A stretch of 64,000 bases of DNA from positions 122,230,341 to 122,294,340 of the forward strand of contig JARDVH010000001.1 of NCBI GenBank assembly GCA_030324005.1, written 5' to 3'. Positions 1 through 64,000 of this stretch are shown here, one piece after another; within the stretch, counting starts at the first letter, position 1; every line of letters begins with the position of its first letter. The DNA is from Negaprion brevirostris. Its lineage: Eukaryota. The notes below the pieces were generated by a model, which saw nothing but the letters and a program-made list of their open reading frames with translations, was not told the origin of the DNA and searched no databases. The position numbers were made by a program, and so were the translations under genes.

Positions 1-9
1 GTGGCTTCT

Positions 10-740
10 TTTCACTGGGAAACCTGATCAGTCCTTTTCAGCTACATTACAGAATGGTGCTTTGCCACAGACTGCAAAATATGTTTCTGTTCGTTCCTTC
101 TAATTTCTCCTAGCAGGACTTGAAAATTTTAGTTTTCCTCTTTATTTCCCATTTAATTTGCTTGCTGGTCCATTTAGGGTTGAGCTTTTTGTTCAAGCTT
201 ATTTAGGGATGTTTTATATCCTGCATATTCAAACATAAGCTTTGACAATGTCCCATTTTCTGCATAAGATACTAATGTTGAACAATGTTCTTCAGTCAGT
301 CAGTTTGCTTCAGTTCTTCCCTAATTTCATCCTTTTAAAACATCTGGCTCCTGATGTTTTCTGTTATCACATATCCTTCTTGTCTCTTCATATAGCAAAT
401 CATCATCCCACCTGTGTTGACTTTTTCATTTGTATAATCTCCTCAGTAAGTTACCTTGTTTTTTTAGTATTCATGATGTCTAACCAGAATAATTCATTTT
501 GTAGTTTTCCATCTCTCACAGGATCAACTATTTCTACCTCAAGGTTTTCCTGACATATAGCGTGCATCATTTTTTTTTGGGGCTATGTCTTCCCTAATAC
601 CGCATTTCCCTGACTGTTATTCTAATATCCATTCTCTGGATTAAACTATGTTTCTGATACTCCCACCACATTATATTTCCTGCCCCCAGTCCACCACATT
701 CATCTCAAGTCCCAACATCTTGACTCTAAAACTTCTAGCA
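10..740 (-). mobile_element. Decayed CR1-type LINE, endonuclease region
   Basis: Minus strand near 675-620 reads YNVVGVSET*FNPE, matching the APE endonuclease motif (D/N)VVxITETW of CR1 ORF2; stops present. Confidence 0.6.
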
Positions 741-744
741 TTTT

Positions 745-864
745 GGGCAGGATTTCAGTCCTACCCGCCACCATCTAGTTCCCACCGAAAGTCAATGGGC
801 TTTTGTCTGGGTGGCTGAATCCCCCGTGGCGGGTCCTACCATAGTATGACGAGAAATCCCGGCC
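745..864. mobile_element. Short MITE with imperfect terminal inverted repeats
   Basis: Starts gggcaggatttc, ends gaaatcccggcc; same TIR type recurs at 7362, 11128, 31210, 39980, 63712. Confidence 0.6.
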
Positions 865-1079
865 AAGTATACTCACATGTGTCCTAACATCCAATATATA
901 GACAAATTATAGATTCACCTCCTCTTGTGTTCCTCCACCTCTGTTACGAGCATCTCAAGCTGCTAAAATGATCACCTGGGATCCTGAGGTCATACAGGAT
1001 TGTAAGAACTTGTGCACAAACCTGGTCTACTGCAAGCAAAGCAAGTCAAATTCCTTTAGCATTTTTGCTGAAAGGGACT

Positions 1080-1342
1080 CATAAGAACATAAGAACATAA
1101 GAAATAGGAGCAGGAGTAGGCCATCCAGCCCTTCGAGCCTGCCCCGCCATTNNNNNNNNNNNNNNNNNNNNNNNNNNNNNNNNNNNNNNNNNNNNNNNNN
1201 NNNNNNNNNNNNNNNNNNNNNNNNNNNNNNNNNNNNNNNNNNNNNNNNNNNGAAACCATGCTGCGTCTGCTCTATCAAGCAATTCCCCTCAAGATGCCTC
1301 GCTATTTCCTCCTTGATGACAGATTCTAGCATTTTACCTGTA
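1080..1342 (-). mobile_element. CR1 LINE (3' tail plus RT fragment either side of a gap)
   Basis: (CATAAGAA)n tail at 1080-1103; ORF text KMLESVIKEEIARHLEGNCLIEQTQHGF is typical CR1 RT N-terminus. Confidence 0.85.
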
Positions 1343-1944
1343 CTATGATTTACCATCCCGCATGAGGTAATGAGTGCTATACATACTCAGTTTAAAATGT
1401 TTTTAATAAACTCAGTTCAGAGTTATCAGGTCATGTACCCAGAGTTTGGAAAAGTATTTTTACAAAATGCTGTCGCTGGCAGCACTATGCCAAATGGCTG
1501 TACTTTAAAAAAATACTTTAGCCATTACACTATGTTTGAACTGCCCAAAGTAAAACATTGACCTTTTAAAGCTGAAGAGGCAAAGTATTTACAAATGAAA
1601 AATGAGGGAAGTAGCTAGAAAGTACCAGGAGATTAGGAAATCAACAATCCGGAATGATGAATAAAAGAATAGCCAGCAATTAAATTATTCAGTTTTTAAA
1701 AAAAGTCACTCTTAGTAACTGAAATTTCTCATGGCCGAAATGAAGTTTGTAATTTTAAAATATTTAATGTTGCAATAGATCAGTGGAATTTATGTCATCC
1801 ATGATGTGTCTTGGAGCAGCTTTGTTGGAAAACTCTGACCAAAAATAAACAAGTTCACCAGTGGGGTTATTAGAGACAGAAATGATAGAGCATGCAAGGT
1901 GAGCAGTTAAACTGTGCATCTGTAGCAATCAGACAGAAACTTTG

Positions 1945-2300
1945 AGGGTGATTGTGCCCACGTTTTCCATGAGTGCAAATGGCGATGCTGGCGCAAAATC
2001 TTGCCAGAATTGGAAAACCAGATTCTGGCCGGTGAGATCAATTCTCCACACCCCTCGGCAGTGACATAACAAGAACTTCATTTCAATAAATTTACATATA
2101 ATTAAAAGGCTTCTTTTCCCCAGTCGCGAATATTCATACCTCACTGATGTGACATTATGTCAGTGAGATTTACAACAGGAGTTTAAAAAAGTGAAGCAAT
2201 TGAGAGGAAGTGACAGGGGATGCAAATGTAAGTTCAGCTTCTGGGGGAGAGGGAAATGCCTAGGCAGTGCCCTGGCACTTTCCCTGGCAGTTCCACCCAG
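1945..2300. mobile_element. Non-autonomous DNA transposon remnant (MITE-related)
   Basis: Shares internal motifs (atttacatat/attaaa, ggcagtgccc-tggcac) with the TIR-bounded elements at 38266, 44288, 52460. Confidence 0.45.
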
Positions 2301-3099
2301 ACTGAGAGATACAGAGAAGAAATGAGAACAATCACACCTTCTTCAAGAGTAATCTTTTCAATTCCAAACTATTATGTTTCTGCACGGAAAATCAAATTCT
2401 ATTTTGTATAATGAGATTTCAGTTTGTAGGTTTTCTGATAACAAACTGAACAATTAAATTGGAGCAGATTTTTGTTTAACTATGAGCTTCTGGGAGAATT
2501 TCCTTTAAGGAAGCCCTTCTGATACTGTGTGTGAGGAAGCAGCTGACCAGTTTCTCTTTCCTCAGCCCTTCCCGTGCCCTGCGCTCCCAAACATTACGTA
2601 TAAGTTCAGAGCACAGTTGCAAATATGTTCCTGGTCACTAACATGTGAGATATGTGGCTATTGCTGGAAAAGTCCTATACATTTCTGATCAAATGTTGTT
2701 CAAATGTCAAGTTCACTTGCTTGTAACTTCTAAAACCTGGACCCAAGACCCTCAGGCCATGGCACCAACATGCTTCAGGTATTTTCTGCTGCTGTGTTCA
2801 ACAGTTGAATCTGGAAGATTAAATTGGAAGGTTGGGAATGCTCTTCCCACCTTGTTTAAGTAAAGCACCTTCTAATAAGCATCAGTGTCAGTTATATCCA
2901 GGATAAATCACGATTCCTGATTCAATAGGTCACTGTCTCCACTTCTCTTTACACACCAGAGAAATACCAAATCCCCAAATGCAAAGTGAAAAAAACCCTA
3001 TTCATTTTGTACTTCACAAAATGTGTAAATGAGACAGGGACTGTGCTACTTTTTTCATGTGAAAATGATGCTAGTACGGGTGAGAAAGGCAGTCTTCTC

Positions 3100-3410
3100 A
3101 TAAATCTTTCTTCACCATTTGGTGAAGGAGAGCACATAATTCAAGAGAAATGTATTGGACTGGTGGTGATGCGCTACAGCTCCACACACTGATCCCCATG
3201 GAGGAGGCAGTCCCAGTGTTGGCAAGGGTGCCATCAGATTCAGCCATGGGCAATGGTGAGACAGAAGGTCTTCCACAGCAGCTCATTTCATAGTTCAATC
3301 TCCAGGTCAAGAGCATGGAAATCACTTCTGCCCAAATGCCATTTGTGCCTGCACTGGTTTATTTATCTCAGAATGGATGTAGAACCCACCTCTGGAAGAG
3401 GATATCTGTT
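3100..3410 (-). mobile_element. Possible highly decayed RTE-type LINE C-terminus
   Basis: Minus strand gives EVGSTSILR*INQCRHKWHLG then ...CCGRP, weakly like the RTE motif SIxxLLxQRRLRWLGH...GRP. Confidence 0.3.
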
Positions 3411-3464
3411 AGCTGCTTGATGATGTGATGAGCTGTTGACTGATGAGTTGTAGCTGATCTCTCA

Positions 3465-3575
3465 TAGGAGTCGAAACGTTGGCTCTATCCTCTCTCCACA
3501 GATGCTGTCAGACTTGCTGACATTTTCCAGCATTTTTCTGTTTTTGTTTCAGATTCCATATCCGCAGTATTTTGT
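3465..3575 (+). mobile_element. Penelope-like element 3' terminal fragment
   Basis: ctctccacagatgctgtcagacttgctga...ttttccagcatttttctgtttttgtttcagatt is the reverse complement counterpart of the terminus at 8540-8640. Confidence 0.7.
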
Positions 3576-3989
3576 GTTTATATATCTTTGGAGTGCACAA
3601 TGGTTGAGTATATTCAATACAGCGATGAATAGATTTTTGAATTCTTAGGGAGTTAAGAGCTATGAGAACAGTATGGGAACATGAAGGTTTGAGATCAGCC
3701 AGAATTGTATGAAGTCGTTCAACAGACTGACTCCTTTTTCTTGTGTTCATTTTACTTTCTGGGAAGCTATTAAAAAGTGAGGGACTGTCTGTGAGCATTA
3801 TTCATTGTAATTGATACCACCGAATAAAAATAGTGCTTTTTCCAAGCTTCTAAATATTAATATACATTATTATTTGAAAAGCCTGGTATTCAAAACGTAC
3901 ACACTTCTCACAATTACCTTGTAGCCCAAAGCTAATGGTGACTTAAGAAAAGGAGTTTCACTTCAAACTTCATCACCTGACCTCAGTTT

Positions 3990-4270
3990 GACAGTGCTGT
4001 TAGGGAGGGAGTTCCAGGATTCTGGCCCAGTGACAGTGAAGGAACAGTGGTTTATTTCCAAGTCAGGATGGTGAATGATTTGGTGGGAAACTTGGTGTTT
4101 CCAGGTATCTGCTGTCCTTGTCCTTCTAGATGGCAGGGGTCTCGGGTTCGGAAGGTGCTGTCGAAGAAGGCTTGGCGAGTTCCTGTCTTGGTACACACGA
4201 CTGCGTTGGTGGCGGTGGAAGTGAATGTTGAAGGTGGTGGATGGGGTGCCAATTAAGCAAGGCAGCTTTG
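3990..4270 (-). mobile_element. LINE ORF2 3' fragment (CR1/L2-group)
   Basis: ORF 3963-4196: SPSLLRQHLPNPRPLPSRRTR...SFTVTGPESWNSLPNS; WNSLP is the conserved C-terminal motif of CR1/L2-group LINEs. Confidence 0.7.
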
Positions 4271-4282
4271 ACTTGGATGCTT

Positions 4283-4563
4283 TTTTAAAATTCTTTCACG
4301 GGATGTGGCTGTCGCTGGCTGGGCCAGTAACTGTTATCCATCCCTGGATGTCCTTGAATGGAGTGGCTTATTGGGCCATTTCAGGGGGCAGTTAAGAGTC
4401 AACCACATTGCTGAGGCTGTGGAGTCACATGTAGGCCAGACTGGGTAAGGACAGCAGATTTCCTTCCCTAATGGACATTAGTGAACCAGATGGGTTTTTA
4501 CGACAATCGACAATGGTTTCATGGTCACCAGTAGATTTTTTTATTCCAGATTTGTATTGAATT
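4283..4563 (-). mobile_element. tRNA-head SINE (family with gggaaggaaatctg...ttgactcttaactgcc body), partial
   Basis: Clear similarity to copies at 35568, 37515, 57620. Confidence 0.8.
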
Positions 4564-4829
4564 CACCAGCTGCTGCATGCCACCCCTCTTTTTGAGTGTT
4601 GTTGGAGCTNNNNNNNNNNNNNNNNNNNNNNNNNNNNNNNNNNNNNNNNNNNNNNNNNNNNNNNNNNNNNNNNNNNNNNNNNNNNNNNNNNNNNNNNNNN
4701 NNNNNNNNNTTTTACTTTCTGGGAAGCTATTAAAAAGTGAGGGACTGCCTGTGAGCATTATTCAGTGTAATTGATTACATAACTATTGCTGGAGATTGGC
4801 AAACACCTTGAGCTGACACTGAAACCAAA

Positions 4830-5610
4830 TTAAGGATGTGACTGTATTGGAGAGAATCCAGCAGAGGTTTACAAACATGGTCCCAGGGAAGGGAAACATC
4901 AATTATGAGGATAGATTGGAGTTGCCTCGGAGAGAAGGCAGCTAAGAGGAAATTAGATAGAGATGTTCAAAACCATGAGACAGCTGGACAGAGTAGATTG
5001 GGAGAAACTGACCTCACTCATAAATGGATCAAGATCAAGAAAGCACAGATTTATGCTGATTTGCAAAAGAAGCAAATGTGATATGAGAAGAAAACTTTTT
5101 CACACATAGAATCCCTACAGTAGAGGAGGAGGCAATTCGGCCCATCGAGCAAACATCGACAACAATGCTACCCAGGCCCTATCCGTGTGACCCCACATAT
5201 TTACCCTCCTAATCACCCTGACACTAAGGGGCAATTTAGCATGGCCAATTCACAAACCAGGCATATTTTTCGAGAGTGGAAAGAATCCAGGACACCCAGA
5301 AGAAACCCATGCAGACATGGAGAGAACTGCACAGTCACCCGAGGCTGGAATTGAGTCTGGGTCCTTGGCACTGTAAGGCAGCAGTGCCACTATGCCAGCA
5401 TGCCATCCAACTAGGTCTGGACTATACCTCCTGGAAGTGTGGTGGAGGCAGATTCAATCAAGGCATTCAAGAGAGCATTAGATGATTATTTGAATAGAAA
5501 CAATCTGCAGGGTACGGAGAAAAGACAGGAAAATGGCACTAAGTCATATTGTTTATTTGGCGAGGCAGCGTAGACGTGATGGGCCAAACGGCCTTGTTCT
5601 CTGCTGTAAC
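4830..5610 (+). mobile_element. CR1 LINE 3' fragment interrupted by a V-SINE
   Basis: LERIQQRFTNMVPG...YEDRL-type text and CR1 3' UTR ending gatgggccaaacggcc. Confidence 0.8.
5105..5405 (-). mobile_element. HE1-like V-SINE
   Basis: catagaatccctacag tail, ggggcaatttagcatggccaat V-domain, tRNA-like head. Confidence 0.85.
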
Positions 5611-5759
5611 AAATCGCTGAAATGCACTCTACAGATAGGTCACTGGATCATAATTTTTTTTTCAGTTCTTGCCTTTTTTTCTATTTCTTGCTGGGATACA
5701 ATACTGTGGACTCAAGATACTCCAAGTAGCTCTTGTATACTTTAACACTGCACAGTAAC

Positions 5760-6050
5760 CGACTCAACACAGGGGACATCACAGGCAGCCCTGCTCCAGT
5801 TCATCAGAAATTTGTTTCATTTAATTTTCCAGCAAAACTCAGTGGATATCAATAAGAAACAGAAGTTCTTGCCAATCTTTTTTTCCTCCCTGACCAGGTG
5901 TCCAAAGACCAAAGGTACTAACCACTAAAGCCCAAGGAGGCTGCAATTAGTTAACTCAGTAGACAGCAAAGGTCAAATTTAACTCCTTTCTAACGTGAAT
6001 GACTCAACTGTTTCCTCGATAAGCTTGCCTGCTGATACTTACCCATGAGT
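5760..6050 (-). mobile_element. Old tRNA-head SINE, MER131-like
   Basis: Diverged motifs ttttccagca, tttttcctccctgaccagg, ttagttaactcag shared with 7840, 22140, 59090; family name from recollection of consensus. Confidence 0.45.
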
Positions 6051-6382
6051 CAATTATTGAGACATAATAAACTGCATATATTTTTAGCATCTTGTTACAC
6101 CTTAAATGTGAATGTCACATGCACTGACTGGTAATGCACACATCAACTGTTTAGAGTTGAATCCAGAAAAGTGCAGTGCATCTAATGACTTGCTGATTTA
6201 AGAAAATAATTAGAATATTACATACACATAACTGAGTTAAGAATATTACTACAATTCCTAATGCTGCCATCAATATTAATCATGGTGTGATGTTTTGAAA
6301 TGGAAATGGATACAAATGGTACATCCATTAGAAAAATAAAATGACGATGGAAGAGAGATGATGGTCCATATAATCAAAAAAT

Positions 6383-6658
6383 CATAGTATCAGGAATAGT
6401 ACAAAAGCAGGCTATTTGGCCCATCGAGCCAGCACCAACAACAATCCTACATATTTACCCTCTGACATTAAGGGGCAATTTAGCATGGCCAATCAACCTA
6501 ACCTGCACACCTTTGGACTGTGGGAGGAAATTGATGCACCAGGAGGAAACCCATGCAGACACTGGGAAAATGTGCAAACTCCACACAGACAGTGACCCAA
6601 GGCTGGAATTGAACCCGGGTCCGCTATGAAGGTGCAGTGCTAACCACTGTTTCACCCC
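6383..6658 (-). mobile_element. HE1-like V-SINE
   Basis: gcaaactccacacagacagtgacccaaggctggaattgaacccgggt...gtgctaaccactgt (B box and A box on minus strand) plus V-domain. Confidence 0.9.
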
Positions 6659-7361
6659 AGAACAATGTTCCATGTTAGAAAACAAATAACATATGGTTTT
6701 AATTTAATGACAATTTAATATTTTCTAATGCACAGAGCTGAATTGAGGGACAGATGTACACTGGTGCATTCTTCGTCTTTGTACTGGACACGGGACTCAG
6801 GAATGGGAAGAATTCCCATTCATTGTTAATGAATTGATAACATGAGGCCATTAACTCAGGTGTATCACAAAGGGAATCTGGAAGAAATATTTCACACAGA
6901 GGTTGAGAGAGTCTGGAATACTTCACCACAGTGGCTACAAAATTATGTGAAAATGAAGAAAATAAATATAGACAGTGAAAGAACAAGAACATTTGTTTAG
7001 AGCAGATATTGAGTTGTTGGCACAGGCCAGATTGGCTGAACAGCTTCAGTCACAATTTAGGATCTTACACTCATGTCACATGGAAACTTAACATTATACA
7101 CACCAAAAATACTAAAGTCAGCTGTCACACAGTTTAAGTGTAAGACATCAGGGCTGGTAAATTAGTTCTTGAATGGGACATATGGATCAGCATAACGGAG
7201 ACAATAAAAGAGAGTTTAACATTTGTGGTAATTCACATTCATTACTGATTCAATAACTATAAATATGAACTCCTCACAAGTTACTGATATGTTAAACTGG
7301 TGAATTCTACTCTTTGGGGAGGTGTCAGGTGGTCTGAAAGCTGACAGTGGAACAACACACA

Positions 7362-7483
7362 GGCCTGAATTCTCTGACCGATTGCGCCCCACAGCCACTG
7401 CCAGCGAGAACGGAGAACTTGGCGCTCAGCCAAATCTCAGTTCATTGCGATGAGACTGGAGGCAAGGTCAGAGAATCCGGCCC
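7362..7483. mobile_element. MITE
   Basis: ggcctgaattctctgacc ... ggtcagagaatccggccc inverted termini. Confidence 0.75.
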
Positions 7484-7839
7484 AAGGAACTATAAAAGCT
7501 TAAGAACAGCGAGGCAGAAAAATGCATTGAGGAGGACAGAAGATATGAAAACAAAGTTCAGAAATTAGCTTTAAGTGAGGAAAGACTGATGCCAGATATC
7601 TTGGCATTTTCATATCATTACATTTTGGCAAATTACTTTTCTGGACTTAGGTGAAACTAATGATAACTGGTGTTCTACCTCTTCACTTTATAGTGAATTA
7701 ATAACCCAAATCAATCCTTATATCACTAATGGTAAGGTAGCCAAATATTAAGAAGGTTGAAGAAATGCATTTACGTAAGACATTATGTAAGACCACCAGA
7801 GGCTCTTGCTGTTAAATTTGCTCATCCAATTTAAGAACT

Positions 7840-8135
7840 TGCTCAATTAGTCAAATCAAAGAGTTCATAAACCATATAGAGTAGGAAGATCCCAGATTCA
7901 AGCCCAATTTGTGCTGAAATAGCTAATCTCAACCTGGCTGGTGGATAAGGGGCTGGATATTTGGCTTCAATACTTCTTGGAAGTAAAGCATGCATGTTTT
8001 GTATTAGTGGTTTCTATCTAGTAACCCCTGTTGGAATATGCATCCAATTTGGGTCAAGTAGTCTGTCAGAAGTCACCAAAGACCGTCACGTGAAGAATGC
8101 TTGTTTGCAATGAGGGACAGGGAATTGCCCAAGGA
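7840..8135 (+). mobile_element. Old tRNA-head SINE, MER131-like
   Basis: aggaagatcccagattcaa...tgtgctgaaatagctaatctcaacc...acccctgttggaa...cacgtgaagaatg. Confidence 0.5.
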
Positions 8136-8539
8136 ATTGAAGCCAAGCAATATTAATGCTTTCAGTTTTTGAGACAAAATTAGCAGGGGAATTAAAAAAA
8201 GTAACCATGCTGTCTATGCTTTAAGCAAAAACCTTTAGCACAAGTTGGTTAAAAAACAACACAATTATTGTATTTTATTCTTATCAGATAGGTTGTTCAA
8301 CAAAGAATTTTATTTCAAGTCTATGGATCTCCTGTAGGGTCAATGAAGGAATGATCTTAAGAACGTCCAACACAAATGCTATTGTGTCAATATGCAACAA
8401 GGAACGAAATGAAATCTGTTGCCAGGCTAAGACCATTACAATCTTCACCAAGATGGAAATTAAGGAAAAAGAGAAGAGTATCAAGGATAAAATGTAAAAC
8501 AAATTGCCAAAGCAGTGAATAGAACAAGGTCGTAAGTTT

Positions 8540-11000
8540 AAAAGCAAACACTGAATGCTGGAAATCTAAAATACAAATAGAAAGTGCTGGAAAAAGTCAG
8601 CTGGTCTTGCAGTTTCTGTGGAGAAAGAAACAAATGTACTCTTCAGAACTGAAGAGGGGTAGAAATGTGATGAGGTTATGCTGTTGATAAAGGGGGGAGG
8701 ATCAGGTGGAGCCAAAAGGTCAGGGATAGGTTAGAGGGTGAAAGAGATTATTTGTCATGCAACTAGAGGCAAATAGAATAGAAGTTGTTACAGTAAAGAC
8801 ACAAAACATTGGTCCAGATGAAGTGTTAATGGCCAAATAAAGGACAGCTCTGTCTGAAAACAAAGCATGAAAACAAGATACAGACCGGAACTTGGAGTAA
8901 AAAAAGAATCAAAATGGGAGACAGATTTCACAGTCTGTAGATGGTGAATTCAATGTTGAGTCAAGAAGGCTATAAAATGGAAGATGAGGTGTTCCTTCTT
9001 AAGTTTGAATTGGGCTTTACTGGAACAGCAGGCCAAGGACAGAAATGTGAGCATAAGAGCAAAGGGTGAATTAAAATGGCAATCAACTGGAAAGTTGGAG
9101 TCATGGTTGTGGGCTGAGTGGAGGTATTCTGCAAAGCATTCACCCAGTCTGCATTTGGTCTCCTCACAGTGCAGAAGGCCATATTCGGTATACTTACTTT
9201 GAAAGAAGTTCCAGTAAAGAAATGCATCATCTGGAAGGAGTGTTTGGGACCCTGGCCAGTGAGAAAGGAGGTTGAAGGGGAAGGGCTTCCTCTCCTGCAA
9301 TTGCATAGGCAGGTGCTGTGGGAAACGGACAAAGTTTGGGGGTGATGGAGGAGAGGATGTCACGGAAGGAAAGATCCCTGTGGAATGCTGACCTGGGATG
9401 GGAAGATGTGTTTAGTGGTGGCATCATGTTGGAGCTGTCTGAAATGGCAGAGGATGGTCCTTTGAATGTGGAGGCTGGTGGGTGCAAAGTGAGGACAAGG
9501 GCAACCCCATCACGGTTCTGGGAGGGAGGGGAAGAGGTGAGGGCAGAGTGCGGGAAATGGGTCAGGCACAGTTAAAAGCCCTGTTAATAACAACATGGGG
9601 CAATATTCCTCAATTGAGGGTGAAGGAAGACATGTTGAATGCGCCACTGTGGAAGATGGTATCACTGGAACAGATGCAACGGCAACACAGAAACTATGAG
9701 AATGGAATGGAGACCTTACAGAAACAAAGTATGAGGAAGTGTAGCTGAGATAGCTATGGGTAGGCTTATAATGAATATTAGTAGACAGATTATCCCTAGA
9801 AATGGAGACAGAGAGCTCAAGGAAGGGAAGTGTCAAATAAGGGTAGAAATTGGAAGCAAAATCAATTCACTTTGCCAGTTCCAGGTAAGAGCACAAGTGA
9901 TGTACAGAAAAAAGGTAGAGGAGGCCAGAATAGAATTGAAACAAGAATTGTTCCAAATTTTCATGAAAAGATATGCATAACCATGGCCCATGGGATACCC
10001 ATAGCATATCCTTTTACTTGAAGGAACTGAGACTCTTTAAAGGGAAAATTGTTTAATGAGAGAACAAGTTCAGCCAGGCAGAGAAAAAAGATGGGGATTC
10101 TTCCAATCAAGGAAGAAGCAAAGAGCCCTCTGACACTCACTGTGAAGGGAAGTTTGGTCCAGGAAATTAGAAACTGTTGGAAAGACATAGGGCATCAGAA
10201 GAATCATGAATGTAGGTGGGAAGGGATTGGACAAGAGGGAAAACAGAGAGTAAAGATAGGAACAAATATGTTCAGTGTGGCAGGAACAGGCTGAAACATT
10301 GACTCTACCAAGATAGTCCTGGTTATGGATTTTGGTAAGGGAAAATAAATGGACTGTATGGGATTCAGGAATTATGATGCAGAGGGAAGATCTTCAGAGA
10401 AGCGATCAGTGACAGTCCTGAAAACAATGGCTTGATGTTCAATGGTGCAGTCTCCACGGGAGGAAGGAAGAAACGTCTGCGAGTTGGCACTCTGCCTCTG
10501 CAACACATAGGTCAGTACGCCAAACAACAAAAGCACAGAGACAAAGGCAATGCAGCTAGAGACCAACATCATGCCAAGCCCAAAATTCGTTGAGGTGGGA
10601 ACATAAGGGGATAAAATGGAAACCTTTCCTAAGTAAGATCATTCAGCATCAGAGAGGGTATGTTCGGAGAGTATAGGGAATGCACAGCTAGAAGTGGGAT
10701 TAAAAGGGATGGGGTCAGAGTTACCCATAAATTGCTGTTTGCATTCCTTAACACCGGAAAGGAAGAAAGGCTTTGGATGAGACAAAGAAGGAAATTAAGC
10801 TGGGGACCAGAACAGCTTTGAGATAAGGAAGGTCAGTATTGCTACAATCCATGTACACACGACTCCACTTGGCCCCGAATCTAGATGTCGGGATGTGTTG
10901 AAAACAGCAGTCCAAGGAACAGTGATGTCCTTGCATAAGTCTGATTTGGACAAAGTCATTTCACCAAACCTTTGCTCATCCATCCATAATCACGACAAGC
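8540..11000 (-). mobile_element. Near full-length decayed Penelope-like retroelement (RT plus GIY-YIG endonuclease)
   Basis: Minus-strand frames: FLQVKGYAMG (RT), LPFLELSVSISRDNLSTNIHYKPT, ETKCRLGECFAEYL...PVDCHFNSP (GIY-YIG C-part), N-terminal LSQSCSGPQL...LSGVKE near 10750-10830; many frameshifts. Confidence 0.9.
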
Positions 11001-11127
11001 TCACATTGTTCCCAAAGACTTACCTGACTATCTTTTGAATTAACTTAAGCTCTGTAATTCTGCTGCCTCATCCACCACAGAATCAGAGCAGGCAAGGGGC
11101 AGACAACAGAAATGTCTGCTGACTTCA

Positions 11128-11175
11128 GGCGGAAATTTTCAGTCTCGCTTGAGCGAGGCCGTAATATCCTGCCCC
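11128..11175. mobile_element. Minimal hairpin MITE
   Basis: ggcggaaattttcagtctcgctt/gagcgaggccgtaatatcctgccc near-palindrome with the family TIR. Confidence 0.55.
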
Positions 11176-12109
11176 ACCTTTCCTCCACTAGTAGGAAACC
11201 ATTAGAAGTGTCAATTATGCTCTGTGAATAGTTTCCAATCAACCTAGTCCTAAAGAAAAATTTCAGTTTTAACAGATTTTAACACCTTGACTATTTAACT
11301 TTATCTGCCATGAAACTTAAATATGTGCCTTTTAAACTCAAAGGAATCTGGCATTCAAATGTAGATGCAAAGAAAACCCACTTGATGCTCAAAAGAAAAT
11401 CAAATGGCTTGGTCCCTCCCTCAGTGTCTATGTTCCAGTGTCTATGTTCAATGGCAATTATAAATTTGGGTGTGGTGGGTTTATAAAGATGAACAATTAA
11501 CTATCTTTGAACAATGGCAATTTTAATGGTTTTACTTACTTTAGTACACTTTTTCTCAAAAGAGATGATGTTTCTACAGTATGTCTTTAATTTCCATCAC
11601 AGTGGCATAAACATTTTCTTTGCATGAACCTAGCTTTTAACACGCTATGTGTTATGATTGGGAAAGAAAAGCCAGTACTTAAGCTATTGGACAAAAATGT
11701 TACATTGCATGTTATGGCTAACCAGGGTTAGCTGGACTGAAAGCAACTCTTCTTTAACTGTTGTGGCTTCTTCCAAATCTTGGCAGAACATTAGCTAATA
11801 ATTCTGTGTCTCCGCAGCCCATTCCACAATGCCCCTATTTTTCTGTAGCCCACTCTCTGATGTCAATACTTAATACCATATTTAAAAATTATAGCCATCA
11901 AAGCTTGAATAAATGTACAAAACACTCAGTTTTTAAGAAGAAACCCCAGAAATGCAAATAATATTAGTAAAATCAGCACTCAGCAAGGGATTAGCAATCC
12001 ATTACTCATCCCTATAAAGCTATCCCATCTGCATTTATCATTTGGGTGTGAAGGCTGAACAGCTTTTTTTTGTGTATTTTAGGACCTAACATTATACAAT
12101 TTACTACCA

Positions 12110-12780
12110 ATACCACTTCATTGATTTTCTGACCATTTCTTTTAACTCCCTTGGAATCACTGGTGTTTTCAGCCTCAATTGGTTCCCGGCAATCCATTCC
12201 AAACACCCACCATCCTCTGTGAGGCAGTCAAATCTGTCCAATCTACTTCCTTTAGCTGAGCTTCATCCCATGGCCCCTTATTGTCATTCTCCAGGTCAGA
12301 GTAAACAGTTCCTCGGGGATCAATTTGTTAAAACCCTTAAGGATCTTGGATATTTCGATACGATCTCCTCTCAGTCTTCCGTAGTGTAAGCAAACAGCTG
12401 CCATAACTTTTCTTGCAACTGAGCTGTCAAATTCTACGTGGGTGGCCTTTCCTGCACCTTTTGATGTCTTGAGATGTCCTTCCGGTAATATTGTGAACAC
12501 AGTACCCAGATGGGGAGGGAAATCACAGCTCCCATGATTTGTGTTCTATTCATGAGGAATACAACCCAAGAACTATTTGCCTTATTTATGACTGCCACAC
12601 ACAGTGCAAATGTCTTCACAATATATCCAACAATACACTCCAATCTTCTCTGCTAGATGCTGCACATTGGAATTGTTTATTTAACTTTTTTCTTCCAGTA
12701 CCATCACTTTCCATTTGTCAACATTCCACTTACCAACATTGAATTCCATTTACCATTTCTCAGACCCAATTTGCCAATCT
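12110..12780 (-). mobile_element. CR1 LINE 3' fragment
   Basis: RLRGDRIEISKILKGFNKLIPEELFTL...RGHGMKL in ORF 12252-12500. Confidence 0.8.
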
Positions 12781-12789
12781 AGCTGGGAT

Positions 12790-13120
12790 TGTTCTCCTTA
12801 AAATAAGGAATTTAAGGGGAGAGTTTCAAAATGTGATGGAATGAAGAAAAAGGAAATGAATTCATCATTTGTCAGTAACAAATGGACACAGATTTAAGAG
12901 AATAAAATGACCAGTGGAAAGATGAGATGAATGTGTTTACACAGATCACAGTTTGGTGATCTGAACCTCTGTCTATAAAATACTGGAAGCAAATTTAAAA
13001 GAAAACTGAAGATATAAATGAGAAGTAAACATTTGCAGGGCTACAGGATATGTGCAGGGGAATTGAACTAACTGGATAGCTTATTCAAAGAACTGTAGAA
13101 GCAACAGGGCTGAATGGCTC
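12790..13120 (+). mobile_element. CR1 LINE 3' end remnant
   Basis: ggacacagatttaag...ttgcagggctacagg...actggatagc...gggctgaatggc CR1 3' UTR pattern. Confidence 0.6.
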
Positions 13121-13764
13121 GGTCCCTTTACACTTGATTGGTTGCTCTTGGTTGTCCATAACACGACTCCCTCAATGCTGCCTTTGTAAAATTTTGACAT
13201 TTTCTCTCTATTCCCATTTCCAACTACTCATAGGTAAATGAGTTTACAGCAGTGGTACCAACCAGTTTGTTAGCCATTACATTCCTGCCCCACCCCCATT
13301 TCCAGAAACTTCCTTACATGCTACTTTCTGTCACCCCACCTTTTCTATGCTTTGAAATCCTCCATGCTTCCATATTATCAGCTTTGCTGATTCCTATTTG
13401 AACAATGTCCATGGAATTCTCTTCTTTCAAAGATCCAATAGCGCCCCCTCAAAGAAATGCAAGGTTTGTAAAGCATTATCTTTGCTTCCATAAAGGTATG
13501 ACCATACTTCACTAGTAATTTCAGGATAGCCTTTAATATTTTACCCACAACAGGCATCAGGCTGATCAGCAGATCATTTAAAGGATCATCCAGTTTGCCT
13601 TTTCCAAGCAGCCCCAGAAATCTGTTATCTCAGTAGTTACCTCCAGCACTGACACAGAGTCATCAGAGGAGCATTTAATTTTCACGAGGCTAAGAGGGTA
13701 CAATGCCACCATGAACATACTGCCAGCACTTGTCTTCCCCTCACATTTCGAAAGTCCAGACATG

Positions 13765-13875
13765 TTTCTCCACATTACAATACTAAGTACACTTCAGTAT
13801 TACCCCATCAGCTGTAATGTGCTTTGTGCTATCCTCAGATCATTAAAGGTGCAATAGAAATACAAGGTTTATTTT
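13765..13875 (+). mobile_element. Deu-SINE/L2-type 3' tail
   Basis: cacattacaa...tacacttcag...ctgtaatgtgctttg...aaaggtgcaatagaaatacaag. Confidence 0.5.
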
Positions 13876-15232
13876 AACCTCCTTTGTTCCCTGTGCAGAT
13901 TTTCATTTTTCCCTGTTATTTCTTATACAAGAGTTTAAACAGCATTCATAATGCAGACATTTTGTATTTAGAATTATGTTCATTGGTTCACCACTATGCT
14001 TTGTCCCTCTAACAATCTATTCCCATCTAGCCCCATTACAAACATAACATTGATACAGCACAATCCTAAGTGCTTCAGCAAGGTATAATCAAAAGAGGGC
14101 CAACCAAAACAGGAGACATCAAGATGATAACCCAGAGCTTGGTTAGTCAGACATAGATTCACTATTCTCTCAAAATCCACTGCTCTAAAATTAGGAGCTT
14201 CAATTGTACTCTCCTTATTCATGCAGAGTCTGATTCCAAATCTGTAATATTTCTTTAAAATATTTTCAGAAATAAAAATGCAATTGATAAGAGGCTTTTT
14301 TGATTAAAATACAATTTCATCTTCACCTTGGAATTATTTGTCAAATCCTCCAGAAGAAGAAAGTGAAAATCTTTTCAAAACAAAACACCATTCACCAGAT
14401 ATTTTTGAATGGATAACCCAATTAAAGCAGTAGAAATATACACATGCAAATTATTACACCAATACAAGTTTGTGAAATATTCAAAAATAAATAAAAGTCA
14501 ACTTAATAGAACTGGTGCCTTGAAGCTTTGAATTTCATTTTAGACAGGATTGTACCAATGGGACATTGATCTATCTAGGGCAAGTTTTAGCTCTGCTAAA
14601 TTTAGGTGTTTTGGAGGCCACGGTACGAATTTTGTGTCTCTTAAAATAAGTTAAAACCCCAATCTTTCCTTCACCATAAACCATTTCTTTACACTTTCAC
14701 TTTCAGTAAAGGCATCAACGAATTAAAAGAGATGTATAGGTATAGCATGTTTACATTCTAAACGCATTAACTATATATTTGATGCAACCAATTCTCTAGT
14801 TTGTACTATATAAAAAAAGGATCGGGGTAAAGCCGCATGCAGCACACACAATGGTTGTGGGGTGGCAGCATTCACTGACTCATTGCAACTTGTAGGTAGT
14901 GGGGGTTAGTGTTGGGGGGGAAGGAAATGGGGTTGTTGCCTGTTATTTGTTTGAGTAATCAATACATCTTGAATGCGAAATCTGATCTTCAAACAGAAAG
15001 CAGGGGTCCCTGGCAGCCGTTTCTATGAGGGAAGATTCTTCCCCAGCCCTTCATTGCCTCCAGTATAGAGACGCCACTTGCTTCCCTGCATCTGCTCCGC
15101 CTGTAGAAACGGTTTAATTCCCGGGCTGATCTCAGTCCCAAACAGCAGCTCTTTGTCCTGTTGTTTTAAAAAAGTGGCACAAATAAGCACTGTGCCGGCG
15201 TCCCCCTCCTTAGCACAGTCCCCAATGCCTAC

Positions 15233-15380
15233 CTGCAAGCTCGCTTTATTTCTGATGACTGGCCTCAATGAAAGATCAGGACGCTGCCACCAATGTTGTT
15301 TCTTTTTAACAGAGAGGCAGAATTGCCGTCAGTCACATGTTGATCAATAACCACAGGATCTGAATCTAATGTCCTGCAAT
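15233..15380 (-). other. Candidate non-coding (5' UTR) exon
   Basis: Minus-strand acceptor gtcttttctgcag| and donor CAG|GTAGGC; 148 nt, stops in all three frames; lies in non-repetitive CpG-enriched DNA. Confidence 0.45.
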
Positions 15381-15479
15381 CTGCAGAAAAGACCAGCCTG
15401 GCGTGGCCCTTCCCTACTACACACACACACTTCCTTTTCACATTAATGATACTTAGGTGGTCCTTTGTAATTAATAGCC

Positions 15480-15970
15480 TTTAAAAAAAATACTTGCACC
15501 AAATCCGGTTCTGCCACTTCCTCGGCAGCGCTTGTCGAAGCTGCAGCCGTTGTTAGACTGGGACTGAAGAGGGTGGAGGGGTTGGAGACACACAGCACCG
15601 CAAACTCCCAAAGCAAACAACAGGCAGTTTCTCACCCACACCACAGCTCTGCCTCCAGCCTCCAGCCCCTCACTGCGAACACGGTTACAGCGAAAACCAG
15701 CCTCTGAAATTATAGCTGCCACAGAGACACAACTGTAGGTTGGTCTGACGGCGAAGGTGAGCAGTGAGGCAGTGCTGAGTGAAAGGCGGTGAAGACACTC
15801 TCTCTCTCTCTCTCTCTGCCACTGCAACAAGCGGCTGGAGCACACACAGGGCGGCCAGGCTGGCACTCACTCCCTCAGGGATACACACCTACCTTCTCCC
15901 ACCGTGTCCCAGCTTCCCAGACAAGCTTCTCCCTGCGCTGCTCCCCAACCCCAGCACAAATCCAGCTTGA
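15480..15970 (-). promoter_or_regulatory. Candidate promoter / first-exon region
   Basis: Local CpG and GC enrichment versus the window, absence of TEs, (GA)n tract, several minus-strand donors (AAG|GTAGGT at 15892, GTGAGT at 15870, GTGAGA at 15635). Confidence 0.45.
15798..15817. repeat. (CT)n microsatellite
   Basis: ctctctctctctctctctct. Confidence 0.95.
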
Positions 15971-15977
15971 TGCTTTC

Positions 15978-16341
15978 TTATCCCGGGAATAGTCCAGATT
16001 CATGTCCTCTCATCCCGGGAATATTCCAGATGGATGCTCTCCCATCCCGGAAACAGTGTAGGATAATTCTCCCCAGTCCTGGGATTGGTCCGGATTGATG
16101 TTGTTCTATCCCGGGATTGGGAATACTCTGGTACAATGTTCTATCCCTCTGGGAATCTCGCTCTCTTATCCCGAGAATACTTTGAGACTCTCCACTATCC
16201 AGGGATTGGGAATACTCTGGGACTCTTTCCCAGGGTTGGGAACACTCTGGGACTCTCCTATCCCGGGATTGGGAATACTCTGGGACTCTTTCCCAGGGTT
16301 GGGAACACTCTGGGACTCTCCTATCCCGGGATTGGGAATAC
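15978..16341. repeat. Minisatellite, 30-33 bp monomers forming a 63-bp dimer
   Basis: tcccgggattgggaatactctgggactctt + tcccagggttgggaacactctgggactctccta repeated at 16198-16260 and 16261-16323; diverged TCCCGGGA monomers to the left; runs into a gap. Confidence 0.9.
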
Positions 16342-16397
16342 NNNNNNNNNNNNNNNNNNNNNNNNNNNNNNNNNNNNNNNNNNNNNNNNNNNNNNNN

Positions 16398-17035
16398 ATC
16401 TTCACCCCAGTTCACCCTAACCTTTAAGCTCTAACCTTTAACCTAACCCTTAATCCCAACACCTAAACCACTAATCCTCAACCCTAACCCTAATGCAGAG
16501 TCCATTCCCATCTTCACCCAAATTCACCCTAACCTTTAATCTAACCCTTAACCCAACCCCTTAACCCTAACCCCAATGCAAAGCCCGTTCCCATTTTCAC
16601 CCCAATTCACCTCAACCCCCAAACGCAAANNNNNNNNNNNNNNNTAATCTAACCCCTAACCCTTAACCCAACCCCTTAACCCCAAACCCTAACCTTAAAC
16701 CCTAACCTCAATGCAGAGCCCATTCCCACTTTCACCCGAATTCACCTCAACCCCGAACCCTTAAACCCTAACCCCTAACCTAACCTACTCGAACCCCAAA
16801 CCTTACCCTTAACCTAACCCTAACCTCAATGCAGAGGCCGTTCCCATTTTCACCCGAATTCACCCCCACCTCTAACCATAACCTTAACCCCAACCCCGAA
16901 CCTTAAACCTAACCTCTCCATTCCCTCAAACCCCCTCACTGTATCCTTTCCACATGCCCAAACCCTAACTGCACTGTGTCCTCTCAATACACCATCCCCA
17001 AAAAACTAACCTAACATCTCCACACCCCCATCCCA
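16398..17035. repeat. Composite satellite with degenerate (CCCTAA)n telomere-like tracts
   Basis: Core aatgcagagcccattcccattttcacccgaattcacc recurs about 5 times (16398, 16492, 16575, 16710, 16828), separated by ccctaa/ccttaa/cccaaa variants. Confidence 0.85.
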
Positions 17036-18267
17036 AAGCAGTTCACTCACTGCACTGTATCACTAGATTTGGTGCAAGGGAACGGAAAGGTATGTGGGAT
17101 TATTTATCTGCTACAACAGTACCAGAATTATCTGGACATTTAAAGTGTGAATTTTTAAAATGTGACTCTACTTGGCGTAATCTGTGTACAGTGCTGTCCT
17201 GCAGATATCCTGCTGTGTAATGTCTGATACATCCACAGCTCTGTAAACCTTCCTTACAACCTGGGAATTCACTCTCCCTGATCACTTACCTCAGAAATTA
17301 TATACGACAGTAATCAGAGTGATCTTGCTACAGCTCGGGGATATTGTCTAAAGTGATTGCTAGGAGACGGAGGTCGCCGCTTTACATGTTTTCAAACTGA
17401 TTTGTTTATAAATGTCGCCATATCAAACATTCGTCTAGTTTAAAAATCACCTACTCGAGAGAGGAGAGACTTCCTTCAGATCAATGCAGCTGTAGCGAGG
17501 CCTGTGTGTGCCGGATAAGGCGGATATTTGTTCCTTAGCGCTGCCACAGTGTTAAAGACCGAGCTCACCTGAAATGATGAAAGCTCCTCATACCAACAGG
17601 CAGCGCCAGCCCCCTGTATCCCTGCTTTCACTCACACAATAATCCTCTGGCTGGACCTTGCTTACAGGCGGTTACTTTGTGCACGTTAAGCAAACAAAAG
17701 TTTTCTCCTCCAAAGAATGATCATAGATTTAAGGTGGACCTGGTATGTAAATTGGCACATTTGAAATGGGAACTGTAAAACCGAAAGGGATCAAACAGCT
17801 TGAAAACCATTCATCCAGACCCTGCAATGTCGGGGTGAACTCAGTGTGAATGACCTCTTGACTCGCAGCTGCACTATTTCAGGTTTGCGTTTTTGTGTCT
17901 TTTGCTACGCACAATAAAAATTTGATAAACCATAAAGAAATGTTAAAACCCTCTCAGGACGCATTTTTTGGTGCTTTATTAGGAGCCTTTGACAACACGG
18001 GAGAAATACACAGCCTAATATTTACATGATCATTTCTGCAGCTACTAATTTGCCTAACCACACCCACACCTTCACTTTGATGCCCTAATCTCCAGTAAAA
18101 CCTTTACTCTCTGCCACCCTGGCATTCCATCTTGTATTGTTCTCATCACTGCTCCCTTAAATCGAAGGGATGCAGACTTGTTAAATACATAGTGGACAAT
18201 TGGTTTCACCATGGTGCCAGCTCTGGCTGGACTGCATGATCCACAATGTCCTGGGAAGTGTAGTTTA

Positions 18268-18380
18268 GCTGGATTAGTGGGATGAATGTGTGGGGTTACA
18301 GGGATAGGGCTTGGGGTGAGATTGTGGTTGGTGCAGACCCAATGGGCCGAATGGCCTCCTGCATTGTAGGGATTCTGTGA
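18268..18380 (+). mobile_element. HE1-like SINE 3' part
   Basis: tggggttacagggataggg...gatgggccgaatggcctcc-type tail ending gtagggattctgtg. Confidence 0.8.
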
Positions 18381-18384
18381 TGCC

Positions 18385-18770
18385 TGTATCGGCTAGGAAA
18401 CACCTATCTATTCTAATCCTGTTTTCGAGCTCTTGGCCCTTGTAGGCTATGGAATTTCAAGTGTTCATCTAAATGCTTCTTAAATGTTGTGTTGGTTCCT
18501 GCCTTTACCACCCTTTCAGGCAATGAGTTCCAGATTCCTAGCACCCGCTGAGTGAAAAAATATTTCCTCAAATTCCCTCTAAATCTCCTGCCCCTTAAAT
18601 CTATGCCTCTTGGCTGTTGTCCGCTCTACTAAGGGAAAAGTTCCTTCTTATCTACTCTATCGATGTCTCTCATAATTTTGTGCTCCTCAATCGGGACCCC
18701 CCTCAGCCCTCTCTGCTTTAAGGAAAACAACCCCAGCTTAGCCAGCCTCTCTTCGTAACTGAAGTGCGAT
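18385..18770 (-). mobile_element. CR1 LINE 3' fragment
   Basis: HFSYEERLAKLGLFSLKQRGLRGVPIEEHKIMRDIDRVDKKELFP (ORF 18629-18814). Confidence 0.9.
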
Positions 18771-20660
18771 CTTATTAAACCCTTCTCCCCTGTCTCCTCT
18801 ACCTTCACCTTCAATAGTATGTGTAACAGAACTCATGGACTCTTTGTCACTAACACTGAGACCATCCAATCCAATCTTTGCTGCATCTTCCATTAGCCCA
18901 CCAGACGAAACTTCTTCTTGTAAAAATTCCCCCCTGCCTTATCCCTGAACTTCCAGCTTTCTCTAATTTCACTCCTATCTCCTCTCATGGCCCTTAAATC
19001 TATTTTCACAAAACTGTGAGCCAACTGACTTCTCCTAGTGCCCATGTTGGAAGATATTGTTAACGTTCTCTTTCTTCTGATGTTGTCCTTCTTTAAATGT
19101 GGAGTCATTATCCTCTCCTCAGAAAAATCCTAGATTCCACTGCCTTTGTAAATTATTGTCCCTTCTCCAGTCTCCCTTTCCTCTCCCTGTCCTTGAACAT
19201 GCTGTCAACTCTCAAATTCATGCCCATATTTCCAAGAACTCCAACTAAAATCGCTTCAATCAGATTTCTATCCCTACCACAGTATCAAAATGGCTCTTAT
19301 CAAAGTCACATGACAACAACATGGTTAAATGATCCTTGCATGTCCTTTGTAACCTGTCTGCAGCCTTTGACATGGCTGGCCACAGTATCGTCTTCCATAT
19401 GCCTCTCCACTATCTTCCAGCTCTCATCTGGTTTTATTCTTATCTACTCATTTTAGCCTGAGTATCATTTGCAATAGATTGTCCACCTCCTCCTGTAAAA
19501 TTACCCATTCTGCCTCCCTCCTATTTCTTGGCAACATCATTCAAAAACACAACATTAGCTTCCACGTTATGTTAGTGACATCCAGCTCTGGCTGAACACC
19601 ATCTAGCATGACTGCACTGTTGCTAAATTATCAGACTTTTTACCTGACACCCAGTACTGGATGAGTAAAAATATCCTCCAATTAAATATTGAATGGAAGT
19701 CATTGTTTTCGGTCCCCTTTTCAAACTTCACTCCCAGCCACTGACACCATCCTTGTCCCTGACAACTGTCTAAGACTGAACGAAACCATTTACAAGTGTG
19801 GTTATCATATTTGACCTTGAAATAAGCTTCTGGCCATATTCCTGCATAATCACAAAATCTGGCTATTCCCACCTCCATAAAATCCCCCTGACTTTGCCCT
19901 TGTCTGAGCCAGTCTGCTTTTNNNNNNNNNNNNNNNNNNNNNNNNNNNNNNNNNNNNNNNNNNNNNNNNNNNNNNNNNNNNNNNNNNNNNNNNNNNNNNN
20001 NNNNNNNNNNNNNNNNNNNNNTGAGCCAGTCTGCTTTTGAACCCCTCACTCATGCGTCATTACCTCTGGATCTGACTATTCCGGTCCACCAAGGGCTGAA
20101 CTCCCATAAACTGCCCTCTGTCAAGTTGAGGTTGCTCAAAGCTTTGCTGCCTATGTAATAACCTGCACTAAATCCCATTCACATTTCATCCCATGCTTAC
20201 TGACCTACATTGGCTCCCTGTCAAGCAACATCTTAATTTTAAAGCTCTCATCCTTGTTTTCAAATCCCTCCATGGCTTTGCCCTTCTCTGCGCTCTCATC
20301 CTTGTTTTCAAATCCCTCCATGGCTTTGCCCTTCTCTGCCTCTGTAATATCCTAAAGCCCCACAATCCACCAAGTTACCTGGGCTCATCTGATTCCAACT
20401 TCATGAGTGTTCCCAATTTTTATAACCTCCACCTTTGGCTGCCTAGCCTCTGATTTCTGAAATAGCCTCCATAAACCTCTCAGCCTCTCCACCTTGTTTT
20501 CCTCCTTTAAGGAACTCTTTAAAACTTATGTCTTTAACCAAACTTTTGATTATCTGACTCAATATTGCTAATTGGTGTCATATTTTGCTTTGTAATGCAT
20601 TTGTGAGGTGTCTTTGGATGTTTTATTATGTTAAACGTGCCCTTTAAATATAAATTGTTC
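18770..20660 (+). mobile_element. Decayed L2 LINE (ORF2 RT to 3' end)
   Basis: NYCPFSSLPFLS, SAAFD-like region, LTDLHWLPVKQHLNFKALILVFKSLHG; L2-type tail ttattatgttaaacgtgccctttaaatataaattgtt. Confidence 0.9.
20244..20339. repeat. Perfect 48-bp tandem duplication inside L2
   Basis: gctctcatccttgttttcaaatccctccatggctttgcccttctctgc x2. Confidence 0.95.
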
Positions 20661-21459
20661 CTGATTTAATATAATATAATAATAATGTTTATCCCATCAG
20701 GCAGGCCACCTTCTAGTGGTTTGTAAAACAGATCTTGCAGGAGAGAGCTTTAATTCAGGAATGTAATGAGGCTGTGACCCTGAACAATAGCCAGATTTCA
20801 GCCAATGCAATAAGATAAAAGCAAAATACTGCCAAAGTTTTTGTTCCAGCCAATGCTATATTGGCATGGCCAACCAGTTGAAGCTTAAATGTGTTTTCAT
20901 ATGTTAAAATTGACGTTGAAGGAGGGTCAGAATACCAGGCATTTGAGCTTCAATGGTTAAAGAGTATTTGACAAAACCTTTGGCAGGAAGTGACCATTAA
21001 AGCAATCCCAGCCTGCATCCCCNNNNNNNNNNNNNNNNNNNNNNNNNNNNNNNNNNNNNNNNNNNNNNNNNNNNNNNNNNNNNNNNNNNNNNNNNNNNNN
21101 NNNNNNNNNNNNNNNNNNNNNNNNNNNNNNNNNNNNNNNNNNNNNNNNNNNNNNNNNNNNNNNNNNNNNNNNNNNNNNNNNNNNNNNNNNNNNNNNNNNN
21201 NNNNNNNNNNNNNNNNNNNNNNNNNNNNNNNNNNNNNNNNNNNNNNNNNNNNNNNNNNNNNNNNNNNNNNNNNNNNNNNNNNNNNNNNNNNNNNNNNNNN
21301 NNNNNNNNNNNNNNNNNNNNNNNNNNNNNNNNNNNNNNNNNNNNNNNNNNNNNNNCTTCATTAGTACTATTTTAACTTACTTAATAATAATGATGTAAAT
21401 GGAATGGAATAAATCATTGTGCCATCCCAGTTTAGTACCACCAAGACAAAAATGACGCA

Positions 21460-21690
21460 AGAAAACACAGGATTCAGTGGTGTGGACTTTGGGATGCACT
21501 GTCTGACAGTGCAGTAGATTCAAGCTCAACAGTAGCCTTCAAAAGGGAATTGGTTAATTACTTGAAGGAGAAAAATACAAGGATTTAGGGAAAGAGCAAG
21601 GGAGTGGAACTAATTGGATAATTCATCAAAAGACTTGGCACCGACTCAATGGGCCAAATGACCACCTTCTGCACTATTCTATGATTCTAG
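21460..21690 (+). mobile_element. CR1 LINE 3' end
   Basis: ttcaaaagggaattgg...gggagtggaactaattggata...gggccaaatgaccaccttctgcac...ttctatgattcta. Confidence 0.8.
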
Positions 21691-24116
21691 GTACATGGGT
21701 GTGCTAAGCAGATGGCAGGTGCAACCTTGTAACCTAACACATTGCTTTGTTTCTCAGATAGTGCTTAGCACAGTGACAGACTGTCACTTCAAATGATTTG
21801 AGGAGTACAGAATATGCAGTATGTAGAAGATTACTGAAAGTGATATCCTCAGTGATTCACAGTCCCCTCTGCCGATGGCTGAATATATGAATACACTGCA
21901 TTGTGCAAACTGCCATATAGGCCAGGAAGATCCCAGGATTGCTCAGTTATCTGGATAAGACAGCTGGTTTTGTCTAGGGTGGTGGTAGGAAGTTGCCAAA
22001 TCCTCAATTGTTAACTACACTACACTGAAACATTCTATTGAGATTACTGGATAGCGATCTGAAACAGCAATCATAACTATTGGTTCGTTCCCTAACCTAC
22101 AATTGCTTGGATCAACTCTTTGTTCCCTACCTCTACTCCATTTAATATCAATTAACTCATCACAAACTAGGGATGAAAACTGGAATGTTCCTGATCTATA
22201 TAGCTCAGTACTACAAGAGGTGGTATATTAATCCATTGAATCACCTAATAACATAGTGCCTATGATAATGAACCTTAAATTTGAAGACAATGACTATTTT
22301 TATAACTTTATTTAATTTCCTGAGTTTTAAATCTGCCATTTATAAAAAGCAATGTGTTCAGAAATACTTGTAGCCCTTGATCGATTGATTTGCTTGAATA
22401 GTTACAGCCTGGATTTTATATTCTGAGATCAAGCACATGCCTGACTCGAATACATGTAAACCTTGCGCGAAACGGTATCATGTGTTGTGTCCCAATGTCA
22501 CTGCGTACACATGCAATATGGAGGTCAGTGGGAGCCAGAGCTGCATCCACTTAAAGGGCCAATTAAAGCCTTTAAAAAGCTGGTTGACCAGGATCTTACC
22601 TTGCCTGGGCAACTTGAATTGGTAGGAGGGGCAGAAAGGGCAGGCAGGCATCACAATTTTATCAATTTGTCATCCAGGGTGGGATTTTTGAGTTTTGCCA
22701 GATTTCCTTTTGATTACAGTAGTTTTCAAAGCTGTTTCACCTACAAAGATGTGTAAAAGTTCTAACAGAATAGATCAGTCTGTACAATCCATGGGGAGTA
22801 CAGATTTTTACAAATGATGTTGTCTTGAAAATCCATGGACATTGGGCACATTGTCACTGTAATTATGTGGGTAGGGTGGAGTGGGGTGGGTAGGGTGTTG
22901 GGCCGGTGATTAAGTTGAGGGTAGGGGCTCTCTGAATGTCAAACTCCCATGACTCAGGCCTTCATTATGACCCAGCACACAGATACTGCAGGTTTGTCAC
23001 GAGGAGTGTCCCAACTGACCCAACAGCAGGGTAGTATATGATCAGATCACTGCATCATTAAAAATGGCTTTTTAAAAAAGCATTCCCTACAAAAGGCAAT
23101 AACCACACTTTGTTTNNNNNNNNNNNNNNNNNNNTAGAACCTCCCCCCCCCCCAAACATGATCACTACCCATTTCTGTGCTATCTCAGCCAGGCAGTTCA
23201 GAGCTGCTGCAAAAGCAGGTAAACTAGACGGCCCCTTGATGGCATGAGTTCAAGTGAGATGTAAATTGAGTCCAAGTCTAGCCGCTCAGATTGGTGTAAA
23301 AATCCAATATGCCTGTCTATGGAAGAGCTTGCTTTATGTAAATCAGCCCTCCGAGATGTTTCCACATTATAGCTGTATCCATACTACAAAAAGGATAGCC
23401 CATCACCTGGCAATTGCACCTTTCTGGAGTATGATCGACAATACTCTGAGGACTGACAGGTGGTGGCATTAGGGTTCCTAAGTAAGGCACTATCCAATCT
23501 GGGATAGACCTTCATGTGCTGGTGTTTGATAGTCCAGTTGATGATGAAATCAGTATCTTAATCAACCAATTTTAATCTTGTGAAAACTAAAAGGATCTTT
23601 GTTTACACCTCAGCTGAATGTTTCAACATGGGACCAGGGTCAGATTAGGAGTAGGGGATCTACTTTTGCTTTTGCTATAAATATAATTATAAAGATCCAT
23701 ATGGTTTCAGAGTTGGTTATTTTTAAAATGCCACATTGAATACAATATATTTGCATTTTATTTTTAGCTCCATGTTATGTCCTATAACGACAACCTGAAA
23801 ATTACAAGTTGCTTGCAGTAAGGTGATGTCATTGCAGTGTAGGTTGTATGAATCACTGCAGCAACAAAAAGGATTTTCAAAATGGCTGGTGTATTGCAAC
23901 ATGTGGGAGAATGTTGACTGAAGTGCATAATTACGTCTCTTTTCGCACTAACTGCCATGGAAGGTGGTGAGTTGTTACAACAGCAACTGATGTTTAATAT
24001 AGTGCCTGTAAATTTAAAATAGATTGAGTAGAATGACACCAAAAGTCCAGCCTAGAATGGAGATGGTTGGATAATTCACCTGCCAATCAGATCGGAAGAC
24101 CACTGTAAGTTGCTAA

Positions 24117-27100
24117 TGTAGCATTAGGGCATTCGGGACTATAAGGGTTAATGTGAAACCGGAAAACACTACCACCCATATTATGATGCAGGGTCACATA
24201 GGAGTAGTAGAGTGCAGTAGTGAGTCCGTTAGAAGTTGGCATGAAGATAGCACCTGGTTGGGACTGTATCCTGTATATATGTATCTAGTTATGTTGTTAT
24301 TAATAAATTGTTCAACCATATAAGCCTTAAGATCTCTTCATGAGAAAACATACAACATGATGCCAGTTAATGGCAAAATCCCTGAGAATGTAGAAGCAAT
24401 GGAACTGCTAAAGGACAGAAGAAAGATCCACTATACATCGTAAAGACTCCATCAGAGTATGTGGAAATCCATCCTGGGACCCAATCGAAAGCAGAGTCAA
24501 AGGATCTAGCCAGATCGCAAAAGGATGAGCAAATTCCAAAAATTCTAAAATAAGATTTTAAATTTGGCATAATAATCAGGCAGCCCTGGCAGACTGACTG
24601 TTTTAATGAACATAGCTTGAAGAACGCTGCAGTCTGGATCCAAAGTCAACACCTTAATACATGGCAAACCACACACAAACAAACAAAAATGAAGAGAAGT
24701 CAGAGCAAAAATTCAACTTCAATCCAATTCTCTAAGCTCAGGGGAGCAACTAGCTGGCCAAAATTATTCATCCAAAAAATTTTCTGCAGATTTGCAAAAG
24801 TTTAGAGTGACTTCATAACATGGCTGGAGCCAATCAAATCCCAGTAAGCAATGGGAAGTAGAACGAAAACAATTACTGTGGCATCAAAAGAAAATAAAGC
24901 TGTACTCTCTTGTGCTGGAAACAGCCAATTAACACTGCCTGACCAATTAAGGCAGGTGGAAGGGCCAGACCAGGAGTAAAGTTGAATGTTATTGGGAAGA
25001 AGATTTTTGAGATATATGGTAGCATCAGGCTTCAATAAGAAAACAGAGGCTGAATAAATGAAAACACTATAATAATCAGTAGGTCCAATACCTGACGATA
25101 TAATGGCCAGAGAAGAAATAAATAAAAATTCTGATAACAAGACATGAAATCCTTTGAAGAATCAATAAAATTTTGGAGTGAGCTAAAGCCTGGGGAACCC
25201 ATAATGTTAAGATGATCGCAAAGGCTGTGGGGAATCGTTGATAGATCTTCCCATGAGCTTTATGGAATACGTGCCTTATTGAGCAAGTGGAGGTTTACCC
25301 AATAGCAAGCATTCAGTGGGGACTGTTAAACCTCGTTATTTCACCCGGACTAGTGTGGTAGGCCCCGAGATGTTGAACTGCCTAGCTGTGAGCCATAGGA
25401 GCAATCTCTTTCAAGGTGTACAATCAGGGCACTTGGTGACAAGAAACTGGCATTTGGCTGAATTATTATATTGGCAATGAAAAAAAAATTTCTTTCCATC
25501 TTCCTCCTCTGGACAACCTCTGTAAGTTAAGAATCTTCTCTGGTAGGAAAAGCCATTATGCGTCTTTTCAGAAAACCTGAACCCTATGAAACCAGCAGGG
25601 AAGACTGAGCCCAGTATACTGAATGCATGCTAACAACATTGAAAAAGAATCAAAGATGATATTGCTGATGTCATGTAGGGCCTGACTTTCAGCGTGATAA
25701 AAAGTCTGACCTATCCGGACACCTCTGGTTCAAAATCTTTTGATGGGCTGATCAATCTGTTAAAAACTGACAACAACCCGAAGCCTCCTTCAGAGGTATC
25801 ACTTCAACATGTCTAGGAGAACTCCTGGAGAATTTGTCACTGAGATATTGGCTAGGTTGTAGAAATTGGCTGAATACTGTGAAGTTGGACCACCTCTTAA
25901 TGATATGTTGCGAGCCAGATTGGTATGTGGCATAAATGACCTAACCATCCAAAAGAAGCTGTTGGCAGAACCTGAGTTGGACTTTAGAAAAGCCATTGAA
26001 ATAACCTTATCACTTGAGGACGAAGGGGCTCAGGAACTACAGGGAGCATCTTGTAGCAATGTATTCCAACTCAGGGAGAAATCCCATGCAATCAGTTCTC
26101 AATGGAGAGTGCTGGTATAAACCAGGTGTTAAAGGATGAAATAGATTCATATAGGAACTCCATTAGTGTAGGAACCCTAATGTCACCACCTGTCAGTTAA
26201 GGAAAGGCAGTGTGACCTTAAGAATATTGGAGAACCTACTCCAGAAAGGTGCAATTGCCACACAAAAGACTATTGGAAACACTGTCAAATGACGCAGCTG
26301 AGGCAAAGTTTCAGGAGCAGGCGAAATGTGTGCAGCCTTGTGAGAAAGCCAAGGCCACTGCCTGACTATACCATGAAGGTGTTCCCTCCTCCAGAGACAG
26401 GGACACTACAAAATAATGGCAGAATTACTGGTGAAAGGCCATCCCTTCAACATGGAGGTGGACACGGGAGTCACAGTCTCTGTTATCAGAGCACAAACAG
26501 ATAAACATCTCTGATTTGGCATCCAGCTCCTGAGGTCAGAAGATACAAAGGCCAGACTAGTCACCTACGTGGAGCGTCCTTTACAGATAAAAGGAACCAC
26601 AGTGACCCCACTAACTTACAGGCTGCAATCAGCTTACCTCCCATTCATTTTTGTACGGGGCTTTATGAGGAGAGATTGGTTCCAGCTGAACTCGATGGAG
26701 ATCTTCAGACTAGACATGGGGAGATGGTACAAAGTATTCAGTAGATAGATACCCTGGAGTTTTCCAAGGAGGCTTGGGGAAAAATGAAAGGGGCCAAGGC
26801 CAAGATCTACATTGACCCCAGTGCTACACCTAAGTATTTCAGAGCAAGGCTAGTCCCATATTCCATGCTGGAGAAGATGGAAAAATAAACTAGGCCACTT
26901 TGAAAGTCTACGTATAATTATGCTTGTGTAATTTCTGGAAGGGGCTGCCCCTGTAGTCCCTGCTCTTAAGCCTGACAAATCAACTTATCTCTGTGGGGAT
27001 TATAAACTAATGGTCAATTAGATTTCTAAACTTGATATGTACACTATGCCCCAAATTGAATATTTATACGTTAAGATGGCAGGCAGCAAGATATTCTTGA

Positions 27101-29430
27101 AATTGAACATGAGCCACACCTATCTTCAGTTTGAGTTGGATGAGTCCGCCAGGAAATATGTGATGTATAAGGGACTCTATAAGAATACCACCTTGCCTTC
27201 TAGGTCTCATTAGCGTGTGCCATTTTCCAAAGAGTTATGGAGAACATCCTTCAAGGGCTACCTCGATGATGTCTTGGTCATAGGGGCTTTAGAACCTGGC
27301 ATAGAAGAGTCTTGCAGAGACTTTCCAGATTGGGAATTTGCTTGAAGAGGTAGAAATTAGTTTTTTAAATGGCTGAAGTAACCTATTTAGGCTACTGAGT
27401 AGCTGGCAAGGAGTTATATCCAGTAAAAGGTCCAATAAGGGTTTATAGTTAGACCCAAAAAAAATCCAACCCTATCTAAAATAAGGCATATGATTCTACA
27501 TGGGGGTTTCCAAGGACAGCCCTCAGAAAAAATGAAACCCTATCTCAATAAGAAAGATGAACTTGGTGTTGAGGATGGGGTCATTCTTTGGGGGTCACAA
27601 GTAATTGTTCCACCTTCAGGATGGTGTCCAATATTAACAGAACTAAATTAGAATTAATTGGCCACTCCAAGTATCAAAAACATAGATGCTGACTAGAAGT
27701 TACATCTGATGGCCCGATTTTGACTCAGACATCACAGACTTTGTAAAGCAATGTGACCTGTGCCAAGAGAATCAAAAGGTCGCACCCTCAGATTCCAAGT
27801 ACCTATGGGAGTGGCCTGGTGGGTCTTGGGTGAATGTATATGTGGCCTTTATGGATTCCATGTTTTTACTCATGATGGATGCACTCCCTAAGTGGTGCAC
27901 TACATGGGCTCCACATCTTCCCAGGCTACAGCTGAGAAATTACGGCAACGCTTCAGGAGACACAGGATGCTAGCCTGGCTTCCAATGAAGGCACGGCCTT
28001 TACTAGATGTGATTCCCAGAACTCTGTGCTCTCTAATGGTATCCAACACGTCTGAACTGCACCTTATCAGCCAACATCAAATGCACTGTCAGAATGGGCA
28101 GTGCAAATCTTCAAAAAGGCCATGAAGAAGCAACTGGCGGCATCCATGGAGACCAAACTGGCACATTTTTTATTCGATTACAGGACCACACTACACACAA
28201 CAACAGGTTGTGGAAATGGTAATAGGACAATGACTTTGTACCAGAGCAAGCCTGCTATTCCCAAACTTGGCAGGAGGGTAGAGTCTAAACAAGAAAACCA
28301 GAAAGAAATTACAATTCTGCAAGGACAGAAAGAACGTTCGCAACCGGTGATCTGGTTTGTGTGAGAAACTTCAGGGTTGATCCCAGTTGGGTCCCTGGGA
28401 TTGTTAGGGAGAAAACAGAACCAGGGTTGTAGGAAGTCCAATTCCAGGGTAAAACCTTGAAGAAGCATTGGACCATCTCAGAGCCAGAGAGTCCCTGCCT
28501 GATCAGGTTCCACTACCAGCCATGGATATGGCCACTGCTAGTGCCAGCCCACAGCTGGAAGCTGAATCCACATTAGCCTCTCTGGATAGTGAAGGGACAG
28601 ACTCGGAGATGGAGGCTTGAAGGGGTGGCCTCCAGGCTGAAGCAGAAGCTGCTTTGGTAATGTTTTGATGGTCTCTCTGGAAATGAAGGTCCCCTGTCTG
28701 GATTACACTGCCTGACCAAGCCCCACATCCGATGGATCTTTGACTGATCACTAAACAAAGCCAGGGGCTTTTATGCAATAGTGGTGCTGGGAGAGACTTG
28801 GACCTAAGCAGGGGAGATGTTATGATGGCCACAAAGGATCATCAATATATCTCCCCATGGGTTTCATGGAGTACAAGTTCCCTTATTGAGCAGGTGGAGG
28901 TTTGACCAGTAGGAAGCATTCAGCAGAGCTGTTAAACCTCTTATTTCAGCCTGAGCGGTATTGTAGGTCCTGAGAGGTTGCACTACCTAGCTGGGAGCCA
29001 TGGGATCAGTCTGTGCTTTGGCGACGGGAAACTGGAGTTCGGCTGAGTCACGCAAACTCTTTAATAAATGAGCGTTACAGATTGGCTGAAGGCCGTGACT
29101 TTGGCGACCTCAAGGTGGAGCTCATAAGAGACTGGATAGTCATTCAGATACTCATTCAGATATCCTCTAATCTAATGAAGATCTGACTAAGGAAAGAGCT
29201 ATCCAAATCATCAGAAAATCAGAATTCTGCCAACAAAGCCATTCCATTTTGCATGGACAAGTTAAACCATGGTCCAGAGCAACCCCACAGTTCAGCTCAG
29301 AAAGCAATAGAAGGGCAAGGAGACTACAGCACAGGAAAGCAATACCCAAGCAAAACATCAGGTGATGGCAGACCATGTCTACACTGTGGCACCAAAAGAC
29401 CTCACACATGAGTGGTGCCCTTCAATCATT
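24117..29430 (+). mobile_element. Host Gypsy LTR retrotransposon remnant (LTR 24117-24357 plus gag), split by a second Gypsy
   Basis: TG...CA LTR with AATAAA followed by PBS-like tgatgccag; gag text RRFLRYMVASGFNKKTEAE before and YRLAEGRDFGDLKVELIRDWIV plus CLHCG...H...CP knuckle after the insertion. Confidence 0.75.
25205..29050 (+). mobile_element. Gypsy (Ty3) LTR retrotransposon, decayed, with paired LTRs (25205-25470, 28818-29050)
   Basis: Alignable LTRs starting TGTTA; PBS-like tggcaatga; PPT aagcaggggaga; gag LAEYCEVG..LNDMLRARLVCGIND, protease MEVDTG, RT APVVPALKPD..LCGDYK and YLDDVLV, integrase region FLFDYRTTLHTTTG; RNase H region appears deleted. Confidence 0.95.
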
Positions 29431-30076
29431 GCAGTGCTTTCACTGAAATCAGCTGTTGTTCACTCAGTTTGCTGCAGTTTATTGAGGCTGTTTAAATAGA
29501 TCCTATTTGGGTAATTAGACTCTTTGTGGTTAAGTCCTACTGTGGCTTAAACTCTCTGGCTGGCACAGTAATGTCAACAGTTGCTTTGATCAGAAAAATG
29601 CCCTAAGGCATTTCACAAATGGTGATGAGGTGTTGCCGCAGCTGGAGTGAAGGAACTCACTCATATTCCTTCTGCTGGTTGGATTACACAATAAAATCCA
29701 AAGAAAAGGAAATCACTTAGCCCCATAGCCTAGAGGTAAAAGTGGGATTGAGCAAAAGTACAGCTAATGCAAAGGGGGANNNNNNNNNNNNNNNNNNNNN
29801 NNNNNNNNNNNNNNNNNNNNNNNNNNNNNNNNNNNNNNNNNNNNNNNNNNNNNNNNNNNNNNNNNNNNNNNNNNNNNNNNNNNNNNNNNNNNNNNNNNNN
29901 NNNNNNNNNNNNNNNNNNNNNNNNNNNNNNNNNNNNNNNNNNNNNNNNNNNNNNNNNNNNNNNNNNNNNNNNNNNNNNNNNNNNNNNNNNNNNNNNNNNN
30001 NNNNNNNNNNNNNNNNNNNNNNNNNNNNNNNNNNNNNNNNNNCAGCCTACCACACTCATCTTCTGCACTTACACAT

Positions 30077-30401
30077 GAGGCATGGTAGCACAGTGGTTAG
30101 CACTGCTGTCTCACAGCACCAAGGATCAGGGTTCAATTCCAGTCTCCGGTCTGTGTAGAGTTTGTACATTTTCCCTGTGTCTGCCTGGGTTTCCTCTGGG
30201 TTCTCTGGTTTCCTCCCACACTCCGAAGACGAGCAGATTAGGTTGATAGGTTATGTTAAATTGCCCCTTCGTGTCCTAAGATATGTAGGTAAGGGGGTTA
30301 GCAGAGTTATGGGTATCGGGTCTAGCTAAGATGCTCTTTTGGAGAATCAGTGCAGAATCAATGGGCTGAATAACCTCCTCCTGCACTGTAGGGATTCTGT
30401 G
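30077..30401 (+). mobile_element. HE1-like V-SINE, full length
   Basis: ggcatggtagcacagtggttagcactgct (A box), gggttcaattcc (B box), V-domain, CR1-like tail gcactgtagggattctgtg. Confidence 0.9.
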
Positions 30402-31769
30402 AATGGCCACTATGATGATGTGCAGCAGCTTCCTGACACTTTTGAATGTGCAGCCCAACTATAGGTAACATCTTCAGAAGATGGAAATGATATTAATATA
30501 ATATATGGCCTAGGACACTCTGGTATACTATGGATTTCACAATGCCCCATGCGCTGAGAGCATTGTTGTGTGTTAGCCCAGACTTTAGTAAGATAGTGCT
30601 CTTGCAAAGGTGAAAAAACACAAAAATTCACATGTGCCATCCATAATTTTAATTAATTTGATTGCTTCAGAATTATTCTATGTTGTGTGCCCTAGATTTG
30701 TAATACTGAATGATATTTATACATAAACAAAATATATAAAGTTCTAAACAACTCTGCAAGGGTAAATGGGGAATTATGCAAAATCAATGTGTAGCACACA
30801 CATATGGGCTATGTCAGGAAAAACAATTCAGATTGCAGTGAGCTAGGCATTTATTCATTTCCCAACCATATTCTCTTTAAATATAAAATAAAGTCTCATG
30901 TTTTCATATTTTAAATGAGATTTTCCTCATTCAAATTGCCACCCAATATACCGCAGAAGATGAACAGATGCATATATATTGATTTAATCCCAAACACAGA
31001 CAGGAAACAGTATCACAGATGTTCAACATGGCTCAAGATTCTCACAATCAATACGGACATAGTCAATTCTAATTACAGCAAGAGATACAGATTTATAGGG
31101 ACACAGTAAATGCACATCACCACAAATAAACAGGCATAACAAAACACAGACAAGACTCATAGACAAAGACCTGCTTTTTACAGTCCCCCACCAGCTCCCT
31201 GCTGGCAGGTTTTGTGGTGGCAGAGTATGAAATTGAATCAAAGGTATTTCCTCCAGGCCCCCACCATCACAACCTGGAAGAAGCTTTCCGCTGGAATGAG
31301 CAGCATGGCCTGTTGGAATTGGGGGGAGGTGTTCCCTGCCCATCTCTGAATGGTGAGGCCAAGGCCCCATCTGGAAAATTCAGGCCAAAACATCACATCA
31401 GCAGATCAAATGATAAAAGCAATGAACAAACAAAAACATACATACATAAAAATACCGAATTAGAGATAAAATAACATAACACATAAAATTTACACTATGC
31501 CACGAGAGGTCAACTACAGCAGTTACATCCTCGCATTAGGAATTGGTAATGTTCTAGGGAAAATATATAAACTTCAAGACCACAATTTCTTCCACCTAAC
31601 CATAAAAAAGGTTCACACTTCCTGTAAAACTCTGTATCAGAGGCAAATTTATTTCAATGTAAACAAATTTATTCTATACCTGACTGAGTCATGTTCTTAA
31701 CCTGGTTGCCTTTCAGCCCTGGCACTCATATGTCTGAGTTCTTCCCCAAGAGGCGCAATGAGCCTTGGA

Positions 31770-32098
31770 AAGCATTGGAGCAGGAATAGGCTATTCAGCC
31801 CCATGACTCCAATCTGTAATTCTATACAGAACATGGCCCCTCTGTATCTTACCCGCCTTTTTCCCTATCCCTTCATACCCATGCCTAACAAAAGTTTTAA
31901 ATCTCAGTTTTGAAATTCGAATTTGGTCTAGCTATAAATGCTTTTTGGAGAATATTCAAACTTTCAATAGCTTGTATGTGAAGCAGTGCTTCCTGACATC
32001 AAAAGACATCACTCTAATTTTCTGTTTATGTTCCTTTGGCCTGTGTCCCAAGAGAAACTAGTTTCTCATTACCTACCCTCAAATCTTTTTACCACCTT
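31770..32098 (-). mobile_element. CR1 LINE 3' remnant
   Basis: ggagcaggaataggctattcagcccc head matches the CR1 tail at 1105-1150. Confidence 0.6.
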
Positions 32099-32100
32099 AA

Positions 32101-35100
32101 TGTGAGGCCTCAGATTCCCAACTTCTGACTTCAGCCATGGTCAGATGCTGGACCCTGCCCACTTTGGGGCAGTGGGTTCCCATCAGCAGAAGCCACGGGC
32201 AGGGAGAGAGAGAGAGAACAACAGCAAGGAACGGGGATAGAAACCTGGGACTTGTGAGTTGCAGCTGGAGGAGCCAAGGCCACAAGTAGGGAAGCCCAAA
32301 GTCTGTGATGGTGGCAAGGAAACTGAGAAGTGGGAATGGAGCAGATGTACATAGGTGGAGACCTAAGTAGAGCCTGGATAGCACCCATGAGTTTGAGAGG
32401 CCATAAGGAGAGTAAGATGCCCTTCATATCAGGGAGACGAGGTAATCTGGTTCATATGTCATGGGAAATCGGTATAAGGAGCTCCATCAACTGATCACTG
32501 CAGAAGAATTAAGCTCTTGATCTCCTGGTAGATCTGGAGTGTCGGTTGCGAATTATCTCTGTAAATAGTTTGTGTCTTGGAGTTAATCTTTTCTACTTTT
32601 ATAAAGATTTTATGCCAATCGAATAACAGACATAAATTATCAACCTTGTGTCATGTAACACCTTGGAGTCAGAAGTGGGATTGCACAGCACTAGCATCAG
32701 GTCATAGTGGACGAGGTGGAAAGGTGCCTGGCTGAGACAGAGCTATTAGTGGAGGAATTAAACCTGGCTATGTCCACCAGGGAGGCCTAAGATGCTGCAA
32801 TCGCTTTGGGGGCTTAGATGTTGATGGAGAAAATCAGACTTTTGGGCCAAAACCAAGCAGAGACTCCCTGTGTGCTTTCACTCGACTCTGCAAAGGAAGT
32901 AAATGGTTCTTCTGAAGGAGAATTCTATCTGGCAATGAGCAGAAAGCTGAGTAGACTTGGTGTGGGGGTGGGGGGTGACGGGGGGAGAACAGAAACATCT
33001 AATGATGTGTTGGATTGACTGGACTGAGGACTGACAGCTGGTTATGGTGTTTATAGATCTGAATGAGAGTGTGCAGACAGCATTCATGCTGGAACACCAG
33101 TGTTGGAAACCCAAAGTGAAATAATGGGAGAGGTTTAGTATAAAAGTCTAGCACATACAGGGTTAACATGGGACTGAATACTCTACTGCCCACACAGAGA
33201 ACAAATAATCTGCAACTAGGGGTCAGCCTCATGTTGGACATAGCTCTGTGCACAAGCAAGCACGGACACAGTTCCTAGCTTGAGCACGATAGTGTATATA
33301 TGTACATTGTTCTTATAGTTAATAAAAACACAGTTAATCTACTTAATACTACAAAAACTTCATTAATAACTACCAAATAGTATTCAACAACCTAGAACAA
33401 GAGGTATAAAGAGGTCTGTGGTGGATCTTTGGAGCCCTGGCGTGGGTGTTTGGGGACAGCAGTGGCCTGCATAGTTGTAGCAGATGTTTTACGAATACAA
33501 ACAAGCCAAAAGAGAAGATCTGATCTCCGCATTACTGGAACTGGTGAAGTCGTTCAATCACATCATCGTCCTCCTGGACCCCTCCTTCAATTCAACTACA
33601 GACATGCAGCTGATGCAGTGAGGAGTAGAAATACCTTAAGGCCTTAAAGAGAAGGCTTAATTGTGACAAACCCCAGTTGTCCTTCTTAAAGGCTTAGAAT
33701 CACATCAACATGATCATAGGGAAAGACTGAACTCTGAGGACTATCATTGCACCACCACTGTTCCTCAGGCTCATACCAGATGTCATCAATTGATTGACAT
33801 CAGGTTTTGCCAGAGCATCGCATTTCACAAATGGCAGATGTACCTCTTGGTGTAACTCTCATTACTATTGGAGAAAAGGGTAGGGTACCCATGTAGTTCA
33901 CTAATTTCAGCAACAAGGATATTTTCCTCCAATAGAGAACACACATAGATGTCCTTCAACCTGCTACTGTTCTGAGGAATAAGCCTACTTGGGAAGACAT
34001 CTCAAAGCTCATCACAAAGATGGATGACAGTGAGTTGGAGGAGGCCCAGAGGAGACAGCTTTCACCAAGTACAGGAAACTTCCATAATGAGTACTGTGAC
34101 CTGGAGAGAGACAGGATTGTGACTGAAGGTGACTGCCCAGTAAAGATTACTCATTGCCAGATCCCACCACTTCACTGGAAGGGAGTCGAGGAATAGCTGC
34201 AGAAGAACAAAGCATCATCAGAGAGTCAGATCCATACAGCTACCCCCATAGACCTCATGAGGATGAACAATAAGGATCTGTGTTGATAAGTCAATGTGCA
34301 GACACATATCTGCCCTTGATTGAGGAAGCATTACAAATCCTAAAGTTGAGAAGTGTTACTGTAGTCTCTATTTGACCCATGGTTATAACCAACCACACAC
34401 TGCCATGGAAGACATTGAAAAGACTGTATTCCGAGTAGGCACTGGAGGACTTTAGGAATTCACAAGAATTTGGGTTTTGTAATGTCCTGTCATCTTCATG
34501 CTTGTAATGGGTAAGATCTCTGGGGACCTTAATTTTTTGTCCCTCCATGTGTATCTGAACAATACAGTCATCTTCAGCTCGACAATCAGAGCCCTTTGAA
34601 AGATTAGACACCAGCTTAGCCTGCCTACTGAAGCTTAATTTGATGGTGGCGAGGGAACTGGGAAGTGGGAATAGAACAGGTGCACAACTGCTACAGACCT
34701 AGGCAGAGCCTAGACAGCACTCATGAGTTTGAGAGGCCGCAAGGAGAGTAAGATCCCCTTCGTATCTGGGAAACATGGTAATCTGGTTCACATGATCACA
34801 GGAAATTAGCTACAGGAGCTCCATCAACTGAAGATCTGCTTCCTAGCACGCCTGCCCAAGGCTCGTAAGATTGTGCACAAGGCTTATGGAGAATGCCGTT
34901 CTGTGAGTCTCAGAGCCGGTAAATCAGGGTCCAAGAGTGAAGCCCTCTGAGGGCAGAGCCTGGTGGACCTGGAGGGTTGGTCACAAATGTCCCCTGTAAA
35001 TAACTTGTTTCTTGAAGTTAAGTTTTTATATTAATGTTTATCAAAATTTGACACCAGTGCGATAGAGGATCCTGTATTATTAATCTCATGCAGTCTGTAT

Positions 35101-35150
35101 GTTTGAATCTCACATCAAATTAAACACCACAACTACAATACCCTGCAACA
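32101..35150 (+). mobile_element. Internally deleted Gypsy LTR element with tRNA-Leu-type PBS
   Basis: Direct repeats 32290-32640 and 34630-35090; 5' LTR TG(32101)...CA(32660); PBS tggagtcagaagtgggat at 32664-32681; RT text EDIEKTVFRVGTGGL*EF near 34405-34460. Confidence 0.85.
33135..33390 (+). mobile_element. Solo LTR nested in the 32101-35150 element
   Basis: gggttaacatgg, tgtatatatgta and AATAAA layout resembles LTR 24117-24357; ends ...tcaaca. Confidence 0.5.
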
Positions 35151-35169
35151 TCCTACATTTGTGGAGGAT

Positions 35170-36170
35170 GAACAAGACAAGGGAATGTACAATAAATGGT
35201 AGAATGTGCAGACAAGTGTAGTGGAACAAAGAGACCATGTAATACCCTGAAGGTGGCACGAGAGATAGATTAGATATTTAAGAAGGCAGATAGGATATTT
35301 TCCTTCATTATCTCAGGCACAAGAGATAACAGCAGGAAAGTTATGTCAGAATACTAAAACACTAGTAAGACTACAGCTAGAATACAGTCCTGGCCACCAC
35401 ATTACAGGAAGGATGTGACTGTACTAAAGCGGGTACAGAGGCATACGATGATGCTGTTAGGAATGGAGAAGTTCATCAATGACAAAGATTGAATAGGCTG
35501 GGTTTGTTTTCTTTGGAAGAGAGGAGACTGGTGGGAGATTGAATTAGGGTGAATAAAATTATGAGGGTTTTTTATTCATTTGTGGGGTATGGGCATCACT
35601 GGTTAGCCAGCCTTTGCTGTCCATTGCTAGGTGCCCAAAGATAGTTGAGAATCAACCATATTGTTGTGGCTCTGGAATCACTTGTAAGTTGGACCAGGTA
35701 ACACAGCAGATTTCCTTTCCTAAAGGACATTGGTGAATCCAGTTGGATTTTTCCGACAATCGACAATGGTTTCACAGTCATGAAGAGATTCTTAATTCCA
35801 GATTTTTCTTGTATTGACATCAAATTCCATCATTTGCTGAGGCAGGATTTGAATCTGAGTCCGCAACACATTGGCTGAGTTTCTGGATTAATATTCTAGT
35901 GATAATTCCACTGAGGCATCACCATTGCTAAGATGCAGGTTCAGTGGATAGGAAGGACCCATTTCCCTCAGCAGGGAAGTCAATAGTCAAAGAGCATAGC
36001 TTGAAAGTAATTGGCAGACTGATAAGGAAGTTGAGGAGAACATTTTGTGCTTTTCTGGAACAAACTCTCTGAAAGGTGGGAGAAATGGAAAATTGCATCA
36101 TATTTTTAAAAAAACTTGGGTACACATTTGTAATGCTGTACAGGACTGTGGATTGGAAGACGGGATTAAT
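35170..36170 (+). mobile_element. CR1 LINE 3' fragment with nested SINE (35568-35925, minus)
   Basis: LVRLQLEY...PHYRKDV..LKRVQR-type text; nested copy of the tRNA-head SINE family. Confidence 0.8.
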
Positions 36171-36578
36171 CTGAACATTTCCTGTGTTTATTAGGTTAGT
36201 TATACCCTGTAATTAGTTCAAATTTGTCCATATACTCAGTATCTCTGCTTTAATTCTCCTAACTCTGCCACAACAGATCAGGCTAACACATTTATAACTT
36301 CCTGTTTCTCTCTCTCAATCATCTTAATTAAATGAAAATTAACTAGAAATAATTGAAGAGCTTCAAAGTACGAACTGCAAATGTAATAAAAATTCATCTA
36401 TTAAAACAATAATTCTTCCTAATAGAATCATTTACATTTTCTACCCCATCACATTAACAATATTAAAATGGGTCTTTCAGCTCCTGCTCTCCAAGAATAA
36501 GTGACTCCATAATATTCATATGTATTATCAATCAGTTCATCAAATAAAACCAGTGTTCACGGTTGAGATCTAACTGAA

Positions 36579-37385
36579 TTGTGAGAAGTCTCACAACACC
36601 AGGTTAAAGTCCAACAGCTTTATTTGGTAGCACAAACTTTCGGAGCACTGCCCCTTCATCAGGTGAGTGGGAGTTGTGTTCACAAAAAGGGCAAATATAG
36701 ACACAAGTTCAGTTTACAAGATAATGGTTGGAATGCAAATCTTTACAGGTAATCTTAAAGGTACAGACAATGCGAGAGGAGAGAGGATTAAGCACAGGTT
36801 GTCTCTAGCCAGGACAGTTAGTGAGATTTTGCAAGCCCAGGCAATCACCAGGCAGGAATGTTCTCTTCCTGTTGGGGAACACTTCAGCAGTGACAGGCAT
36901 TCAGCTTCTGATCTTCGGGTAAGCGTTCTTCAAGGCGGCCTTCACGGCACACGACATTGCAGAATCACTGAGCAGAGACTGATAGCCAAGTTCCGCACAC
37001 ATGAGGGCGGCCTCAACAGGAATCTTGGGTTCATGTCACACTATCTGTAACCCCCATGACTTGCCTGGGCTTGCACAATCTCACTAACTATCCTGTCTGG
37101 AGACAATACACATCTCTTTAACCTATGCTTAACGCTCTCTCCACTCACATTGTCTGTACCTTAAAAGACTTGATTTCCCGTAAAGACTTGCATTCCAACC
37201 ATTACCTTGTAAATTGAATTTGTGTCTTTATATGCCCTGTTTGTGAAAACAACTCTCACTCACCTGATGAAGGAGCAGCACTCTGAAAGCTTGTGCTACC
37301 AAATAAACCTGTTGGACTTTAACCCGGTGTGGTGAGACTACTTACTGTGCTTACCCCAGTCCAACGCCGGCATCTCTATATCATC
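36579..37385 (+). mobile_element. Penelope-like insertion with inverted terminal repeat and 10-bp TSD
   Basis: 36582-36845 is the reverse complement of about 37060-37345; GIY-YIG C-terminus LPVGEHFSSDRHSASDLRVSVLQGGL...EQRLIAKFRTHEGGLNRNLGFMSHYL; TSD tctaactgaa at 36569-36578 and 37386-37395. Confidence 0.95.
37256..37340 (+). ncRNA. Minimal hammerhead ribozyme motif in Penelope terminal repeat
   Basis: CTGATGA (37264-37270), stem II ggag-cagca-ctct, GAAA (37285-37288), short stem III agc-ttgt-gct; mirror copy on minus strand at about 36625-36668. Confidence 0.7.
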
Positions 37386-37409
37386 TCTAACTGAACCACA
37401 CTATTCAGG

Positions 37410-39225
37410 TGAACAATGTCTATGTGCATGAATCACAAAAGGCTAGAATGCAGGGACAGCAAGTCATTAGGAAAGCTCATAGAGTGTTATTATTTATTGC
37501 AAGGGGAATTTAAGGGGAGGCAGTGGCAGAGTTGTCACTGAACTCATAATCCAGAGATCCAAGATAACGCTCTGGGGTTCCAAGCCCACCAAAGCAGATG
37601 ATGAAATTCGAATTCAATAAAAAAATCTGGAATTAAAAAGGTTTAATGATGATCATGAAATGATTGTCATATTAAAAAAAAATCTGGAGAGAAGGACATT
37701 ACCTGATCTGGCCTACATGTGACTCAAGAGCCACAGCAATGTGGTTGACTCTTAACTGCCCTCTGAAATGGCCAAGCAAATCACTCAGCTCAAGAGCAAT
37801 TGGGGATGGGCAATAAATACTGACCCGGCCAGTGACACCCTCATCTCCTGAAAGAATATTTAAAAATTGAACACAACAGTAGGGAGGTTATGTTTCAGAT
37901 ATACAGGACATTGGTGAAACCACATCTGGAGTACTATGTACAGTATCCTATTTAAGAAAGGATGTAAATGTGTTGGAAGCAGTACAGAGAAGGTTTACCA
38001 GACCAATACCTGGAATGGGTGAGTTGTTTTATGAGGGCAGGCTGGGCTTATATCTGCAGGGGTTTAGAAGAATAAGAAGGAACTTGATCGAAACGTACAA
38101 GATTCTGAGGGTTCTGGATAAGGTGGATATGGAGAGGATCTAGAACTAAGGGTCACTGATTAAAAATAAGGAGCCAACCATTTTAGACAGAATTGAGGGG
38201 AATTTTGTTTCAGGGTTGAGAGTGTCTGGAACTCTTCCTCAAAAGGCTGTGGAAGCAGAGTCTTCAGGTGGAATCTTGAGCCTGTGTTTGCCATCCGTGG
38301 AATGAGTGGCAGGGGCTCAATATCCAGCAAAACCCGGAAGTCATGAATCTCACCAGCACAACTGTGACTTTTAATTTTTGCCGCACCTCACCGGCGGCAT
38401 CTACAGATTCATGTTCAGAATGGGCAAGAACCTGATTTACATTTATTTTAATATATTTCCATATTATTAAAGAACCCCATTGCCTGATATTGAGTCCCTG
38501 ATGTGTTTTCAAACCACATTGATGTTACATCACATCAGTGTGGTTTACAACATGTGCCCAAATATGCCAGGGGAAAGTGCCAGGGGCAGACCTCAATGGG
38601 AGCCTCATGTTGGGGGAGGTGGGGTGGGGTGGAGGATTCATTTGTTTGTGGTGGTGATCAGCAGCCCGCATAAGAGCCAGTGATGGCTGTTCGGGTGGGG
38701 TGCTGGGGACAGGAGTCCAATGTTTGGGGTGGGGGAGGGGGTGAGTGATTGGTGCCAGCTCCGATTACCAAGGTGAATAGTGGCCCTTTCGGAGGATTGG
38801 GGGGTGGCAAATGCCAGCTCCGAGACCTGTGTGATGGGGTGAGATGGAGAAAGATCATTGCTTAGTCGGATTGGATACTCTTTAAACATGGCGTTCCAAT
38901 CTCAGTACAGCCGGGCTTTGCTAGTGTGCTGAGGCTCCGCCCCACATATGATGGTGTGAAACACTTCCAGCTGAAGTGTGGTAAGATCTGAAAGAAACTC
39001 GCCATTTTTCTCACCAGAACCAACACTGCCAGTTTCTGGTAAGATTCTCCCCTAGCTAGAGAGATTCTTGATTAACAAAGTAGGTGAAAGGTTATCGGGG
39101 GTGGGCAGGAATGTGGGATCAAGGTTACAGTCAGATTAGCCATGATCTTATTGAATGGGACAGCAAGCTCGAGGGGCCACGTGGGTCATTCCTACTCCTA
39201 GTTCATACTTTTGTATGTTTGTTTG
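37410..39225 (+). mobile_element. CR1 LINE 3' fragment interrupted by a SINE (37515-37862) and a TIR element (38266-39052)
   Basis: LVKPHLEYYVQ...KDVNVLEAVQRRFTRPIPG; CR1 tail cctactcctagttc...tgtatgtttgt. Confidence 0.85.
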
Positions 39226-40869
39226 TACAAAATATGGAAAAATAACACCTTTTAGCCATAAAAAGTCTTACATATGAGTTATATTTTACACAATACTGAA
39301 TTTTCTTAGGATTTCTCCTGTTCAGTCACTGTAATCTTGGCAGAGGTTTGGGGAAACACTAGTAATGCATGTAAAAAGATTTTCTGCTGAACCAGTGGGA
39401 GTCATTGGCACAGCAAGAGAAAATCATTACCATTTTAAAGAGGATCAGTGAAATGCACTGTAGGAGGTTTATTGGTAGATATATCACAAAGATGATTTTG
39501 ATGCTTCATTAACTGATGCATTGCTTCATTGATTGGGACGTATCTTTGTGGGGGAAGGAGGTGGGGCTTACAGAGGGATACTACAAAGACTGTGGTTGAT
39601 TCGCTAGGATTGGATTAATAACCATACTGGAGGTGGGCTTCTTGGCCTACTTCTGATTTCCACTGGATAGTCCTGCCAAAAGGGACTGAGTTTTGATATG
39701 ACAGGTCTCCATACTGCCTGCAAAGTGTGGTTTGATTGTGGAAAAAGTGCTGTCCTCCCTGCTCAGGCCTGATCACAACGTCCCCTGAATGTTTGCACAG
39801 ATCCTGACTTCTCTCGGATTCCTCAGCCCCCTGACTGCCCGCTGCCAAGATTTAGCTGACTGGCCTTTCCAGGCAGCCTTTGTGTCAAGTGTTTAAACAT
39901 TGCAGATTACAGGAGAAACAGTAGAAGCCACTTTATCTAATAAATCTATGTATTGTGACCCAAGGTACAGCTGAACGCTTGGGCGACAGTTACCCGGTGT
40001 TTGTGCCTTCTGCCGCCGGAGAAACCCCACAGCGGGGTGGGGTGGGGGGATTGCTGTCAGAGGGACAGGAGAGGCTGGAAAATCCCACCGTCTGTCTCTG
40101 CCCAAAAAACTTGTGTCAGGTGGATGTTTCAAACATAAGCTCTGTGGTGGAACATTTTCACAGAAGCTCATTACTCAGAGTGTTCTGAATATTACCACAG
40201 TAACAGCTTTTAGAAGGGTTAGACAGTCACATGGGAGAAAAATGAGTCAAAAGCTATGCAGGAAGGCTGCGATGAGGTAGGCAGAACATGAGGAGTATCA
40301 GCACACACTGGTTGGGCCAAATGGTCTGTTTCTGTGCTCTATAATTTGTGAAATATAACATAAAGAAAGCCTGATATGTTATTTACTTGATTCTTTCCTG
40401 TTGATACTGAGATCCAAGCTTCTAAGATTTAAAGCAGGAGTTTTCATCACCTCTAAATAAAACAATGTTGTTAAATGTCTCTAACCTGCTATTAGGTTAA
40501 TTAGCATGTTCTTTTTTTAAAAAAATCTTCAGTATGATTGGAAAACTAGTGTACATACAATGTACAGCACAGAGTATTGCAAGAACTGAAGACCCAGTCA
40601 TTAACAGATGATGGAGTCACAACCCTTTATTATCCAGGAATAGGTTTGGAAACGTCATGGATTGACACGACATTTTAAAATAGTGGCATTTTGCTAAAGG
40701 TTAAATTAAAACAGGCAAACATTTGAAACAAATTCTGTTAAAAGTTGTGGAAGACATGGGTTGTACCTTGTACTTAACAGCAATAAGTACTAAGCAAGAA
40801 AGAAAGTAGAATAACTTCTTTATACCTACTTACTAACATCTCAGTATTGAATAGGTATGAAGTTGTAGC

Positions 40870-41330
40870 CTGGCTGGTGCTGAGAAGGAACTTCTCTGTC
40901 AGATCCTTCCTGCACTCATGGAGGCTCACTGCCTCCGCATGTTACCGCTGAGGTGGCTGCAGTGGGAAGGGACCATCTTCCTCCTCTGGAATGTACCTTT
41001 GCAAAGCGGGTCTGGAAAGAGATTCAATGGTTCTTGTCAAGGTTCATCCTCAGCAGTTCTCAAGCCAGACTCCACTCTACAGATTGTTCCCAGGGAGGCA
41101 GACTGAGTTAATATTAATCGCTGCTGGAGGACCATCTACTCAATGAAAGGTAGTCTATAATCTGACCAAAATCTGCTGGGCTTCCAGTGCAAGGAGATGT
41201 CAATGACCAAGTGTTGCAAACTGACATTTTCCAAGGTCCTAAACAATGTGCCAAATGATACACCAAAGCTTGGAGCAGTGCTGCAACGGCACTATAGGGA
41301 AAGGCCATTGTCTGAGGCCTTCCAGCTGTT
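40870..41330 (+). mobile_element. Tx1-type (L1 clade) LINE 3' fragment
   Basis: WLVLRR..SVRSFLH...GGC...ECTFAKRVWKEIQWFLSRFI...CWRTIYSMK...CCKLTFSKV..PKLGA; C-terminal zinc-knuckle region characteristic of Tx1 ORF2. Confidence 0.75.
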
Positions 41331-42499
41331 CTACACCAAGGAGTTAATAGGCTGCAGTTGGACAGGAAGTTCTGCCTCATAAATCTTCCAGCCAATTAAT
41401 TGGCTGGCAGCTCAATAGTCCCAGCAGTGTCAGGTGGGAGCAGTGGCCACCACTGGGACTACAGGCAGTCTCCATTAGAGACTGTTCTACATGGTGCTGG
41501 ACACAAAGTAAGCTGGTTGTGGGGAGGGTAAAGGAGGCAATGTGATCTTGGGGGATGGGTTTCACGGGCACAGGCCGCATGGCTAAAGCTGCTGGGCTTC
41601 CCACATTGTGTGGGCCTTGCCCTGACACTTTTAAAAAGCAGCAAGGGAACAGAAGGAGGTCCTTAAGTGGCAATTAATTGGTTTCATGAATGACAAGTAA
41701 AAAGACTAAGTGGCCAAATCCATGTGTGAGGCTAGATGGTTTCAGTGGAGTACTTAGCAACAGAATCAAGTCTGATTCAATCCTCCCCCAGTGCCAACTC
41801 ACTTTTCAAAAGGTGCCATTACATAATACCTAGGAGTAGGAATCCTGTTTGATAGTTTCTGCCTCAGCTCAGAGGAACTTGCGATGTTTAAGCTGTGGCT
41901 CCAGATGAAGGTTCACTATTTTTCACCAGTTTTAAAAGGTGTTCAATCATTCGATCACTTCCACATAAAGCATTGTTCCTCTTCTGAGACTCAATGCAGA
42001 CAACTTACTTGAGGTCTCCATCAACCAATAATGATCTCCAAAAGTAGCTTAAGAAGGGAAGGTGAAAGATTTCTGTATGTATTGCTTAAGTAACTAATTG
42101 AGCTTAATGATAGATATAAGAATGACAGATGATATGGAAATTTACGTGTTCTAATATAATGTTGTTTGCCTGTCGGTGCTCTATATACAGACTGTTTCTA
42201 CACTCTATCTATTGACATACAAGACCAAGAAAATCTCTGGCTGATCATCACCTACTTCCCCATTTCTCCTCTTGAATATTACTTAGGAAGGTCCAAGCTA
42301 GAAGAGAGAATATTCTTTGGTTGGGCACTAGATTGGACAGGGTGATGAATCAAGACAAGAAAGTAAGTTACTTGGCATCGTAATCTATCTATTACAGAAA
42401 CTCACCAATTAACTGCTCTGCTATCACAGCTTTTAAAATAAGAGTTGGGCCATTTTCTAATGTGGAAATATTTGTAGGGATACAGGAAAAACAAAAAGT

Positions 42500-42912
42500 C
42501 AGAATGTAGCTCAGTCCATCACTCAAACCATCATTGACACTGTCTACACTTCAGTCTGCCTTGGAAAAACAGCCAGCATAATCAAGGACTCCAGACATTT
42601 TCTCTTCCACCTTCTTCTGTCAGGAAAAAGTTACAAAAGTCTATGGTCACGTACCAACTGACTCAAAAACAGCTTCTTCCCTGCTACCGATAAACTTTTG
42701 AATGGACCTCCCTCGCACTATATTGATCTTTCTCTACACCCTAGCTATGACTGTAACATCACATTCTGCACTCTCTCCTTTCTTTCCATTGCTAAGTACT
42801 CCACTGAAACCACCTAGCCTTCACTGTGAAGGTATGTTTTGCCTGTATAGCGTTGCAAGAAACAATACGTTTCACTGTACATTAATACATGTGACAATAA
42901 TAAAATCAAATC
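42500..42912 (+). mobile_element. Rex1/Babar LINE 3' fragment
   Basis: Matches 48340-48727; ends tacatgtgacaataataaaatcaaatcaa. Confidence 0.85.
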
Positions 42913-43627
42913 AAGGGAAAAGGCAGGAGAGTGGTACTAGATAAATTGCTCTTGCGGAGATCTGGCAGGGATATGATGGGCCAAATGGCATCTATGATGC
43001 TTCTATGTTCAATATTGGTTCTGCTTGAAGCACTTAGCTCCAGGCCTTATCCCAGATGTAAGACCTGAATGTCTGAGAGAGAGATGGGATGAATTGAGTG
43101 AGAGAGAGAGAGAGAGATGGGGAGAGCTCATCTCCATATTAAGACAATCATGAACATGGCACCAAGGAATACTTGGGAAAACTGTGGCCAATAGAGGTAG
43201 ATGGGAAAGCAATCAAGAATAATAGCAGCAGTCTCATGGGAATGCCATCATGTCCAATGTCTCCTCGTTCACACACGATCCTGACTCCCACTTGCATTGT
43301 CTTTATTATCTTCGGATTTAACATCCTGGAATTCTCACCATGAGAAATGATGCAAGGCCATTGAAAATGGATAATGAATTTGGTTCTGCCAGTGTTGCCT
43401 ACAGGAGCAAAAGAAAGAACAACTGTTTCCAAGCCTTGTGAATCTCAACATAATAAACAAATATCACTATAAATGAGTCTGAATCACTCCGATTTTATGG
43501 TCCAGTTTGGTGACCCGTTTGGTAAAACAAATTTTATCTGTAAATAGAATAGTCGTAGTGTTTCAATATGAGAAGAAGCTTTATATGGACTGAATACAAG
43601 CTGAGTCGAGTTTTCTTTAAAACCTAA

Positions 43628-43772
43628 GTTGAGCTTTCTCTACACCTTAGCTATGACTGTAAAACTACACTCTGCACCCTCTTGTTTTCTTCTCTATGAA
43701 CAGTATGCTTTGTTTGCAAGAAACAATACTTTTCACTGTTTACTAATACATGTGACAATAATAAATCAAATC
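43628..43772 (+). mobile_element. Rex1/Babar 3' UTR fragment
   Basis: ctacaccttagctatgactgtaa...gtgacaataataaatcaaatcaa. Confidence 0.85.
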
Positions 43773-43895
43773 AAAAAAAAATTGTTAAAACCAGTCAGCT
43801 TTTTTTGCACAGAGCTGCTGGCAGCTTGTTCCAAATCTCCGTAAAGTCCTTGGACAAATGCTCAGGTTCCTCAAGTACAAGGATTCAGGGGGAGG

Positions 43896-43982
43896 ATGTC
43901 TGAGCTCTCTCTTCTGTCCTATTCAGGCAGTCAGCAGGAAGCAAGTGGATACCTGTGTTTGGAGAAGAGACCTGAAAGTGAG
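43896..43982 (+). other. Candidate exon (ATG-initiated 29 codons or 56-nt internal exon from 43927)
   Basis: Donor GAG|GTAAGA; acceptor ctctctcttctgtcctattcag|; frame MSELSLLSYSGSQQEASGYLCLEKRPESE not recognised. Confidence 0.25.
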
Positions 43983-44287
43983 GTAAGAAGGTAAAACCTT
44001 TTTATCTCGCTGGGTTTCTAAGTACAGCTCATGTTTCCTGGTAAACTGGCTATTATCTTTTCGTCATGGGAGAAAGATATTTACTATTGGCTCAGCTGAT
44101 AGGTTATCTAATCCATTTGAACAATTGATAGGTATCCGTGTGTTCTTTGCAGAGTTAATTTGTATCACTCGCTAGTTAATGAATCTATTGCTTTTCATGC
44201 GTGAGGAAAATTTAGTGTTTTCTTTAAGTTGTTCATTTTTTTGTTTGGTTAATTAGTTTCCCACCAGTTACAAGTAGAAGGATTCTT

Positions 44288-45055
44288 GGGGGCAATTTTC
44301 TGATCTCGCCACACCTGATCACGCCAAACCCACAATACTGTGTGGTCTAAAAACCAGTTTCGTGCCTGGAGCCAAACAGTTTGCAATCATCCTGGTCTCT
44401 TTCTACTGGTGCAGACTAGATCACACCCAGATGTGGGTGGATTAGCACCTTTAAAATAGAATTTAGCCATACAACACCGGATTCTCCTAGCTCCCAGGAC
44501 CTTTCGATTCTTGACTTGTGAGAATCACGACTGGCCTCCTCAAACAGCGGTCATTGGGGACGTGGCTGGCAGTGCCCATTTGGCACACTGACAGTGTCCA
44601 CCTGGCACTGCCAGTGTGTCGAGGTGGGACCTGAGTGGGGTCTACGAGGGGGGTGGGCTATGCTGGGGGGTCATGCGGGGAGGGGTCGTGCAGGTGTGGA
44701 ACATGAACTGAGGGCATTACAGGGGTCAGGAAGGGGGGGTACACGTCAAGAATTATGGGGGGGACATGTCGCAGATCATGAAGAGGGACCCATTGGGAGG
44801 GCCCCAATGCGCTGATGCTGGTACCCTGTGTTGGGGAGGATGTGGGGAAGCATGCCACCGATGGCAGCAGTTCCCGATGTCCATCATGGGAGGATGGTGG
44901 TCCCACAGTGCACTGAGATCGGGACATCCTTCCAAAACAGCACTGAAAGCTTTGCAGCTGCAGTCACTGGCTTTCTTAGGCCCTGTCCATTCCAGAGCTG
45001 GCTCGTAATTCACCGTTCTCCCAAAAAATGAATAAATGTGGGAGGATTGCGGTCT
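44288..45055. mobile_element. Non-autonomous TIR element (Harbinger-like)
   Basis: ggggcaattttct...ggaggattgcggtc termini; internal ggcagtgccc/ggcactgcc motifs shared with 38266 and 52460. Confidence 0.55.
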
Positions 45056-45584
45056 GGACTGCCTCAGTGTTTTGAGAAAATCATAACTCTTATATTTATT
45101 CTTACCTACCTACTAAGAAATCTGCAAGAGGTGTAAGACTTCTTATACCATCTTACTTTAAAAACACAAAGATTTTTGATTTGCTTTATTTCTTCCTTGT
45201 GCTAATTCCATTTGTATACATATTAAGCTTTGCCAGGTCAGGTATAGCAGAGGAAAATCTAGAGTAAAAGTCCCTTTAAATTACTGTCTCTAATCTCTGC
45301 CCCAGCAATATGCCAATGTCCGTTGGAACACTATAATTGGGTTCAGTGTCTTGATCGTAGTTTGGTATCATTTCCCAAATCTATCGGTACATCCGGCTGC
45401 TTATCTTCTTTCTCAGATATCAAGATTGAGAATTGAGGTGTTGAAGATTTCAGGCTATTGGGAGTTGGGTGGCAGAGTTTGTTAAACTTTCACAGGGTAA
45501 AATCTTTCACCAATAGTGGGCCCAAGCATGTTCCGGAATACTCCAACCGAGTACTTTACATTGTTGTGATGTTATAATTTAATT

Positions 45585-45935
45585 GTAATAATCACAATAG
45601 CAAGTCTGCATACAGCGAAACCCCATAAACAGCTGTCAGAGAGTAGACCAAATAGTGTTCTCGGTGATGCAGTTTGAGAGCAAAATGCTAGCTAGGACAC
45701 TAGGAGAACATCCCTTACAATGGTACCCATGGAATTTTTTACATCCATTTGAATGGGCAGTTGGGGCCTCAGTTTAACATTCCATTCAAAATAGTTCATG
45801 GCAGATGAGGGGAAAAACTGTCCAAAAAATTGCCTCAGTTCCTTCAACCATGCAGTACTCCCTCAGCATCGCAATAAAATGTCAGCTTAGGTTAATTAAA
45901 TATGTTCTAACTCAGATAAGAAAGCTACCGCTGAA
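45585..45935 (-). mobile_element. Deu-domain SINE (SacSINE1/AmnSINE1-like)
   Basis: catggaattttttacatccatttga...ggggcctcagtttaacat...gcagtactccctcagca is the reverse of the Deu core (ggatgagacgttaaaccgaggccc...gtaaaagatcccatgg). Confidence 0.75.
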
Positions 45936-46542
45936 CAGAACATTGGGGATCTAAGTTTCAGGTAAAGCCCAAAGGAATGGGAAGAATATCTCCTCAGCCT
46001 AAAAGTCCAATGTAATATTAGCTTGACAAAACACATTCATTAAGGCCACAGGATGATTGATAAGAGAAGTGAGAAATCCTGTGCCTTCGCTGTTAGTGTG
46101 AGAGAATGGAACCCTCTCTTGAAACACCCTGAGGGCAGGTATAACCCAGCTGAATACAGGTGAAGCTTTCTCTACTACCCATCTCAGTCCAAAACTCACA
46201 GCAGGAAAGAAAATCAGCCTCATTCTCTCTTGATCCTTGCTGAGACTGGTTGGCAGATTTTAATGTTTGTAATTATTTGTATACTATGTGTAACATATTA
46301 AATTATAAAATAACATTTGTGTGAGTTGTCGCTTGAAAAGAATTAATGGGTTAAAGCAGACCTGGGAATCATACACTTTCTTACGCTTCCTGGTAGTAAA
46401 TCAGATGGTACTTTTAACTTCCTCTTTGAGGGGAATATTTCTATATACCTTATACTCATATATAAAGGGTTAAGAGAGGGTGAAGTATATTAGATTTTTC
46501 TGTCGTGGATTTAACTCACAGCATGCTAATTTTTATGCTGAA

Positions 46543-46768
46543 ACTGCTTCTCGGCCTTTTGGCTAAGATCAAACATTGGATCAAACCCAAAATGGGATAC
46601 AATGCCTTATCTTCTCAGCTTGGATCTTGTTTGTCTCTCTTGCGGGGACCATGAATTGGATTCAATTGAATTTGAATTTGATTTTTGGAGCAAACGAGGA
46701 GGTGGATTCGGCCCGGTCCACTCTGAGCATCGGCTTTGTAATTTTAAGAATGGAGTAAAAAATTTTTT
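46543..46768 (+). pseudogene. U2 snRNA-derived element (remodelled U2 / candidate snRNA-headed SINE)
   Basis: gcttctcggccttttggctaagatcaa identical to U2 nt 4-30; gatttttggagca Sm-site region; gtccactc..gcatcg 3' similarity; branch-point recognition GTAGTA absent. Confidence 0.85.
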
Positions 46769-47675
46769 CAAGAATTCTTGGGCCCACTCTAATGCCTCCA
46801 GCTGACCTGGACTACCTGGGTTCAGCTAACTTAAATATTGCTTGTGGTATCCATACCAGTATGGGTGCAACTTGGGTGATGCTAGTGAGGGAGTGACAGG
46901 AGGAAAGTACAGCATTGGCAATCTGTTTAGTGATGCAGGGGAGGAGGAAGCTTGTCTTGTCAGCTTCAAAGGATTTCTTTGAGAGTTGCCACGATATTGC
47001 TAGTGTTTGTCTGGGCTAGCCTGACAAGACTCAGGCTAGGACATCCCATAGCCACCCAATAGCGCCTCCCCATGGACCTGGATGTCAATTCAATTATTTG
47101 ATTGCTGGAGGCACATGAGGGGCAATTGGGAGGAGGCTGAAATCCCCCCTCTCTTTGTCACACTGGAAATGGTATGTGCCAACTGTTCTGGGGCAAACAT
47201 GCAGTAATGCCTGAATTTCTGCACTTTCATCAACGCTGCCAGCTGATTTATCCAAGGATTTTCCTGAGGAAATTCAAAGCCCATACCTTTATCCAATTTA
47301 TCTCTAAATCTCAGATGAAGGTTTATGACATTAAACAACACACCATGAGGTACCTGCCATTCCAAAGTGAGTGCGGTAATATAGAACAACATAGAATTTA
47401 ATTAGCCAAGATTACTATAAACAAGTTAACAATATTAACCTTTAGGTCCCACCAATTCTACAAGGATAAATTACTCAAAAGGTGCAACTACCAGAGTGTA
47501 GGAACAAGCTTTGGTTACAGGAGTAATCATAAACCATTGAGAGAGAAAATGGTTGTATAAAATACCTCAAAATTGCAATTACACAAAGGCTACAAGGGTA
47601 TAAGCATTTATGGGAAAGGTAACAGTTTGATCAGATGGTACTGATTTGTGTAGTCACTACGTTCAGTGCAAACAT

Positions 47676-48727
47676 CTGTGGCCTGGGCCTCGGCACGTCC
47701 CTCTGTGACTGGATCCTGAACTTCCTAACTCACTGACCACAATCAGCAAGGATAGGCAACAACACCTCCTCCACAATCATCCTCAACATCAGTGCCCCAC
47801 AAGGCTGTGTTCTCAGCTCCCTACCATACTCCTTACACACCTATGACTGTGCAGCCAAATTCCCCTCCAATTCGATTTTCAAGTTTACTGACAACACCAC
47901 CAAAGTGGATTGGAGCTCAAACAATGCCAAGACAGAGTACAGGAATGAGGTAGAGAAACTGGTGAACTGGTGCGGCAACAATAATCTCTCCCTCAATGCC
48001 AACAAAACTAAGGAGACCGTCATCGACGTCAGGAAGCGTAAAAGGGGAACATGCCCTTCTACATCAATGGGGACAAAGTAGAAAGGGTTCAGAGCTTCAA
48101 GTTTTTAGGTGTCCAGATCACCAACAACTGTCCTAATCCCCCCTATGCTGACACTATAATTAAGAAAACCCACCAACACCTCTACTTCCTCAGAAGATTA
48201 AGGAAATTTGGTGTGTCAACTATGACTCTTACCAACTTTTACAGAAGCGTCATAGAAAGCATTCTTTCTGGTTGTACCACAGCTTGGTATGACTTCTGCT
48301 CTGCTCAAGACTGCAAGGAACGACAAAAGGTCATGAATGTAGCCCAATCAATCAATCACGCAAACCAGCTTCCCATTCATTAACTCTGTATACACTTTCC
48401 GCTGCCTCGGCAAAGCAGCCAGCATAGTTAAGGACTCCACACACCACGGCCATTCTCTCTTCCATCTTCTTCTTCTTTCAGGGAAAAGATACAAAAGTCT
48501 GAGGTCACGTACCAACCAACTCAATAACAGCTTCTTCCTTGCTGCTGTCAGACTTTTGAATCTTACCTTGCATTAAGTTGATATTTCTCTACACCCTAGC
48601 TATGACTGTAACAACATTCTGCACCCTCTCGTTTCCTTCTCTATGAACGGTATGTTTTGCCTGTACAGCACACAAGAACTTTTCACTGTATGCTAATACA
48701 TGTGACAATAATAAATCAAATCAAATT
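47676..48727 (+). mobile_element. Rex1/Babar LINE, 5' truncated
   Basis: LCDWILNFLT...APQGCVLS...KFTDNTT, VERVQSFKFLGVQIT, LYFLRRLRKFG...FYRSVIESILSGC; (AAATC)n tail. Confidence 0.95.
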
Positions 48728-48734
48728 AAATTCG

Positions 48735-48945
48735 AAGGGTGCCTGGAACTCACTGCTGGGAGAGGTAGTGGAAGCAAATACAATAGTAACTTTTAAGAGA
48801 TGTCTTGACAAATACATGAATAGGATGGGAATAGAGGGATATGGTCCCCAGAAGGGTAGAGGGTTTTAGTTCAGACAGGCAGCATGGTCTGTGCAGGCTT
48901 GGAGGGCCAAAGGGCCTGTTCCTATGTGGTAATTTTCTTTGTTCT
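48735..48945 (+). mobile_element. CR1 LINE 3' end
   Basis: GAWNSLLGEVVEANTIVTFKRCLDKYMNRMGIEGYGP. Confidence 0.9.
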
Positions 48946-49697
48946 TTTTTCTAAATTCAAGTTGATTTCAAATAAAAAGTTGATTGTTCATAATCTAGGT
49001 TGTGGATGAAAGTGAATTATTAACATGTTATTATTGCAACATAAGATCCATGTTGCATTTTAATAATTTAATTAGGATTTTTAGATTTCTATGAATATAG
49101 CCTCTTTCTCTCACATTCCACTTCTCCCCTCCTAAAGCCTCCCCAAAACAATTGAGCTGATTTGAGATTTCTCCTCAATTAGTTTCTGGAAAATGTCGGT
49201 CTCCCTGACTTAAAAAAATGCCATTTCTCGATTTAAATAAATCATATAACTGCTTTGGACAAATTAACATTTTCTGTTAAGTGCTTAGAACTATTATTTT
49301 AGCTAGAAAATTCAGAAGAGTAGATGCTTAAAATCTTAAGGAATTTACTCATATCGATTTGATTTCCATTCAAAGACTTGAGAATTAACAGCATTTAACA
49401 CATTATAAAGACTATATTGAGCTAAAGACTGAAAAGATACTCTTCAAAGTTATTTCTCAACACCACTAAATAAGTACTTTTCCTCCCTTACAAAAATTAA
49501 TACCCTTAAATGCAGAGTCACGGTGGCAGCCCCAGCTTGAGTAGCATTGTGAAGTAAACGAAGTAGCCCTTGCTATCAAGAGACTCAAAGACCAAACTGA
49601 AAGGGGCAAGTTTCCAGTAAATGTAGCATTTCCTGTAGCAACATAAATGCTGATGAAATGTTGTTGCAGACTCATCTTTTACAAGCAATGACAACCA

Positions 49698-49905
49698 TGG
49701 TTCAGTTGGTGGCAATCTTGCTACAGAGTAGGAAGGTTATGGGTTCAAATCCCACTCTTAAGACACCTGAGCACATAAATCTAAGATGACACTCCAGCGC
49801 AATGTTGATGGAATTTTATAATGTCGTAAATACCACCTTTTGGATGAGATGTCAAATTGAAGCCCCTTCTGATCCCTCTGATGAATATAAAAAGATCCCT
49901 GGCCA
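49698..49905 (+). mobile_element. Deu-domain SINE 5' half
   Basis: tRNA-like head (gggttcaaatcccac) followed by ttttggatgagatgtcaaattgaagcccc...aaaagatccctggc. Confidence 0.75.
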
Positions 49906-50093
49906 TGAGCAGTCCATCCAGGTTGAACAGCATGGAAAAGAACATCGCCGTGTATAAATACTAACGTACGAAACAGGAGCAGGAATACGCCTCNNNNNNN
50001 NNNNNNNNNNNNNNNNNNNNNNNNNNNNNNNNNNNNNNNNNNNNNNNNNNNNNNNNNNNNNNNNNNNNNNNNNNNNNNNNNNNNNNNNNNNNN

Positions 50094-50402
50094 TTAAGGA
50101 CCCCACACACCCCAGACATTCTCTCTTCCACCTTCTTCCTTTGGGAAAAAGATACAAAAGTCTGAGGTCACGTACCAATCGACTCAAGAACAGCTTCTTC
50201 CCCGCTGCTGTCAGACTTTTGATTGGACTTACCTTGCATTAAGTTGATCTTTCTCTACATTCTAGCTATGACTGCAGCACTATATTCTGCACTCTCTCGT
50301 TTCCTTCTTTTTGAATGTTATGCTCTGTCCGTATAGCGTGCAAGAAACAATACTTTTCACTGTATGTTAATACATGTGACAATAATAAATCAAATCAAAT
50401 CA
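50094..50402 (+). mobile_element. Rex1/Babar 3' fragment
   Basis: High similarity to 48430-48727. Confidence 0.9.
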
Positions 50403-51121
50403 TGTACTGTATTCCAGCAGCTGCATAACCAGCCATAATTCCAAAACTCTACCCTGTTGGTGTAATCTTAATCAATTTAACATGATATCTAGTAAGACAC
50501 TGACAGTGGCACCGTGGAGATAAAAGTTACATTATGTATTGCAATTCTGTTCTACTCATATATTATTAAAATGGTCATTTCCTTCCTGGCAAACATCTCC
50601 TTTTCCCCCAGAATATAAGCACTGTTTTATTTTCATCATCCACTCAGCCCTTAAAGGGTGACTCACGCTAGAGTACAGTTTCACAAGTAAGACAGCCGCT
50701 GGGACCTCACTTGGGTGGCTATTATTTCTGTATGAGACCGTGCAGTGAATAAATCATTCCATCACGAGGATGCAGGAATGAGCCCAATGTTTTTCTAACA
50801 CCCACATATACAGACTTTGTAAGCAGGGTAGCAAATAGAAACAGGATTGACAGGAGACCTGTCTTCAGGCGGTGGAATGAAATTGAGTTGAGTTGGTTGT
50901 CTTTAAATAATTTTACAAAGTGATCCTAAATCATTTCTCATTGGCTAAACTCTGACATTATTCATAGTCAAAGATTCACGTGCTGCAATGACAAAGCCAG
51001 AGCTTTTCAACAACCTCTGAGGACCTCTTATGGCCAGGTCAGAGCCTTATATCAAATTGGTTTCAAAAGGCAAGCCTTTATGTGAAGATTGGAAATATCA
51101 GCTTCATGAAAGAGGGCCTTA

Positions 51122-51262
51122 AAGTTAAGTTTTATTTATTAATGTCACAAATAGGCGTACATTAACACTGCAATGAAGTTACTGTGAAAACCCCCTAGTC
51201 GCCACACTCCGGTGCTTGTTTTGGTACACTGAGGGAGAATTTAGCATGGCCTATGCACCTAA
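51122..51262 (-). mobile_element. V-SINE fragment with non-HE1 tail
   Basis: aatttagcatggcc V-domain end joined to tail also seen at 62497-62580. Confidence 0.7.
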
Positions 51263-51419
51263 AGAACCAGTTCATGGGAAGGAAGAGGGCTCCTTATTTT
51301 GTTGTCTACCCAAAGTAGAGTGACCTGTGTATGTATAATGCTTCAATCTCATTTCAAAAAGCTATTCCAGATCAGATGGGACAATAGCAATGATCTTGGA
51401 GAGCACACAATGCCTTTGA

Positions 51420-52050
51420 TATAAGTGTCTCAATTGACATCATAGGGGACAAACAGGTAGTAACATAACAATTAGGGGAGATGACTAAGGGATAAGTTTT
51501 GTGGAGGTTTTTGAAGGACAGGAGAGAATTAACAAGTTAAAGAGGTTTAGGGAGTTATAGTTTTGAATACCAAAGCGTTTAAAGCTGAAGGTTGTGCCAT
51601 TAATGTCCAATGGGAGATGTGGATTGCACATGAAGCCAGAATTAGAAGACCATAGGATTCATGGAGAAGCACGACTTTGTTATATATCCCCCATGGTCTG
51701 CTCTGCTCTACTCTATTTCTGCACATTTCCAGAGGCAAGAATTTACAATTCAATGTGCTGAGGAACACGGAGCCATTCAGGATTGGTGAGGACAAGGTTA
51801 ATAAACCAAATGACTTGGTGTGAACTTTGGGTGAGTTGGGTTCATATAGGATGGAACTTGGGAAATCAAGAAGGACATTGGAGAACTCGTGCCTGGAAGT
51901 AATGAAAGCAAAGATGGAAAGGATATGGAGTTTGAAATGCAACCCAAGATTGAAGCAGATGCCAATGCTTCACATTAAATATGAGCAAATAGAATAGAAA
52001 CAATACAAGAGTCTGGAGTATTTAGCAGGAGTGAAATAGCTTGTTTCAAT
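51420..52050 (-). mobile_element. Highly decayed L2 LINE remnant
   Basis: gaggtttttgaagga...gaggtttagggag 3' pattern; AFITSRHEFSNVLL like L2 AFITSRLDYCN. Confidence 0.55.
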
Positions 52051-52459
52051 TTTGTCAATGTTAAATTATAAAACAAAAAAACACCTTATTACTGCCCTTT
52101 TGAGACTGATATATAAAATTCCCTTTGAAGTACTAATTCCTTTAGTATTCCCAAACAGAGTTGTGGTTGTAGATCATAAAAAGATGGTTCCTCGAGAGTC
52201 TTCACTTAGGAATCTTGTTGATAAGCAGCTGCTGTGATACTTAGATCCAATATTTTTGAAGAAAGTAGAAAGGAAGAGGCTGGATTTTGCTCCTCGGGGA
52301 ATTGGCTTTGTAGAGATGGTACAAGATTGCAAACTGTCCATATGCTCGAGGACCCCACTTCCTGTGTTTGAGAGGTGAACTTGTTGAAACATATGAAATC
52401 CTGAGGGGACATGCCAAGGTGGATGCTGAAAGGATGTTTTGCCTTGTGGCAGAGACTAG

Positions 52460-54860
52460 GCCCGCAATTCTCCCCTCCCACTGTGCCAAAAAATTAGGAG
52501 AATCCTATGGCAGCTGATTTGTGTGGTTTGTGCTAGCGTTCACACCCTGCTTGCGTCTCCCAGTACTGGATTTCCGATGGCATCTGCTCCATGCCGGAAT
52601 CGGCAGGGAGACACAGAAATGATTTTAAAATTTCTCTACAGTTTAAATGAGATTAGTGGGCACGGGACTGAAGTCTCCAGGCCTGCTAGCCTTTCTCACC
52701 CCGCCAGAGTGTTTCACTCCGGGGGGATCACTTTTGGGGAATTAGTGTTATAAAGCAGAGGTTGATCTCCCCTCTGAGAACCCCCAAGAGGAGTACCTCA
52801 CCTCATAATCTGTAAAAGTGTGTGCGAAGTGGTGTGACCTGCTCTGCAGCAACTTCTTATGGTTACATACAAAAAAACCCGATACAGAATGTTGGTTAGG
52901 CCGCATTTGGAGTACTGCGTACAGTTCTGGTCACCTTACTACCGGAAGGATGTGGAGACTCTGGAGAGAGTGCAGAGGATGTTGCCTGGTGTGGAAGGAC
53001 TGGGGTATGAGGAAAGATTGAATNNNNNNNNNNNNNNNNNNNNNNNNNNNNNNNNNNNNNNNNNNNNNNNNNNNNNNNNNNNNNNNNNNNNNNNNNNNNN
53101 NNNNNNNNNNNNNNNNNNNNNNNNNNNNNNNNNNNNNNNNNNNNNNNNNNNNNNNNNNNNNNNNNNNNNNNNNNNNNNNNNNNNNNNNNNNNNNNNNNNN
53201 NNNNNNNNNNNNNNNNNNNNNNNNNNNNNNNNNNNNNNNNNNNNNNNNNNNNNNNNNNNNNNGGGTCGTACTGGGGCTGCTCTTGGTTGTTCGAGATTGG
53301 CCTAGTGCTTCATGTCGTTAGTGTGTGCCTAAACTGGGCAAGATACTGGGCAAGACGACAGCTCAGTGACTATCACTGATTGCTGTGCGGACACATAGAT
53401 TTGGGCCGGTGTCTGTGGGAGTCTAACTAACAATGAAAAATTAACTAAACTATTAACAAACCAAATAAACCCCTTCTAACTATTAAATATTCCAGAATAA
53501 AACAAGATTCTAATGGTATGCTATTCAAATAAATACAATTCCCACTCATTAACAAAAATACTCTCTAAATTACAACCAGGTTTTTGTATCCTCCAGAATA
53601 TTCTAGGCCTTCTCTATTGATTCTTCTTTCTTCTTTGGTACCCTTTTTGTCTAGACCGTGTTTTCACTAAGACATAGATGAAGCTATGAGAGCCAGCGAT
53701 TCTCTCTCTCTCGAGTTGAGAGTTGTTAGCTCTGGCAGGTGGCAGTTGCTGTACCACCTTTGTCCCACTGCCCCTTTATCAATATTTCCCACAATAGGAT
53801 TGGTCCTAGGTTGTCAAAACCGTCAGATTTAAATTTAACAGGTTTTTGGTATCTAAGTGCCTGATTCAAATTGATTGGCAAAATTCAGAAGCCTGTTGTC
53901 TTGGTAACACTGCTGCTTGGCTGTTCGATACAAATGTTTCAGTTTGGGCACTCAATATACTTGCATTTTAAAATTTTACAAACACCAAATTATAACTTCC
54001 TACTTCCCAATCTGAAATCTCTCTACCCAACTTCACAACATTAGTGGCCCAACTCCACTAGAGTGGAGGGTGGCAATCGGGGCCCCCCACCATGCCCCCT
54101 TGGGCATGGGCATCCTGGCAGTGCCAGCCTGTGTTCACGGCACTGCCAAAGGGGCAAAGTGCAAATGCCCAGGGCCACCTTGACAGTGCCCATTGGGCAG
54201 TGCCAAGATGGTGGAGTCTAGAGGTGGAGCCTGATGGGAGGGGCTTAGGGGCGATTGGTGGGGGATCCCGCTGCCACTCTGCCTAGGGATTGGTTGGGGA
54301 AAGAGGGAGGCCAGCGATTGGGGCNNNNNNNNNNNNNNNNNNNNNNNNNNNNNNNNNNNNNNNNNNNNNNNNNNNNNNNNNNNNNNNNNNNNNNNNNNNN
54401 NNNNNNNNNNNNNNNNNNNNNNNNNNNNNNNNNNNNNNNNNNNNNNNNNNNNNNNNNNNNNNNNNNNNNNNNNNNNNNNNNNNNNNNNNNNNNNNNNNNN
54501 NNNNNNNNNNNNNNNNNNNNNNNNNNNNNNNNNNNNNNNNNNNNNNNNNNNNNNNNNNNNNNNNNNNNNNNNNNNNNNNNNNNNNNNNNNNNNNNNNNNN
54601 NNNNNNNNNNNNNNNNNNNNNNNNNNNNNNNNNNNNNNNNNNNNNNNNNNNNNNNNNNNNNNNNNNNNNNNNNNNNNNNNNNNNNNNNNNNNNNNNNNNN
54701 NNNNNNNNNNNNNNNNNNNNNNNNNNNNNNNNNNNNTCACGCTGGTGCCTCTGCAATGCACAGAGTGTGGGAAATTCTTCTTTGAACTCCTACTGAACAA
54801 AACATTGTGAATTATTCACGCAATTTCAACACTTAGAACTTTTTTGGGAGAATTCTGGCC
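52460..54860. mobile_element. Non-autonomous TIR element with 3-bp TSD (Harbinger-like)
   Basis: gcccgcaattctccc ... gggagaattctggcc; TAG duplicated at 52457-52459 and 54861-54863. Confidence 0.75.
52746..54040 (-). mobile_element. Solo LTR with 4-bp TSD
   Basis: Starts TGTTA, ends CAACA; TTAG at 52742-52745 and 54041-54044; contains a gap and a CR1 piece (52880-53023, [21 protein letters not shown]). Confidence 0.7.
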
Positions 54861-55487
54861 TAGGTCTAGGGGACAACATTTAAAAATAAGGAGTCTTCCA
54901 TTTAAGGTGGAGATGAGGAGAAAATTTCTCACTCTGAAGGTCATTAATCTTTGGAATTCTCTTCCCCAGCAGTTGAAGCTGGGTCACTGAATGTATTCAC
55001 GTCTGAGTTAGGCAGGTTCCTGATTGATGAGGAAATTAAAGGCTATAAGAGGTTAATCAGGAAAGTGGAGCAGAAGCCACAATCAAATCAACCATCAAAT
55101 AGCCTACTCCCAATCTGTGTCTTCATATGTATGTCACTAATGTCTTTCCTAATAAGAGAAAGAGATTCTTTCCACTATCGTTATCAATTTAAAAAGCAAA
55201 GCAAGCCAAAGAAGAAGACAGGCAGGTAAATATGTGGAACAAATTACAGCAAACTACAAAACTGAAACATCCAACTAATACTAAAATATTCAATGCTTCC
55301 CTCGAGTTCCAAAATTGGTAAGTTTATGGTAATAAGTATTCATTCTAATTGCTCTTCATCTCACCAGGTACATTGAAGGCACAAGCTAATTGTGTACTGT
55401 TCTGATTCATATCTGCATGGGACTGCCTGTGCTCAGCCATTCTGCTGATTCTGTAGAGTTCTTTGGCCAGAAATCAACAGATACAAA

Positions 55488-55775
55488 TTTTGATTTGATT
55501 TATTATTTCACATGTATTGTTATACAGTGAAAAGGTATTGTTCCTTGCAAGCTATACAGACAAAACATACTGTTCATAGAGTACAAAGGGGAGAAGGAAA
55601 GGAGAGGGTGCAGAACATAGTGAACAATAGTAGTTAAGGTGTAGAGAAAGATCAGCTTAATATAAGGTAGGTCCATTCAAAAGTCTGATGGCGGCAGGGA
55701 ACAAGCTGTTCTCGAGTCAATTGGTATGTGATCTCAGACTTTTGTATCTTTTTCCCGACAGAAGAAGGTGAAAGT
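55488..55775 (-). mobile_element. Rex1/Babar 3' fragment
   Basis: ttgatttgatttattatttcacatgtatt reverse tail. Confidence 0.9.
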
Positions 55776-57619
55776 GAAAACGTCCAGATACACAGAGACT
55801 TGCTAACTCACTGTTGTTGGTTTGTTCAGATGAGGTTTCAGCTGGACCAAGTGGGAACTTTTAAAAGTTTGCATTGGTTTTAGTTAACTTTCAGTCAATG
55901 TATTGCAAGGCTATTGCAATGTATTGCAAGGCCGATTATCTGCCGTAAATCCAATGGGACTGCACAACGGTCATTTTTCTGGGCTCTTCCGTTGATGTTA
56001 CATTAACCAATTCAGGAAAACTCTGTGGAAATTCATCCTCTATATTTTCCAGGTCTCTTGTCTTCATGACAAAATTGGATCTGGCTAACCTCAGTGTAGA
56101 GTTGCACAGTTTACATCAATGTACTGTTGAAACCACTTTGCATTTCTGCTATTTGTGTAACCTAACAAGTGAGCAAATGACAGTCTTTTTGTAATCTACA
56201 CTTTGAAGTGCAGAAAAAAACAAATGGTAATGATCAGCAATAGATTTGTGTGTGAGGCTCTGTAGATGTGCCAGTTACATGTGCAGCTTGCCATAGAAGG
56301 CAGGCAAAGGCAGGTTGAACAAAGATCAATGGGTTGAGATATGCCCCAGTTCCTCCACTATCACTGGAGTAGCAGAGACGTCAGGGAGGCCTGAGAGACA
56401 GGAGACAGGTGTTGTTAAAGACAGATGCTCCTGATTACACCCTTTAAAACAAATAAAACACAGGTTTAGCGCAGAGTCCCACTTTGTCAGACACACCCAA
56501 AAACAAAATTTCAACCTCCCACCATTTGAATCGTTATGCCAAATAGTTCCTCCCATATCTGATTCCACATGTGGAGTCCAGCACATTGAGTAGCTGTAGG
56601 AAATCTGAATTGATTATCTGGTTAGAATATATAATATTAGAGTAACCCAAGAGAAATTGCAAGAGATGATTGTTTAATATATATAAAGGTGATAAAATGT
56701 AAATCACCAAAGACAGATTGCTATCCAGAGCACCCTAACTTCAATTCCCACCACAGGCTGTGTATTCCTAGATTGCTGAATAGATTTCATTCTGTTTTAC
56801 TGGGGTGAGGCAGGTGGACCAAGCACAAAGCTTTGTGATGTTTGAAGTTTCCATATGGTGCAGAGTGCCATTAGCTGCATTGCAGGCTTCACATGTAAAT
56901 TCTCACATGTTACCAGGAGGGCTTCCAGTCCCTCCACATTCAGCCCTTACGTGACCACACTGAGTGCACCGGGCATGCTTAATGCTGGTATCCCTGCAGC
57001 CATTCTGTAGCAGTCTGCTGCACCTTCTATATTTAAGCCCCATGGCAAAGCAGAGAAATTCTCTTGGGTGACAAGAGTTACCCTCTGATGATACTGCTCC
57101 TGACTCCAATGTGCAACCTATGCATTTATGGAGAGCATAAATACATTGAAAGACATTGGGGGGGGTTTAAACAATGCTTCTGCTGTCTGGAGAAACCCTG
57201 CATCAAACAAAAGAGAATGTATCAAGATTCACCATGATTAGCTGCATGCTACATTACAGGGACAGGGTCTGGGTGGGATTGTTGTCAGTGTAGGCTCGAT
57301 GGTCTGAATGGTTTCATTTGATACTGTCGGGTTTCTATTCTATGGCTGGTGGACGGCTGCCGGTGTTCGACAGGAGAGTCTGCAGATGGTCGAATTCTAG
57401 CAGCTCTAACTTTGCAAACCCAGCTCTGGACCACACCACAGTGATATAAGTGGCAGCAGGCTGACTGCCCAAGGGGCAATAGCAAGTGAACTGGCAGGTT
57501 GGCAGGGGTAGAAGGATGACTGCTGCTCCCTGCGAAGGGATAGAAGGGTTGCGCTCCACAGAGCCACTGTCAGGCCTCCAGCTGGGTACCTCAGCAACCC
57601 TAGCAATGGGTTGAAAGTC

Positions 57620-57977
57620 ACATTGCTGGACTGGTCAGACAGCCTTCAATGCTCTGGGGACCTGGGTTCGAAACCCACCATAGCGAATTCATAGAGTAAA
57701 TTTCAACTCAATCAAAATCTGGAATGAAATGTCTAATAATGACCATGAAGCCATTATCACTATTCATAAAACCCATCGGGTTCCCCAATGTCCTTTAGGG
57801 AAGGAAATTTATCGTTTTTACCTGATCTGCCCTATTTGTGACTCCAGACTCACAGCAATCTGGTTAACTCTTAAATGCTCTCCAGAATGGCCCAGCAAGC
57901 CACTCATTAAAGGGCAATTAGGGATTTGCAATAAATGTTGGCCCAGCCAGTGATGCCCACATCCCCATGAATAAAAG
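57620..57977 (+). mobile_element. tRNA-head SINE (same family as 37515)
   Basis: gggttcgaaacccacc B box; gggaaggaaat body; tail gatgcccacatccccatgaataaaa. Confidence 0.85.
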
Positions 57978-59224
57978 ATTCTGAGCCAGCATGGCATCAA
58001 AGTGAGATTGCATGATTCCACAGTAAATGAGATGAACAGAGAAATAAATGACAATCCATAAAATAAAATTGAAACTGCAGAGCCCCTGGCTCCATCGCTG
58101 GTGGAATGATGGAGTGCAATCCCATTGATCTGTACCGACAGATTCTCCTCCAGATGGCACACGTGCCAGCTGATTCCCAGGACATTGAAAAGACTGAGTA
58201 TTGCTCCATGCAGCAGTGATCACTGGGAAGGGCTTAACAGAAAATGTGCTGAGGAAATCTGCATCTCCTAAAGGAACTACCCAACATTTCTGCATGGTAA
58301 TCAACTCCACTGAAGCCAATTCCCTCCATCATTTGCATATTTGTAGATTAAAAAATGTAGTCAGAGCCTTTGCTACCATCTGACTTCATTTAATTACCAT
58401 TCAGATAACTTGCCTTATCTTATGCTTTGAGTTAGCCAAGTTATTTTCTTCAGTTATGTCTTAACAATTGTCCCGCCTCTTCTAAAATGTTTCCATTCTC
58501 ACCAATCACAATTAAAATTTCTCTTCCTCATCCTTTGTTAACAAATTCCCATCTGACATTCTGATCATCTCTCTCCCTACATGTGATTCTGCACTGTGGT
58601 AATCTGCTTGGTCCTCGTTAATTTGATTTTGGTTTAGTAAACTGCTCCTTGTCCAGCTATGACGAGGACAATACTGTCTGACACCTTATTAAATAACAGA
58701 AGTCCTATTCCAATCATTGCATCCAGAAAGAGGAATTTTTGAACCCTCAGTAAGGAAAACTCACTCCCACATCAATTATTCTCTCTTTAATTCCAAATGA
58801 TAATTATTTTAATTCATGGTCCTATTTCAAAGCCCACTGTTTTGAGAATACAAAGGGTTTGCATCAACTGTAAGGAAGTACCCAGCACTTGGTGTGGATA
58901 CATTAAATTGGCAAAAAATGGATTATGATTACAGTGAAGTAACAGATTTAGAAAGGTATATAACATTCTAATTTTCTCTTAATAAGACTTGCTGGATGTA
59001 GCTCCATGGGAATTAACAGTCCTATTAACTCAGCCAATGTGATAAGTGTTGTTAGACAATCTCATGTTGTCTCTGACAGTCAGGTACAATCAATTTCTAG
59101 TAGTGGCTCACTGGATAGCAGCCAAAAGCTGGAATCCTAGCTGAAAGGTACCAAAATAAAGTGTACAGCTCATAGCACCACTTGTTGATCACAACTACTA
59201 ACTCAGCACAGACTGGCAACTGCC

Positions 59225-59650
59225 ATCTCCAAATTTGCAGATGATACAAAGTTGAGTGGGAGGGTGAGCTGTGAGAAGGATGCAGAAATGCATGATTTGG
59301 ACAGGCTGAGTGTGTGGGTCTATGCATGGTAGATGCAGTATGATGTGGATAAGTGTGAGATTATTCACTTTGGTAGCAATAATACGAAGGCAGATTATTA
59401 TTTGAATAGTTGTAAATTGAAAGAGGTGGCTACACAGTGAGACCCTGGTGTCCTTGCGCATCAGTCACAGCTACAGCAGGCAATAAAGAAGGCAAATTTT
59501 ATGTTGGTCTTCATAGCAAGAGGATTTGAGTACAGGAATGTTTTACTGCAGTTGTATAAGGTGTTGTGAGGCGACACATGGAGGATTAACATCCTTATCT
59601 GACGAAGGACATCTTTGCTATAGATGGAGTGCAGCAAAAGTTTACCAATG
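59225..59650 (+). mobile_element. CR1 LINE RT fragment
   Basis: ISKFADDTKLSG...WQMQY.VDKCEIIHFG-like text. Confidence 0.9.
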
Positions 59651-61079
59651 GTTGCTACAAGTTACATCATTCACAAGATCGGTTCTGGAAGCTTCCAACA
59701 GTGATTAGAGGAAGAAAAGAGTTCTCTACTTATCCTTGTGAGGTGATAACGAAGACAGGGACATTAAAACCTCTACTACCTGAAGAAGTGTTAACAGTCA
59801 CCATTTCACTGCTAAGAGAAGCAATGGATTTTGGCCTGAGGCACAGAAACTGCATGCGAAATTGCAATGAACTCATCAATAGGCCACATCATATGACACC
59901 AATGCATCTAGTCTCCTGGACCATTTTAATATTACATTTCTAGCCTCCCAATTCAGCCTACTGATTACTTCCAACCCAAAAAGAACAACAGCAAGGCCAA
60001 ACACTCGTGCCACAGAAAGCTGATTGTCCTGAATCCTCATTCAGTTTCATTCTGCTATCTCCAACCAGAAACTTATCTGAACTGCACTCCAAAGGAAACA
60101 CCCTCTGGACTTTGATTTTCTGGATGCTGGAAATCAAGTGAACCAATATTCATTTCTCTGCTTATTTTATTGTTGCTATCCATAGTTGTAAAAACATTCT
60201 CTTTTCTATACCCCTTACTGTATATGTACTTGTATGTGCAAAGTTACAAACTTCATCAGAAGTTGAAACTTTCCAGACAATTCCTGCAGAATCCTTGCAT
60301 TATGACTTCCCAGGGGTCCTCTGGAGTACCTTCTGGGATACCTCTGGGGACCAGAAGATCTGGGTCTTATGTCATCCTATGCAGAGCGAGTGGAAGGTAC
60401 TGTCAAAATGACAGAGTAAACCTGAACCTGAAATTTTGAAAGTAGATCAAAATCACACTTATCTCTCTCTCTCCCAAAACCTGATTATTAAGGTCACATC
60501 AAAACTTCTGCCACTATCTTGATAATAAAATATAGTCTAAGAGATACAGGCAAAACACTCAAGAAACAAACTGGATTGGCAGTGTTAATGGTGTAATGGG
60601 TTCAACTTGTTTTACAATCACTGTTTTGCCAATGAAAGCTGAAGATCCAGTCACTCTGATGAGATATTTTGCAATGGTGATAATCGGGACTCCTATGCCC
60701 AACTGCTTTATAAAAGGGTATTCATGTTTTTGATGTCTGTCTTTCAAAATAAAACATACACTGGGCAATTATATAACATCAAGTCGATCCTGGTATTAAG
60801 TCTCATCTCTGAAGGTGAGTATGGTTTCAGGCATGTAGCAGTATAATCCAGTAGTAGGCTAATTATTGAATCACCATTTACAACTGCTGAATCTTCTGTA
60901 TCACGTTCCATATTCACTCATAGTTCCAGAAAAAGTATGTTTATTAATTGCACTTGTGCATATACTCATCAAAGGAAATGAGAAAGAAGGGAAGCTTTAC
61001 AAGAGACCTTATTAAACGTAGTGAGATGTGGAAATCGCTACTCAATTGGTTCACCTAAATTGTGCTATTCCATTAGAAG

Positions 61080-61280
61080 TGACTTTGTCATTGTCCTCTC
61101 CATTTTCCACAAACCTCCTCAATTTCCAAGCCATTTGGCATTAATATTCTCTACCTTCCTTTTTTTTCCCATGGAATCTCCTTCCATTGCATCTCTTACT
61201 AGGGTTCCCTCTCAAGATGTGTCCAAGCCACTCTCTCCGCCTTTTCCTGATTATGTTCTGCAAATTTCTCTGATTATTCA
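61080..61280 (-). mobile_element. RTE/RTE-X LINE C-terminal fragment
   Basis: LQNIIRKRRREWLGHILR...GKK.EGR. Confidence 0.7.
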
Positions 61281-61380
61281 NNNNNNNNNNNNNNNNNNNN
61301 NNNNNNNNNNNNNNNNNNNNNNNNNNNNNNNNNNNNNNNNNNNNNNNNNNNNNNNNNNNNNNNNNNNNNNNNNNNNNNNN

Positions 61381-61700
61381 CTTGTGAGGGTAGAACCTGG
61401 GTGAGATTGTGGTTGGTGCAGACTTGATGGGCTGAATGGCCTCCTTCTGCACTGTAGGATTCTAAATCTCCCCTCAGCCTCCAGTGAAAACAATCCTAGT
61501 TTATTCAACCTCTCCGCATAGTCAACACTCTCGAGAACAGGCAACATCCGGGTGAACCATCTTTGCAATCTCTCCAAAACTTCCACATCCTTCTGGTAGT
61601 GTGGTGACCAGAACCGCTCCCAATACTCCAAATACAGCCTGACCAAGGTTTTGTGTAGTGGTAACACAATTTCCCAACTCTTGTGCTCAATATGTGTCCT
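61381..61700. mobile_element. HE1 tail (61381-61465, plus) abutting CR1 fragment (61466-61700, minus)
   Basis: gatgggctgaatggcctccttctgcactgtagg; LVRLYLEYWERFWSPHYQKDVEVLERLQRWFTRMLP. Confidence 0.85.
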
Positions 61701-62274
61701 GGCCTGCTGGAGTTTCTGGTTAATGATGAACCAGATCATTATCCAATAAAACATCCCAGTGACAGGAGATAAAGAGCAGAGCAGAAAACAGGTTCCTCCA
61801 ACACAGGCTCATCTGGAACCTTCTCCCTGAGATCAAGACTGATAGACTCCAGAAATGAGGATATATCAAACCAAGTAATCTCCTCGAATCAGAGAGGAAA
61901 TGCAGCGAAATGCTAAATTAAATTCGTTATTGGACACAACGGCGCACTTTCATTCCTCTTCTATTGACACGGTCCAGACACACTTTAGACTCAACCTCTT
62001 GGCAGCTGTGTCTCCTGTGATGTTCAGCAAGTTGAGATACTGCGCAAGATGAAAGGAAATGAAGATTTGAAATTAATTATTCCAAAAATAAAGATTGTGT
62101 GATACACCCTCAGGTCAGCGCTGCAATAAATCCAACAGCTCCTCACGTCACTTGGCAATCTACCTCCTTCCCAATCTTAGCAAAACCCACCCCCCTCTCC
62201 GACATTCGCACCTCCTCCCACACACACACGTATGTGCATGTACACGTAGAGTAACAGCTTGTACTTATACATGC

Positions 62275-62480
62275 CCTGTAATGGAACAGAGCGTCCCAAA
62301 GCTTTCCACGGGGGCATTATAAAATAAAATGTGACACGGAGGGACATGAGGTGGCTAGGGGCATGGTCAATGAGATTGGCCTTAAGCAGCACGTTAAAAT
62401 AGAATAGAGAGGTCGAGAAGTGGGAAGGTTTTGAGAGGGAATCCCAGAGCACGGAGCCCAGCCAACTGCAGGGCACTTAG
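62275..62480 (-). mobile_element. L2 LINE 3' end
   Basis: LGSVLWDSLSKP..STSLFYFNVLLKANL; cccaaagctttccac tail. Confidence 0.7.
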
Positions 62481-62580
62481 GGATGGGTAACAAATAAAGG
62501 AAAGTTTATTTATTACTGTCACAAGTAGGCTTGCATTAACACTGTAATGAAGTTACTGTGAAAATCCTCTAGTCGCCATA

Positions 62581-63005
62581 CAAGGATCTACAAAAGGTCG
62601 CAAGTGTAGCCCAATCCATCACGCAAATCGGCTTCCCATCCATTGACTCTGACTACACTTCCCGCTGTCTCGGCAAAGCAGCCAGAATAATTAAGGATCT
62701 CACACACCCCGGACATTCTCTCTTCCACCTTCTTCCCTCGGGAAAAAGATACAAAAATCTGAGGTCACATATCAATCAACTCAACAGTAGCTTCTTCCCT
62801 GCTGCTGTCAGACTTCTAAATGGAACTATCTTATATTAAGTTGATCTTTCTCTACACCCTGGTTAAGACTGTAACATTAAATTTTGTGCTCTCTCCTTTT
62901 TGTCTTTCCTATGTACTCTATGAATCTATGTTTTGTCTGTATAGCGCACAAAAACAATACTTTTCACTGTCCACTAATGTATACTAATACATGTGACAAA
63001 TCAAA
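62581..63005 (+). mobile_element. Rex1/Babar 3' fragment
   Basis: High similarity to 48315-48727. Confidence 0.9.
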
Positions 63006-63711
63006 ATAACTTCTTGCAACTGTTCTAGTTCTTTTCCTCTGAATATTTGAATATTCTTCGCTGCTTTTGAGATATGCACCGCTTTGATTTTGTCAATGTT
63101 CATTTTCATTCCAAAGTTCATATGTTCTGTTACTAGTCTGTCTATCTAATTCTTGTAATCCTTCTGTGCTTGCTATGAGACATAGACAACACTATGAGGC
63201 AAGGAGCTGCCTTCAGGCAGAGTGTGCACCGTGTGCTGACAGTGACGAGGAGTGAGCAGACCTTTCATTGGAGGTCATTATTGAGATTGTTTCTCTTCTT
63301 CCTTGCAAATATCAGTGAAAAGACAACACCCTGGGCACTGTAATGTAGCAAAATGGATGACTTTATTTTTAAACAATTAGATGTTTAACTTTGTTCCAAG
63401 CCAAGCAAAATACTAGCAGTCTAAAATTCATTATAAACGACCATGCTTTTTATTATTGAACCATTTAAAGAACTCCTCTTTTCAGCTCATATCTCGACTT
63501 CTACTGTCCACGGATCTACTCAACTCCTGTCCAAATTAAATTAAATAATTAACTTTAATTAAAATTCCCTGAATAGTGCTTCAATAGGTATTGATTAGCA
63601 GTAAATTACAGAGTGACTAATCCCAGCTGGATATAAGAAAGATCCTGCTTCAGGCATATAATCATTAAGTGGGCCAAAAGCAGTGAGAGAGACTACATCC
63701 TGAGAGACATG

Positions 63712-63838
63712 GTGGGATTTTCTGACCATGTTCGCCCTGAAACTGGAAAATCCCATCCAAGGTCAACAGACCTTTCCATGATCCGCCCCTCACCTGTTCT
63801 GATTCCGATTACTGGCAGGCAGGAAGGTAAAATTTGCC
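63712..63838. mobile_element. MITE
   Basis: gtgggattttctgacc ... ggtaaaatttgcc; internal aaggtcaacagacc like 745-864. Confidence 0.55.
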
Positions 63839-64000
63839 TTATGGTCTGAATATATTTGGGAATTTGAGTCAAAGTGGGAGTCTGGTGCAGAGGGGAAGGA
63901 AGTGCTATTTTGCTTTCTAACATTTTCACTCTTCAGAAAGTGGTCCTGCCCTTCTGCAAAAATAACAATCTGTTTGGCGTGTATCTAGTAAATGTTTAGA

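Follow-up and report, generated by a model that had tools for sequence, protein, structure and literature searches.

A colinear derivative of U2 small nuclear RNA (snRNA) lies on the forward strand at 46543-46756 of the window, the 64-kb stretch of shark DNA that was analysed in this study. The homology runs across U2 nt 1-184, and the element as a whole occupies ~220 bp. Its parts are as follows.

46543-46572 (+), U2 head, nt 1-30 (stem-loop I and U6-pairing region): nt 4-30 identical at 27/27 positions, nt 1-3 at 1/3.
46573-46596 (+), 24-nt insertion absent from U2: a gap in both the MAFFT and the model alignments.
46597-46605 (+), probable remnant of the branch-point recognition region (U2 nt 31-39): 3/9 identical, 6 transitions, 0 transversions.
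46606-46632 (+), degenerate U2 nt 40-67 with stem IIa broken: 17/26 identical over nt 40-66.
46633-46649 (+), stem-loop IIb: 6/6 mapped pairs, two of them G-U.
46650-46666 (+), 17-nt insertion before the Sm site: resembles an inverted or tandem copy of the pre-Sm/Sm stretch.
46667-46691 (+), pre-Sm stretch and intact Sm site (46680-46688): 20/25 identical to nt 85-109 of reference gene L003.
46698-46724 (+), stem-loop III: 8/8 basal pairs, apex altered and ~6 nt shorter, from the Rfam alignment.
46727-46756 (+), degenerate stem-loop IV, aligned by cmscan: 9/11 pairs, 8 nt gone at the loop.
46757-46768 (+), A6 run (possible short tail) followed by T6: the centre of an imperfect inverted repeat at 46746-46779.

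Reference U2 genes were obtained by scanning GTDB with the U2 head, which yielded 48 loci on eukaryotic contigs filed in metagenome-assembled genomes (MAGs); 46 of the 48 fetched loci were analysed for sequence, and L016 and L045 were left out. The bacterial MAGs in question (e.g. CBDAUV01, CAXXBX01 and CBDCEV01) contain these eukaryotic contigs as binning contaminants, and on contigs of this kind U2 is arrayed in tandem at L013-L015, with a spacing of 2,081 bp. U2 numbering was taken from L003, which is not a shark U2 and therefore limits every identity figure reported here. The genes L003, L038 and L035, which we take to be of vertebrate type in their 3′ half, are identical to L003 at 160-174 of 191 positions. 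Across four references, 65 of the 66 columns of U2 nt 1-66 are invariant. The Rfam U2 model RF00004 was used with its gathering cut-off of 46 bits, and full-length reference genes (five among the six loci tested) score 150.8-192.2 bits on this model. The alignment blocks for the body and stem statistics were positioned by hand.

The Infernal comparison with the Rfam U2 model, which a preliminary description of this DNA had proposed, gave a match of 46543-46763 (+) along model positions 1-192 at 35.6 bits (E 5.9e-5), but this score is under the gathering cut-off, and the 64-kb window has no match to Rfam at gathering level. The body (46573-46768) aligned with U2 nt 31 to the end at a score of 78.5, which was reached by 0 of 2000 dinucleotide shuffles. 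The body alone (46600-46775) has no U2 match in Rfam, returning only snoU30 at E 3 by chance; therefore, the homology of the body rests on the pairwise shuffle test together with the full-length match. Two sub-blocks are not significant singly, namely, 46607-46632 (545/2000 shuffles) and 46633-46650 (282/2000). Identity to L003 is 12/16 over nt 40-55, 6/12 over nt 57-68 and 10/16 in stem IIb; it is 7/9 and 11/15 in the arms of stem-loop III and 13/18 and 8/14 in those of stem-loop IV. The stretch 46611-46626 was considered separately as a second degenerate U2 head and rejected (275/2000 shuffles score as well).

Much of the anatomy agrees with the preliminary description. The identity of 46546-46572 to U2 nt 4-30 holds at all 27 positions against L003, and the Rfam consensus agrees at every letter; a 26-mer of this head has a single occurrence in the window and none in 100 shuffles, and stem-loop I forms 7/7 pairs, in agreement with the Rfam alignment. 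The IIb-like hairpin (6/6 pairs), the Sm site (46680-46688) and the stem of loop III (8/8 basal pairs) are colinear with U2, as had been stated. The claim that stem-loop IV is replaced by an A/T-rich end is contradicted: cmscan aligns this stem-loop, 9/11 of its pairs form, one of them through a double change from C-G to U-A, and A6T6 replaces the final 7 nt only. The 5′ arm of stem-loop IV matches U2 at a level reached by 4/2000 shuffles, and the U2B″-type loop sequence is not intact. Two features had been overlooked, namely, the broken stem IIa (3/6 pairs) and the second insertion of 17 nt.

Head and body diverged to sharply different degrees, with 27/27 identical positions in nt 4-30 and 90/134 in the body (Fisher p 9e-5). 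When only positions invariant in the three vertebrate-type genes are counted, the body retains 75/108 (p 2.8e-4 versus the head), divided into 20/35 in nt 31-67, 20/27 in nt 68-109, 16/19 in nt 110-144 and 19/27 in nt 145-184. Nucleotides 1-66, nearly invariant in U2, are split in the element into a perfect half and its most diverged half. When uniform decay of 25-33% was simulated, the fraction of copies with nt 4-30 intact was 4e-4 to 5e-6, and the fraction with any 27-nt run intact was 1.5% to 0.1%. The contrast between head and body means, therefore, that uniform decay after insertion is insufficient and that an additional process is needed, for which head replacement and selection are the candidates. 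The element is a real U2 derivative, and a statistically odd one.

The sequence at the branch-point site had been described as unrelated to U2, a statement that holds in part: the branch-pairing sequence is gone either way, but the site more likely carries mutated nt 31-39 behind an insertion. The stretch 46596-46605, aligned with U2 nt 30-39, continues the gapless diagonal of nt 40-55 with 3 matches, 7 transitions and 0 transversions, and this diagonal is the sole 10/10 purine/pyrimidine match among the 30 offsets tried. MAFFT and a profile built from that alignment place the 24-nt gap alike. These alignments suggest that the branch-point region was probably mutated behind the 24-nt insertion, and not deleted or swapped out. 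The branch-point recognition sequence itself (nt 33-38) is not retained, since nt 31-39 are identical at only 3/9 positions and are displaced by the insertion; 46597-46605 cannot form the canonical branch helix.

The 24-nt insertion is similar to U2 nt 13-34 in inverted orientation (repeat I1, 17 nt, 76%) and repeats an 8-mer from the head junction (direct repeat D8). Against the U2 reverse complement it matches at 15/22 positions, a value equalled by 57/2000 shuffles, or by 12/2000 when compared with the head only; an origin as an inverted U2 copy is suggestive only, these counts carrying no correction for multiple tests. Inverted repeats were also found at the 17-nt insertion (I2, 17 nt, 71%) and at the 3′ end of the element (I3, 17 nt, 71%); in I1-I3, the two insertions and the 3′ end each resemble the sequence beside them, inverted and imperfectly copied. 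The fold of the whole element has a z score of -2.12. An autonomous hairpin in the insert (z -0.69) was discarded as evidence.

The stems of the body are better preserved than its identity. The pairs of IIb, III and IV are kept at 23/25, against a permutation mean of 16.8 (P 0.0015) and against 17.9 under a 3′-only null (P 0.003). On invariant positions the count is 17/18 versus 13.1 expected (P 0.013); under the strictest null, which uses invariant positions in nt 68-184, it is 17/18 versus 14.7 (P 0.071), and with IIa included on invariant positions it is 20/24 versus 17.1 (P 0.096). Six one-sided C-to-T changes in IIb, III and IV preserve a G-U pair, with 0 one-sided breaking G-to-A changes (p 0.03), and the deletions in the element sit at stem-loop apices, not in basal stems. 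We regard this as moderate evidence, weakened by the hand-placed blocks and the non-shark reference, that the body may have diverged as a folded transcript.

Folding predictions were obtained for the insertions as well. The loop of the broken stem IIa can pair with 46651-46665 in a stem-IIc-like manner (duplex -7.6 kcal/mol, 67/3000 shuffles). The 17-nt insertion is predicted to pair with the Sm site in a 13-bp hairpin in both MFE and centroid folds, and the predicted unpaired probability of the Sm site is 0.14 in the element versus 0.45 in real U2. The insertions are further predicted to pair with the head (-12.0 kcal/mol, 103/3000 shuffles). Such pairing with head and Sm site would therefore block U6 and Sm binding alike.

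Promoter elements were compared with those of the reference genes. An ACC/CCC-type box was seen by eye within -66 to -45, near -61, in 9/9 full-length genes inspected, and inspection by eye of the sequence upstream of the element in the window found no such box. A proximal sequence element (PSE) pattern has 6 matches in the window versus 11.7 expected by chance, none of them near the element. On both counts the earlier statement that a canonical PSE is lacking is borne out. The companion statement, that a 3′ box is lacking, carries less weight: the one fixed-spacing pattern used is absent beside the element, and its 67 matches across the window are as many as chance predicts (67.2). An imperfect 15-nt inverted repeat (I4, 46443-46490) lies at the expected PSE place, with an ACC-type box on the minus strand, and is probably due to chance.

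Of the target-site duplication (TSD) and tail that the preliminary description had suggested looking for, no duplication was found around the element, 187 of 300 random sites scoring equally well, and A6 is the only possible tail. No second copy was detected in the 64-kb window by blastn, nhmmer or an unfiltered profile search, and the next best window match of the last search, whose model included the element, had E 0.074. Among 48 head matches in 46 fetched loci, none of which is known as shark, 0 continue with the insert, and the insert has no exact match among the 48 fetched loci. A plasmid blastn with the element gave no match, as expected.

Coding potential was surveyed over the element and the window. 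The translation of frame 46542-46802 has no candidate relative (a weak test), and frame 46567-46755 gave one candidate that was not significant, with Atlas scores all <0.8 (again a weak test); no Pfam family was assigned to the frames over the element. A match of frame 46542-46802 at E 1.7e-4 in the 50% representative library, to a bacterial Ig-domain protein, was rejected as chance. In a Pfam scan of 300 of the 318 stop-free ORFs of >=58 aa (the 18 beyond 60142 being left out), no host gene exon was recognised, and mobile-element domains and two weak DUF matches were the only results. A crude splice-site scan gave five unconvincing candidates, and a search of the window returned no tRNA gene.

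The surroundings of the element are repeat-rich, and neighbouring repeat copies are 68-97% alike, mostly 70-87%. At 47737-48726 lies what is left of a 5′-truncated LINE, which matches RVT_1 and ALKBH8_N in two frames; its reverse-transcriptase remnant (47737-48380) begins ~1 kb downstream of the element and shows no link to it, and the 3′ end of this LINE is the commonest repeat in the window. Further LINE-related pieces occur at 42484-42914, 43625-43775, 50094-50400, 55487-55785 and 62581-63007. A GIY-YIG-like repeat ORF (36667-37047) is located inside an inverted repeat pair of 82% identity at 36581-37345, a repeat that is presumably Penelope-like; the ORF has nine relatives, of which the one named is from Mustelus asterias (78%), in support of a shark host. 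A weak integrase zinc-binding match at 27710-27970 (+), with E 1e-4 and below the cut-off, probably marks an LTR-element remnant. At 16175-16914, a degenerate telomere-like (CCCTAA-type) array comes after a 63-bp minisatellite, with CpG raised at 15-18 kb; this is possibly an interstitial telomeric repeat near a promoter.

Several of the fetched loci are themselves altered U2 sequences. On contig CBDHDV010000143.1, a eukaryotic contig in a Rubritalea MAG, L039:296-485 (+) is a full-length U2 of 150.8 bits with all stems formed, in which IIa is changed but paired and the branch-point region reads GTAGAAATAA in place of U2 GTGTAGTATC. It may be a natural branch-recognition variant and, as such, more interesting than the element in the window. 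In the same MAG, L004, L026, L029 (two heads) and L039 from 746 onward consist of the first 58 nt of this variant and a common non-U2 tail, and by their sequence they could represent a SINEU-like or arrayed family in another eukaryote. Four identical U2 copies (L001, L007, L012 and L040) carry a single change in the branch-point region (GTGTATTAT). The loci L005, L010, L017 and L025 have U2 heads of ~33-49 nt followed by non-U2 sequence, L005 and L017 with the gene's upstream flank, and are possible Keno/Utopia-type insertions or truncated copies.

The element, which descends from full-length U2 and has no PSE, is most likely a jumping-element or pseudogene copy and not a working splicing gene. 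By analogy with the crocodilian SINEU-3, our best explanation is that a LINE would have moved a U2-derived RNA that had long been diverging, leaving here a dead copy with a SINEU-3-like layout and a head that was refreshed or conserved; we consider this reading evenly poised between right and wrong. A U2 paralogue would have lost branch-point recognition and stem IIa, keeping IIb, the Sm site and the bases of stem-loops III and IV, and because of these losses it would have left the spliceosome. It may have persisted for a while as a folded transcript, acquiring two short fold-back or slippage insertions. The reverse transcriptase of a non-LTR retrotransposon, Tx1/L1-like by analogy, could have copied this RNA in trans from a short A tail, and the head would have been refreshed from true U2 via template switch or recombination, or conserved at the source locus. 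We infer the source locus, the retrotransposition, the head refresh and the family status; the present copy is most likely silent apart from read-through.

Counted in favour of a LINE-moved copy are the full-length colinear homology, the contrast between head and body, the stem retention, the lack of a PSE, the 3′ A6, the LINE remnants in the window, the agreement with SINEU-3 in retained and lost modules and the recurrent addition or recombination of SINEU heads; counted against it are the single copy in 64 kb, the lack of the insert behind the head matches of the fetched loci, the lack of a TSD, the tail of six A, the stem P values of 0.071 and 0.096 and the clean branch-point deletion of SINEU-3, where the element appears to carry a mutated region behind an insertion. 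That a SINEU-3-like family arose independently in sharks, with no host function, has in our judgement somewhat less than an even chance. It is likelier than an expressed and selected cartilaginous-fish U2 paralogue that retains the U6-pairing head, the Sm site and the 3′ stems, lacks branch-point recognition, acts as a decoy or regulator and also seeded a mobile family with this locus as one copy, which we regard as very unlikely.

The alternative that survives best, although we think it rather unlikely, is a lone old full-length U2 pseudogene, whether a retrocopy or what remains of a duplicated gene, with ~25-33% decay at its present site and with neither family nor function. Its insertions would be local fold-back or slippage products, and its first 30 nt would have been restored by gene conversion or cDNA recombination, or have survived by chance. 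The single copy in the window, the missing TSD and PSE and the score under Rfam gathering agree with such a history; so do the likeness of both insertions to inverted or direct copies of adjoining sequence, a decay within the range of the neighbouring repeats (68-97% alike, mostly 70-87%) and the strictest stem test, which is not significant (P 0.071). Moreover, the perfect head is what drew attention to the element, which is an ascertainment bias. Nevertheless, chance survival of nt 4-30 has a probability of at most 4e-4 at a divergence of at least 25%, and a lone pseudogene therefore needs an extra event. The most invariant part of U2 (nt 31-67) is here the most diverged (20/35), yet the 3′ stems are kept, and deletions fall at stem-loop apices with the basal stems spared; both observations speak against such a pseudogene. 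Full-length U2 retrocopies are also rare in human, where 0/58 are polyadenylated according to the available text of PMC4476161.

A functional variant snRNA, encoded here or at a master gene, is quite improbable. It would be an Sm-class RNA that retains the U6-pairing head and the 3′ domain, does not read branch points and serves as a U6/Sm decoy or regulator. The perfect stem-loop I and U6-pairing region, the intact Sm site and the retention of most of stems IIb, III and IV, where changes preserve G-U pairs and one pair changed on both sides, are what such an RNA would be expected to have, and a stem-IIc-like pairing is possible (67/3000 shuffles). Human U2 variants with changes in the branch region are expressed and enter snRNPs, as reported in the part of PMC8457000 available. 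The locus, however, has no PSE, IIa is broken, the loop of stem-loop IV is damaged, and by prediction both the head and the Sm site (Sm unpaired 0.14) are engaged by the insertions; no host gene exon was recognised among the 300 of 318 ORFs scanned. Runs of T act as terminators of Pol III transcription, and the internal T4 and T5 runs of the element speak against transcription by this polymerase. The same rule is invoked in PMC4494074.

The least probable reading, which we consider highly improbable, is a Keno- or Utopia-type strike on U2 at nt 38/39 that left a 33-nt remnant (46573-46605), deleted nt 31-38 and then decayed: clear U2 identity does restart at nt 40, U2 downstream of Utopia starts at nt 39 and some Utopia families are proposed to delete their target site (both from the available text of PMC4640811), and Keno uses the same site (PMC6136364, likewise in part), but the all-transition diagonal crosses nt 30-39 and a junction at 38/39 is not seen, an A-rich end ahead of nt 39 is missing from the insert, the younger head is left unexplained, the upstream U2 promoter is missing and the word 'shark' is absent from the available text of PMC4640811.

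Should the shark element keep and lose the same U2 modules as SINEU-3, this would point to a repeated, independent birth of snRNA-derived retroposons and suggest a rule, according to which branch-point recognition is lost and the 5′ end and Sm domain are kept. A source locus with a promoter would open the question of SINEU transcription to testing, and a conserved expressed RNA, if one exists, would be a vertebrate U2-like snRNA without branch-point reading. A single-copy element would be an unusual pseudogene and of small importance. Its mosaic divergence, partial stem conservation and parallel with SINEU-3 set it above an ordinary pseudogene.

Comparison with known systems places the element as follows. 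No shark U2-derived SINE or variant, and no vertebrate U2-like snRNA unable to read branch points, was met in the literature searched, whose scope lay outside Repbase, Dfam and subscription papers and which was available in part. The accessible portions of PMC7245038 and PMC5786205 add no snRNA-headed SINE from hosts other than crocodilians, and the accessible portion of bioRxiv 10.1101/2025.02.02.635956, searched by term, returned no passage on U2 or shark.

The element shares with RF00004 the model positions 1-192, stem-loop I, IIb, the Sm site, the base of stem-loop III and part of stem-loop IV. It differs in its score (35.6 versus 150.8-192.2 bits) and in the loss of the branch-point sequence, IIa, the loop of stem-loop IV and the PSE. 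The element is not a U2 gene, failing on score, branch region, IIa, the stem-loop IV loop and PSE. The human U2 variants that enter snRNPs carry small branch-region changes only, as far as the available part of PMC8457000 describes them.

With tailless U2 retropseudogenes the element has in common that it is a promoterless genomic copy in which the U2 5′ end is intact. Among the characterised young human U2 copies, 57/58 are 3′-truncated (PMC4476161, Doucet et al. 2015, available text), and 50/57 of the tailless truncated ones have TSDs (PMC4476161). These copies stop early, whereas the element runs to nt 184 and has no TSD; the earlier remark that this is not the usual 3′-truncated U2 retrocopy is confirmed by this reach. 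The disruption adjoins the U2 nt 38/39 target of Keno (Tx1 clade) and Utopia, but the break is at nt 30/31, and neither coding sequence nor a tail of a retrotransposon is present at the site.

The SINEU families offer the nearest comparison. As in SINEU-1 and SINEU-2, a young snRNA head seems to be joined to an older body via template switch or recombination; the body of SINEU-1 is not U2 and SINEU-2 consists of U1 and U2, whereas the element has U2 in both its head and its body, in register with each other. In the sections of PMC4494074 available, SINEU heads are repeatedly added or recombined and SINEU-2 insertions can be without TSD. The transcription of SINEU is left open there (PMC4494074, Kojima 2015). 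Of the features that define SINEU, the element has a U2-derived 5′ head, a length of <500 bp, no coding function and no promoter of its own. Where SINEU has a 3′ poly(A) tail, the element has A6 (46757-46762) followed by T6.

SINEU-3 consists of U2 nt 1-32, a ~50-nt deletion, the middle 83 nt, ~40 nt of non-U2 sequence and poly(A); it has ~1,600 copies in crocodilians only, was likely moved by Tx1-Mar and targets Mariner-N4_AMi (PMC4494074, same sections). The comparison with SINEU made in the preliminary description is apt, and closer than it had been put, since SINEU-3 combines a U2 head, a loss after the head and a poly(A) end (PMC4494074). Compared by description, SINEU-3 lives in a crocodilian host and the element in a shark. 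Where SINEU-3 has a clean deletion of ~50 nt, the element retains nt 31-84 in degenerate form, with a branch-point region that is probably mutated and preceded by a 24-nt insertion; its 3′ sequence of ~40 nt is non-U2, whereas the 3′ end here is U2-derived (stem-loop IV) and IIb is kept. With these SINEU-3-specific features lacking, the element is not filed as SINEU-3. Both are short, U2-only elements in which the first 30-32 nt and the Sm/stem-loop III part are kept, the branch-point/IIa region does not work, the 3′ terminus ends in A and an own promoter is absent. Membership of SINEU depends on copy number, and by this analogy the element would be SINEU-3-like in how it works.
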